The notes under the pieces: model-generated
The model's database searches: none
What the model saw: only the letters and a program-made list of their open reading frames with translations
Told to the model about the DNA's origin: nothing
Position numbers and translations under genes: made by a program
Assembly (NCBI GenBank): GCA_964270895.1
Contig: OZ185449.1
From: Podarcis filfolensis
Taxonomy: Eukaryota
Length of the DNA stretch: 64,000 nucleotides
Strand: one strand, 5' to 3'
Shown: positions 1-64,000 of the stretch, in pieces
Numbering within the stretch: position 1 is the first letter of the stretch
How the letters are laid out: the number at the start of each line of letters is the position of its first letter

Positions 1-2877
1 CTGTGTTAATCTGGGGTATTTTGTATGCATTGAGCTACATCACTTTCCCCATGTTTTCTGTCCCATTAAGTGGAGGAAAGGGGTAGTCTTGAAACACTCT
101 TCCTAGAAGCCACCAGGAAACTGCACATCAGTCCTAGTCAATGCCATTTCAGAAGTGATTTTCAGGGCATTATCCAACTGGCAAACAGAGCAACAATGTC
201 AGGAAGAGAGATATATATATATATATCTCGAGGACCTATCCCATCTCTGTCTCACATTCATTGATACAAACCAGTATTGACTGATCTATTTTTGACACAG
301 TGCTGATGCCTCTTAGGACAGGACATCATGGCTAGGTTCCTTAAAATGCAGTGTTGCAAACTGTCACTTTTTGCCTCCTAGACACTTTTGTCCTCTATTT
401 TAGCAGCATGACTCAGAAGAAAGGGAGCGGGGGTTGTATACATGGTGACATCAAAGAGAAAAGGAACAAGAAATTTCCTGCCACTGTAGCACAAAGGTGA
501 GAGTGGTAGGTTAGGACCAGGGAGTCAAACGTTCAAATATCTCACTGAGCCACAAAGCTCGCTGGATCATCTCACTCTTTCGCAACCAAGTCTATCTCAC
601 AGGGTTATTGCAGGATAAAAGGAGAGTAAGTCCCCTAAATAAGCTTTCTTGGGAATATTTTTTAGGGTCAGAATAGGGGTATCTTATTGTTTATTTATTG
701 CGAGCAGCTTGACTTGTTATAGGCTGGTTTTCTTGAACTTTTGCAGACATCCAGATTTTTTGTTTCGGTTGTTCTAGGCTAAACCACATCCTGTGCTTGA
801 GATTGCTGAATTGAGATCAACAATTTGTTATTTATTTAACCACCCCAGTTGCACTTACAGCAGGCCTTCATGGGTGCTGTCCTCTATTATTTTAATTACG
901 TGTGTGTATTGTAGTGTTTCACATTAATTAGACAATTTATGCAAACACACGTGTTAGATAACTTATAGAAGCATAAGCACTTTCGGAATCAAACCCCCCC
1001 CATTTCCCCCCAAATATCCCTTCATATACAAGCTGTGGGATGTTGTAAAAGGAAGGCAAGGCTATTGTATACAATGAATGAGGACTGAGGGCTACATGTT
1101 TTTTAAGAGGCCCTGGTTCAGTTTGCTTCTAGGGTAGATCAGCATATGCTGAGATCATCAGCAGAGAATGCCATTCATGCATTTCCTCCCATTATTCTAC
1201 TCGCACTGCCTGTCTTCATTGAGAAAAAAAGAGGGAAGAATATATTCTGTGAGAATAAAGACACGGCAGATAAACATCCTGAATGCAGCCCCCTCTCACT
1301 TGGCCACACCCCCTCCCAGGCCACACCTCTCAATGGCCCTGCACCATGCTGTCTTGACTGCTTTTGCTTGTCCAGTTTACCTGGCTGGAGTGCATCCTTG
1401 AACTCTGATAATTTAGGGTCGCCATATATACTGGAAAATTCCAGTAATGTCCGGGGGTGGGGGCTAAATTGGCACCCAGTGAGAACTTTCAATTTAATAG
1501 TAAATGTCCAGGATTTTGTCTGCTCCTCGGAAGAAGCAGAAGAGCTATGCAGCGATTGCTTCCTTGTAGCCTCCTAGATGGCAATTTCAGGAGTCCACTT
1601 GCCACCCTGTCATCCACCACTGCCAGTCGCCCTAATAAAGCTCAAAAACTATGGATTGTCCCCCCCCCAAAAGGACAACTTTTTGGAGCAATTGTGTCAG
1701 GATTTGTAGAGAGATGCGGGTGCAGCTGCAGACAAGTCTGACTTTGCGTAGAAGGTAGCTCACTGTCCAGAGGTTAAAAAAGAAAAGAAAAGTCACATCC
1801 ATTGATACACTCACCTGTTGCCTATGGTTTCCTCTGAGAGTTAAAAAAAAGGTGTCCCTGCCCACCCCCACTCCCCGACACTGATCTAAATTGATGGTCA
1901 GGTCAAATCAGGCTGCCTCTGCTAAGCACTGGGAAAGTCATCAGTTACCACCTTTACATATATGGGAACAAGCAATGTGGCATTGCAGTGTTTAAACTGT
2001 TGTATTACAATAACTTATGGGTGACTCCCTGGAATGCATTTTTTCCCTCAAAATTGGGAGAGCAAAACAAGTGGGGAGGTGATATTCCCAGTCATATAGA
2101 ACCAGGGCCAGCTGAAGACATTTTTGCTCCTAAGGTGAATCTTAAAATGGTGCCTTCTTGCCTGGGAAGAAGGAGTGTTTGAAGATTTAAATCAGGAATG
2201 AGTGGGGCGGTGGCAGGGGGCGGGAATAAAGATCTACGTTGGGAACAAGGGTGGGAATCAAATCAGCCTTACCTGATGGTTGAAGTAGGAATCAAAGGCT
2301 GTTACAGGGGGGAATGGACCACCTCCACTGGGTAGGTGCAGAGTCCAGGAGACTCCAGAGGGGATGGGGAAGAGACCAACAGCGTCTCCTATTCACCGAG
2401 AAGCCACTGTGGAGGCAGCATTGCCCAGTGGGCTCTCAGCAAATAGGTGCTGCTGCTACTGTTGCTGGTCTCTGCCTATCCCTAGGGATGAGATAAGACT
2501 AGCAGTGCCTCCTATTTGCCAAGAGGCCATTACAGAGGTGGGAGGCTGAGGGGCCAATAGATCTTTCTTCCAAGGAGTGTGCTGCAGCTGTCAGCAGAAG
2601 CAGCAAGGAATGCATTCCTAGGAGGTTGGATCTGCTGCCCCTGTAGATCCTGCCACCTGAAGCAGTTGTCTCCTCTTGTTTCATGGGTGCACCGGTCCTG
2701 TATAGAACTACTTTGCATATTAGTAAATTGTAAAATGGCAGTAGAACATTTGATAACAAATCACTAGGCTACTACTTTTTGTTTTTTAATTAATAGTTCC
2801 CTTGCTTTGTATTTTTGTTATTATAGCAAAGACACTATGTTGGATGTTAATATGAAATGGAAAATATATGCCATTAC

Positions 2878-3214
2878 CAGGGCCGGATTTAGGTTTGATG
2901 AGGCCCTAAGCTACTGAAGGTAATAGGGCCCTTTATATGTCCAGCTGTCCTTTGTCAACAACAAATTGTCGCTGTTTTTTGTGTTGAATATATGTTTTTG
3001 GTAATTTATGGACCTAATAGGTATCTAAAGCCATTTGTGTTGCCTACACAACACAAAACACTGTTGCTGTATGTAGGTTTTATTTTATTTGTTTTTTTAT
3101 CTTATATTTTGGAAATGTACATCCAGTTTTTTCCCCTTTAATTTTTTTGGGGGCCCCCAAGAGAGTGGGGCCCTAAGCTATAGCTTGTTTAGCTTATACG
3201 TAAATCCAGCACTG
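2878..3214. mobile_element. hAT MITE
   Basis: TIRs CAGGGCCGGATTTA / TAAATCCAGCACTG and a perfect 8-bp TSD GCCATTAC. Confidence 0.9.
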
Positions 3215-5092
3215 GCCATTACTTACAAACAGACATATTTAAAGAGTCAGCTTAAGTCAAGCCAAGTCAAATAGCACCCTGACCGCTGACTTCACAAGCC
3301 AAGTAAAAATAAAATACACAGGTTAAACAAAACTCCAAGTGATTAAAAATTAATAAAATAGATTATTCTAGGCAGACTTACACAACCAATTATTGACAGA
3401 GGGCTGTATCCAACCATGTTCTATGCAGAGCAGAACCATTGAAAGAACCATGAATTTACTCTGAGTAGGACTGGGAATAGATACGACCCAGAATATACAC
3501 TAGCACACACCCATCATTGCAATACTAGCAATGCTTTTAAGTATTCCGGAATTTTAATTGGCAATAATAAATGTCTCAATATGTGACCCAGAATTACTGA
3601 CTTGCTGTTATGTTATCCTGATTATGTTGGGCCAGATTGGTGGTGGAGAAGAAGATGCACATGAAGCTTTAAGTCACTGTCACCTTGAATTACTGCATAA
3701 CCTCTGCAAAAAGGCATTCCTCATAAAGTAATTAAGAAATAATAGATGTCTGGAATGATTTATGGATTGGGGAGCATCTACTGAAGCCTGAAATGCAACA
3801 GATTTATGACAGCGGAGAAGAATAAACTGGGGATAATACACAAGGGCTATATAAATTCCTGATTAACGAAGAATCAATGACATTAATGTTTTCACAGTTA
3901 ACTCCAGAAACTGATGATAAAACTAATGTTTATAAATAAATTGCAGAACAGGTACAATGATCCCAAGAAATGAAGGGTGTAGGACCAGTGAAATAAATGT
4001 TGCTGACTGAAGATGACTCAGGTGGGGTCATCTCATAGAGGCTGTTGAACAAAGTGGGAATGAGCAACGCTGCCCGATCTCAGTGTCCCATCAAAATATA
4101 TTCCCTTTTTCATTTGGGAGAACCCTTGGGGTTGATATTGAGGATGCTGGGAAGAACATAGATGTTATTAGTTGAACCTTGCTGCTGGTAAAACACCCAG
4201 AATGTAACACAGGTTGCATCTGCGCTGTTCATTTAAAGCATGATCATACCACTTAAAATAGTCTTGACTTGCCCTAAGAACGTTGGGGGCTGTAGTTAAA
4301 GGTGCTGAGTGTTGTTAGGAGATCCCTGTTCCCCTCACTGAGAGGTTTTGCTCTTCTTGTACATAACAGAAAGACATTTAACTAACAGATAAAGCTGAAA
4401 AACTCCCTCAAAACTTTGTAGCCAATAGAGCATGAGCTACCTCACTGAAGAACATGCCACTCTGCCTGGGTTCTAAGAAACACCTCCACTGTCCCCCTCT
4501 TGGCTAACCGACATACTGATAAAAGGATTAACTTTTAAGTCATACACTGAATGATCTCTCCTGTTTTACTCCCAACAAATATTTGCTAGATTGAGGTGAC
4601 CCTGACCTGGGTAAATTCAAACTGCTCCAGGGCTATGGCAACAGCCACCCACACAAGGCCTGCTGACGTGAATGACAATCTCTTTATATGCCCTCTGGTT
4701 GCCAAGTTGCACAGTCAAGAGCAATTGGGAACATACTCAACCTGTGATGAATTTAAATGACGAAAATATTTGTTTTGAAGAGAACAATTTATTTGTGCTG
4801 GAGAAATTCTAAATCCTGTACACTGAGATTAAAAAAGAAAAGGTAAGCTTGCCCTCTCTTTCAGTGTAAATGGCACATTTTGCTAAAATATTATTTTTCA
4901 TTATGTGTCTGATAGGTCTGAAAGCTTAAACCGGATGAGGATGAATCAGACAAAAACACCACATGAACCGTCATCCAGCAAATAAAAGATAATCCTGCAG
5001 AAGAATAAGAAAATATTTGTTGCTTATAGGCACTGAAACTTTGGCTTCTTCCAAACAGTTTGGAAAATCTTGGGTCCTTCTGTACACTCTAC

Positions 5093-5417
5093 GGCCCCAT
5101 CTGCACTATACATTTAAAGCAGAATCACACCACTTTAAACTGGCTTCCCCCAAACAATCCTGGGAACTGTAGTTTGTTGAAAGTGCTAAGAGTTCTTAGG
5201 AGACCCCTATTCTCCACACAGAGCTACATTTCCCAATCAAACTCTTTCCTCAATGAACTCTGGGAACTGTAGCTCTGTGAAGGGGACAGGAGCTGCCTAG
5301 CAACTCTCAGCACCCTTAACAAACTATGCTTTCTGGGATTCTCAGGGTTGGGGGAAAGAGCCATGGCTGTCCAGTGTGGTGTGATACTGCTTTAAATGGT
5401 AAAGTGCAGATGGGGTC
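5093..5417. mobile_element. MITE with long internal inverted repeats (possibly PIF/Harbinger-like)
   Basis: TIRs GGCCCCATCTGCACT / AGTGCAGATGGGGTC. Related partial copies at about 4215-4345 and 6450-7040, the latter split by BovB. Superfamily is inferred only. Confidence 0.65.
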
Positions 5418-5431
5418 ATAGAGGCATCTGT

Positions 5432-5854
5432 AGGAACATAGGAAGCTGCCTTATACCAAGTCAGATCATTGGGTCATCTACCTCAGTATTGCTGACACTG
5501 CCTAGTGCCAGCTGCCCAGGGTTTCAGGCAGAGAATCTTTCTCAGCCCAGTCCTACCTGGAGATGCCAGGGATTGAACCTGAGACCTTTGGCATGCAAAT
5601 GAGGCACTCCGCAAGTAACTATAAGCCTTCGCCTAAAATTAAAGTGATTCCAGTCTTCATGACTCTGAGTGGCCATAGAAAACTACCATATATTGGCTCA
5701 GACCAATGTTCTACCTAGTGTTGCTTACACTGACTGGCAGCATCTCTCGAAGGCTTCAGGCAGAAGTCCTTCCCCAACCTTACCTGAGACACCAGAGATT
5801 GAACCTGGGATTTTTTGAATGCAAAGCTGGTGTTCCATCACTGAGCTAAGGTCC
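5432..5854 (-). mobile_element. Two adjacent Squam2-like SINE copies (about 5432-5625 and 5690-5854)
   Basis: Reverse-complement matches to the 18420 and 23850 SINE family. Confidence 0.65.
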
Positions 5855-6523
5855 TTTGCATTGCAATCAACACATCTGAGTTCAAATGCTGCCACGGCAG
5901 TGGGTTACTTACTGGGCCTCATTCCTACTCAGGTTACACCAAGATTTGGAGAGAGAGAGGAGGAAAAAACCCATCTTTCATAAGCAACATCCGGAGCTGA
6001 CATTTGCTAGAGGTTGGTAATTGCTTCATCCTTTGGGTGAGGGACTTATTTACTCTGACAGTGGACTGAGCACCTCTGAGATAAAGAAAAAGAAAGACAT
6101 AGCTGAGACTGACCTTAGGCACGTGCACTTATTCTGTCAGGGCTCAAAGATGCTATTTGATGAAGATCCACAGTGATGAATGCCAAGCACTATTGGTAAC
6201 TCTGTTTAGGAGAATGTCAGATCCTTTCTACATAGCTTAAAATTTACTCAATATTGTTACTAGTTTTGACAAGTTTTGAGGAAGGTCGTGGCACTGAGGC
6301 CAGGATGGAAAATGGAGGTGCCTTTTAATTGATAGGCATTTCACTAATGTCACCCCACTGTGGAAGAATATAATACTGCAGATTATATAGACCCAGACCC
6401 AGTTTTAGAGCCCTGTTCATGCATTCCTGCCACAAGTTTTCAGAAACTTCAGAGTTACAATTCTCAGATTAGTTTATTTCGCTTCTCAGGGAACTCCAGA
6501 AGATTTGGCTCTTTGAGGGGAAT

Positions 6524-6902
6524 TGTTGTTGTGTTGTTTAGTCGTTTAGTCGTGTCCGACTTGTTGCAACCCCATGGACCAGAGCACGCCAGGCACTCCT
6601 GTCTTCCACTGCCTCCCGCAGTTTGGTCAAACTCATGCTGGTAGCTTCCACAACACTATCCAACCATCTCATCCTCTGTCGTCCCCTTCTCCTTGTGCCC
6701 TCCATCTTTCCCAACATCAGGGTCTTTTCCAGGGAGTCTTCTCTTCTCATGAGGTGGCCAAAGTACTGGAGCCTCAGCTTCAGGATCTGTCCTTCCAGTG
6801 AGTACTCAGGGCTGATTTCCTTAACATTGGATAGGTTTGATCTTCTTGCAGTACATGGGACTCTCAAGAGTCTCCTCCAGCACCATAATTCCAGCACCAT
6901 AA
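6524..6902 (-). mobile_element. 5'-truncated BovB (RTE) LINE
   Basis: Translation EISPEYSLEG...LQYFGHLMRREDSLEKTLMLGK.EG.RRRGRQRMRWLD is the BovB C-terminus. Short-repeat tail. 12-bp TSD TTTGAGGGGAAT at 6512-6523 and 6903-6914. Confidence 0.92.
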
Positions 6903-7737
6903 TTTGAGGGGAATAGGGTTCTCCTAAAAACTTAACAAACAACAGCCTTAACAAACTACAGCTCCCAGGATTCCTTGGGGAAAGTTATGACTGCTCAAAG
7001 TGGTACGATACTGCTTTAATTGTATAGTGCAGATGGCACCTTAATCTGGAGTTTTGGTTGGTGGTGAGCTCTCCTTCACTGTAGGCATCTGAGAAGCTGG
7101 ACAGCCATCCGTCAGGGACGCTATAGTTTCATATTGCCTTGGAGACCCTGTATCAAGTTGATCTAATTGATCTCCATGGTCCCTTCCAAATTTGATGTTT
7201 CCATAAACTTCCATGCACAGCACAAATCAGTCAGAGCAAACCTTTCAGAAATGATAATGTGATTTCTCCTTGGCATGAGAAATCTGTGTTTGTGTTAAAC
7301 ACTTCTCCCTATTTTCATGTATGAAATACTGGAGGATATTTCATAGGAATTAAAAAGGAGCCGAGGCTGCAAAACCAAAATGTATCATATTTGCAAGGGG
7401 ATTCCCCCCCCATCTCACCCCACTGTGCGAGGCACATTGTCTTTCTATTTTGTCATTCCACCAACTGACACCTGCAAAGTCGATTCTAAGCCACCTTGTT
7501 GGAGACCTCCTATATGGCTGCCATTGTTACATTCTTGAAAGCAACATGTTTCATGAGCTCTGATTCAGGATATCAAAAAAAAGAGAGAGTAATATGTCAT
7601 TCTCTACCTAACAAGTTATTCAAGGAATTGGGGGGGGGGGCTAATTCAAAGACCGGCAACATTAGCAAACAGCCAAGATGATTTTCACAGCTCCCACGGG
7701 CTTCTCTAAAAAATATTGTTGCTGAGGAATAACGTGT

Positions 7738-7738
<1 letters not shown>

Positions 7739-7771
<33 letters not shown>

Positions 7772-7787
7772 TCTCTCTCTCTCTCTC
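7739..7787. repeat. (CT)n microsatellite
   Basis: Direct reading. Confidence 0.95.
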
Positions 7788-8625
7788 AAAAAGAAGTCAT
7801 CTCTCAAACAAAAGACAAAATGGATATAGGGAATTGGCTGGAAATAGAGAAGTGGATTGTATGCACCAATCAACTCCAATATTCAATCATAAATCAAGCT
7901 ATGCGGACACAATATCCCCATGTAACAGGCGAATGGTGCATGAGGATAGGGAACTCATTTATGAAAAATGTAATTGCTTGCCAGAGAGGGAAGCTGACAG
8001 GGAATATGTGATGGGTGACATGGCAATTCTCAGGAAACTCAAAATGAGTCAAATATGCCGTAGGAGCATGTAATATGCTTGGGAGGCAAATTCACAGCCA
8101 CATCCATTATTTAGGCACTTGACAGTTTCTGCTTTCTTGAGGCAGGAGTGAGGAACCTGTGGTCCTCCAGATGTTGCTGGACTCTAGCGATGAACACCCT
8201 TTACCACTGCCAAGGGGCTGATGGGGTCCAACAGAGCCTGGAGGGCCACAGGTCATTAATCCACAGGTCAACCCCACCTTTAAAAACAAACCAATAAACC
8301 AAGCATTTCTGGTGAATACGATGATGGTGATGGAATAATATACCTTAATCCCACATTTTAAGTGCTTTGCATTTCTCCAGCAAGTTCATATCACTATACA
8401 TAGAAAGATGTTTCAATCCCTGGAGCATCACAGTTGTTAGGGAACTTCCGCATGACCCAGAAAAGCTGAAATTTGGTGCACATGTAATTCAGGGCACCCT
8501 GATTACTAGGAAAACTGAAAATGAGACATTTGTACTTCTCTCTTTTAAAAAAAGATAATAGGGACAAAAAGTCCACTGTAAAACAGTTAAGAGACACTAG
8601 TTGTCTGAGACCTTATATAAGAGTA

Positions 8626-8783
8626 CAGTCGTACCTTGGATCCCAAACGCCTTGCGAGTCAAACATTTTGGCTCCTGAACGCCGCAAACCCGGAAGTGAC
8701 TGTTCCAGTTTGCAAACATAGTTTGGAACCTGAATGTCTGATGTGGCTTCTGCAGCTTCCGTTTGGCTGCAGGAGCTTCCTGT
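8626..8783. mobile_element. Half Tc1/mariner MITE related to 10097-10347
   Basis: TA-CAGTCGTACCT start, ends in the shared TTTGGCTGCAGGA segment. Confidence 0.7.
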
Positions 8784-10096
8784 AGAGTAGAGTAGAGGAG
8801 AGGAGACACACTGAAAACAAGGGATCTTGACTTGCTTAACCCTATTGACTTCTCTGGAATCTGAATGTCAATGACACTGGATACAATCCTGTATATTTAA
8901 AGGGAGCCCGGATGTATTGGACACATTTATGAGGTAGGAGTGTTGCATTCTGAGATGCTACACTACCACTGGTGGCTGGTGTCCATTGGAACTAGTTGGA
9001 CAGAAAGCAGAGAGACCAACAGTAGGTGGAGCTAAAGGCAATGTTAGGCAGAGCCAATTCATTCTAGTTTTGACACCATCCTCCTCCCTGCTGAAATCTG
9101 CAAAGGCAACACTGAGACTAAGGAAGAGGGAGCTGGCAGGCAAGACCTTGTCCAGGTAGTCAGTTGAGAGAAGACTTAGGTTGGTGCCTCACTCACCCTA
9201 AAGGACCAGCCTCCACTACTGTGTAACAATTTGGTGGTGGAGAAAATGATGATGGAAGTATATTCCTTCCATGTTTGTGGGCTTATTGGAAACATATAAT
9301 GGTTCAGTGGTGGGGTTAGATCTGGGAGGGAAACCCATGAATGTAGATATTGGTGGACTTCAGCTGTCATCAACCAAAGCAAGCATGGTGAACAGTCAAA
9401 AGATTATGGGAAATGTAGCCCAGTAACTTTTGAAGGGTGACTAGATTCTTGATCCCTGGATTGTGTGGATACTTGATGTGATCCAGCAGGGTACACCTAA
9501 AAAACCAGTAACACATTAATCTGATCAAATTGTGTATATAAATATATGCACTCACAGCAAAGATTTAAGTAATGCAAACTGAGTTCAGATAGAAAAGTCC
9601 TGATAAAACTTTACTAAGCAAATTGAACCAAAACAGTGTATAATTTGAGGAGAATGGAACAGAGAGATACTGGCTTTCTTAGTTCAGACCTAGCACATAG
9701 TACGGAGACATTTAACCAAATATACAGAAGAAAACTCCCTCAGACCTATACAGCCAATCAGAGCAGTGAAAATCATGCCACTCTGCCTGGTTGCTAAGTA
9801 AGATCTGCACTCATCCTCCTCTTGGTTAGTTGACTTACTGATAACCAAGGCTGGCCCAAGATATTTTGGCGAACCACAAAATGGTGCCTGACTCCTCACA
9901 AGGGAAGAAGGGGTGAGTGAGCAGCTACATCAGGAACAAGGCTGGAATAAAGATCTACATTGGGATCTGGTGCCCCTGTGAATCCTGCCACCTGAGGCGG
10001 TTACCTCACCTTGTCCCATGGTTCGGCCAGCCCTGCTGATAGCAGAATTAACTCTTAAGTTACAGACTGAATGATCCTGCTGTTGCATTCCTAATA

Positions 10097-10347
10097 CAGT
10101 TGTGCCTCGGAAGTCAAACAGAATTCGTTCCAGAAGTCCATTCGACTTCTGAAACATTTGACTTCCAAAGCATGGCTTCTGTTTGGCTGCAGGAAGCTCC
10201 TGCAGCCAATCAGAAGCCGCAGAAGCCTCGTCAGACGTTCAGCTTCCAAAAGAATGTTCGAGAACTGGAAGACTCACTTCTGGTTTTCAATCATTTGGGA
10301 GCCGAAATGTTCGATTCCCAAGGCGTTTGGGAGCCGGGGTACGACTG
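10097..10347. mobile_element. Tc1/mariner MITE
   Basis: TA-CAGTTGTGCCTCGG ... CCGGGGTACGACTG-TA. Confidence 0.85.
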
Positions 10348-11473
10348 TACTCTTTTTCAATAGCTGGATGTCAACCAGGCCCACCACATCGGTCCACCTC
10401 AGAACGAAAAACTATGTTGAACATTTCAGGCTTTCAACAACTATAACTTATTGTGAGAGAGGGGAGGGAGGGAAAAAAAGAGAAAAAAACCAAACTAGAG
10501 CTGACAACCTGCTTATGAGGCTCTTTCCCCCCTCTGGTTCTTCCTTAACAAGCGAGTTAAGTGGCAAGTCTGCAAAAAGAAATGTGACATTTGCTCCAGC
10601 TGCAATATGATACAAGTGTCTAAATTGAATGTTCTCTTTTTCTGCCTCTCTCTCTTTTATAAAAGTCTCCAGGCTATGTATATTTATATATTCTTTCCCA
10701 TTAGAAAGTACTGGAACTTCTCAATCCCTCCTAACAAAAGGCCCCTTTCTCTGCTTTTTCTCTGAAGTATTGAAATATTGTGGGCATAATGCTTAATAGT
10801 GGAAAAGCAAATGTGTGCTTCATGCTATGGGCCACCCTGCTGAGGCAGCAGTTTGCAAGATATAGGACTGAACGATACACTTTGCTGCAGACCAAGGTCT
10901 GTGAATCCTGATTGCTGCTGGAGGTGTGGAAGGAATTCAACCAAGTTTGCATTTAAAGGTGAATCTGAAATTCACACACTTCAAAACAATATGAAAACTG
11001 AAACAAAACCTTCCTTCAAAAAACCACTCTGGTCCAGATTCTACGATGCAGCTCTCCAACAAAATAATGTTTGTAAAATTGCATATATTATGTAACAGTG
11101 TGCAGGCCATGGTGCTGTATGGATGTACAAGGGGGTGCCAGTTTTGGGAACAGTGGAGGCACAGCCCTCCCCAATAAGAATATAAAGCAATTTTAACCCC
11201 CCCACCTGCCAACTCCCCCCCCACAAACAAATAAACAAACTTCAAAGCCGCACACACTTTCCTTTCTTACACACATTTTATACTTGCTTTTCAGCTCAGA
11301 GAAGTTCTTCAGACATTTCTGCCAATCTGTTTTCTGGACAGTCCGCTCTCTGTACCACTAAACCAAAAGCATAGCTATGTCAAAGGAGGCCCTCCCTTGT
11401 GCCTCTAAGCAAAACCACCAGTGATAGGATTGCCTACTCTCCATCTGCTCTAATGAGGCCAATCTAGCAGAGG

Positions 11474-11611
11474 CAGGGTTTCCCAATCTTGGGTCTCCAG
11501 CTGTTTTTTTGGACTGCAACTCCCATTATCCCTAGCTTGCAGGACCAGTAGTCAGGGATGATGGGACTTGTAGTCCAAAAGCATCTGGAGACCCAAGTTT
11601 GGGAAACCCTG
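11474..11611. mobile_element. Palindromic hAT-like MITE
   Basis: TIRs CAGGGTTTCCCAA / TTGGGAAACCCTG. TSD not recognisable. Confidence 0.75.
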
Positions 11612-12199
11612 CTGTAGGAGATTAGGGAAGGGTGAGGAGGACACTGATTCAAGAACAGCCTTATGGGGTAGCCTTAGCCTAGGTCAGAATCATATAATGG
11701 TTCTGAGCATGCTCAGAGCTGAAGCCCACACCAATGCAGCTGAGCTTTAGGAGTGTGCTTGCTCCCTGAGCAGCCTTGCTGCTTCCTCCTTTTTCTTTGC
11801 TGCCTCTTTATGAGAGCGAGAACTACCGGCATATGGTGAGTCTCTTGTTTGCAAAATAAATGTTTTTGGTTATTACTCTTTTTATTTAGTGAACGAGAAT
11901 ATTGGGAGGACTTAAGTTATTATTCTTGTTTGTCAATCCTGCAGATGTTAAGCTTCATTTGAAGCTGCTGGGATGAAAATTCATTATGCTGAGACTGAGA
12001 TAAGGGGAGAGTTTTGGCCTGTCCCATCTTGAAAGCTTGGACCGTTGTCCAAACCTTCACTGTCTTCACTCACTGTGCCTCAACACGCAGGTTTTACAAA
12101 GTGCTTAGGCTTGGACTTAGGAGAGAGTCTGTAGCAGGAGGGAGTAGCATAGGCACAACCACTAATGCCTTTCATCTAATTTCTTTCTGAATATAAAAA

Positions 12200-12520
12200 C
12201 ACAAGAAGAGCCCTGCTGGATCTGAAAAATGCCCATCTAGTCCTGCACTCTCTTCTCATAGCGGCCAATCAGATGCCTGTAGGAAGCCTACTTAAGAACA
12301 TAAGAGGAGCCTGCTGGATAACCATCTAGTCCAAGATCCTGTTCTCACAGTGGACACCCAGAAGCCCATGGGAGATCCACAAGCAGGATCCAAGCATGAG
12401 GTCACTCTCCCCTCCTGCAGTTTCCAGCAAATGGTTTTCTGAAGCATTTTGCCTCCAACTGTGGAAGCAGAACATAGCCATCATGACTAGTAGCCATTGA
12501 TAGTATCCTCCATGAATATG
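12200..12520 (-). mobile_element. CR1-type 3' end fragments (two partial tandem copies)
   Basis: (AAGAACAT)AAGA(A/G)GAGCC(C)TGCTGGAT...CCATCTAGTCC occurs at about 12203 and 12293. Confidence 0.6.
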
Positions 12521-12570
12521 TCTCTTGGGGGTGTCAGTGCTGCAAACCCCTCCATTGTAGACTCAGACTC

Positions 12571-12827
12571 AGAGCCAGTGTGGTGTAGTGGTTAAGAGCG
12601 GTAGTCTCGTAATCTGGGGAACCGGGTTCGCGTCTCCGCTCCTCCACATGCAGCTGCTGGGTGACCTTGGGCCAGTCACACTTCTCTGAAGTCTCTCAGC
12701 CCCACTCACCTCACAGAGTGTTTGTTGTGGGGGAGGAAGGGAAAGGAGAATGTTAGCCGCTTTGAGACTCCTTAAAGGGAGTGAAAGCCGGGATATCAAA
12801 TCCAAACTCTTCTTCTTCTTCTTCTTC
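12571..12827 (+). mobile_element. tRNA-derived SINE, Squam3-like, with (CTT)n tail
   Basis: A box TGGTGTAGTGG, B box GGTTCGCGTCTCC, GGGTGACCTTGGGCCAGTCAC core, GCCGCTTTGAG 3' motif. CpGs retained, so probably young. Confidence 0.85.
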
Positions 12828-13320
12828 ATATGTGTGTAAATAAACCATATATCCTAAAGACACCACAGCCTCTTCTGTTTCTCATTCTGAGGAAACCGAA
12901 CCCTGGGTAAGCTCCTGGAACCCCTGGGTGGGCTGTTCAGTGTGGTACTCCAGGACTCTCTGTCTGGCTCCCTCACTTGCTCTGCTTCACACCTGCCTTG
13001 AGTGTTTTTTTCCTGGCTGGAATACAGCCTAGAACTCTGATCATACCTCTTGCTTCCCTGGGTGGAACATGAGGCGGGGCCTGTGAGTGTGTGCAAACCA
13101 GTGTACTGTACAAAGATGATATTTACATCAATTGCCCCACCCATTTTTGCCTCTAGCCCCACCCACTTTTTGCACATGGGCCCTAGAAAAATGCAGAGCA
13201 GGGAATGCCGCCCTCAGAGTTCCTTGAGCTTGCCGTAAGGTGTTGTTTAGGCTAACCAAACTCTATTGCACACTCCTTGGTTTTGATGATATCTGTGGTA
13301 TATCCTTTGTGGGAAGATCA

Positions 13321-13709
13321 TTGGTGCTGACCTTTAAAGCCCTAAACGGCCTTGGTCCAGTATATCTGAAGGAGCGTCTCCACCCCATCATTCTACCCGG
13401 ACACTGAGGTCCAGCTCTGAGGGCCTTCTGGCGGTTCCCTCACTGCAAGAAGCCAAGTTACAGGGAACCAGGCAGAGGGCCTTCTCGGTAGTGGCACCCT
13501 CCCTGTGGAATGCCCTCCCACCAGATGTCAAAGAGAAGAACAACTACCAGACTTTTAGAAGACATCTGAAGGCAGCCCTGTTTAGGGAAGCTTTTAATGT
13601 CTGATGTATTACATTATTTTAATATTTTTTTGGAAGCCGCCCAGAGTGGCTGGGGAAGCCCAGCCAGATGGGCGGGGTATAAATAATTAATTATTATTAT
13701 TATTTATTA
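13321..13709 (+). mobile_element. 5'-truncated L2-clade LINE with (TTA)n tail
   Basis: ORF2 end (...FRRHLKAALFREAF) and a 3' UTR highly similar to the copy at 38376. Confidence 0.85.
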
Positions 13710-15083
13710 CCTGATCTTCCCACAAAGAGGGTTGCCAGTATCTTAACTGCTCCTGCTCCTGTGCAGCAGAACATTTCTCATCAGCTGTTTCAATGCCAGG
13801 AATAAAGCCATCAGCCTGTCTGCTTGAATTCTATGTGTCAGGCTGGTGTCAGAAACATGGGAGTTTGGGGCTGTCGTTTTTTCTTAAAGTGGAAATTCCA
13901 CAGACTGATCTGAGCAGCTCATAGGACTGAGTGAACTGACCTCACCAGGAGCACCCTGCAAACTTCAGGAGCAAATGTTCAAACAGGCAAGCACCTTTAG
14001 ATCGTGTTCATTTTTAAAGCGTTGTTAATACCCAGATGGCACACTTTTCATCACTGTAAAACGGTGCTGAGTTAACAGAAAGCATGCTGAGCACTCCACA
14101 AAAACAGGAACACCTCCACGCAACCTCATACTTAAGCCAGATTCAGGTAATATGCTGTTAGTGTCCCGCCAGGATCAATTTAAGTCTGCTAAGCTGTGGA
14201 TTCTCTGGTTCACTGTTGTTGTTGCTGTTGGATTTTTTAAAAAAATCCTGCTGAGCAAGTGCTTGAACAAGCACACACTCAGATGCACAGCACTAAGAAT
14301 AATGAAATGAAAAGCATTGTAGATATCACAGCAACTAGGCCCCAATGCATTAAAAAGTCTTAGGAGTTTTTATATTCTTTCCCTGATTTTCAGTTTTATT
14401 TTGCATAAAATGTAAATGCTGAAGATTAGAAATGGGCAAATATGTCAGTTTTTGGTTTCTCTGTTTTCTCATTGTCACAGTCTTAAGTTCACATTTTGAC
14501 ATCACTTTGCTTTAAGTGCAGAAGAAAAATTATCAGCAGTTTAGTGAGAATTTGTTCTAATAGGTATCATTTTTGCAAAGCAAATTTCCCCAGTATAATG
14601 TGTTTTGGATGTTATTGTACTAATGCATTTCCATGCACACTTTAACCTAATGCAGGTGTGGGGAATCTATTATGGTCCTCCAAATGTTGATGAACTACAA
14701 CTCTCACAATCCCTGGCCATTGGCCATGCTTGCTGGGGCTGATGGGAAGAACAGCATTGCAAAATCTGGAGAAATGCGAATTTTAAGGGGTTGCTGTGTT
14801 TCCATTCTTGTATTGTTTCAGAAAAGACACATTCAGTAAATTTGCCTTGAAATGCAAACTGGATCCAATTTTCTTTCCCCTGCTGAAGATGGAGGGGAAA
14901 TAAATACATAATGGCAAAAAGCCAAAGCTACATGGGAGGACCTCTGTGGAGCTCTGAAATAGAAAGGGAAAATTGGGAACCTAAGAAGATTGAGAAAGCA
15001 CAGTCCAGCCAATTAAGCCCTTAGCAGTCTGCCTTACGTTGATTGAAGGCTAAACTAAAGCTTAGCTCCACCTGGACCAGGAA

Positions 15084-15255
15084 CATAAGGAAGTGCCCTC
15101 TACCAAGTCAAACCATTGGCCCATTTAGCTTAACATTGTCTACGCGAACTGGTAGCAGCTCTTCAGGATTTTAGATCAGGGTTTCTCCCAGCCTTAGCTG
15201 GAGATTCCAGGGATTGATTCAGGGACTTCTGCATGCAAAGTAGAGGCTCTCTCAC
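15084..15255 (-). mobile_element. Squam2-like SINE
   Basis: GGAACATAAGGAAG...GGAGATTCCAGGGATTGA...TGCATGCAAA. Confidence 0.6.
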
Positions 15256-16157
15256 AGACTCATAGTGTTTTCTTAAGGTAGGAACAGTCCTAGATGGAAC
15301 CCCAGGTTCGATAAGGTATATAACCTTCTGATACCTCCCACTTATGCAAGTTTAGTGTCATTTCAGCTACGTAAGGACTGGCACTCAGAAGATTGTACTT
15401 GCAGTTATTATGCAGAGCAGGGGCCACTAACCCCTTTGGGCCAGTCAGCACTCTGGGAATTTTGAGAAAGTGTTATAGCTGCCTGTCACCAAATTGCTAC
15501 TGTGAGGGAATGGCATGGCACAAAATGGCTGCTATGAAATTGTGGCATGGGTTCAAAGTGCGTGCCATATCTAAAAGAGCGCCAGAAGAGAGAGGACCAC
15601 CAGGTGCTACAGACATCACCTCCCATTAGCACCCATCAATGAAGAAATAAAAGGCAGCTATTTGATTACAGAGAGAAGTTCTTTGCACCTCTGTTCAGAA
15701 TGCAAAGGAGTGTGGATGTCCAGTCCTGGCATTCAGTGAAATAGGAGCATGCTTAAGGGGACATGTTGAATTGGGGAGAGAGGCTGAGCCACTGCAACCA
15801 GCAACTGAGCCCGCAGAACAAACAGTCTGTTCTGCATTGTGGATTCTGCAGGTAATATGGGTGGGCAGACTGGGCACCATGTTGGCAGCTCCTAATATAG
15901 AGATTCCTCATTGATGCTAATGAGGAAAAGCAATGGCACTTCTGGTCATTGTTTCAACAAGGCCGACATCCTTGACCCCAGGTGCTCCAGAAATGCAGTG
16001 TGTCAGGTGTCTGTCTGTGTGCACATACTGCACCCCTCCAAATACCCCACAATAGGTAGCTTCTTCTTCCAAACACCCCACCATCATAAATGGGAGGCAT
16101 GTGGATCTTTAATAAAATGACAGAGGAACTTTAAATCCATGTGCTGGTTCTCTAGCA

Positions 16158-16412
16158 CATGACTAGGCAAACTAAGGCCCGTGGGCTGGATTTGGCCCAA
16201 TCGCCTTCTCAATCCGGCCCCAGACAGTCCGGGAATCAGTGTGTTTTTACATGAGAAGAATGTGTCCTTTTATTTTAAAATGCATCTCTGGGTTATTTGT
16301 GGGGCATAGGAATTCGTTCATTTATTTATATTTTTCAAAATATAGTCTGGCCCCCGACAAGGTCTGAGGGACAGTGGACTGGCTCTCTGCTGTAAAACTT
16401 TGCTGACCCCTG
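16158..16412. mobile_element. hAT MITE
   Basis: Right TIR TTTGCTGACCCCTG, degenerate left TIR, 8-bp flanks CTCTAGCA / TTCTAGCG. Confidence 0.7.
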
Positions 16413-16466
16413 TTCTAGCGTACCCCAGCTGGTTACAGACAACATAATTGCACTGATTCTTTATGC

Positions 16467-16468
<2 letters not shown>

Positions 16469-16511
<43 letters not shown>
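16469..16511. repeat. (TG)21 microsatellite
   Basis: Direct reading. Confidence 0.95.
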
Positions 16512-16512
<1 letters not shown>

Positions 16513-17099
16513 AGAGAGAGAAAATAGATGAGCCGGATGGCATGAGGATATTTACATGGGCACTTAGCCAGGAAACAGTGTTGTGTTTTCCATAGATATG
16601 CTTCTTTAGGGAGGGTATCTCATCTGAATGTTTCAAGTTTCCTCTGCAGTCCTTCCTATAGGGAAGGTAAATTCCACATAATTCTATGCCTACAAACTGG
16701 GGGACCCTGGGGGAGAGAAAGAAAGTCCATTTATGCCAGACTATGCTATTGAATTTAAAACTGAATGCTGTTCATTTTGTTTACAGTAATATTGTACGAT
16801 ACTTGAGGGCTACCTCCCTCTAGTTATTTCACTTTTAAAAAACAAAACAAAAACAAATAACAAAAACAAGGAATACATGAAAGATATTCTTAAGAAGAAA
16901 CTGAACTGCTGGAGAATCACGGCATTGAAAAACCGAGCATTAAAAACCTACTTAGAAACATCCTCCCATTAATATCCCTTATAAAATCTTGTATCACATC
17001 CCTAAACCTCCTCAACTGACTTGGAAATGAACCAGATTTGATTTCACTGAGTGGCGTTTGCTTACACGTAAGAAGGCTTAAAGTTGTGCAACAAGGCAT

Positions 17100-17188
17100 C
17101 CTGACCCTATGTGTGGGGCTTAACTTCCAGGGAAGCGTATATAGGATTGCAGCACTGGTGTGAGGGAGAGGCATTTTGGCTTGCCTTG

Positions 17189-17228
<40 letters not shown>

Positions 17229-17688
17229 AATAAAGTATGAACTGCTTTCTTTTTTACATGCAGCTGAGGTTGCAGGCTAAGATCCCTTAGGATGATAGTG
17301 TAGCTCTACAGTGCTGCTTGCAAGAGTGTGTGTGAGCTGAGCCACCGGGTAGTGTAATAGCAGATGCTTGCCTGCGCTAAGCTGATTTACTTGTTTAAGA
17401 TCTGACCTCATCATTCTGTCAGGATGGATTCCCACCTATACAGTTAGGAAGATCTTAGCAGAACTGTCCGCGACATACAGAGGAAGCCTCAGTGAGAGAA
17501 AGGGAAGGACAAGTATTAGGAACACGAGCATTTCTTGCTTTCGTTCCTTATTTTGGAGAGGATGAAGCGGAGGCATTGAAAAACACAGGAGACGAACACA
17601 GGGTCTGTTTCCTTTCTGGAACAACAGGATTTTTTTGTAGCAGTGTTTTCCTTCTCTCTTTCTCTTTCCCCTTCCACAACTTGTGAAG
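17100..17688 (+). promoter_or_regulatory. Candidate KLHL4 proximal promoter / 5' UTR
   Basis: TATATAG at 17138-17144, (GT)18 at 17191-17227, directly upstream of the ATG exon. The TSS cannot be determined from sequence. Confidence 0.3.
17191..17227. repeat. (GT)18 microsatellite
   Basis: Direct reading. Confidence 0.95.
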
Positions 17689-18113
17689 ATGTCAGTCTCG
17701 GGGAAGAAGGAATTTGACGTGAAGCAGATCTTGAGGCTCCGCTGGAGATGGTTCAGCCACCCCTCTCAGAGTTCCACAGGCACCGGAGGTTGCCTGCAGC
17801 AGGAAGGATATGAGCATAGAGGGACACCAGTTCAGAACAGGCTGAAGAGCCACTCGCGGGACAGAAATGGGCTGAAGAAAAACAACAGCCCAATACGACA
17901 CAACATCTTGGCGCCAGTGCCTGGACCAACCCCAGTGCCCCACCGGCCGATCCAGACTTGGCCTGAGCAGCAGAACTTCATCGAGCACCTGCAAGCCACA
18001 GAGCAGGTGCCGAAAGCTGTCAGAGAGGAGGAAGGTGACAAAGAAGAGCTGGACAGAAAGGCGCAGGAGCTGCAGATGATCACAGAGGAGAGCAAGGATG
18101 AGTCCATCGAGAG
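17689..18113 (+). CDS. KLHL4: KLHL4 coding exon 1 (N-terminal region, [24 protein letters not shown]...)
   Basis: ATG at 17689 with A at -3. The translation matches the recognisable KLHL4 N-terminus ([22 protein letters not shown]...[24 protein letters not shown]). Donor AG|GTGGGT, phase 2. Confidence 0.95.
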
Positions 18114-18419
18114 GTGGGTGATTTAGAGGGCAGCGCTGAGGAAAATCAGCTGCATGTTATTGCTGTTATTAATGGTCATTGTTTGTGGTTATTGCTAACG
18201 TTGTTGTTGTTATATATAAAAAGCGCCACCAATGTGCACAGCACATTGCAATGCACAAGAGAACAAGTCCCTGCCTGGAGGAACTTACAGTGTAAAATAT
18301 GACATGGCGGGGGGTGGGGGGTGAGAGAGGAATGGCAGAGTAATCGAAGCAGACAGGGTATCCATGTGCATTTATTTTGGTTGCATGTACTTATACTTGG
18401 TTACAGCAGGGTAGGGAAA

Positions 18420-18826
18420 GGGCCTAAACTCAGTGGTAAGGCATCCACATGCAGAAGGTCCCAGGTTCTGTTCCCAGCATCTCCAGGCAGGGCTGGGAAT
18501 ACCCCCTGCCTAAAATTTTGGAAAACTGCTGCTAGCCAGTGTAGACAATACAGTGGTACCTCGGGTTAAGTACTTAATTTGTTCCGGAGGTCCGTTCTTA
18601 ACCTGAAACTGTTCTTAACCTGAAGCACCACTTTAGCTAATGGGGCCTCCTGCTGCTGCTGCACCGCCGGAGCACAATTTCTGTTCTCATCCTGAAGCAA
18701 AGTTCTTAACCAGAATCACTATTTCTGGGTTAGCGGAGTCTGTAACCTGAAGCATATGTAACCTGAGGTACCACTGTACTGAGCCATATGGGCCAGTGGT
18801 CTGACCTGGCATATAACACCTTCCCT
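18420..18826 (+). mobile_element. tRNA-derived SINE (Squam2-like) interrupted by a Tc1/mariner MITE
   Basis: CTCAGTGGTAAGGCA...GCAGAAGGTCCCAGGTT head. The body resumes after the MITE at a duplicated TA. Confidence 0.7.
18551..18776. mobile_element. Tc1/mariner (Tigger-like) MITE
   Basis: TIRs CAGTGGTACCTC / GAGGTACCACTG with TA duplication. Confidence 0.9.
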
Positions 18827-21800
18827 TTTCCCCAGTTAAGGCTTTGTGAGCCTAAAGTTTAATGAGAAAGGTGAACTTTGGCCTAAACTGCTTACTCTTT
18901 CTTTCTCCCCCAACTCTCTCTCTTCTTAAATAAACCTTACTCTTGCTGTTGTCTTGGAAATGAATATACTGCCCAGTTCTTAGGAAGCATGCTTTGTTTC
19001 ATTTTAAAAAATTGCTGGGGCTTTTTAACCCTAAGTGAATGAAACCCCTTCCTCTAAAATTCACACACATCCCACTGTGCTAAATACTGCTATTTTGTGT
19101 GTGTGTGAATGGCGTTTCCTGTTTATAAGATGCAGCCCCCACCAAGGAACAAGGTCCTTTGTGTTTCACCTTGTTTTTACTCCCACCCCCTTCCCCCCTG
19201 ACACTTCCCTGAGAATTTTCAGTAGCTTCTGTAGAGCGTGTTAATTTGTCTTCAGATAAATGAACCAGCTCAAAACCTTCCCTTTCCCGTGACTTTATCA
19301 ATAAGTTCAAACTTTGATGAATGGAAAACATTGGGACACACACAGACACTGCCACCAGTCCTCTTTGTTGCTGCTGTTTATTGCCTCACTGATGAATATA
19401 ATTAACCTTGAACCATACTGGGAAGTGGCAAGGAGCTTCTTAAAGGTTTATTTTAAAATTGCAGTAATCTCACCCGCAGCTTGCTGAAGGGAGAGAACCG
19501 AGGGCAGTCATGCACACTTGCTTGGGAGTACTATTAAACTAAATGCTTGACGGCGGGGGCAGTGGGGGCGGGGGGGGGCACTTGCTTGTCAGGGATTGAT
19601 ATGTTGGATTGACCTGTAAGTCCTAAACACACATGGAAGCTGATCCTCTAGGAATAAGTTCCCTTGTGTTCATTTGAACTAACTACTAACCCAGTGTAGA
19701 CAAGGCTGTGACCTTTCTAAGTAAAATGTCACTGAAAATGAGCAGGAAAGCGTTAGAGTTCAGATTTAGGATGGGAGTCGCTTCTTGTGAGAATCTGATA
19801 GCAACTGATAGCAACAAGGGCCAAAAGCAAAAAAACGGGGACGGTGGTGGAAATGTGGTTCCAGAAGTAATTTATTTTTAAAAACAGTATGTTGTAGTTG
19901 TTGGAGTGTTGGGACAAGAAACCTGAGAGGTCAGGGGTCAAATTCCTTCTCAGTCCTGAAGCTCACTGGGTGACCTTGGGCCAGTCACTTTCTCTTAGCC
20001 TAACTTACCTCACAGAATTGCTGTGAGAATATTTATTTAGTTCAGTCAGGATGCAAATGTATTTGCTCCAATACAAACTGTACATGTATTGCAAAATATA
20101 TATATAATTTTAGTCTCCAGCATTTTTTCATGCCAGGGAAAAAGGAATCCTGTTTGACAACCTGCATTTTAAAAAATTGCTTCTCATTTCTCCAGCTTGT
20201 GATGTGTAGCAATCCTGATTTGTTCAAATCTATGTCTGGGCAAGTTGAACAAAAGGCACGTTGGCATATTGAAATCTATAGAGGATTCATTAAGTGCCTG
20301 ACACCAGTGTACTTTTTGCACTGATGCCAACAAGAATGCAGCAACATACTCAGTAATGGAATTTTCCTTGTGAAGTCTGATTCTACACACCTTTACTGAT
20401 AAGTGTTTAATGGAGGCCAATGGGGCTTATTTCCAAGTAAGTGTATGAGAGAGCATAGCTTGAGCAGTAATTTTGAGCATGAAGAACAACAAATATGGTG
20501 GAAACAGTGGAAACTGCTATACTAAGGCAAATACAGCACTGCCCAACCAACTTTGTTGTGTCCTCAGCTTGCATGACTTCTTATTTATGGCCTTTCGAAG
20601 GGTAGCACTGCTTACTAGCTGTCTACTCCTTATAACTCAGAAGAGAAGAGGATGGGGACAAACAAGAATTACTTGACTCCACCTAGCAGCCCAGATACGC
20701 ACCAACCACCATTGGCTGGAAAGATCCCTTTCTCTGCTGGTAGCTGGCTAAAGTTGGGCTGAAATTCTCAGGAAAACAATTTTATCAGAATTTCTTTGAA
20801 TTTTTCTTTTTCTGAACTGTTGGAAAAGGTTGATTCTCCCCTGGAGAATATTCAACAAAATGGCCTCCTCAATTTCTTAATCCAATAATTGGATGGAGAA
20901 TTTCAGCTCCTGCTAAGCACCCCCAATTTTCATATTGTTTAATATTCAGTAATTCAGTAATATTAAATAAAGCAATGGGCGCACCTTCCTTCTCCTGGTC
21001 CTTTTCTCCTGGACAATTGCTTCCTTTCGCTATCAGAATGAATGAGCAACAGTCTCATTCAGCATTAACCTGAATCAAAATGTCTCAAAAGAGAATTTTC
21101 TGGGAATTCTTTTTGCCAACACAAAACCTGTTAGAGAATTCCACATCCCTCCCAGAGATTAATCTGAATATCCTCCTCCCCAGTCTTGCCTCCCACAATA
21201 AGGGTGGAAAATTTTGGGAGGCCACTTTTGCCCAGCAAAACTCAACAAATCAATATAGTCATCACTGCTGGGATGCCTTCAAAATTGTGTGGAGTCTGGC
21301 CTTCCTTTGAGAGTCTCTCCTACAGCAGCTGTCAGGAATATTGAACAGGGACACGGAAAAGTCACTGTGTGAGAACAATTCCAGGCACTAAGGTCCAGTT
21401 GTAATGGACCTGGCATGGGGAATCATAAGAAGCTGCTTTGTACCACATTAAGCTAGTTGTCCACCCAAGTTGGATTGCCTACTTTGACTACTCAGAATGA
21501 GGTCCTCCTCATCGACTGTTTCTGGATCCTTTCAACTGGAGTCCCTGGGAATTAGGCCTTGAACCTTCAGCATACAAAGTATGCTCTCTTCCTCTAAGCT
21601 GTAGCCGAACTTAGAAGCCCCTCAGAGTCTGTGGAGGAGGTCCTTTACATTTCCTGCCTCCTGCTCGTTTTAGCTGGAGGTCCTGGGGAGTGAACCCAGG
21701 ATCTTCTGTGTGCAAATTGATGCTGCCCTATCACTAAACTATGGTCCCTACCTGGATAGGGCAGCATCACTGTGTTTTGCAGTATCTGTGTTTTGAAACC

Positions 21801-22004
21801 CTAAAACGTCTTTCCTCTGGATTGGCGAAGTAAACAGCAACAGCCTTTCCAGCTAGGGGCTTCAACAATGGGATAATGAGAAGTTGTTTCCAATTACTAG
21901 GCAGGAAAGAAAACCTGTCACTAAAGCAGTGTGGTGTTGTTGTTGTTGTCATTGGTAGTGGTGGTAGTGGTGAAGAAGAGGCTCCAGGTAGATACTCATA
22001 TGTG

Positions 22005-22594
22005 TGTCATGGACTGGTTGGATGCAGAGGAATGGTGGGAGGAACTAGCTGGAGAACTTCCAGAAAAGGAAGGCTCAGAGCCCAGGGATTGGTGGTGGAA
22101 TGATGATGAGTGGTCAGAGGGAGAAGAGGGAGAATACAGGGAAGAGGAGGTGTCAGATGCTGAAGAGGTAACAGGGCTGAGTGAGCTGGGAGAGTCTGTG
22201 GCAGAGAGAAGCCCAGAATCAGAGGCAGAAGCTGAAGCAGGAGAAGAGGGAGGCCAAGAGGCAGAGGTGAGTCCGGCTGGTGAAGAGTCATGGGTGTCTC
22301 CTCCTCTTGCTACGACAAGCTCCCCTTCCCCCCGGTCTCCCAGAACCAGAAGAGGCATGAAAAGGGCAGAGGAGTGGTTGGCTTCATGCAGGCGCAGTCT
22401 CTGATTGCTTGGAAAAAGCCTGAGGAGGTGGGCACTTTCAGTCTTGGCAACTGATTTTCATGGAAGAAGACCACTGGGAATGAGCTACTCTGCTCATTAA
22501 GCCTGACAGTCAAGTCTGTGGAGATCCTTCTTTTTGCTAATAAAGTTAACTATCTTTGAACTGTGTGATTACAGACCAGCACACTCCTGTGACA
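22005..22594 (+). mobile_element. Solo LTR (Gypsy-like), 590 bp
   Basis: TGTCA...TGACA termini, perfect 5-bp TSD ATGTG (22000-22004 and 22595-22599), AATAAA near 22539. Confidence 0.88.
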
Positions 22595-23849
22595 ATGTGT
22601 TAGAAAAGCCTGATCACTGAGCTATGGCCATGACCCAGCAACTGCTTTAGAACCTGAAAGTTCTAATTGGTTCCCATTAGCAGCTCAATAGGACTGGTAG
22701 GCAGGGAGACCAACAGCAGGTGAAGGCAGAGCTAAGGAAGGCAGAGAAAACTAATTTATTGTTTTGTCCCTGGCCTCCTCCATCCCGAGTTGCAGAAGGG
22801 AAATGCTGAGAATGAGGAAGCACCAGAGGATAAGCAGTAACATCCCTTTCACTGGTTGTAAGCCAGAAGACAGGCAGGTAAGTAGGCTGAGGTTGGTGGG
22901 GCAGTTTGTCCTAATGGACCAGCCTCCACTGTTAAGCCACCAGCAGATCTATCCTCTGTGAAAACAGTCAGTGAAAGGGCCAGTATTAAAAATGGCCAGA
23001 GGGTTAGACATGCTAGTCGTGTCGCTTCTTAAACATTAACTCATTTATTATGACATATTCTTCTTCAACCAGATCCCTGCTTCATCAGATGCATGAAGTG
23101 TTATCCTCACTTGGCATATGTATGGGTGCAGAAGGGGGCAGAAAAAAAGGAGAGGAGCGAACACTGGTATCAAATGTTCCAAAATGCAAAAAGTACTGTC
23201 TGTGACCATCTGCTTGAAGTTTAAAAGCATGCGGTGCAAACGCAAGCTGTTTGTACATTGCATATTTTTCGACTGGGTGTTTTATTCTGTTTTGCAGTGT
23301 TAAAGTTAGTGATTGCCTGCGTTAGAAAGTGGAAGGCATAATAGTATTTAACATTCCCGCAGCCAGCAATTAAGGGTCAGGGTATGGCGCTTCTCATCTG
23401 TTGCCTAGCTTCCCCAAATCGTGATGACACATGTCTAGCGTCTCTCATGAACTTCACCAAATGACAAATACAGGGATTGTGGACTCATCTAATGGGAACT
23501 GTTTGAATCACAACCTCTTTCTATCAAGGATTCGTGACTGTCAGGATTGACTGGGTGTTGCGTTTTTCATTTCCTTGTCAATGACTATCTTCTCATTACC
23601 ATAGAATATGGTGTTCTTGCCTCTAAAATGTCTAGTGTTTTGACAGACATTCTAGGCATTTTTTTTTAACTGAGTGGCCAAATTTCCCTCCCCTGTGGTT
23701 TGGATCCAATGATGACACAATACAAGTGGAAGACTATTCTATTCATAGAAGAGCTGAAGGGGAGGGTATGATGTCCAAAATTCCCTATTACAGCTGCAAC
23801 CTGCCATCCCACCCCCTATAATAATTTTGGATAACTCCCTCACCACCAG

Positions 23850-24030
23850 GAGAAGCTTCTCAAACAGTGTGCATGCTTGGCAGGCAGAAGGCCACAGGTT
23901 TGATCTGCAGCATCCCCAGGTAGGATTGGGAATGGCCGTTGTCTGGAGAGCCACTGCCAGTCAGTGTAGACAGTATTGAGGTAGATGGACAAATGCTCTC
24001 ACTCGCCATAAAGCATCTTCTTATGTTCCT
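23850..24030 (+). mobile_element. Squam2-like SINE
   Basis: GCATGC...GCAGAAGG...CCAGGTTTGATC...GGAGAGCCACTGCCAGTCAGTGTAGAC motif series shared with the other copies. Confidence 0.65.
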
Positions 24031-27000
24031 AAGGAAACCCTGTTGCATAAGAGGAACTCTGCTCATTAGAAGGCAAAGCTGTGCTGGATCAGACAAGGGT
24101 ATATAAATTCCAGCCTATTGATGCCCTCTTGATGGCTATCAGATCCTTTCCAGGAAGGTCACAATCCCCCATGGTGAGAGCCTTCCATGCTGTGGCTCCC
24201 AGGAAATCATATTCAGTGGTATTCTCCTTTTGTAAATGGAGGCTCTGTTCGGCTCCCATAGCTAGCAACTTTTGCTAAACCTCGTAGTACTTAGGCTCCA
24301 TTTGTGTGCCCATCTAACAAATGCTTCTCGTTGCCTCTCCAAATAGTCACCATGCTCAATGTATTTATTAAATATTCCAAGACTGAAATGGTCAAGTGTA
24401 GAACCTTTTCTTACCCCACGCAAGAAGGAATCAGCAGGCTTGCAAGAGGCTCAGACTTTGCAGAGGGAAGAAACGCCTAAGGGTGGAAAATCTTGAAAAG
24501 CAGCTTAGTGGGGACTGAGCATGCTCAATGGGCACGGAATGCTAATTCTTGGGGAAATGGAAATGGAACTCTGGGGAGGGGGAATAGAATGGAATGACAC
24601 ATCCAGAAAGAGGATGCGACCGACCGACCGACCGACTGGAATCAGGAACGGCAACATTTCGTTATTGCTGCTCCTGTTGTTTTTGAGTACATTATGAATG
24701 TAGATGACACGTTAATACAGGGCTGGCTAATCTAGATATCATTGGACTACAGATCCCACCACCCCAGACCATGGCCATGGAGGGTCCCGGGTCCCCCATC
24801 TCTGCTGTAAGGGAAACACTTGGCTGCGTCGAGGAGCTTACAATCCAGATTTAGACAGTTGCCTCTCTATTGCCTTTGCTGTTATTCTGAACTGACACTT
24901 TAATTCAGGAAATATACTTTGAACACAGGGAGAAATATTCTGGCATTTAAACTTATGACCTAGACTTGGGAGTACAGCTTTTGTCTCTACGAGTATTTAT
25001 TTGCTACAGGTGTTGAAGCTGTTTCCGTAGAACTGGGGCTGCTAGGTAGGCTGGAGGGCCGTGACCCTGATAGAGACGAACCACACAATAAGCCCATTGA
25101 TGTAGGAACCCTCTCTGGCACCCAGGGCGGGATGCCAAGGGGCAGGGCGAATCGCCCGGTGATGCATGCACGACGTCCGTATGGACTGCGCATGTGCGGC
25201 ATCCCATATGGAGTGCGCACATTTACAAACTTTGCATGACAGTGCAGAATATTGCCAGTGAGAAGTGGCTCCAAGCAGTGAGTATGAACGACATTGGCCA
25301 ATTCAGATTTCAGGATGGTCCTTTCAGGCCATTGTGAGCCCTCCAGGATTTTGCTGCCTGCAGAATTGCCCATTTAAATTTCAAGTCACATCTGCACTTT
25401 CTATGCAGATGACATTGAACCGGACCACTAACTAGCAGTGTAAGCTTATTCCAGGCTCACACAATGACTTCCAATCAGCGTCGCCTAAATAAGGTCAGGG
25501 TCGGCTATACAGAAAATCATTAAGCTGCCTCCGAGTCGGCAGACTTTGGGTGCGAGACTGACAAGGTGAGATGCACACAGCTTGCCTTCAGAAAAGGTGG
25601 TTTGGGAGCTTTGGCAGCCTTAGCTCTTTTCACCACCACTATCACCAAATCTGTAGTTTATTAATGTTTTTATCCAGAGCTATATAAAAAGGAGAATAAT
25701 GATAACTGAAGGCAGAATAGAGAACTGAAGCAACGGGGAGGAACTCCCATAATCCCTGACCACTGGACAAGTTCAGTGGGAGCTGAAGCCCAACTGTATC
25801 TGGAGATTCACCATCAGACCAAGAAGCCTGAAAAAATAGCTATCTCTCTTCTTTTTTTGGTGATACAAAATTCACAGGGGAAAAGAAAAGAGGCTTCTAA
25901 TAGTTGAATTTTCTCCTTCTTACTACTGTCTTGGACTTGTTGAATTACCAACAAATCTGATTTTAATTTTTTTAGATAAATGTGATTATATGGAACAAAA
26001 CAGAGGAGGGAAATAGGTGAGAAGGAGAGAGATGAAGAATAAAGATTTGTGTGTCAGGGAAGGTGTCAGATAGAGAGCCAGGCAACAGCAGTTGTTCTTC
26101 CAGGGTAATAATGTTAGCAGAGCACCACTCTTGATAAGTCATCAGCATTTTTGTGCCAATTTTTACTAGTATACACATTTTTGCAAGGCATTTCCCCCTA
26201 ACACAATGCAAATTTGCACAGTATTTTCATGAACATATGTGTTTCTATGCACACTTTAACAGAATATATGCATCCCTATGCAAATTACTTGGCTGCAGAA
26301 CTGCACTGTAAAATTTGGTGATGTGAGAATTTCAAAGGATGGCTGTGTTTTTTGTGCATTGTTTCGGAGAGTGCAAATTTTGTGGGTTCATCTTTAAATG
26401 CAAACATAATCAAATTTCTCCTGCATCCCTACATGTGAATAGCCCATTTGTTTTCCCATCATCTCTGCCTCTTTCTTGCCTCCACAGTCCCCAGTTTTTA
26501 AGCTCTTATGACCCCACTTCCTTCATTTTCCCAGTGTATTCTTTGATTCTTTTCCCTAGGCAAAGAGACCATTCACTTCTCTCCCAGAAGTTGCACAGTT
26601 TGCTAACATTCTGCAGTTTCATTTTCTCTGAAACAGCCTATGGCTGTGTAGGCAGAGACCACAGGCAACAGATAATGTTTTGTTTATGATAAACATGACA
26701 TTTGGTAAACCTAACACTCTTGTATGGCTGGGCAATATCACCCAATGGAGGGACCTTTTCAATTCTACTGGGCCAAGGAAGAAAAATATTCTTTTGTGAA
26801 TATACTTAATGTTTTCACCAGCTCATTATTACCTCTTTCTTTTAGTTCTCCTGTGCCTAAAGTTAGACTTTTCTTGTGTAAAGCCTCTGCACTGCAAGTC
26901 AGGTTTCCCATTTAATTGCATTACACTCAGTAGGGGCATTGTTTGGAAAATAGCTTAAATTATATATTATAGTTTCTCATTATAGGCAGCAAAAATTGGC

Positions 27001-28095
27001 TGTAGCTGTTACCTAAGGGAGCAGCAAGCACCAACTAGCAGCATGGAAGTGCCCTTTAAGTAAAGGTTATACACAATTCTGTAAAACGTAGAGGCAATAA
27101 GTGAAGTCATTTACACTTCCATAACAGGCTTTCTATCCTCTTCTTGAAGCCAGGCACACACTTGGGGCAAATCACACAACTTTTTATGTTTGTGGCTTGA
27201 TCCAGATAGCTTGGAAGAATGGCACAACAATGGGCATGGACTCTGAACAGCTGCCCATGATCCTGGAAAGGTGCTCACAGCACCCTTCCCCAACCTATGT
27301 GCTCCAGTGGTTTTTGGACCACAGCTCCCATCAGGCTCGATGGTGGGAAATGAAGTCCAAAATTGTAGTCCCATGGGGTTGGTGGGAACAAAACATCTGG
27401 GGGGCACGAGGTTGGGGAAGGCTGCATTACTTTAGCAGTATTGCCCTCTTTATCATGGGAAATAAAGATAATGGAATGGTACATTTTACTCTTTCTAATT
27501 ATAGTCCATAAATCTTTCAACATAGCCATTGATTATTCTTGTGAAAAATGGCATCTCAAAAAAAAAAGGGGCCTGCGGACAGTGTATGAAATAGCAATGA
27601 AATTAGATACTTCAAGCATATTAAAGCAGCGTTTCGATTGTTTTCACAGAGAAGTTGGGGTGACACAGCTATGAAATCAACAGGAAATTGCATCACAGTG
27701 TGCGCATTCTTAGGAGGACATAAAAAACGATTGCTCGTTTTATAGAAATGCAGTCTAAAAGCACTTTAGTTAGACCTAATGGACAATTAAAGGTTATTTT
27801 ACGGCTGAATCATTGACTTCCAAACTATTTATGAGGAGTTAGGCACAGGCCATTAGCGCTGTGCGCTTCATGCTTTAGACAATTGTCCATGCTGTGTTGA
27901 CCACTTTACCCATCAGCTTTGGTCCTTACCAGGGATGGGAAAGAAATTTGGTTCAGTTCCCATTTAAAGGTGAACCCACATAATTTGCACATTTCACAGC
28001 TATATGAGAAATAAAGCCTTCAGAATTCTCAGAAATTTGCAATGCAATAGTCAAGCCAACTGAGACCTGTGGGTGTAGGGCTGTGTACAAAATAG

Positions 28096-28142
28096 ATAGA
28101 TAGATGATTGATAGATGGATAGATAGATAGATAGATGATAGA
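28096..28142. repeat. Imperfect (GATA)n microsatellite
   Basis: Direct reading. Confidence 0.9.
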
Positions 28143-29272
28143 ATCAATGCAAAAATGCATACATTCTGAAAAAGTGTGCATAAAAGTGCATATTGTTGTT
28201 AAAAGAACACACAATAACACACAAAAGGCCACTACATTAGGGAAAGTTGTTCTGCAAAAATGTGTATGGTAGGTACACCCTCCCCGAAAAACTTCACTAG
28301 GACAACCCACCTGTCTATCACATGACACCTGCCAAAATCTCTTGTGTGGGGTTCCAAAGCACCTGACAGCCAGCCAAGAAGTCTGTTCCTCACACTCTCC
28401 TGTGAGTGGAGGGTTGTGGTTGGTGATGCAGTGTACAGACCTCTCTGTGGCAGCACATCCTTTGTGCAATGCACTCCTTCTATAGGTGGGGAAATGCGGG
28501 ACCAGGGGCTGACTGCACCAGCCCAGGAGCTGGCATACTTATTTCCCCTCCAACCTGCCACCCCCAATCTTCCATCCTGGCCAGCGTGAGACTCTCAGGG
28601 TTCTGTTTGGGTGATTCTTTTGCCAGAGGCCCTCCCTCTGATACACAGGCAGAGCAAATAGATGCTCCAGCTTCATTATCTCCTGTTCTTTCTCATGCAC
28701 ACATATTAGAGAGGAGAATGTAAGCAGCATTCCTAGAACTCCATCTCAGCTTCAAATGAGTAACCCTTTGTTCTCTCTTTCAAAACTGCCAGCTGTTTCT
28801 CTCTCTCCCACTCTCTCCCACTTTTCCCTAAGTTTGATGGGTGCAACCATGCCAAAGTGCTGAAGTATATCTCATTCAGAGACCAAGAGAGATCCCCAGC
28901 TCTCAGGGGACCATCTCCTAAGAATTAATTCCTATCAGCTGGACCTCTTGGACCTCCTAGCCATCCAACTGTTTTACAAAGGAGTGGCTGGACAGCAGCT
29001 GCCTAAACTGCATCTATCTTCATTTGTGGCAGGAGCAGGGAGTCTGTGGGTCTTCCAGATGCCATTGAATTCCAGCTCCCTTCATCTTAAACCAGCATGG
29101 CCAAAAGCCAGGAATGATGGGACAACATCTGGAGGGCCACAGTGCCCCCTCCCCTCCCCTCCTCAACTACAGTATCTGTTTGCCCTCATTCTCCATGAAT
29201 ATTGATCTACTCCTCTGGAAGTTTCAAAGCAAAATGCTGGTCACACCACATTATGCTTGGCTCAGCTTAGAT

Positions 29273-29370
29273 CAGGCATCCCCAAACTTGGCCCTCCAGC
29301 TGTTTTGGGATTACAACTCCCATCATCCCTGACCACTAGTCCTGTTAGCTAGGGAGTTTGGGAATGCCTG
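29273..29370. mobile_element. Internally deleted hAT MITE
   Basis: TIRs CAGGCATCCCCAAACT / AGTTTGGGAATGCCTG and a perfect 8-bp TSD GCTTAGAT. Confidence 0.88.
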
Positions 29371-32300
29371 GCTTAGATCCATGCAACACAGCTGTGAGTT
29401 TTGAGTCAGGATGACCTACAAGAAAAAAACACAGCAGATAAGAGCACAAACCCCTCCAGTTGTCATCCAACTTACCAGAACAGCATGTCTGAGGGAGAGG
29501 AAAGGAATTTGTGCAAGGCTGACTGGTGAGCTTTGTGGCTGATCCTGAACTCCACATTGGCACAGAATAGTCAGTGCCCCCCGTTTAGTCTCAAGTGTGC
29601 ATCCGCCTCCTGTTCCTTTAGCTCCAGAATTAAATTATGCTCAGTATGGATTCCTGACATCTTAGATTAGCATTTGGGTGCTCCTCCCCCCTGTTCCTCT
29701 GCACCCTTCAGCTCTAAGAGCTGTCAACACCTATTAATTCTAATCAGAGCAGAAGCCTCACCACATCTTTCAGAACTGGGCCCTACACGCTTACTGCAAG
29801 CTGATGTGCAAAGTGCTAAAATGGATGAAATCCCAACTGTGGGAAAATAACAATTCTGAGGTTTTCCATATGGCTAGAAGCAGCACCTTTGCAATAAGTT
29901 TTCAGAGCAGCCCTACTTTGTTATTCCCCAGAACCACAGAATTCTACATTTTTAATTCTTCTTCTTCTCCTCCTCCTCCCTCCCCCATATCATTTATAAA
30001 TTGGTTCCCATGAGGCATCCTGAAGTGATTCACCAAATAATAAAATATATGTATAAAATAGTTTACATCGAAACACTTAGAACAATTGCATTTATAAAAA
30101 AACACGAAATTGAAAACACAGTTTATAGTTTAAAACAGTTCAGAACAACAACACATGCATGCATTCAATCAGTTCAAAACAGCACAACAGAGATATTGAC
30201 TGGGATCAAGATGCCAATTTAGGAAGTTTGTTGAAAGGGGAACTTAACCTGGAGCTGGAGTTCCTTCGCCGCTTAACCCCAGAAACCCTTTCCAGATCTC
30301 ATATATAGTAAAAGTCACGAAGGGGCAGTATTATTCCTTTGTTTTTGCCCTTGTCTAGCTGGGGATTTGCTCCATGCTATGATAAAGATATTTCCCCTGT
30401 CATCTTTCCTGAACAGCTTTTGGTAGATTTCTCTCTTTCCACTCCCCCTCTCCCCCGTTCCAGTTGACAATCCTCTCCTCTAACCCCCTCTTGCTTTTCC
30501 GTCTTTTGACACCAAGTATAATCTTCTGCGTCATCGGAACAACAGTGTGAAAGGTATCATCAGGACAGCAGCTCAGTTTCCCAAAGATGCTGTTTCTACG
30601 GAAACGCATGTTTCTAATTATGGTGGGTCTTTCTGACAGCTTATACAAAACTACATCACTTTAGAGGGGAGCTTCATGGCACACATGCTCCCAGCACCCA
30701 TTAATTTAACATTCTCTGGCTCTCAGGTGCTCAGTTACTTGGAAGGGGGAAGAAGGTAGAGATGTTCATCCAGTTCATGTTTTAATGGAAGCTCCCTTTT
30801 GGAATTCACATGTCTCTGAATTTTGTGATGCATTTTCAACAGCCAAAAATTGGGCACACAAAAAGTGTCTATTAAGGTAAAGGTGTGCTCAATAGATTAA
30901 TCAACTAAAGCTTTCATGGAGGCAATTCTCACCAGTATGACTGTGAGCTAAAAGCAGTCTTGCTTATTTTCCCCCTTAGGCTACTTTTAGGCTATTTTTG
31001 TTACGATAAATTATTAGGTAATGAAAAATAACATGCTACACAGCGACCTTTCCATCTAACAAATCTTGGTAGCTTTTATCTATGAGAAAGTATGTGTAGA
31101 GAAGTTTTCCATGAGAAAATCTGTATAAAGTTTTCCCTCTCCCCAAATACTAGAACGTGTGGAATGTCTTGCCATAAGATATGGTGATGATCACAAGCTT
31201 AGATAACTTTAGAAGGGAATTGGGCAGATTCATAAAGGACAGGTCTGTTAATAGCTGAATGGAATCTTCCAGTTTAGAGTCACTATGACCCTATATACCA
31301 GAAGGCAATTGCATTCAAGCCCTTCTTGTGGGAAAGGATTTTTCTGAGCATTCTGAGCAGGAAATGAAAAACGCAAGAAACCAATTTGGGAAAAAAATCA
31401 TTTCCTAATGCAAACTGCCACTTTTCTAGTCCTCATCATATCATCTATTTGGGAAGTCATTTTACTGCAGTCACTGATACCTAAGTCAAATATGAAAATG
31501 TATAAGCAATTTCAAAATAAATAAGATTAATTGGAAAAGCAATTATTATAGAGCGGCAGAGTGAACAATTACCGAATCTAGCATAATTAGACTCGCTGTA
31601 CACAACCACTACAAATAAATTAGGTCCATCGGCGCCAGCTCCTCTCTAAAGGATTTGTGTAGTGGCTCCCCAGTTACCATAATTCTTCTGCATTTTGTAG
31701 CCTTTGGACTTGGACAACTAATCAAGCCATAATTGGCTATTTACCTGACAAGCTGAAATGATTATTAGTATTGCAGAGCAAGGCTCATGCTTTATTACCA
31801 CGTACGTGAAGGCGCATCTTCTGGGATGTTTGGGTGCATAATGAGAGTATTATTTATTAGGTCACAGTTGCCAAATGGTTTCTAATGCTTCATAAGAGTA
31901 TGAATATGGAACTATATTAATAAGGTTATTGGGAAAATACATAAAGTTTAAACCAGGGAGCATTGTGTTTTATTAGACAGAGACCCTCTTGGTGTGAAAC
32001 AAAGCAGTAACTTAAAGCCTTTGGAAGTTTACCTCACACATGCTAAGCTCATTGCCCTTTCAGCTTCTTCTCAGGGCCTTTGTCTGCCTGGTTATCCAAG
32101 CCTGTCGGAACAGGGCATGAAGGCAAGGATAATGCCTCTCTCTGTCATTGTTTCCAGGCACTTGTTATTCAGTGTCTTATAGCCTGGGAGGGTGTTACAA
32201 GAGTGTGCATGCTTCCTGCCTGCTCAACCTATACTATCATCATCTTACCTGTGAGTCTTGGAAGACTTGCTCCCTTGCCTTGCAGGCTTTCCCCCCACCT

Positions 32301-32896
32301 GGCCTAGGAGGGCAGGGCCCTGACTGACTCCAGCTACAAAAGTTGAGGGAGCTCAGAGAGACCAGATACCATCAGATGCAGATGCATACCTAGGGTCCCT
32401 TGAACTCTTGACAAGGGGCCATATGGCTCCCCTTCCCCCTAAAATCACTTTACCACAATAACCACATTAGAAATCATTACATTCTACGTGGCCCAAGTAC
32501 TCGAAGAATCCTGAGTATGGGAAAGGTGAGAAGGATGGAAAAATTCACATGCCTTGTGTTTGATATCACCACAACAGTGGACTGACTCCAGCTTCAGAAG
32601 CTGAGGCTGCTGATGAGGCCAGAGACCACCTTGGCTCCAAGTCCTGAAAGACTTACTCTCTGCCTTACAGGCCTTTTCCACCTGGCCTGTCCTGGGAGGG
32701 CAGGGCTCTGACTGACTGACTACAGGGGATGAACAGACTTTTGGGCTGGGATATTGTTTAGAGGTTTTTGTTGGGGGTTATTGTTGCTGTTACTGGTTGT
32801 TTTTTTTGTAGCTTTAATTTTAAATTGTATTATGATTTATGTCAAAATTGATTGTATAATGTGTTTAATTTATTGTTTATGACTATGTATGTTATA

Positions 32897-33251
32897 GGAC
32901 ATGGGTGGCGCTGTGGGTTAAACCACAGAGCCTAGGACTTGCCGATCAGAAGGTCAGTGGTTCGATTCCCCTCGACGGGGTGAGCTCCCGTTGCTCGGTC
33001 CCTGCTCCTGCCGACCTAGCAGTTTAAAAGACTGTCAAAGTGCAAGAAGATAAATAGGTACCGCTCCGGCAGGAAGGTAAACGGCGTTTCCGTGCCCTGC
33101 TCTGGTTCGCCAGAAGCGGCTTAGTCATGCTGGCCACATGACCTGGAAGCTATACACCAGCTCCCTCAGCCAATAAAGCGAGATGAGCGCCGCAACCCCA
33201 GAGTTGGTCACGACTGGACCTAATGGTCAAGGGTCCCTTTACCTTTTTACT
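32897..33251 (+). mobile_element. Sauria SINE (Squam1), full length
   Basis: tRNA-like head GGACATGGGTGGCGCTGTGG...GGTTCGATTCCC, ACCTTT-type tail, TSD TA(T/C)GTTATA at 32888-32896 and 33252-33260. Confidence 0.9.
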
Positions 33252-36204
33252 TACGTTATACTTATAATTCTGTAGTTTTTTCATGTTGTAAGCTGCCTTA
33301 AGTATGGTTTTATTTGTGGATAAAACGATGATGTATGTATGTTTGTATGTAATTTCCTCATGATCATGTATTAGAAAAAGGCAACACCAATCTCCAGTAA
33401 TCTTTCTTTAGAAGGAAGCACTTGGGGAAAATGGGAGCAGAAAAGAATCAGTAAATCACGCACTCAATAATCTGTGGGCTTGAGATATAGGACACAGCTA
33501 TGACACCACTCTGACTCCTTGAATGAGAGATCTAATGGCCTGGCATGGAATTGAAAATTGGGAGAAAGTAGTGACATGTTTTATTGAGTTGGGAAAGGTA
33601 ATCATAAGTCACTAGCTGGAAAGAAGCAGCATAGGTATAGATCTTCAAGAGAGTGATGATGGTTTTTAGGGGGTCTGTCATTGCTTTGGACAAATGCTGC
33701 TTATGTGAATGTTCCTCCTCCTCTGCTCAGTCTGTGTATTTGTACATGAATGACTCTTCCCATACTGAAAACTCCAGTTGGGCTGCTGCAATGTATTTTA
33801 CATAGAGCTGCCCTTGAAGATGTCTCAGAAACTAGAATGCAGCTGCTAGAAATCTGACTTGGACTTCCCATTGGGCATATATCTTGCCAATGTTGAAGTT
33901 TTACCATTGATTGCCAACAATTGCCAAGCCCAGATCACACTGCAGGTGTTTGCCTGCCAAGCCACTCATAGTGGGAAGCACTCACATGCTTAAAGACACT
34001 CCTGCTCCTGTATCAGCTCACCTGTATACTGTAGTCATCTGTTGGTACTCTTCTTCAGGTGTTTGCATTGTCAGAGTTGAGACAAGTGGAGACCAGGCAG
34101 GAGGCTGTTTTTGGCTGGAGCCCTGCACCTGTGGAACTCTTTTTTTTAGGGAACCTAATCTGAAATTTACCATGTTATCTTTTAAGTGCTGGGTCTTTTA
34201 AGGTACTTTCATAAAGTCTGCCTGCTGCTGCTGCTACTACCAATATTTTATGCTACTTGATATGTTACTGTCACTTGCTGCATTTATTTTAATATGTTGC
34301 ACGCTGTCTAGGGATGAATGGTGGAGGTGCAAATTCTCAAATGAAAAATAAATAGCTAGATAAATAAATAAATAAATAATAGAAACATAAACCAACAAAA
34401 ACAGCACACTCTTCAGCAGTGAGATTTTGAGAGAGTTCAAGTGGATCAGAAGCTGCCTTAAGCCAAGTCAGACCATTGGCTAGCCTGATAGACATTTTGG
34501 AAAGTGATTCCCCCGAATATAGTGCACTTTGTATACTATTTTCACTAACATGTGCATTTTATAATGCATGTTTTACCCTAGTGCATGCATTTCTGTACAC
34601 ATTTCTTGACTGGAGAACTGCACTGCAAAATTCAGAGGAGCACAAATTTCAAAGTATAGCTCTGTTTCAGTTCGTATGTTGTTTCAGAAACTGCATGTTA
34701 GATATGTCTGCCTTTAAATGTGCTCTGGATGGAATTTGCCCTCCACCTCTAGCTTTAACAGATATAGGTCTTAATGTATCTTCCATTTTGAGTGTGTGAT
34801 GGCAAAGAGGTGGATGTTTAATCACTGGGTCTTCATGGTACCTAAAAAGCTACACACTGTAAAGCTGCTTGTTCTGTAAGTCTCCTGATAGTCTTACTGC
34901 CTCATAAATACAAACAAGTTCCCTGTTTTCTGAACCACATAAATACTCAACAAGAGAGCTGGGAGCAGGAAAATGGCTCATTTTAATCCCAAACTCATAA
35001 AAACAACCCAGTGGTGATAAATGAAAATGATTCTCTAGACCTAACATCATATAAGTTTCCATTAATGTTACATGAGTTTCCCATTATATTGGAGACACAT
35101 CAATATCACCCGCAGAAGACATTTTCACAAGCATCAGAAATGTGTTTCTTTGGGTTCCCCCGCCCCTTCAAAAAGGAAGATGCAGCCCATTCCTATTTGA
35201 TGATACAATTCGCTGAGACAGTTAAAACAAACATGTCTGCATCCCATTTCTTTGCTGTATGCACAATCAGGAATGTGGGCAGAGCACTCCAATGGGGCAG
35301 GGAGAGGGAGAAATTGAAGTGGAAAAACTGCTTTTTCCTATGCCCTGGTGACTTCTATCAGTCAGGCAAAATGTGTATGTAAGAGGGGGGATGGGGGAAG
35401 AATTAGATTCAGTCCGCATTTAAAGTTTGAGCACTTCCAAAGTTTGCAGTGCAGTTTTCCATATACTAGGGTGGAGGGTGCATAAAAATGCATATATTCA
35501 TGAAAATAACATACAAAAACACATTATTAGAGAGCATTGCTTTACAAAAAGGTATAGATCAGGCAAAATTTTCATTCAGATATGTGTATATTAGGAGACA
35601 TTCCTGTTATTATGCTGATGAATTTTCACAGAGACTTGGTTTTTAGTTTTTAAATGGCAAACAGTTGTGGAAATATGAAGAACTAAATTTAGGATTGGGA
35701 AGATGAGAAACTGAGAGACAGCCAGCTTGATGGTTGAGTGGAGATTTAAGTTCTGGTATCCTAGGAACTGTTACGATAGTTTGTAAGGTGGCGAAGGCCA
35801 CCTTTCTTCAATTGGACTTCCATGCCCATTTATCATGCTAAATTCTTTTCGTTCCATTGCTCCTAACACAGTTTCATTGGGTTCAGGATAATGTCTGCAG
35901 CAGTTGTGGAAGTTATTCTCTTGCAGTTTAGGAGCCTTGCTATTTTGGGTTGTAACATGCATGGGGTGCTCAGCACAAAGAGAAGACTTTCTACTGCTGG
36001 CATTATCATGAGCACCATGATGGCAAAAGTGGGGCCAGGAGCACCAGGATGACTTGGGGGGGGTATTAAATGCACAGTCATAAGCCCCATTTCCACATTT
36101 CCCATCTACATGAGGGTCAAGGCTTGCTGAATTTGGGTTCTATTGAAAACATTTGGATAGATGAGTCATACCTTCCCAATGTCTATCTCAGTTACAAAAC
36201 TGTG

Positions 36205-36287
36205 AGATGATAGATGATAGATATAGATAGATAGATAGATGATAGATAGATAGAGATAGATAGGATATATAGATAGATAGATGATAA
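36205..36287. repeat. Imperfect (GATA)n microsatellite
   Basis: Direct reading. Confidence 0.9.
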
Positions 36288-36329
36288 ATATCTTAAAACA
36301 GTGGCAAGCCACATAGTGGGAAGAGTAAG

Positions 36330-36750
36330 GACATAGGAATCTACCTTATATCATATCAGGTGATTGGGCCTGAGTATTGTTTGCATCGACTAGCTGTGGG
36401 CTCTTCAGGGTTTCAGACAGGGAACATTCCCCAGCTCTTGCAGGAGATGCTGGGAATTGTCCTTGGGAACTTCTGAATGCCAAATAGATGCTGTTCTACT
36501 AAACTATGGCTCCTCCCCTAAAAATAAAGTAAGGTCCCAGTCCTCATGATTCTGGATAAAAGGCTAAAATAAATAGGAGCACAGAAAGCTGCCACTGGTC
36601 TACTTATCTCAGTATTGCAGACAGTGACTGGCAGGGGGTCTCCAGGGTTTCAGAGGGTGGATGTTCCCAGCCCTACATAAAGATGCTTGGGATTGAACCT
36701 AGAACCTTCTTCATGCAAAGCAGCCACCCTGCCAATGAGCTACAGCCCTC
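36330..36750 (-). mobile_element. Two adjacent Squam2-like SINE copies
   Basis: GGAGATGCTGGGAATTG and GATGCTTGGGATTGAACC reverse-complement B-box regions, each followed by ...ATGC(C/A)AA. Confidence 0.6.
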
Positions 36751-38129
36751 TCCAAACAAGAGAATAAGCTGGCTGTTTAAACCAAGCCCGAAACCATGCT
36801 GTAAAGGTTATGCTGCCAGACAGAGTGTAGCGAGGCTGCTGATCAGAAGCTTCAAAAGAAACTCATCAGCTGGAGTGGGATCTTCATTTTTTACTCCCCC
36901 ACCCCTATTTTTGAAACAATTGCACCAACAGGATTAAAGAGGCCACCTTCAGGACATTTCTGTCCTCCACGGTAATTCTGGTGCTAGCGCATCGCTGTCT
37001 TCTGCCCGAAATGCAATGCCAGCAATTCGTTGCGCTATTTACCTAATAGTTCCAATTTTTGAGCTCAGTCTCCCATATTTATCTTCTAATGCAGCAGCCG
37101 GCTCGGCGCCTCCGTTTGAAATGTATGGGCATTCCGTTGGATATAATGAGTTTCCGTCAAAAGCTCTGTTAGTGGCTGGCACTGGGGATAACTCATTTTG
37201 ATGGAAAATAGGAAAAGAGAGTGGAAGAGGGAGTCGCACATTCTCAGTCAACTAGAGCAAATCCTTAAGGCTATGTAAAGATTACGATTTCTGTGCTGCA
37301 CCTGCACTCCCCCCGCCCCTCTGCCCAGCCACATTCCTACTGCAGCACTCAGTAACTTTACAGGTGCACAACTTAGTGGGAATGCAGGTGGGGCAAGCCT
37401 GTTCAGTCCAGTCCCCTCTTACTGGAGCCACTCCTAGCCTGGTGCAAGTTAATGGCACATTGAAATTGACTAGACCAGCCTCAAACTGCTTCTGGTCTAG
37501 TCAATTTCACACCAAAAGATAAAAATCCCTCTCAGTAAGAACATGTTCTTGAATGTAGACTTCCCATTGGCATTTAGCTGGCCTCTCTGGGAATAAATGC
37601 TGGGCCTTTGGTTTGATCCAACAGGGCTCTTAAATAAATAAAATAAATAGGATGCCATAAAAGCTATTTGATGGTGGCAGCATACACTGTTAGACATTGT
37701 AGTAGCCCATGAAGGATAGAACTCCCTCTCCACAGAAGGACATCTGGCGTTTTCTTCATATAGCTTCCACTTCCCTGACCTCTCAACAGCTAAAGTGTGC
37801 CAAGAAGGGGCAGGGTGGAGGTGTTGATTAGCAATCACACAGGTTGGCATGAGGTATGCTGAAGGAGCATGTACCCTGATTGGCTCCGTACTTCTGAGGG
37901 AGTTCCCCCTTGTATGTTTAGCTGAATGTGTCCTCAAAATATACAAGGCCTGAAGTAAGAAAGACAAAATGTTTTTGTTTCCCTCTCCCCAAATTATATA
38001 TACCGTTTTTGTTCAGTTTCCTCAGTAAAGCATAATTAGGATTTCCTTTCTCTTTGAACTCTGTGTTGTTTAAGTGACTTTGCTAACAGCTATTACTGCA
38101 TAACAGTGACCTCATTTTTTCTCCAAAAG

Positions 38130-38306
38130 GCTATCAATAAGCAGCTGCTCCTCTCCTATGGGAGGGAACAACAACAGATCAGATGAATGCTTTCATTCTG
38201 CAAACCATGCAGAGCAGACATTCCGCAAGATGGAGAATTATCTCCAGCAGAAGCAACTATGTGATGTTCTTCTCATTGCTGGAGAGCATAGGATTCCTGC
38301 CCACAG
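38130..38306 (+). CDS. KLHL4: KLHL4 coding exon 2 (start of BTB: [35 protein letters not shown])
   Basis: Acceptor ctccaaaag|G, donor AG|gtaaag, 177 nt, phase 2-2. Manually translated open frame gives a BTB start typical of KLHL1/4/5. Confidence 0.95.
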
Positions 38307-38375
38307 GTAAAGATTTTGACCTGCTATAGGTGCCCAGCCTCCCTGACTGCCCTGCTTCTTCTAATATACACATTT

Positions 38376-38742
38376 TTAAACGGCCTCAGCCCAGTATACC
38401 TGAAGGAGTGTCTCCACCCCCACTGTTGAGCCTGGACATTGAGGTCCAGCTCCGAGGGCCTTCTGGCAGTTCCCTCACTGTGAGAAGCCATGTTACAGGG
38501 AACCAGGCAGAGGGCCTTCTCGGTAGTGGCACCTGCCCTGTGGAATGCCCTCCCACCAGATGTCAAAGAGAAAAACAACTACCAGACTTTTAGAAGACAT
38601 CTGAAGGCAGCCCTGTTTAGGGAAGCTTTTAATGTTTAATAGACTATTGTATTTTAATATTCTGTTGGAAGCTGCCCAGAGTGGCTGGGGAAACCCAGCC
38701 AGATGGGCGAGGTATAAATAATAAATTAATAATAATAATAAT
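38376..38742 (+). mobile_element. 5'-truncated L2-clade LINE, same family as 13321-13709
   Basis: Shared GAGGGCCTTCTCGGTAGTGGCAC...CAACTACCAGACTTTTAGAAGACATCTGAAGGCAGCCC; (TAA)n tail. Confidence 0.85.
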
Positions 38743-38744
38743 AT

Positions 38745-39030
38745 TTTTTCTGTGCAATTTTGTCTAATATGCACACTTTTGCAGAACAATTTCCCCTAAT
38801 ATAATGCATTTTTGAATGCTGTTTTCCACTACATATGCAGTTATATGCACACTATTTAACCCAGCATATGGATTTTTTGTACACGTTTTGTGGCTTGAGA
38901 ACTACTTTACAAGATTCAGAGAGGTGCAAATTTCAAAGGATAGCTGTGTTTCAGTCTGCACATTGTTTCAGAAAGTTCAAATTAGGTAAGTTCACCCTTA
39001 AATGCAAACTGAATTGAATTTCTCCCCTAT
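38745..39030 (+). repeat. Copy of an unclassified abundant dispersed repeat
   Basis: GCAAATTTCAAAGGAT(A/G)GCTGTGTTT...TTAAATGCAAAC motif also seen at about 10935-11015, 14350-14880, 26100-26420, 27950-28260, 34490-34720, 35395-35710 and 50920-51260. Confidence 0.7.
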
Positions 39031-39384
39031 TCACACCTGGGTGTAAGTTCCCCTGAAAACAATGATACTTCCTTCTAAGTAGACGTGCAGAGACTTGCAC
39101 TGTCAGTGTATCAAGCCGGTGAAGGGGGATTTAATTTGCCCAGGGAAGAGAAACAGCTCTCCAAGAGAATATTAAATTACTTAATCACCTTATTCTCTTC
39201 ACTGCACAGATGTGTGACATTCTAGTCATAGGCCAAAATAAAATAAAATATGTTATTCCATGTGCACACAATGCATCATTTAGAGCAACCCAGGCAAAAA
39301 GCAAAACAAAACCAACGCAGCGAGGAAGGTTGATGCTTCCATCAAGATAAAGAGCTGTCACAGATCCTTACCTTCTCTTCCCAG

Positions 39385-39521
39385 GTTGGTTCTGAGTGCT
39401 GTGTCTGACTATTTTGCTGCAATGTTTACCAACGATGTCCGTGAAGCAAAACAGGAAGAAATCAAAATGGAAGGAGTGGACCCCGACGCACTGAAAGACC
39501 TTGTGCACTATGCATACACAG
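39385..39521 (+). CDS. KLHL4: KLHL4 coding exon 3 (BTB: [25 protein letters not shown]...YAYTG)
   Basis: Acceptor cttctcttcccag|G, donor G|gtaaac, 137 nt. Matches ORF 39386..39727. Confidence 0.97.
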
Positions 39522-42500
39522 GTAAACTCCCTGCCAACTCTCTTATGCACAGCGGCATCCAAATCAACAAACTGTATTATGCTCTTTCACACAAACAGTT
39601 GTGCATATTTGGAGGCAGCTTGTGCCTGTGCTCATCGTGTTGTGTGAACAAGTCTATTTTTTTAAAAAAGATATTTATTAAAATTTTACAGACAAAAGAA
39701 AGTTACAGAATAAGAAGAGAAAAATAAAAAAAATAAAAAGACAAAGAAAAATACAAAGTACATGAAAAAATAAAAAACAATTAAAAACAGATCAATCTTT
39801 TCATATCTTATATTTCAATTACTTGTTTCCTGACCTCCTCACACCTCCCTTTTTTGTATTCCAGTTCACATAGTTAATTCAGCAAATCCTTTCCCTCTTT
39901 GTTTTTATCTTAATTCTATGTCTTAACATATTATAACTTTATATTTTCATCTAATTATCAGTCCATTTTTACATATTCTTTTTAACCTTATTGCTAAAGC
40001 CACTTCATTTCAATCCAGCATCATTTTAGCATTCATTAATTTTACAATGTTTCTGCAGATAGTCTTTAAACTTCTTCCAATCTTCTTCCACCAACTCTTC
40101 TCCCTGGTCTCGGATTCTGCCAGTCATTTCCGCCAGTTCCAAATAGTCTATCACTTTCATCTGCCATTCTTCCAAGGTGGGTAGATCTTGTGTCTTCCAA
40201 TACTTTGCGATGAGAATTCTTGCTGCTGTTGTTGCATACATAAAGAAAGTTCTGTCCTTCTTTGGCACCAATTGGCCGACCATGCCCAGGAGAAAGGCCT
40301 CTGGTTTCTTCAGGAAGAAGAAACCATACCTTTTTCATTTCATTATAGATCATCTCCCAGAAAGCCATAATCCTTGGGCACGTCCACCAAAGGTGAAAGA
40401 ATGTACCTTCATTTTCTTTACATTTCCAACACTTATTATCGGGCAAATGATATATTTTTGCAAGCTTGACTGGTGTCATGTACCACCTGTATATCATTTT
40501 CATAATATTCTCTCTTAAGGCATTACATGCCGTGAATTTCATACCTGTGGTCCACAACTGTTCCCAGTCAGCAAACATTATGTTATGTCCAACATCTTGT
40601 GCCCATTTTATCATAGCAGATTTAACCGTTTCATCCTGAGTGTTCCATCTCAACAGCAAGTTATACATTCTTGATAATATCTTAGTTTTGGGATCTAACA
40701 GTTCTGTTTCCAATTTTGATTTTTCCACCTGGAAACCAATTTTTTTGTCCAAGTTGTAGACCTCCCTTATTTGATAATAATGAAGCCAATCTCGCACTTT
40801 ATCTTTTAGTTTCTCAAAACTCTGCAATTTCAGTTTGTCACCCTCCTGTTCCAAAATCTCCCAATATTTTGGCCATTTGGCCTCCATATTGAGTTTTTTC
40901 TGAGCCTTCGCTTCCATCGGTGATAGCCACCTTGGGGTTTTATTTTCAAGTAAATCTTTATATCTTGTCCAGACATTAAACAATGCTCTTCTGACAATAT
41001 GGTTTTTAAATGCTTTGTGTGCTTTAACCTTGTCATACCACAGATATGCATGCCACCCAAAAACGTTATTGAAACCTTCTAAATCCAAAATGTCTGTGTT
41101 CTCAAGAAGCAGCCATTCTTTCAACCAGCAGAATGCTGCTGATTCATAATAGAGTTTAAGGTCTGGCAGGGCAAATCCACCTCTATCCTTTGCATCAGTT
41201 AATATTTTAAATTTTATTCTGGGCTTCTTACCCTGCCAGACAAATCTAGAAATATCTCTCTGCCACTTCTTGAAACAATCCATTTTGTCCAAAATTTGCA
41301 ATGATTGAAATAAAAATTACATTCTTGGCAATACATTCATCTTTATAACGGCAATTCGACCAAACAAGGAAAGCTTCAAATTTGACCATATTTCAAGATC
41401 CTTTTTCACTTCTGACCAACATTTCTCGTAGTTATCTTTAAATAAATTTAAGTTTTTAGCGGTCATGTTAACCCCCAGGTATTTTACTTTCTTTACCAGT
41501 GTTAAACCCGTCTCCTTCTGAAACCTCTTTCTCAATCGGTGTTAATTTTTTTTCAAGAACCTTAGTCTTTAACTTGTTCAATTTAAATCCTGCCACTTGA
41601 CCAAATTCCTGAATCAATTCTAATACTCTTTTAGTACTAGATTCTGGCTCCTGTAATGTCAATACTAAGTCATCTGCAGACGCTTTAAGTTTGTACTGTT
41701 TAGCTCCGACCTGAATACCTTTAATCACATGGTCCCTTCTAATCATGTTTAGCAAAACCTCCAGGACCGAAATGAAAAGCAATGGGGAAATTGGGCAGCC
41801 TTGTCGTGTCCCTTTCTCCATCTTAAATTCTTCTGTCACCACGTTGTTAACTATCAATTTCGCCTTTTGTTCTGAATAAATTGCACCTATACCGTTTTCG
41901 AAACCTTGACCAACTCCCATCCCCGGAAGATTTTTCTTCATAAAACTCCAAGAAATATTATCAAAAGCTTTCTCCGCATCAACAAATATCAAAACTGCTT
42001 TAGTATTAATGTTCACTTGCAGTTTCTCTAAAATGTTAATTATGTTTCTCGTGTTATCAGACAAGTGTCTACCCGGGAGAAAGCCAGCTTGGTCTTTGTG
42101 TATCTCCTCAACTAGTACATTTTTCAATCTTTTAGCCAAAATATCTGCAAAAATTTTATAATCCACGTTGAGTAGGGATATGGGGCGGTAGTTCTTAAGT
42201 TGTGTTTTTTCAGACTCAGTTTTCAGTATGAGTGTAATATAAGCTTCCTTCCACGACTCTGGCGCTTTTTTCCCCTCCAAAATTTCATTACAAACCTCCT
42301 TTAGTGGTTGAAATAGCCAATCTTTCAGAGATTTATAATATATTGAGGTTAAACCGTCCGGCCCTGGAGATTTGCCCAACTGCATATTCTGGATGGCACC
42401 TTCCACCTCCTGTTCTGTTATTTTATAATTAAGCATTAACTTATTTTCTTGAGAGATTTTTTGTAATCCATTTGTTCTTAAAAACTGATCTATGTCGGTC

Positions 42501-43165
42501 TCTTTCTGTGGCCCTTGTGTATATAGTTGTTTGAAATATCTCTGGAAGCACTTTCTAATCTCCACTGGATTCTGTATATTCTTTCCTTCCACTTCCAAGT
42601 TTGTAATAGTATTAAGTTTTTGTCTTTTTTTCATCTGCCAAGCTAGCAGTTTCCCACATTTATTAGCCGATTCAAATGTCTTTTGTCTCATCTGCTTGAT
42701 TTTCCATTCTATTTCCTGATTTATCATTTTCATATATTGTACTTGATACAACTTTATTTCTCTCAGAATCTCTTGCGACTTTGGTTTCGCTCTTAATTTC
42801 TTCTCTCCTTCTTTTATTTTCTCCAAAATTTTATCTTTTTTCTCATTTTGAGTTCTCTTCTTTATTGCATTCTGTTGAATCAGAAACCCTCTCATAACCG
42901 CTTTACTTGCGTCCCAGATTACTCTTCTTTCAACCGTAGTATTCAAATTTATCTCAAAGTAGTCTTTCAAAGTTTTTTGGGCCTTCTTAGTAACTTCTGC
43001 ATCTCTAAACAGGGTGTCATTCATCCTCCATCTAAAGGAACCAATTGGTGTTAATTTCATCTCCATTCTCACTGCATTATGGTTGGAGCAAGTTTTAGGG
43101 CAAATTTCCACTTTTCGAATTTTAGGAGCCAATCCTCTAGTTATCCAAATTTGGTCAATTCTTGT

Positions 43166-43382
43166 TACAGATAGGTAGCCGTGTTGGTCTGCCATAGTCA
43201 AAAAAAATATAAAAAATTCTTTCCAGTAGCACGTTAAAGACCAACTAAGTTAGTTCTTGGTATGAGCTTTCGTGTGCATGCACACTTCTTCAGTATCTGA
43301 AGAAGTGTGCATGCACACGAAAGCTCATACCAAGAACTAACTTAGTTGGTCTTTAAGGTGCTACTGGAAAGAATTTTTTTTT
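43166..43382. mobile_element. Penelope-like element remnant (inverted pseudo-LTR pair) inserted in L1 ORF2
   Basis: 16-bp TSD TTTGGTCAATTCTTGT at 43150-43165 and 43383-43398, with 83-bp inverted arms. The sequence (GTAGCCGTGTTGGTCTG...GAAAGCTCATAC...AAGGTGCTAC) resembles reptile Penelope-like termini as I recall them. Confidence 0.8.
43293..43330 (+). ncRNA. Minimal type I hammerhead ribozyme motif
   Basis: GTAT (stem I), CTGAAGA, extra A, GTGTG/CATG/CACAC (stem II), GAAA, GC, TC (cleavage after 43326), ATAC (stem I). Stem III is the palindrome AGCT. Confidence 0.75.
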
Positions 43383-43986
43383 TTTGGTCAATTCTTGTCC
43401 ATGTCATTTTGGCTTCAGAGAAGAAAGTTCCCTCTCTACCCAAGGGGTTCTTAGTTCTCCAAGTATCAATTAAGTCCATGTTGTCAGTCATGTCAAAAAA
43501 AGTTTTTGGTAGTCTGCCATCTTTGGTAATTACCTGTCTTTGTGCCTTATCCATATTTGTGGACACCACTCCGTTCATATCTCCCATCATGATGATGTTA
43601 TACTCCATGTAGTCCAACAATGTCTCATGCAACTTCTTAAAAAAATTCAGATTTCCCCTCATTTGGTGCATAAACTCCTACTATCAAGAATTTCTCTCCT
43701 TGAATTTGTATTTCAATTGCCACAAATCTTCCTTGGTCATCTTTAAAAATAAATTTCGGTGATAGGCTCTCTTTTGCATAGATTACAACTCCTCTCTTTT
43801 TAACTTTGTCTGACGAAATAAACTCTTGGCCCAATCTTTTATTAATCAGTACTTTCCTATGGAGTTTCCTGTAAACAAATCAAGTCCAATTGTTCCTTTT
43901 TCAATAAGTGAAAAACCTTTTTCCTTTTCTCCGGGGAATTAAAACCGTGAATATTCCAACTTAGTAATTGCAGAGACATGGTGTGG

Positions 43987-45096
43987 TTATTTTGCTTTTC
44001 CTCCAACTGCTCCAAGTACTTGTTCTTCTTCTGTCGGTGGTGTCTCTTTCTCTGGTTTATCCAATCCTGAAGGTAGTGATACTAAGTCTAATAATCCTGG
44101 TTTTAATGCTCTTGGCTCTTCTTCTTCTTCGGCTTCTTTTTGTAGATCTTCTTCGTGGTCTCTCAAAAATTTTTCTTTTTCTTCCACTGATCTTATTTTA
44201 GTTTTTTTCCTTTTATAGGTAAAAGAAAGGCCTTGGGGAAACTCCCACCTGAAAACAATTCTGTTTCTTCTCGGCAGGGCCACCAGATCTCTGTAGTTAG
44301 CCCTAAGATCCAATAAATGTTTCGGAATATCCTTGAAGATCTCTACTCTTGATTCTTGTATCTCCAAAGTCTGCTGGAAATGCAGATTCAATATTTTGTC
44401 TCTCTCTTCTTTTGTACGGAGGGTAATCAAACAGTCTCTCACCCTGTTTTTTCTCCCTCCTCTTCTGAGTCTAAAGGCACTTACTATCTTAAAATCTTGC
44501 TTAGCATCCAGGTTCAAAAAGTCTGCAAATTCCTGCGTAAGAAAGTCACTTAAACTGTCTTTTTCAAGTTCAGGTACTGCCCTGATCCTTAAATTAATCT
44601 GTTTTTCCTTAAGCTCAATCATAGACAGAAGCGTCCTGTGGTCCTCAAGTTGTTTACATATCGGTGTAATCTTTTCCTCCACAGCCGAAGCTTTTTCCTG
44701 TGCTTCCTCAGCTGCCTTTTGGTTCAAAGTAGATTTTTGCAGCAGTCTTTCAATGGATTCTGTGTTTGAGTTCACCTTTTGCCCCAAACTATTAATGCTG
44801 GTAGTGTTTTGGTCGATTTTAGTTGTTTGTTCAGTAACTTGATTACTTAATTTTTCCAAGGTTTCATAAATTTTGCTTAATACTGAAGTAAAACTCTCTT
44901 CAGATGCCACTCCTTTAGGCCCAACTTGTACAGGATCCTTTCCTTGTGTTGCAGTTTGTGCTGCAGTTTGTGCAGGGTCTTTTCCTTGTGGTACTGGGGG
45001 GGCGGATGCGGATGCTCTGCGCTGCTGCAGTATGCTGGTCTGTGTCAGTCTAACCTTACCCGATCTTGTTGTCTTTTCCTGAGGCAAGTCTGCCAT
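43987..45096 (-). CDS. L1 ORF1p (369 aa; coiled coil, RRM, CTD), open frame
   Basis: Heptad-rich central region, then NLRIRAVPE, IFKDIP and FPQGLSF motifs typical of L1 ORF1p. Stop lies 7 nt before the ORF2 ATG. Confidence 0.88.
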   Translation of the reverse strand: MADLPQEKTTRSGKVRLTQTSILQQRRASASAPPVPQGKDPAQTAAQTATQGKDPVQVGPKGVASEESFTSVLSKIYETLEKLSNQVTEQTTKIDQNTTSINSLGQKVNSNTESIERLLQKSTLNQKAAEEAQEKASAVEEKITPICKQLEDHRTLLSMIELKEKQINLRIRAVPELEKDSLSDFLTQEFADFLNLDAKQDFKIVSAFRLRRGGRKNRVRDCLITLRTKEERDKILNLHFQQTLEIQESRVEIFKDIPKHLLDLRANYRDLVALPRRNRIVFRWEFPQGLSFTYKRKKTKIRSVEEKEKFLRDHEEDLQKEAEEEEEPRALKPGLLDLVSLPSGLDKPEKETPPTEEEQVLGAVGGKAK

Positions 45097-46123
45097 AACA
45101 CTTTATCTGAGGATCAAGGTCAGTCCCACGGCTCGTAGCTTGTTTTGCAGTGGAAATTTCCCTGGCCAGTTAGCAATGGAAAATTCCCCAACTAGTTGTA
45201 ACAATTTCAGTGTTCCTCTAGGGGGACACAGTAACAGTCAATGGTAACAATATAATGTCTTTCCCAATTTTCCAGAGTCCCCCTTCAACAAAATAAGCAA
45301 CAGTTTCAAGTCCAAAGAAGCCCTTCAGAATAAAAGTATCTCCCTTGCAGAGTTAACATTGTCCATAAACAGTGCATCTCTCAATACTGCGGTTTTATTA
45401 ATCCTCAAGGATCCCAAGGATTAAGTGGTGGTCTTTATTCCCTTTACTCTCCTCTTTTTTTGCAGGCAAAAAATACTTTCTCCTCTTCCCTCCCCTCTCC
45501 TGCAATTCAGGGGGGGGGGGAATTCTTTTAGTCCGATGTTAGGATTTAAGTCCTTTTAAACACAACTCTCCAGGTCTTAGCTTAAAGAGTCTTTGCTTTG
45601 ATCTATATACAGAAAACAGAAGGCGGACTTCCTGTTTACGCCTTCCCGCTTCGGTGCCAAATTAATCCTTTTTTTCTCTTGTATTCCACGATCTTTAAAC
45701 TTAACCTATTCACGGGTAGTTGTTTGTTAGCCGAATTGTCACAGGAAAAAGGTCAGCGCTCTCCGGCAACAGCTGTGCGGCTTCACTCCACGGAAAAAGC
45801 AGTTGGCTCTCAGCACCGCGCCAAACTCCCCATTACGCTCCGGAGCCCCTTGCGGGGTTTCCTCGCAAATAGGGGGCGCTAAGGGTGCCCGCCGAGTCCC
45901 ATGGTCACAGGCTTCTCCCGCCTGTGATTTTCAAGGGGGTCCCCGCTTCGCTGTAGCGGCAAGACCCAATTTCCGCGGAGTTACTCCCTCGAAGTTAGAG
46001 GGAATCCGCCATTGCCGATAGCGCCGCCTCCGGAAGTCCGTGAACATGTCTAATATCTTGTGCAGTCACAAGAACACTTTCTTTGAGTTTCCCCCACAAA
46101 AAAAGAACAATCCATTTTCATGC

Positions 46124-46124
46124 A

Positions 46125-46151
<27 letters not shown>
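46124..46151. repeat. (CT)n microsatellite just upstream of the exon 4 acceptor
   Basis: Direct reading. Confidence 0.95.
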
Positions 46152-46156
<5 letters not shown>

Positions 46157-46171
46157 TATTAAACCATACAG

Positions 46172-46368
46172 GTGTCTTGGAACTCAAAGAAGAAACAATT
46201 GAAAGCTTGCTGGCCGCCGCTTGCCTCCTTCAGCTTTCACAAGTCATTGAAGTCTGCTGCAACTTTCTCGTGAAGCAGCTCCATCCATCAAACTGTTTAG
46301 GGATTCGGTCCTTCGGAGATGCTCAGGGGTGCGCAGAACTCCTGCGGGTGGCGCACGTCTACACTATG
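46172..46368 (+). CDS. KLHL4: KLHL4 coding exon 4 (end of BTB, start of BACK: [18 protein letters not shown])
   Basis: Acceptor ccatacag|GT, donor ATG|gtgagg, 197 nt. Frame is continuous with exon 3. Confidence 0.96.
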
Positions 46369-46616
46369 GTGAGGTCAAAGGAACAAGATTCCTGGAACTA
46401 ACGGCTGGGAGGTTAAAGCTAGAAAGGAACTGGCAAGTTGTGGTTGTGGTGGCAAATGGCTACAACAAGATTAAATGCCCAAGAAATCTGTACAGGGCAC
46501 CATCAAGGTAGAACATTGCAGCACATATCCAGGGCCCAGCTCAGCAGAATGAGTGACATGGCCTGTAAGCTGAGCAAGGCTGGCTCACCACTTTTTAAAG
46601 TATGTAAAATAGTATA

Positions 46617-46876
46617 CAGTAGTACCTCTGGTTGTGAACGGGATCCGTTCCGGAGGCCCGTCCGCAGCCTGAAAAGAGCGCAACCTGAAGCGCTGTATCT
46701 GCGCATGTGCGTGGCACAATTTGGCGCTTGTGTGCATACGCAAAGCACGATTTAGCACTTCTGCGCATGCTCGAGTGGTGAAACCCGGAAGTAACCCTTT
46801 CTGGTACTTCCGGGTCGCCGTGGGACACAACCTGAAAATGTGCAACCTGAAGCGTCCGTAACATGAGGTATGACTG
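46617..46876. mobile_element. Tc1/mariner MITE
   Basis: TA-CAGTAGTACCTC ... GAGGTATGACTG-TA. Confidence 0.88.
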
Positions 46877-48580
46877 TACGTTTGCAATCTAAAAAGAGCT
46901 ACCCCCCCCATGTGAGAAAATGATGAAGCAAACACTCAATTCCCCCTGCCTCCAATTTGAAATGAGAGGAAGGGCCAAAGCTCATCTACTTTGCCTGCAA
47001 GAGTTCCCCAGTTCATTTCCCAACTTTTCCACGTGGGGCTGAAATCTTAGAGATCTGATGCTAAGCAGCCACCAGATGGACTGCTGGTATCTGACTTTGT
47101 ATAAGGCAGCTTCCAATATTCCTAAATCATACAACCTCACAACAGGTAATCATTATGTAGGCCTTCTGCTCAATCCCAACCCAACTGCCCCAAAGATCAA
47201 CATAATGCAGTGGAATGAGGTAGTGAAAAAGTGGAACAGTCCAGAGGTGCCAAAATGGACCCTGCCATTTCAATCAGCAAGCGCTAGGGGAATACATGTC
47301 CCTGATGTGTCTGATGCCTATTTTAAGGGAGGGTTGAAGGAATCTTTACAAAATAGCTTCTTCTCCCTCCCCCGTATGCTTCCTAAGAGGTACAGTCCAC
47401 TCTTCCATCATGCTCACTGCATTTGCATACCCGCCAAGTGTCCTGGAAAAAAATGGGAAACCCTGTTTTTTCGTGCAAGACCACAGTTGCCATTTTGGGT
47501 GCCATGATCTTGCGAGCTCTTGCACAACGCTCACACTGGGAAAAAAGCATTTTGGTTGGGTCTGCAATCCTGTGCGGCATCCCAAAATGTGTGTGTGAGA
47601 TCGCACCCTGAAAAAGTGTTTTTTTCAGGGTGAGATTCCGGCGCGGTTCACGTGACTCGCCCGGGAGCACGTCCAGGAAGATGCACACCCCAGTTTTTGA
47701 TCTGAAAAAGTTTGCTGTTATGCATTTGTAGCTCCCTAGGTCTCATCAGAACTGGCATGTCCTCAGGTCGTGATGGAAAACTGGGAACAAGAGCCCATCT
47801 GCCTGACTCAATTTAATCTGAAGAGGTTTTTTTAATTTGCGACTGAGCTAATCGATTAGATGCACCGATTAAAACCATTCAAGCCTCTTCACTTCTACAT
47901 TTCATCTTTTTTCAAAGAGCAAAAGGATGCCTTCTCCCCTCTCTCCTGTTTCAAGATGATAGGGCAAACGAAGGCTAGAATCCTCTTTCAACTGTCAATA
48001 AAGACAGCGGTTCCCCAAAGAGCACATTAGCTGTGGGTGGGGTTTGATGCCTTTGGTGGCAAGGAAAACACAGTGGTGCTTTTCAGAAAGGGAGCAAATG
48101 ACTGGGTGTGATCGGGAGCTGGAACAAGCGGATATGTGAAAAATATCTATAATCTGAGGAGCAGAGAAGAGCCTATACACTGTTGCCCATACCCCAGTGA
48201 TTCAAAGCAGAGGATGGAACAATTGAGACATGAGGTGAGAAAGAGGAAGCCTGCTGTGAAATAAAATCTAGGTATAAATATTGCAGAGGGGAAGAGTTAA
48301 GAGAACCTCTTCAAATGCACAAAGAGCAACAATTCCTGTGTCTGAATGTGAAATGAAAGTGATGTGAGGCTGGGCACAAGCTCAACCCAAGTTGCTGTTT
48401 GATTCAAAAGCAGCTTAAATCCCTGTGAAGCAAAATAAGAGAATTTCCATGGTTTTTGAAGCCACCAAGATGAGTTAAACTGGAGCATACACACTGCTGC
48501 TGAATTTTTATGACCCATGGTGGTGGTATTAAGGTGTGCAAGGCACTGGCTGCATAGACTTCTGGATACTTACCCTAGAT

Positions 48581-48716
48581 CAGGCTTCCTCAACCTTGGC
48601 CCTCCAGATGTTTTGAGACTATAATTCCCACCATCCCTGACCACTGGTCCTGCTGGCTAGGGATCATGGGAGTTGTAGGCCAAAAACATCTGGAGGGCCG
48701 AGGTTGAGGAAGCCTG
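48581..48716. mobile_element. Palindromic hAT MITE
   Basis: Long TIRs CAGGCTTCCTCAACCT / AGGTTGAGGAAGCCTG. TSD CCCTAGAT / CTCTAGAT. Confidence 0.88.
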
Positions 48717-49202
48717 CTCTAGATACACCAGGAATTAAGTGAATGCTGGGCCTTTAGGGCAAATGGAGAAATGCCCCACCAACCTCGGTCTGCCCTAAGC
48801 CACTCCCCACTTATTTCCCTACTTCCCTATTTCCCAGGGAGTGGCACAGACTGCTGGATCTCCCCTCCTTAGTTTCAGTGCCTCTCCAGCAGGGAGGAGG
48901 AAAATGGGGGCAGAGAAAGAATTAGTTGTCTCTGTTGTTGGCGATGGTTCTACCTACTATCTTCCACCCTACCAGGCCCAATGGGCAAACACTGCTATGA
49001 TTCCATCTAGCTCATCATTGTCAACAGGCATGAGAATGAGGAGAGTGACTCCCAGCAATAAACACTCAATGGATATATGAAGCAGCCTCTAATAAGTCAT
49101 GTGAGAAAAAAATCATCATTATTTTAGCTTTGTTGTTACTGATGTGAACTATTAACAGTCTCCTACCTGGGAAACTTGCTTCGACAAGCAAGAAACTGTT
49201 TA

Positions 49203-49431
49203 CAGTCATACCTCATGTTACGGATGCTTCAGGTTATGTGTTTTCGGGTTGCGGACTGCGGGAAACCTGGAAGTACCAGAACGGATTACTTCCGGGTTTC
49301 GCCGCTTGCGCATGTACAGAAGCGCCAAATCGCGGTGGCGCCTGTGCAGATGCGGTGCTTCAGGATCTGAATGCTGTGGGCTGTGGACATGCCTCTGTCA
49401 TAGATTACGTCTGCAACCTGAGGTTCCACTG
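49203..49431. mobile_element. Tc1/mariner MITE, inverted relative to 46617-46876
   Basis: TA-CAGTCATACCTC ... GAGGTTCCACTG-TA. Confidence 0.85.
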
Positions 49432-49614
49432 TACTATAAACAACTTGTGGTATTTCTTAAGCTCATAGCATCTGAGTAGGGATTAATTCTGCATAGTTTT
49501 TAATCAGTTCATATAACTGATTAATGAAATGCTGCACTCCTACTTTATCCTAGAAATGTTAGCAAAAATATTGCATCCAGAGCTCAGAACTCCAGCTGAA
49601 GCATATTTCTCTAG

Positions 49615-50165
49615 AGACTGGTTGGGGTCAGGCAAGGATGGTATGGAGTGAGGAGTTATCTCTTTATTGTCAAAAGTACCCTTATAAGTTAGGCAAAGAC
49701 AGCCCTGTGTCTCTCAACTCCTCCTAGGTGTGCACCCGATGAGGCATTTGCCACAACAGAGAGGCCTTGTCCCAATCTCATCTTAAGTATCTTCCCCACT
49801 AGAGTTGCAGGCAAGCAGGTGAAGACTCCACCTGCATATAATCTGCTTCTGCTCCTCCCACTTCAGTCCTCTTCTGATCCTGGGAGAGATTGGAGTAGGA
49901 GAGGTGAGGGCAGGAGGAGGAGGAGGTGAGGAAGCCCTTGACTCTATGCCAGCTGGACCTCTCTCTCCCTCCTCCTGCATCTGCACCTGTTCTTCACCCT
50001 CCAATCCTGCATCTTCTCCTGCCTCTGACTCTCAGTCTCTTGGCTGTTACAGACTTCCTCAGAGCACTGACCCCTTCTTCCAAGTCAGTCTCCAACCCTC
50101 CTTCTCCCAGCGCCCATGCTTCAGTATCCAGCCACCACTCCCCAGCATCCAGCCAGGCCCTGACA
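49615..50165 (-). mobile_element. Second solo LTR, diverged relative of the 22005-22594 LTR
   Basis: The minus strand starts TGTCAGGGCCTGGCTGGATGC, versus TGTCATGGACTGGTTGGATGC in the first LTR. AATAAA on the minus strand near 49663. CTAGAG occurs at 49611-49616 and 50166-50171. The left boundary is uncertain. Confidence 0.7.
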
Positions 50166-50377
50166 CTAGAGTTAGAAGAAAGAAAAGTAGGCTACTTGAA
50201 ATTGCAATACTATCCTCTCTGAGCCTCTAGGCTCATATGGGATAAAAGGCAGTGTGAATGAAATTCTTGGGAGTTGGGCTAGATGATGTTCAGTGTCTAC
50301 AATTCTATGATTCTATGAATGAACAAATATGTAAAATGCAGATGCCATGCTAAGTTATGTTTTACTCCCTTCATTAG

Positions 50378-50590
50378 GAACACTTCACTGAGGTAATAAA
50401 GAACCAGGAATTTCTCTTGCTGCCTGCTGGTGAAATTGCTAAGCTCCTGTCAAGTGATGACATCAATGTCCCAGATGAAGAATCCATATTCAAGGCATTG
50501 ATGTTGTGGGTTCGGCATGACTTGCAACCCAGGCAGCGGGAGCTCGGAATGCTTCTCTCCTACATCCGATTGCCTTTGCTGTCCCCACAG
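50378..50590 (+). CDS. KLHL4: KLHL4 coding exon 5 (BACK: [16 protein letters not shown]...IRLPLLSPQ)
   Basis: Acceptor ttcattag|GAA, donor CAG|gtaggc, 213 nt. Confidence 0.96.
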
Positions 50591-52211
50591 GTAGGCCTCT
50601 GGATAGAATGCCTGAGAGATTTGATTTCTTTGAATCCTTATGCACACTGACCTGATCCACACCTCCAGAGTAAATGTGCGGCTTGAAACATCATTATCCT
50701 GCTGATTTTGTGCTTCCCTAGATTTTGTGATACAGTTTTCAGCTCCAAACCTCCTGTTGTTATGACTGTTATTAATTTTTATTTTGTTTAACTTATTTTG
50801 AACCTACTCTTCATTGGTCACACAATCCTGGAGAGAGCAATCACATTTCAAATAATATTTCATTGAAATGCACCTAATGTGAAAATCAAACCCTACACTA
50901 GCAACTAGGACTAAGTGATTCAGATAACACTGAAATGTGAAGCCTACCTAATCTGCATTTTCTGAAATAGCGTGTGGACTGAAACACAACCATATTTGAA
51001 ATTCAGACTTGCATGAATTTTGCAATGAAGGTCTCCAGCCAAGTAATGTGCAAAAATTCATATACTCACGTATATTTCAAATGCATATATATAGAGATTA
51101 TTTTTATTAAAAAATGCACTGTATTAGGGGAAATTGCTTTGCAAAATGTAACGATGGGGGCGGGATGTAGAAAAGTATAAAAATGTGTATACTGGAATAC
51201 ATTTTCAATAAAATGTTGATGAACCCTTCACAATCTGATGTGGAAATGTGGATAAAAACTGAAGCTGACATATTTGTTATATCAGCCAAATGAGGGCACC
51301 ATTCTAACAAAAGAGTTGGGTGAATAGCCATGTTTTTACCTTTGGTATGGCTTGCACCGAGTAAAAACCTTCCACTAGCAATTAGTTCAGTTTAATGTTT
51401 GAAGGCCCCCTCCCCAAGGATGATTATGGGACTGTATTCCTTTCATTAGAAGACAATAGGGATATGTCAGCAATCTTGGCACTTAGGTTGGAGCCAAAGC
51501 TGGAGGCACCAGAGAGCAGAAGCTGGCCAGGTCTGGTGGTAAATCATATGGCACCTCCCATTGGAGACCAGGCTGTGCTTGTGTGAGAAACTGTGAGTGC
51601 AATTGTTTCCTATAATTCCCCCATCCAGACATCCCAGTAGTATCATAGGATCATCAGACCATGGGGAAGTGCTTTGGTAATGCAGTGACGAGGTCAAATT
51701 CTGGGGATAAGAGATGGGAGACAATCTTCCAAGCTATGACAAGAAGGTTGAGGATGATAGGGAGTGGGATTTGGTTGTAGGAAGCTTGACAGCAGTTCCC
51801 CAAGCCAGGAGTCAGCATGGTTAGGCATCTACTGGAGTTCATGCACCAGCAGGGAAGTTCACGGCTGACCTGCCAACTTCATTCCCCAAAATTGCAGTTG
51901 AATTCCAACATTTTGTTTAGTCTTGTGTGTGCAAACTAATATGCATAGAAGCCCATGCAACCTGAATCCTGGGTCCTGTTGGCCCACTTGCCAACCCTCT
52001 CCTCCCTTAGCCAACTCCAGGTGTGGAAGAGGAGGAGGATCAGTAGCAGCAACACCAGCCGTGAGGAGGATTTCCGATGGCTGTCTCAGGGTCCCCACTA
52101 ATTATTATGGTGCCTTGTGGCCCATAACATCTGGAGAAAGACTTGGCTGATATATCTAGAAATGACCTTTTGATTACATCAATATGAACACCAAGACTTT
52201 GTATGTCTCAG

Positions 52212-52398
52212 CTATTAGCAGATCTGGAAAACAGCCCCATGTTCACTGATGACCTTGAGTGCCAGAAACTTCTCATGGAAGCAATGAAGTATCACCTGCT
52301 ACCAGAAAGGAGGTCTATGATGCAGAGTCCTCGTACTAAGCCTAGGAAGTCCACCGTGGGCTCTCTCTATGCTGTGGGGGGTATGGATGCCACCAAAG
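52212..52398 (+). CDS. KLHL4: KLHL4 coding exon 6 (LLADLEN...[26 protein letters not shown])
   Basis: Acceptor tgtctcag|CTA, donor G|gtaaac, 187 nt. Contains the PR..PR linker and start of Kelch 1. Confidence 0.96.
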
Positions 52399-53049
52399 GT
52401 AAACTGACAAAGTGACCTCTGGCCTATGAAAACTTAGTTCACAATAAATGTAGTTAGCATGTAAGGATGGGGTAGCCAACATGCTATTCTCCTGATGTTT
52501 TGGACTACAACTCCCACTATCCCTAATCATTTATTATGCTGACTGGAGATGATGACAGTTATAGCCCAAAACATCTGGCAGACACCCACTGGCTACTCCT
52601 GATACAAAGCCAGGATAGTGAATCTGGGTCTCTCCAGATGTTGGACTCCAACCATCATTGGCCATTGGAGATTATTGATGAGGATGAGCACAACTGTGGC
52701 AACAGTTTAGATGAACTACAGAAGATCGATATTAGCAAGCTGTGCTCTGACTACTAGATTGCTCAGTCCACAATTCCTTTGCCTTTTGAGAGGCTACCAG
52801 GCACTGCCTATACAATTCCAAGTGCATTTTCACATCACAGGCAACATGGGATGGTGAAAAGAGTACTGGGCTTGGAATAGGGAGCTCAATTCAGACTAGG
52901 ATGGGCAGATGCAAAAGACGACAGGGCCCCTGTATTTAAATAGTTGTGTAGGAAAGGGAATTTTAGCAAGTGTAGTGACCTCTTCTACACAACTACGAGA
53001 GGAGCCCTGCCCTCTTGCATCTTCTTTCACCAGCTTTAGCTAGGAAGAC

Positions 53050-53530
53050 AGCTATGCCCATTCCTGGATCAGGATAGCTTGACCACAGTTGTCCACACAA
53101 AGTTGGATTACTGCAATGTGCTCTATACGGGACTACCCTTGAAGTGGCTCCGCAGGCTACAGCTGGTGCAAAACCTGGTGACTAGGTTGCTTGTGAGGGC
53201 AAACTACTGCTGGCAATCTGCTACTGGGTCAGGTTCAAGGTGTTGTTACTATCATAAAAGACCCTCTACAACTCAGGGCCAGATGACTTGAGAGACCAGC
53301 TTATCCATTATATACTCAGCAGGCCACTGTGGTCTGTGGGGGAGCTTCTCCTTCAGGTTTCAAAGATACGCTGTAGAACATCACTCCTATTGAGATATAA
53401 CAGCTGACCACTATCTGCACTTTGGGAAACAGCTGAAGACATTTTTGTTTCCCAGCTGGAAGTATGCTTATTTTGTATTTTATTGCATTTTGTACACTGC
53501 CTTGAGACATAATGTGTGTGGAACGCCCAT
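53050..53530 (+). mobile_element. Old L2 ORF2 fragment
   Basis: KLDYCNVLYTGLPLKWLRRLQLVQN matches the L2 SRLDYCN...LQLVQN motif. Confidence 0.75.
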
Positions 53531-54554
53531 AATTTAATATAATCGCCATCACCACCAACCACCCCACCTTAATTAGAAGGCAACATCCTGTGTTTACTAA
53601 TCTACCTTCACATTATTATTACTATTGATTTATTAATATCCTTATAAACAACTGTCTCAAAGCAATTTACACCAAATATATTTTAAAACAGATAAAAATA
53701 CAAAAACATACAAAGTAGACATGAATGGGTAAAGGCCCATTCATCGTGATGGGAATGTCCATCAGAGCAAGATGGTCTTAAATTGCTTCTGGAAAGTGCA
53801 GATAGCTGGCACCTGTTGCATCTTGACAAGAATGATGCTCCACAGAACTGGGTAGCCACACTAAAAGCCCTGCCCCAAATTACACCTTGCAACTCTTGGC
53901 ATTGCCAAGCTATGACCCTGTGCCCCCCCACCAGGTATTGCTAATTCTGCATACAGTATTTTGAATCCTCAACAGGGAATGCAGGTGTAAGCTCTGGAAG
54001 AGAAGGCAATTCACCTATAAACCAAAGCCTATCCGATTCCATCTGCCACTTTAAAAGTGCCACACTTTTTTTTTTTTAAAAAAGGGAACGAATAGGTTTA
54101 TATTCCGCTGCTACCTGCAGAAACTTTAACCTTACCCCCACAGCATACAACCCACAGAAAAGCAATTATTCAAAGAGATTGTAGTGTTACTTGCTACTGC
54201 AGAAATTGCTAGCAAGATTGGATGTTTGAACTAATTTCAAACACGCTCTCTTGCCACCATATTACATTTCGTTATATGGAATGAATATTAACATTATTCA
54301 GATACAGTTGCTCACAACGCTCCCAAGGTAAAAAAGGGAAAAAAGCAGCACAGCACTTTAGATCCTCAGGATGAAGGGGAGAAAATGGTTTGGATTGCAT
54401 TGTGTTTCTTGTGCAATCATAATGGACACATAGGAGATTGAAGCTGAAGTCCGAGCCTTAAGATCTTTGCTTTAGTGGCTGACCTTTAGAATTGAATGGA
54501 CAGGAGTGGAATGAATTAGAATTAATTGGAATTTCACAGTTGAAAATAGCAACA

Positions 54555-54990
54555 CTGGTTGCCTCGCTTCAGAAAGGATATTGTAGAGCTGGAAAAGGTT
54601 CAGAAAAGGGCAACCGAAACCATCAAGGGATTGGTGCAACTTCCCTCTGAGGAAAGGTTACAACTTCTGGGGCATTTTAGTTTAGAGAAAAGGCAGGTAA
54701 GAGATGAAATTATAGAAATCGGTAAAATTATGGATGTCAGGGAAAGTGGACAGAGTAAAGTTTTTTGTCCCTTTCTCATAACCCCAGAATTCAGGGACAC
54801 TCAATGAAGCTGAATGTTGGAAGACAAAAGAAAAGACTTCTTTACACTGTTAAACAATGGCATTGCCACCAACTAAGGTGGATTTAAAAGAGAAATTCAG
54901 GAGGATAAGAATGTCAGTGCCTACTAGTTGTGATGGCTGCTGTTCTCAGGGCCTCACATAGACATCTGGTTGGCCTGATCCTGCTCTTTT
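54555..54990 (+). mobile_element. CR1 LINE 3' fragment
   Basis: KDIVELEKVQKRAT...EERL..LG.FSLEKR is the CR1 ORF2 C-terminus. Confidence 0.85.
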
Positions 54991-55494
54991 TTTAAAAATC
55001 CCTTTACAAAGCTTTTTAAAAAAAGATTAAAAAACACCATGCACCACTCAGTCTGTGAATATATCCCTAGCTACAAGGTACAAGTCTTGGGTGTTTACCA
55101 CTCTACTTTTTCAGCCTATTTCTGCATGCAACTGTAAGCATGTAGTTCATTTTCCACACTCTGTTACTTGCCACTGGTACACATGACCACACCATCATTT
55201 TAGAATTTTGACCAGTTCCTATCCTTGAAGGTAACTCTAAAAAAACTTCTTAACCAAATATTTAATGGTGCCTTGCACTTCCATGTATTTCAAACATAAA
55301 TACTTTCCATGTATTTTATGTACAAATTCTCAAGATATCTCAGTTATATAAGTGGTTAAAATTGGCTGCTCATTATCTCCAAACAGTGTCAGCGATATCA
55401 CTGAATGTTCATGAATATTCCATTGCCACCACTATTCTGTAAGATTCTCCTTCAAATTCACTATTCACTATTCACTATTCATATATTTCAACAG

Positions 55495-55719
55495 GCACTA
55501 CCACCATTGAGAAATACGACTTGAGGACAAACAGCTGGATCCAAATTGGAACCATGAATGGAAGGCGGCTACAGTTCGGGGTTGCTGTGATTGACAACAA
55601 GCTGTACATTGTAGGAGGAAGAGATGGCCTGAAAACATCCAATACAGTCGAATGTTTCAATCCAGTAACCAAAGCCTGGACTGTGATGCCCCCAATGTCA
55701 ACCCACAGGCATGGTTTAG
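55495..55719 (+). CDS. KLHL4: KLHL4 coding exon 7 (Kelch 1-3)
   Basis: Acceptor tttcaacag|GC, donor G|gtaaca, 225 nt. Kelch GG...W motifs ([21 protein letters not shown]). Confidence 0.97.
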
Positions 55720-56375
55720 GTAACAGCACTTGCAAAATTATCTTCTACTTAAACTGACAATGACAGTTTGTCACACATTAAACATGCACTTGCCGTGCAA
55801 TGATTCTCCGGACCTCTAACTGAGAACAAGTCTACACATACCTTGAGAACAGGTCTACATATTCCTAGCCATCCCTTGACATTAGATGCATGTGTGAATG
55901 GACCACTGTGATTCACTGATCACAGTAAGAGCTTTCCTATCATAGTTCAAACACAACAATTTGGATCCAACGTTGGTGGAAGTCAGAACTAGGTGTGTTA
56001 CTGGGCTTTCCCAGCCCTCCTCTTCACTGCAGTTATTAAAAAGAGAATGTTTTGAGTACACACACAGAGTTAAAAATGTGATGGAATGCACTGTATGAAA
56101 CAGACATGAGCCAATTGAAGACCATTCCACCCATCCCTACTCCATAGCCATGAAGCTTCACAGGCTGTTCGCAGCCCCAGAGATTCCTTGTCCTATATTG
56201 TTGCATGAATTTCGGTGTTGTGCTTTGTTGTGTGATTGTTATTCCAGTTATCCACCATATGGCTCTACTGGGTGGATGGCGGGGTGTAGGTGAGGAACAC
56301 AAATACATAATTAAACAGATGTGTCTCTACATTAATATCTACTACTTTCCTCCCAACCCTGATTTTCATCCAAAG

Positions 56376-56538
56376 GTGTAGCAATGCTTGAAGGGCCAAT
56401 GTATGCAGTGGGAGGCCACGATGGTTGGAGTTACCTCAACACGGTGGAAAGATGGGACCCTCAGGCCCGGCAGTGGAATTACGTCGCAAGCATGGCAACA
56501 CCAAGGAGCACTGTGGGGGTTGCAGCACTGAACAGCAA
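56376..56538 (+). CDS. KLHL4: KLHL4 coding exon 8 (Kelch 3-4)
   Basis: Acceptor catccaaag|GT, donor AA|gtatgt, 163 nt. [21 protein letters not shown]. Confidence 0.97.
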
Positions 56539-56670
56539 GTATGTACAACACTCACAGATAAGCTCAGTTGATTAGACCATGGGGCTCATAATGCCAAGGT
56601 TTGATCCCTGTATGGGATAGCTGCATTGTAGGGGGTCGAACAAGATGATCCTCAGTGTCTCTTTCAGCCA

Positions 56671-56853
56671 TAGCTGTCAACATTCCCTTTCTTGCGGGAA
56701 ATTCCCTTATTCCAGCGACGTTTCCCGCTGCTTCCCGCTGCTATCTCGGATTGTTAGATATCCCGTAGACTGTCGCCGGGACAGGTGAGGCTGCTGATCC
56801 CTTATTTTTGAGGCTGCTGATCCCTTATTTTCAAATCTGAAAGTTTACAGCTA
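56671..56853. mobile_element. MITE nested in a SINE with a CR1-like tail
   Basis: TIRs TAGCTGTCAAC / GTTTACAGCTA and an internal 23-bp tandem duplication at 56786-56831. Confidence 0.6.
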
Positions 56854-57148
56854 TGCTTCCAACTCTATTATGATTCTATGATCAACCCTGAAGAGACACT
56901 GCCAATCAGTGTAGACCAGAGATGGAGAACCTTTGGCCTTTTGGATGTTGTTGTACTGCAACAATCACCCTTAAGCATTGGCCATGCTGGCAACACCTGA
57001 TAGGAGTTCAACAACATCTGGAGGGCCACATATTCTACATCCTTGTTGCAGAGCAAGATGAACCGATGGCATGCTTCCTGCGTCCTTCATTCAAAATGTG
57101 GGCAGTTAGATAAGATGCCTTCATGTCTTGCTTGTCCTGCTGTTATAG

Positions 57149-57361
57149 GTTGTATGCTGTTGGCGGGCGAGACGGCAGCTCCTGCCTGAAGTCCATGGAG
57201 TGCTTTGACCCCCACACAAACAAGTGGAGCATGTGCGCATCCATGTCAAAGCGGCGTGGAGGGGTTGGTGTTGCAACCTACAATGGGTTTCTCTATGCCG
57301 TGGGTGGCCATGATGCCCCTGCTTCGAATCACTGTTCTCGGCTTTCGGACTGCGTAGAAAG
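57149..57361 (+). CDS. KLHL4: KLHL4 coding exon 9 (Kelch 4-5)
   Basis: Acceptor tgttatag|G, donor AG|gtaggg, 213 nt. [21 protein letters not shown]...SRLSDCVER. Confidence 0.97.
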
Positions 57362-57837
57362 GTAGGGGTGTTTTTAAAAATTGTTACTGCATGTATATAA
57401 ACCTCCTTTTCTTCAAGGAGGTCAAGGTGACATACAATATTCCCCAACTCCAACCTTATGAGGTAGTTCAGGATGAGAGAAGTTGACTGGCCCAATGTCA
57501 CCCCAGTGAGGTTCATGCCCAGGTGGGGGTCTGGTCACCATCTCAGGCTGTAACCATTATGCCACACAGCATAAAGGAATTAAATGATTGAAATCTTCCT
57601 TTGTGCATTGAAACAGATGTTTTAGGTTTAAACAACATGCTGGATTTATCAGGTATTTGCCAGAGAAAGTAATTTAGAGAATTAACAAAATTAGGGATGC
57701 AGTTGGAGGGCCTCCCAAAGAATGAAAGTTAAAATTAGGGAAGTGGTCATACTGTACCTGTGTGCCGCTTCGTAAATTGATAGATTCTTATTGGAGGTGC
57801 AGAACTTTCTGGAAGCCACATATGTGGGCAGCACGAT

Positions 57838-58128
57838 CAGGGCCGTCTTAAGCATATCTGGCGCCCCCCCCCCCTTTCCCAGAGTTGCCAACCTTTTTCC
57901 AAGCCTCTGCGGGCATCGCTCTCCACCTGTGGATGCTTGGGAAGGAAGATGCACGCCCACCAGCCATATGGTTGATGGGGCACAGCTGGCAGCTGTGCAG
58001 GGAAAGGGGAGGCTGCTGGCAAAGCCGTGCAGCTCCCCCAGTGCAGCTCCCCCACTCACTGGGGCGCCCCTGAGAGGCCAGCGCCCTGGTGCAACGCGCC
58101 AATAAACCCAATAGGAAAGACAGCTCTG
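57838..58128. mobile_element. GC-rich hAT MITE
   Basis: TIRs CAGGGCCGTCTT / AAGACAGCTCTG. Flanks AGCACGAT / AGGACCAT match at 6 of 8. Confidence 0.7.
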
Positions 58129-59351
58129 AGGACCATAAGCAACAATGCATATAAAATCGACATTTATACAGTAGGCTAGGTCCTACACACATGCACACAC
58201 TCTTCTTTATTTTCCTTCCACGGTAGCGAGAAGCATGATCCGTATTCGAGGACATATTCAAGGCAGGCAAAAACACTCAAGAAGGATGCAAAACAGAGTC
58301 AGTGGCAGATAGGGGAGAAGTCCTGAGGCCCAGGCAGAGAGGCTTGGAGGTCTGAATTTGGGCCTGAGGTTTCCCACCCCTGATTTATCTGAAGCAAATG
58401 CTGCTTCTCTTAATTCCAGATGTATTCTGTATGCACACTTTCCATCTAACAATGAATGGTAGCTTTGATTTATTAAACTGCAAAAGGCTTCTATACTAAG
58501 AATCCATCAATTTCTTCAAAAGGCAGCTTGCTGATAATCTAAAATTCCTTAAAGTGTGCACGGACTAAAACATTTCTATGAATTATTATAGCCATCCAGC
58601 AAATAGTAATAATAATAATAACAATAAATGCTTGGCTTTTTCTTGAGACATTTGCTAGATGTCCTCTAAATGGAAAGGGAATAAAGAATGGGTGATTGGC
58701 TGTCGCTGTTGCTGCTGCATGCTTCAACTCAGTGATTTTATATTGTGACTAAGAAGAAAGGACTAGATCATAAGTCAAGAGTGCCATCTTGTGGCTGAAG
58801 GAAGCATGATTATATTTCTTACTTCCTCATGGCTCAATATGGAGTCTTGAGAACCTTTACCAGCTCAGATTTGGGGGACCGGGTGTGGGGGAAGTTTTCC
58901 CAAAGCAGTGTCACTCCTGCCTGTTAATCTGGATGTCTTTGTTTTCTCTTTGATTACTCTTTGCTGCTGCTAGGTATACCTACTGCCCCAATGCCATCGA
59001 TTCCTTCCTCCCCAGATGGCTTGCTTTCCCTGCCCTCACTCTGATTATTCTACCCTGAAGCCAAATCAGAGTGAGGGCACAAGTGGGATGTGACATGTCC
59101 TGTCTAGAGAGGAAGAAACAAAAGGAACTTTGCAGGGGTGGGGAGGGGGGAAGAGAAAGTAGCATGTAGTATAAGAGATGAGGATGAATGCTACTGGGTA
59201 TATAATTCACCCTCTTCAATTTCCCATGCCCAAATCACCAAAATGGCCCCATCCAATGGGGCGCTGCAGCTGAAGGAGGCATTTAAGCTTAGTTATTTTA
59301 TTTACTTATCTATTCTACTAATAACTGCAAAGATCTACATAAATACTCTAG

Positions 59352-59523
59352 GTATGATCCGAAAACAGACACTTGGACCACTGTAGCACCTTTGAGCGTA
59401 CCCCGTGATGCTGTTGGGATCTGTCCTCTTGGAGACAGGTTGTATGCAGTGGGTGGTTACGATGGACAAACCTACCTGGATACGGTGGAATCTTATGATG
59501 CACAAAACAATGAATGGATAGAG
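59352..59523 (+). CDS. KLHL4: KLHL4 coding exon 10 (Kelch 5-6)
   Basis: Acceptor tactctag|G, donor GAG|gtaatt, 172 nt. YDPKTDTW...[20 protein letters not shown]. Confidence 0.96.
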
Positions 59524-60195
59524 GTAATTTGCTTGTTATTGCATTTATATCCTGCTTTCCCTCCAAGTAGCTCAAGCTGCTTTACATGGTTCTCCTAACA
59601 TCCCCTTTTTGTTCTCACACCAACCCTGTGGGATAAATGGTGGTGGCTGGCCTAAGGTCACCCGAGGAGCTTCATGGCTGAGTGAGTCTAGCCTGCTAAC
59701 AGCTACACTACACAACACCATCTTGCCTATTGCCACTAACCAAGAAATGCCCACCTGTCTCTATTGCTCTTCCAGATGTACCAACCCCAGCTGCTCCAGG
59801 GTCTCCCTTTCCCTCAAATGTTTACACTCATTATCCCTGGCTGCCCCTTCTGCTTAAGCCTGACTCCCAAGACATCTCAAGTGCAATTATTCTGTAAAGC
59901 CTCTGGTACAAGTCCTTACTCTGCACAGAAACTGAACTTTAGTGTGTGTAACTGTATTTCTTCCATATTAGTTACTTTGCCCAAGTCTTCCTCTCCCCTC
60001 TCTGTCAAAGTTTACATTGTAAGGGTCTTGGGGCAGGGATCTACCTTTTTGTCTATGTTACTCTGTAAGGCAATTAATAGATAAGCAGCAGTTTTTAAGC
60101 AGAGGTTGGATGGCCATCTTTCAGGGATTCCCCAAAAAGTACCCCTCCTTTAACACCCCATACACCCCAACAATAGCCCTAGCAATAGCAATATA

Positions 60196-60417
60196 CAGTG
60201 GTACCTCTAGTTGTGGACACAATCTGTTCCGGGGTGCTGTTTGCACCCCAAAAAGTCCGCAACTAGAGTGGCACTTCTGTGCAAGCGCGGAGCACAATAG
60301 AGCAGTTCTGCGCATGTGCAAAGCGTGCAGAACGCTTCTGCGTATGCGCGCGGGGTTTGCTGTGTTCGCAAGCCAAAAAGACCCAACATGAACCTAACGC
60401 AACACGAGGTATGACTG
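60196..60417. mobile_element. Tc1/mariner MITE
   Basis: TA-CAGTGGTACCTC ... GAGGTATGACTG-TA. Confidence 0.85.
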
Positions 60418-60636
60418 TAGTATTTAGAGGGAAATTATATGATGTTCTTAATTAATTTAGATCATGGCTGGGGAAACTTTCACCCTCGAGGTGATGCTGG
60501 ACTCCCACCATCCTTGGCCTGGAACCCAGATGGAGTTCGGGTTTGACATCCAAAGGGCAGCAGTCCCCCTCCCACCGATTCAGAATGGCATGTTAGATGG
60601 AGTTAACAGAGCACATTCTGGTTTTTTTTTTTTTAG

Positions 60637-60696
60637 GAAGTTCCAGTCAATATAGGAAGAGCCGGCGCCTGTGTTGTAGTCGTGAAGCTGCCATAA
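60637..60696 (+). CDS. KLHL4: KLHL4 last coding exon (EVPVNIGRAGACVVVVKLP*)
   Basis: Acceptor (t)13ag|GAA, stop TAA at 60694-60696. The 11 exons sum to 2169 nt, an uninterrupted 722-aa frame. Confidence 0.96.
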   Translation, partial: EVPVNIGRAGACVVVVKLP

Positions 60697-61796
60697 CAGA
60701 GCATTTCCAGGTGTGAAATATTAATAAGAAGCATGGCAGAAGAGGAGATGCATCCTTGAAAACAACACAAAGCGCTTCCACTACAGGAGGAGGAAAGACA
60801 AGGATGAGCCTGTGTGGAGCCTGAGCACGAAAATCACATTTTCTGCATTCCAAAGACACACTTGGCAGGTGTTTGATCATCATGGGTGATGTTAATCTCT
60901 ATCTGTAGGGAGCATCTGGGTACACACTGTGCATCAATAGAGAGAGCCTCATTCTAAAGCAATTCTGTGTCAAGAACAGCTGAGTGTGCAGCTGAAAAAG
61001 AAACCTGTATCTCCCCCCCTATAATTGCTTACACTTGCATTATAAGAACCCCTGGACAGCTTGATATGGAGAAGGAGGGCAGGGAGCCATGTGGAGCCTT
61101 GAATCCCTATTCCCTCACCAGAAAGGCGCCTTGTGTAGTCTCCTCCTCATGCACAAAGATACCTCTGCTGGGTCTTTTCTGCACCACTTAGCATCCATGA
61201 ACAGTTGCCAGGTCCCCAGGACTTTGGCAGGGCTCATTGCTAATGCTTGCCTCTTTTGTGCTTTTTCAGGCTTTGCCCCTGGTTTTGATCACCATCAGTT
61301 AGCTGGATCTAGTTGCCCTTAAAGTTTCTCACAGTGCTCTTGACCTGGGGTCATATTGCATATGGAAAAATACAAGGGTAGCTAGGCAAAGCTGGCCAGT
61401 GCTATGCGGAGCACTGCTACTGCAGCAAGATGTCCACTGATGGAAGGCAGTGCTGAGAGGACACAATGTTCAGGGCCACTTAATGCTTGAGCTGACCCTG
61501 ATTCTTTGGATTCTGTGATAAATCTAGACCAGGAGTTGGCAATTTAGCACATGTTGGCACTGAGGTGCCTATGCAGCTATGGAATCTCTGAGCATTCCCT
61601 GTCACTATCCCCATGGTCATAAGGTAGCAAGGGGGGGGTTACTTTCTTCTTCTCCTTCCAAAAGTACATACGGTTGAAGGAGGAAGTTGGAAAAGTGCCA
61701 CTCTTTCTCACATCCTCTTTCAACTCTAAGATTGTGTGTGTGTGTGTGATTCAGATTAATTATATTGGTTCTAACTTTGACCCAGAACCCTAGTAG

Positions 61797-61798
<2 letters not shown>

Positions 61799-61862
<64 letters not shown>
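61799..61862. repeat. Compound (TC)n(TG)n microsatellite in the putative 3' UTR
   Basis: Direct reading. Confidence 0.95.
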
Positions 61863-62096
61863 CACATGTGTTTCATCTTTTTTGTCTTTGGGTGGGGAGG
61901 TGCTGATCTGGGAGAGGGTGGGAATGCAGCCCTTGCTCAAAATGTGGCCAATAGTCATAAAAAAGGGGTCAGTGGCTCCTAATATAGGCATTGCTTACGT
62001 ATCACCCAATGTCTAGAAACAAGGTGGCTCCCATCTCTACCCTTCCTGAAGCATGTGCTGAGTTAAAGGGGGGGGGGAGCAGATTGTGATTGCAGA

Positions 62097-62102
62097 AATA
62101 AA
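62097..62102 (+). terminator. Candidate KLHL4 polyadenylation signal (AATAAA)
   Basis: First canonical AATAAA I found downstream of the stop codon, implying a 3' UTR of about 1.4 kb. No transcript evidence. Confidence 0.35.
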
Positions 62103-62131
62103 ATACTTGGTAGGTTATAAGCAGCAACTCA

Positions 62132-62810
62132 ATACGATACGATAATCTTTATTGTCATTGTCCCATACAGAACAACGAAATTGAAAAATCTACATAAAAC
62201 ATTCAAAACTTAACAGGCCTTCTATCCCAGCTATCCCAACCTAGTTAGCGCACTAAAAACTCTGATACCCTATTTTTAAATACAATATACTCCCACAGAG
62301 ACTCCTTACACTGCGTTTAAAACCAAAATCGCATTTGGGTAGAAACTGTTTCTCAGGCGGCTAGTCCTAGTCTTTGTAACCCTGTACCTTCTTCCAGAAG
62401 GCAGAAGCTGAAAGATATCATTTTCGGGGTGCGCACTATCCTGCACTATCTCTGCTGCTTTCTTATGGTACCTGGAAGCATAGATTTGATCCAAGGCAGG
62501 AAGAGTGCACCTAATTATTCTCTCCGCAGTCTTTAGAACGCTGGACAGCATTGTTTTTCCCCTAACCGTGCAGCTCCCAAACCACACGCACAGACCATAA
62601 GTTAATGCACTCTCCACAGTACAATGGTAAAATGCCATCAACATGTCCCTTGAGAGGTTGTTTTTCTGGAGGATTCTCAGAAAATATAGCCTCTGCTGTG
62701 CTCTCTTCATTAGGCCTTTGCTGTTTTCTCCCCAGGTTAGGTCATCTCGCAACTCCATTCCCAGAAATTGAAACACCGAGACCCGTTCCACGAATTTCCT
62801 CTCAATAATA
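62132..62810 (-). mobile_element. 5'-truncated Rex1/Babar-clade LINE
   Basis: AQQRLYFLR...ESALTY...LLPSGRRYR...RTSRLRNSFYP.A is the C-terminus typical of Rex/Babar. AATAAAG plus (ATCGT)n tail. Confidence 0.85.
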
Positions 62811-63802
62811 AGAACACTCAAATACAGTGTCACACTGACGTTCCTGGAATTGCTAATGGAAAAATGATTATAAGACATAATTATTATGGAAGTGGTCTTT
62901 AGTCTTTCTGAACACAGGACTCTGCTAGCATGGGCCCAGTTTTTGTTTTGTAAATGTATTATATGATTACCCTTGCTGCGTATAGATCTGCCCTCTTTTG
63001 TTTGCTTTCCTTCCTTCCTCTGACAGAAAAAAAAGTCACTGCCGTGCTGCTTTCACCCACATGAGGTCACGTGCTTCCAGTTCTTCAGTTGAGGACCAGT
63101 GTATTGCAAACGCATGATTGCAAACGCACCCAGAATCTCTCTGCTTTGTTGGGCAGAGACCTTAGCACCAAATAGAAGTCCTCAGGAGAAGGTGGTGCGA
63201 TGTGGCAAACCTTGTCAGTTGGGCCATCCATGCTGCCCCTACAGTTCTCCCACCTGTGGCAGATCAGCCTAGGTCCCTGCAAAGTGTTGCATGTCTTGCA
63301 AGCATCAGAGTGCTTAAAGAAGGGGTGGGGGGCCTCAGGCCCAAAAGGACCCAATGAGACCCTGCTCACTGGCATTGCATCACATCACATCTCCCTTGCT
63401 GAAATGTGCCATTGAACTCTGATAGTGCCTCTTGCTTGCTTGCCTGGATGGAGGATGCACAGGTGCGTATGTGCGTGTATAGAAACTAACTTACTGTACA
63501 AAGCTAGCTTTCCCATTCATTGACCTGCTCACTTTTGCCCCTGGTTCTGCATAGCCCAGGTCTGTGGCTCATAGAAGGTTGCCCCGGAAGTTCTTTGGCT
63601 CAGAAATGTTCCTCACCCCTGGTTTAACTAAACGCAACCAACACCCAACCCCTTCCCTAACAAAACATCACAGACCATCAACTTCAAGTCTTTTACCATG
63701 GTACCTCAGGAAGGTGGCAAGGTCCCAACATTGTCTGAGAACACAGCTACGTTGGCAAAGAAAAAGCGCTTTATATGTGTCTGTATATGCATTATAACGC
63801 TG

Positions 63803-63820
63803 TGACACCAGATGGCGCTG
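63803..63820 (+). promoter_or_regulatory. Candidate CTCF binding site
   Basis: TGACACCAGATGGCGCTG closely fits the CTCF consensus CCASYAGRKGGCRS. Confidence 0.5.
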
Positions 63821-64000
63821 TGGAGTTCTGCTTTTGCTAACCCGATTTCTCATACAAAGTTTGCAACGTGTTTAACTGAAACACTTCTTTGGTGTGTCTA
63901 GATCTAGCCTGGGATCTAGAATCATATAGAATTGTAAAGTTGGAAGGGACCCTGAGGTAACCTAGTCAACTAATGTCAACTAAGGCATCTGTGACAGGTG

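Follow-up and report, generated by a model that had tools for sequence, protein, structure and literature searches.

MMTV sag and HIV nef are separate retroviral genes, each with its own start and expressed from spliced RNAs. Among retrotransposons, the plant CRM chromoviruses and some Reina elements have a gag-pol ORF that extends through the PPT into the 3′ LTR, and in group A of CRM the LTR-encoded part (the CR motif) is regarded as a putative chromatin-targeting domain of the integrase, according to the accessible parts of two reports (PMC3059260, PMC3605345). On the side of chromatin binding, the core sequence RRSARLSA of HMGN proteins binds the acidic patch of H2A-H2B, and Dsup and Dot5 use mimics of this motif, as stated in the accessible parts of two other papers (PMC12480509, PMC12871379). 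In the literature searched, which lay mostly outside the subscription journals, no description of a long U3-encoded Pol tail in vertebrate chromoviruses was found, and its titles and abstract openings contained no HMGN-like motif in a retrotransposon integrase.

Here, a stretch of 64,000 nucleotides from the Podarcis filfolensis genome (GCA_964270895.1, contig OZ185449.1; hereafter, the window) was analysed. It contains a solo LTR with an open frame of 131 codons. Judging from the sequence comparisons described below, this frame is probably the C-terminal tail of the Pol protein (integrase-chromodomain) of an old chromoviral Ty3/gypsy element, which was read via the PPT into the U3 of the 3′ LTR.

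Two Solo LTRs in the Window

The first LTR (copy 1, family A) lies at 22005..22594 on the plus strand. It has TGTCA...TGACA ends, is likely of chromoviral Ty3/gypsy origin, and is flanked by the 5′ copy (22000..22004) and the 3′ copy (22595..22599) of a 5-bp TSD, ATGTG. An ATG at 22009 opens a frame (22009..22404) that is closed by a stop codon at 22402-22404 after 131 codons. The translation is as quoted in a preliminary description of this DNA, which had reported a solo LTR with a 131-codon acidic ORF. The predicted product starts with an acidic segment (residues 1-95, 22009..22293) containing 37 D/E and 4 K/R residues. A Ser/Pro-rich segment (residues 96-112, 22294..22344) follows, in which 10 of 17 residues are S or P. 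The basic end (residues 113-131, 22345..22404) runs into an RRSxRL-type motif, which is cut by the stop codon in copy 1. An AATAAA sequence at 22539..22544, likely the polyadenylation signal, lies downstream of the frame. The frame can thus be placed in U3, and the overlap with U3 that had been proposed holds.

A Pfam search with the 131-residue product gave no family. A search of a protein database for proteins of near length gave only two unnamed family fragments. Longer, fused forms did not turn up when these were looked for, which is weak evidence. On the opposite strand of the LTR, a Ser-rich frame of 120 codons (21996-22358, minus strand) is likely a shadow of the acidic frame; the reverse frames of the LTR have no clear constraint between families A and B. 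DNA contigs under two organism labels bridge the insertion junctions; the aligned contigs were swamped by paralogous copies, which masked the orthologous frame.

The second LTR (copy 2, family B) is also a solo LTR and lies on the minus strand at 49616..50165, with a TCTAG TSD (5′ copy, 50166..50170; 3′ copy, 49611..49615) and an AATAAA sequence at 49663..49668. It has no ATG at nucleotide 5. One frameshift and one stop interrupt the frame: AWLDAGEWW and ESEAGEDAG...CRWSLHLL are read in different frames, separated by the stop. From the translation, the frame ends around position 49783, and the 3′ end of the LTR is degenerate. Copy 1 and copy 2 are 47% identical over 73 residues in tblastn (E 2.5e-10) and 66% identical over 218 nucleotides of DNA. 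Thus, a second, diverged LTR with the same motifs, as described before, is indeed present.

Exon translations place both LTRs in introns of a plus-strand BTB-Kelch gene, presumably KLHL4-like. Its exons span window positions 17689-59600; copy 1 lies in the sense orientation in an early intron and copy 2 in the antisense orientation in a later one. Both copies are decayed intronic fossils and likely make no protein, and copy 1 itself is ordinary decayed repeat DNA. Other repeats of the window include an element at 40066-45096 (minus strand), which I take to be LINE-1-like, with an ORF1 of 369 residues and ORF2 pieces of 575 and 405 residues. An inverted duplication of 89 nucleotides, of the perfect type, lies within this element (43205-43385). 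C-terminal fragments of the reverse transcriptases of other LINE families, which I assume to be RTE/BovB-like and Rex1-like, are found at 6538-6900 and 62306-62878, both on the minus strand.

Copies of Families A and B in the Genome

Family A has 4962 DNA and 10052 protein candidates in the genome, and its scored copies are 77-87% identical; family B has 366 candidates, and its scored copies are 74-80% identical. The copies of both families are decayed and scattered across many contigs. TG...CA termini, short inverted repeats, and a 5-bp TSD are found in copy 1 and in many copies of both families. For the counts given below, 90 loci were reduced to 75 (50 of family A and 25 of family B) by dropping 10 duplicates and five 5′-truncated copies of family B. 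The flanks of the 90 loci have only duplicates or host repeats in common. Recent segmental duplications, with flanks 96-99% identical, hold several of the LTR copies (L107 at C8:76.29-76.33 Mb, L045-L047, and L033/L036).

Is the start codon of copy 1 a family trait? An ATG at nucleotide 5 of the LTR, from which the frame had been said to open, is present in 33 of 49 family-A copies and in only 2 of 25 family-B copies; it is absent from copy 2 and from 23 of 25 copies of its family. A Met at this position also occurs in family E and a few others, while family C and most others read V-R or V-S there. Of 50 family-A copies, 21 have the stop codon of copy 1, 28 are open at this point, and one is gapped. 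Since 28 copies read past it, this stop is not the end of the frame in the family. Family B has a recurrent stop of its own (12 of 25 copies). Beyond the copy-1 stop, the frame next ends most often at the same place in both families, 11 codons further on (13 of 50 copies in A and 16 of 25 in B). The span of the copy-1 frame is open in 4 of the 49 other family-A copies and broken in 45, and all four open ones came from the frame-biased protein search.

Coding Constraint on the LTR Frame

Was the frame coding? At least 131 open codons on the plus strand were obtained in 33 of 3000 dinucleotide shuffles, so that the observed open frame is more than chance would be expected to give. The excess dN/dS was calculated pairwise among the 75 natural copies, as the divergence between families minus that within families. 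Between families A and B, it was 0.45 (CI 0.25-0.78) for the LTR frame, versus 0.70-1.34 for the remaining five. When only the in-register part was used, it was 0.43 (CI 0.25-0.71) versus 0.73-1.36 in the other five. The dN/dS within family B was 0.74-0.88. Transitions are not corrected for in this method, which puts neutrality at about 0.75-0.9, a level that the upper bound of the confidence interval touches. A short 3′ control region gave point values down to 0.49 with confidence intervals spanning 1.

In family A, the variants present in many copies prefer codon position 3 (30 versus 21 and 12 at the other positions, p 0.022), while rare variants are even; the same test with the 25 copies of family B was not significant (p 0.48). 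Five of six shared indels are in frame, versus 38 of 127 rare ones (p 0.014). The modal stop position is common to the two families, which are about 66% identical. These results support the view that the active element had a protein encoded in this frame, as had been proposed, and suggest a moderate coding constraint between A and B, as expected of a low-complexity tail.

Relatives with Internal Regions

No gag, integrase, or chromodomain match was found within 1.5 kb of the LTRs of families A and B at 108 loci (duplicates included). PPT patterns in the genome gave no linked A or B copy, and the flanks had no gag, integrase, or chromodomain, those of other families excepted. A PBS pattern gave three matches in the genome, versus two control matches, none being an A or B LTR. 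As no A or B copy with an interior or a linked RT was found, I infer the Pol link of these families from their relatives.

Using PPT and LTR-start patterns, family C was found right behind DNA coding for an SH3_Tf2-1 domain (GPY/F; E 1e-12) and a chromodomain. In L095/L096, L101, and L104, the chromodomain frame of family C passes through the PPT into the same register of the LTR; L093 and L103 have frameshifts. Of 102 chromodomain loci, 70 distinct junctions were left once 3 duplicates, and 29 loci that lacked a junction or a chromodomain, had been dropped. In 40 of these, the chromodomain and the LTR share one frame (p 4e-5 versus an expectation of 1/3), a figure to be read with the caution that the copies are not independent and 19 of the 70 belong to one family. 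The other 30 junctions do not keep the phase; visible mis-calls account for some of them, and I attribute the remainder to copy decay.

Two young full-length elements with intact TSDs settle the architecture in relatives of A and B. In L270, whose LTRs are 99.3% identical, a Pol frame of 1374 codons ends 300 nucleotides (100 codons) inside the 3′ LTR. In L272 (LTRs 98.6% identical), the chromodomain frame enters the 3′ LTR for 360 nucleotides (120 codons). Thus, the continuation of the frame from the interior into the 3′ LTR, which the preliminary description had suggested looking for in full-length elements, is found in these relatives, while no A or B copy with an interior was found. The very young family to which L270 belongs has many copies with near-identical LTRs and a common open Pol frame of 1374 codons. 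Contig C19 (43 Mb) carries many chromodomain-bearing gypsy copies of different families and is possibly a repeat-accumulating sex chromosome. A relative of one of the families of this genome is 89% identical to a Podarcis protein.

The nearest relative of family A with an interior is L218. Its LTR resembles that of A (71-80% over 65-125 nucleotides) and lies behind an integrase, a chromodomain, and a PPT; allowing for one frameshift, the linker that follows the chromodomain shares the LTR frame. The internal DNA of L218, when used as a genome query, matched only L218 itself. A profile comparison of family A with the chromodomain-linked family C gave a match of 68% (E 5e-5) when read in the LTR frame, whereas each of the two remaining frames gave about 1%, based on six and five sequences. 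The WLD.xEWW start, which had been taken as a motif of the family, is kept in A, B, C, and L218 and is absent from family E and other families. The GPY/F-SH3 and chromodomain were seen upstream of the PPT in family C, L218, and family E, and not on A or B themselves; the chromodomain of the family E protein (PF00385) scores above the cut-off. A tail of about 75-120 codons that turns from acidic to Ser/Pro-rich and finally to basic is found in many families.

The Basic End of the Tail

In family E, a young family, the tail ends with SPRRSARLKAR; 8 of 18 copies have RRSxRL, and 7 have RRSARL. Thus, the resemblance of the basic end to a chromatin-binding motif, as noted before, is borne out, since family E carries the same RRSARL as the HMGN core. 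The motif lies 16 residues after an SP in all seven in-frame E copies, in 4 of 6 A copies, and in 1 of 2 B copies. Only 3 of the 50 A copies have an intact RRSxRL; none of the 25 B copies has one at the motif position, and copy 1 is interrupted there by its stop. Among 77 other retrotransposon-type chromodomain proteins, one has RRSxRL; hence, the motif is not general. P0090, an unrelated database Pol with a chromodomain, ends with RRSARI just past a PPT-like stretch. In 13 of 70 LTR-encoded tails (loci L162-L236, several families), a basic end of the LxCWK/CWKK type, a second candidate motif, is found instead of RRSxRL. Database proteins P0026 and P0095, from an amphisbaenian and a viper, have similar acidic-then-basic tails. 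The profiles of the A and E tails gave no significant match (1.7%), and the E tail is weakly constrained (0.66, CI 0.47-0.90, versus 0.23 in the chromodomain region).

From the motif alone, one could tentatively propose that the RRSxRL end anchors the integration complex on the acidic patch of nucleosomal H2A-H2B. A complex prediction for H2A-H2B with a natural 31-residue end of family A gave a score of 0.03, which speaks neither for nor against such binding. A nuclear-import signal is the main alternative to a nucleosome tether and fits the basic end equally well. A wider idea, likewise speculative, is that the U3 of squamate chromoviruses might serve as a fast-evolving coding cassette for a second chromatin-reading arm of the integrase, with an HMGN-mimicking RRSxRL that docks on the acidic patch in several families and an LxCWK-type end in others. 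Should the acidic patch indeed be bound by the RRSxRL end, vertebrate chromoviruses would be tethered to chromatin at two points, by the chromodomain and by an HMGN mimic. An acidic-patch tether of this kind in a retrotransposon integrase would be a vertebrate counterpart to the CR motif of plants, and it would offer a short, testable peptide for how chromoviruses choose their integration sites.

Alternative Explanations

The frame had been explained as a separate accessory protein encoded in the LTR, with its own ATG, as in MMTV sag and HIV nef, and translated from a spliced or LTR-internal transcript. The measured coding constraint would also fit such a protein, and the ATG of 33 of 49 A copies, with the Met of family E and a few others, agrees with it. 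The ATG is nevertheless found in just 2 of 25 B copies and is missing from family C and most others, and in the relatives the frame is continuous with Pol and so is not a separate ORF. Those relatives that have interiors are chromoviral Ty3/gypsy retrotransposons rather than retroviruses. Moreover, an ATG five bases into U3 would lie upstream of the LTR element's own start site. Two gene models in the database, P0010 and P0070, start from the LTR-frame Met of family E and continue into gag, which is in favor of the accessory protein; they are automatic predictions rather than transcripts and are probably prediction artefacts. A spliced U3-gag fusion might also lie behind them. Taken together, the separate accessory protein is unlikely, and the analogy with sag and nef was not upheld. 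Any gene model that starts at this LTR Met should be regarded with caution, as probably an annotation artefact.

Could the frame be non-coding, with Pol merely running on into a purine-rich U3 that is poor in stops because of its composition? The constraint is modest, with a confidence interval reaching the neutral baseline, and one reverse frame of family A also has just one common stop. Furthermore, tails cannot be aligned from one family to another, and the Pols of many chromoviruses in the database end in a short or unrelated tail. Yet the shuffles rarely (33 of 3000) gave a comparable open frame, and the low A-B dN/dS is confined to the LTR frame, as is the A-C profile match; indels shared in frame and a stop position common to such diverged families also speak against it. 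A non-coding tail, explained by purine-rich DNA alone, is decidedly improbable. Domestication by the host, with the copy at 22005 giving a small protein from the intron of the Kelch-like gene, is hardly credible. Copy 1 lies in the sense orientation within the intron and keeps an open frame over a span in which 45 of the 49 other A copies are broken; however, the 4 equally open copies from the frame-biased search mean that many more are expected among thousands. Copy 1 also carries the recurrent stop inside the motif, and its product has no Pfam family and only the two unnamed relatives among proteins of near length.

Under the preferred reading, a Pol tail encoded in U3, translation of the genomic RNA into Gag-Pol would have gone on past the chromodomain and the PPT for about 140 codons of the 3′ U3. 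After processing, the integrase would end in a disordered arm, acidic with a basic tip, and the tip might tether the integration complex to nucleosomes, beside the chromodomain. Recombination between the LTRs would strand the tail sequence in thousands of solo LTRs, away from the upstream coding region, and a Met five bases into the solo LTR would make the stranded tail look like a gene. What look like small ORFs in thousands of solo LTRs would thus be fossils of one known architecture, in which Pol extends into U3.

Comparison with Known Systems

Like MMTV sag and HIV nef, the frame is a coding sequence that overlaps U3. Unlike them, it has no conserved start, and in relatives it continues Pol. 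The family members resemble the vertebrate Sushi-type chromoviruses (Metaviridae), as far as these are characterised in the accessible part of PMC3601003, in the TGTYA-type start of the LTR and the short TSD; in relatives, the GPY/F-SH3 and chromodomain at the integrase end are also shared.

The RRSARL of family E and the RRSxRL found in part of the A copies stand in a low-complexity context of acidic and basic residues and are similar to the motifs of HMGN, Dsup, and Dot5 in the accessible text on these proteins. They differ from the RRSARLSA of HMGN in that the next residues are KA or L-rich rather than SA, and in that the protein carrying them is a retrotransposon Pol.

The closest likeness in architecture is to CRM, as far as the accessible parts of the reports describe it: the Pol ORF enters the 3′ LTR, by 100 codons in L270 and 120 in L272, both being relatives rather than members of A or B. 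Unlike in CRM, the canonical chromodomain is kept upstream of the PPT (family E); no CR motif replaces it, and the LTR-encoded tail is an extra. The present case also differs from plant CRM and Reina in its vertebrate host and in a tail that is acidic and then basic; the likeness considered here is one of architecture. Thus, the extension of Pol into the 3′ LTR is already known from plant CRM and some Reina elements, and what is found here is a variant in a vertebrate host, in which the chromodomain is kept and the tail is extra.

Follow-up and report, generated by a model that had tools for sequence, protein, structure and literature searches.

The insertion and its surroundings

The window, meaning the whole stretch of 64,000 nucleotides (64 kb) that was analysed, carries on its + strand the exons of a BTB-BACK-Kelch gene (39284-59457) whose peptides look like those of the KLHL1/4/5 group. 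The BTB domain of this gene is split by an intron of roughly 6.5 kb, and within that intron a LINE copy lies antisense to the host (40066-45096, - strand), with open frames of 369, 109, 577 (RVT_1) and 411 aa. The LINE is itself interrupted by a palindromic insert whose right arm has a hammerhead ribozyme motif at its inner end, the 3' ends of both arms pointing outward. A sequence-only reading of the same DNA had placed the motif in a KLHL4 intron and in the sense of the host pre-mRNA, a placement that our domain profiles bear out for a KLHL-type gene: its exons for BTB, BACK and Kelch are all found on the + strand, which is the host sense strand, and the site falls between the BTB exons. The features of the locus are as follows.

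39284-39724 (+): BTB profile positions 11-80 (profile match)
Between the exons in 39284-46398 (+): host intron splitting the BTB domain, roughly 6.5 kb (domain profiles)
40066-41301, 43342-43671 and 43987-45096 (-): further LINE-side open reading frames, on both sides of the insert (ORF list)
41468-43201 (-): reverse-transcriptase open reading frame of the interrupted LINE, 577 aa (Pfam RVT_1, E = 4.3e-34)
43153-43165: left copy of the target-site duplication, 13 bp, GGTCAATTCTTGT, identical to 43386-43398
43166-43385: whole insert, 220 bp, with an exact 13-bp direct repeat on both sides
43166-43199 (-): 34-nt "tail", an extra 3'-terminal segment with no counterpart in the right arm
43200-43216 (-): run rich in A (in T on the element's sense strand) whose length varies across the family (dip in depth; indels and loose ends at 43204-43211)
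43205-43293 (-): left arm, holding the element's 3' part as an inverted copy truncated at its 5' end (89-nt inverted repeat, 97%)
43294-43296 (+): spacer TAT, 3 nt, the rest of the family's GTAT helix I strand in the + copy (family reads, BLAST)
43297-43385 (+): right arm, a 5'-truncated copy that ends in a T-run (43374-43385, 12 T) and has no tail (inverted repeat comparison)
43386-43398: right copy of the target-site duplication, 13 bp, identical to 43153-43165
46087-46398 (+): BTB profile positions 72-109 (profile match)
50378-50647 (+): BACK (profile match)
52-59 kb (+): five Kelch-repeat exons (profile match)

The two arms (43205-43293 and 43297-43385) form an inverted repeat of 89 nt that is 97% complementary around a 3-nt spacer; outside homopolymers they differ at 43233 alone, and the A/T run holds two further differences. 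Loose ends of DNA contigs from paralogous LINE copies join 43165 straight to the sequence after 43398; because these LINE copies are uninterrupted, they prove both the insertion and the duplication of its target site. DNA word depth over the tail block was about one-third of that over the hammerhead block, indicating that the tail is optional and is carried by only a fraction of copies.

Insertions of Penelope-like elements (PLEs) are 5'-truncated, often with an inverted 5'-truncated copy at their 5' end, and bear a tail of 30-40 bp at one end only (Craig et al. 2021, PMC8557442); Frangieh et al. (2024, PMC11167929) trace the tail to a pair of adjacent start sites for reverse transcription. 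Our locus has a target-site duplication and 5' truncation, a 5'-truncated copy adjoins it in inverted orientation, and a tail is present on one side alone; the layout of truncated copy, inverted truncated copy and one-sided tail is the known signature of a PLE insertion. The locus shares with the insertions described by Craig et al. the 5' truncation, the head-to-head inverted copy, the tail at one end and the position of the hammerhead near the 3' end, whereas the present copy is 220 bp long and has neither an open reading frame nor a tandem pLTR. The reverse-transcriptase frame next to the insert belongs to the interrupted LINE and not to the hammerhead family. By its insertion anatomy and ribozyme type the family is probably a PLE; no copy with an RT/GIY-YIG frame lies in the 64-kb window.

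Animal non-LTR retrozymes (PMC7229834; bioRxiv 10.64898/2026.07.22.740005) are likewise short non-coding units with type I hammerheads and have PLE pLTRs as relatives, but they are arranged as head-to-tail tandems that give circular RNAs and are reported to be depleted from introns, whereas here a single inverted pair lies in an intron. No retrozyme tandem was found in the 64-kb window, which holds two copies only, in inverted orientation. Searches of the window with a pattern allowing 3 mismatches, with a hammerhead descriptor and with sensitive BLAST revealed no longer or further copies.

The hammerhead motif and its published relatives

Read directly from the sequence, positions 43293-43330 on the + strand hold 38 nt, GTAT-CTGAAGA-A-GTGTGCATGCACAC-GAAA-GC-TC-ATAC, and on re-reading these letters were identical to those given in the sequence-only reading. 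The motif and its mirror copy are made up as follows.

43293-43330 (+): complete PLE-type minimal hammerhead motif (sequence and descriptor; plan as in PMC4209133 and the Poseidon_Ac tandem junction)
43293-43296 (+): helix I, strand 2.4-2.1, GUAU, pairing with AUAC at 43327-43330
43297-43303 (+): core C3-A9, CTGAAGA (sequence)
43304 (+): extra A between A9 and 10.1, unpaired and bulged (sequence)
43305-43318 (+): helix II, 5 bp with loop CAUG, closed by the G10.1-C11.1 pair (G43305-C43318; sequence and fold)
43319-43321 (+): G12-A14, GAA (sequence)
43322-43325 (+): A15.1-GC-U16.1, a palindromic AGCU in place of helix III (sequence)
43326 (+): C17, with the predicted cut between 43326 and 43327
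43327-43330 (+): helix I, strand 1.1-1.4, AUAC
43260-43293 (-): mirror hammerhead core without helix I (exact second match of the 34-nt core)

Position C17 coincides with the UC cleavage site proposed earlier, after 43326. We scanned both strands of the 64-kb window with a descriptor of our own for minimal hammerheads (helices I and II of 4 bp or longer, the boxes CUGANGA, GAAA and UH, a bulge of 0-1 nt and a palindromic insert) and obtained a single match, at 43293-43330. In dinucleotide-preserving shuffles the descriptor matched in none of 200 when helices of at least 4 bp were required and twice in 200 when 3 bp sufficed. With one match in the window and none in the shuffles at the stricter setting, the motif is real and a chance match is ruled out. 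A scan with hammerhead models, which the sequence-only reading had proposed as a check, gave a divided answer: the Rfam models (type I, II, III, HH9 and HH10) returned no hammerhead match at E <= 10 from a 5-kb and a 71-nt query, and our descriptor found exactly the site. We attribute the missing Rfam match to the helix III and loops that these models expect and minimal forms lack, and it is therefore weak evidence against the motif. The copy on the - strand had been said to be without stem I, and this was upheld: AUAG stands there opposite AUAC, and the descriptor missed this core even when helix I was cut to 2 bp.

The class named in the sequence-only reading, a Penelope-type minimal type I hammerhead, agrees with the hallmarks reported for PLE minimal hammerheads by Cervera & de la Pena (2014, PMC4209133), two of which (the A inserted behind A9 and the self-complementary AGCU) it had also pointed out. 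According to that work, these ribozymes combine a 4-5-bp helix I with a larger helix II and have an unpaired base between A9 and 10.1, a conserved G10.1-C11.1 pair and a palindromic 15.2-16.2 that replaces helix III; they occur in thousands of copies, mostly solitary with some paired on opposite strands, are present in reptiles, and show very low activity, in dimers only. The type I core, 4-bp helix I, bulge, G10.1-C11.1 pair and palindromic 15.2-16.2 are each present in our motif, which shares with the published ones the CUGANGA, GAAA and UH boxes, an AGCU suited to a double hammerhead, dispersal of truncated copies by the thousand and close pairs on opposite strands, but differs in that its helix II is a 14-nt palindrome. 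The extra unpaired base at the same core position is the sole feature in common with the CChMVd viroid hammerhead (De la Pena & Flores 2001, cited in PMC4209133), to which the earlier reading had compared it; that ribozyme is of type III, with full helices and loop-loop contacts.

The tandem junction of Poseidon_Ac from Anolis carolinensis (Repbase consensus) reads CUGAGGA, U, a 6-bp helix II, GAAA, CG and UC, with a short helix I, and its hammerhead cleaves only when the element's protein is present, mutants of C3 and G8 being inactive (PMC11167929). No RNA-seq reads end at its cut site (PMC11167929). Our family follows the same plan, with a tail of the kind ascribed to two reverse-transcription start sites and likewise no pile-up of read ends at the cut site, whereas its helices, bulge, N7 and palindromic dinucleotide differ in sequence. 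The PAc open reading frame starts at helix II; here, by contrast, the ATG of loop II opens a frame of 9 codons only. Poseidon_Ac itself was rejected as the source, since 11-14-nt strings of the element are absent from the supplement of the PAc paper and the PAc consensus lacks the family sequence. Full-text searches with 18-21-nt strings of the element did not find its exact sequence in the searchable literature. The kind of locus (PLE minimal hammerhead, inverted truncated insertion and tail) is already published, the comparison with published reptile motifs being one of architecture and not of letters.

The repeat family in public reads

To characterize the family we placed reads on 43120-43315 at 88% likeness, using the raw reads of two RNA runs and the contigs of two DNA runs from two related organisms, the DNA and RNA runs coming from different organisms. 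Runs of a sister species shared 30-43% of the words of the locus. The placement covered the left half of the palindrome and 19 nt of the right arm, and sites of the motif were read at their mirrored positions in the left arm. The element is extremely abundant, with thousands of family copies: the DNA runs gave 3,531 and 5,827 contig pieces and the RNA runs about 1,040 reads per 12.8 million. Depth rose about 40-fold at 43162-43166 and was back to background at 43294. The motif that the sequence-only reading described as hidden in an intron is in this sense one ordinary copy among thousands.

About 99% of RNA reads continued beyond the part of the locus that they fit. At 43293, the overhang consensus (423 and 343 reads, with agreement of 0.75 and 0.66) has a reverse complement that ends in ...CAGTGTAT directly 5' of CTGAAGA, and BLAST aligned 43293-43296 to the GTAT of the family's upstream sequence. 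The GTAT on the 5' side of helix I thus comes from the family's own sequence, and the + copy kept it only because it is 3-4 nt longer than the inverted copy. As most copies continue upstream of the palindrome centre, the palindrome is not the unit of the family.

The family's upstream sequence (...ACTTCTGTTTCAG TGTAT CTGAAGAAGT...) is an imperfect inverted repeat centred at the turning point of the locus palindrome. In predicted folds of the usual family context this upstream repeat sequesters the CUGAAGA box, and the pair probability of helix I is 0.01. Such a repeat may serve the element as an attenuator of its own, or it may be a place where cDNA turn-back is frequent.

Within the core (C3-A9), no variant reached 5% in family reads at the mirrored positions. 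The only motif sites that varied by at least 5% in the DNA runs were the CpG C11.1/G12 and C17, where 7-17% of copies carry C11.1>U and 10-22% carry G12>A, both by CpG decay, and C17>U is present in 8-22%. A1.3>G, which would keep a G-U pair, was seen at about 5% in RNA reads only. No paired variation of at least 5% that would compensate within helices I and II was found in the family, which is young and has few variable sites. This pattern of variation shows the neutral decay of a young family, and it is neutral as to selection on the ribozyme. Across families, Poseidon_Ac has different helices around the same core.

Folding, origin of the locus and rival readings

We then considered what this copy could do in the host transcript. 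The RNA of the insert was predicted to fold into a single hairpin of -158 kcal/mol (z = -24.7), and forcing helices I and II within it cost a predicted 56.5 kcal/mol, with pair probabilities near 1e-40. In the sense transcript, the masking antisense arm is transcribed before the motif, on its 5' side. For the isolated 38-mer, the predicted hammerhead fold was in effect the minimum-energy structure (-6.0 versus -6.8 kcal/mol). Joining two 38-mers into a double hammerhead via AGCU yielded a nested structure of -11.1 kcal/mol, compared to -13.6 kcal/mol for two separate monomers and -30.6 kcal/mol for a dimer through the palindromic helix II (all predicted). Because helix II is itself a 14-nt palindrome, a non-productive intermolecular duplex is favoured. 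RNA ends did not pile up at the cut site in the two RNA runs, taken family-wide, where depth was flat across 43260-43266; this test registers only sites at which at least a fifth of molecules begin or end, and low-level cleavage falls below its threshold. Taken together, the energetics and the read evidence suggest that the copy is almost certainly catalytically inert in the host pre-mRNA, because the hairpin buries the motif and there is no sense partner within 64 kb. Helicases or ADAR editing could, in principle, loosen the hairpin.

On this evidence we favour, with a probability of about 0.86, the reading that the locus holds a masked PLE-family hammerhead from near the element's 3' end, inert here, in a palindromic insertion into a LINE within an intron. 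A 5'-truncated copy of the element's 3' part would have been reverse-transcribed into the LINE inside the intron of the KLHL gene, and an inverted 5'-truncated copy would have been made simultaneously, the simplest way being for the reverse transcriptase to turn back on its own cDNA. The product would be the head-to-head palindrome with outward 3' ends, the 3-nt spacer, the 13-bp duplication and the PLE-specific tail on one side. Turn-back is the simplest route because the two copies break off no more than 3 nt apart while family copies normally run on upstream; two independent target-primed cDNAs that happened to meet within 3 nt are less likely, though PAc can extend both target strands in vitro (PMC11167929). 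In the parent element, as the literature describes it, the hammerhead would process tandem transcripts, with the AGCU of one unit pairing with that of the next and the helix I strands swapped, and the double hammerhead is thought to be helped by the element's own protein. In the host, the pre-mRNA probably zips into an 89-bp duplex that leaves this copy no ribozyme role, and its likely fate would be that of any long intronic hairpin, A-to-I editing included.

The sequence-only reading had suggested that the motif could self-cleave as a dimer in the KLHL pre-mRNA, and a working intronic ribozyme of this kind, one that cuts as a dimer or with help from a protein and thereby affects the host transcript, would account for the intact core on the sense strand and for a helix I kept on that strand only; PLE hammerheads can, moreover, cleave with the help of protein (PMC11167929). 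Our results nevertheless make it highly improbable. The antisense arm just upstream locks the motif into the -158 kcal/mol hairpin, from which it could escape only at a penalty of 56.5 kcal/mol; no second sense copy lies within the 64-kb window to act as a partner; the double hammerhead is predicted to be weak (-11.1 kcal/mol) beside the competing helix II duplex (-30.6 kcal/mol); and family-wide RNA reads have no accumulated ends at the cut site. The presence of helix I on the + strand is explained by the point at which the cDNA turned back and not by selection, and with thousands of dispersed copies and arms that differ at 1 non-homopolymer site, the locus is a young insertion and no conserved host feature. 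A conditional form of the idea, in which hammerheads in PLE palindromes are freed by ADAR editing or a helicase and cut host pre-mRNA with a trans partner or the PLE protein, we regard as scarcely probable; if it were true, retroelement activity would feed back on host genes such as the KLHL gene. The sequence-only reading was therefore right as to class and strand, and its functional inference is unsupported: the motif belongs to an abundant retroelement, and the copy seen here is ordinary and masked. The family nonetheless provides a natural series of one minimal hammerhead, free or locked in hairpins of different lengths, that could be used to test cleavage by weak ribozymes in vivo.

Two other readings set the ribozyme aside. 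One takes the hairpin as the relevant structure, a long double-stranded RNA that is edited by ADAR or diced and serves as a source of proto-miRNAs or endo-siRNAs; the 89-bp duplex, matches to Rfam miRNA-precursor models with E-values down to 1e-12 and strand-specific A>G changes found only in RNA among family reads all speak for it. However, the miRNA matches score far below gathering (66.5 versus 211, 63.7 versus 90 and 62 versus 95) and are spread over unrelated plant and animal families, as generic hairpin matches would be, so that a miRNA gene was rejected; editing is unproven, the DNA and RNA runs being from different organisms; and the reading describes a fate of the RNA that is compatible with a PLE insertion and does not replace it. 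As a replacement we consider it unlikely. The other supposes that a hammerhead-like string arose by chance in a foldback DNA transposon (MITE) or in a palindrome generated by replication, unrelated to Penelope, and the terminal inverted symmetry and target-site duplication do bear a superficial likeness to one. It is barely credible given that family reads leave the locus at the palindrome centre into shared upstream sequence, that the ends are asymmetric, one having a tail and the other a T-run, that the motif was absent from 200 shuffles, and that it shows four features which lie outside the published search descriptor and yet recur in PLE hammerheads; the MITE was rejected on the first two of these grounds. 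Palindromes of this genome that contain an intact hammerhead core are best read as Penelope-type insertions and not as host-gene ribozymes or microRNA genes.

The strand-specific changes were A>G at 43247, 43248, 43252 and 43262, seen only in reads with the first mate on the - strand and at 8-12% in RNA versus <0.3% in DNA contigs, and T>C at 43235 and 43246, seen in RNA reads mainly of the opposite direction. If double-stranded RNA underwent A-to-I editing, a dUTP-stranded library would be expected to show such a pattern, and with DNA and RNA runs from different organisms we treat it as a lead. The pattern fits the hairpin as the form that exists in cells, and the RNA reads hint that such hairpins undergo A-to-I editing in a non-mammalian vertebrate.

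Two further observations concern particular family copies. Overhangs at 43162 and 43204 were highly uniform (agreement of 0.9-0.96 among 45-84 reads), which indicates that one or two particular copies are strongly expressed in the sampled tissue. At 43188, T>G occurred in 7-20% of RNA reads in one direction only and at about 0.02% of DNA depth; this does not have the A-to-I pattern and may reflect one highly expressed copy or an artefact.
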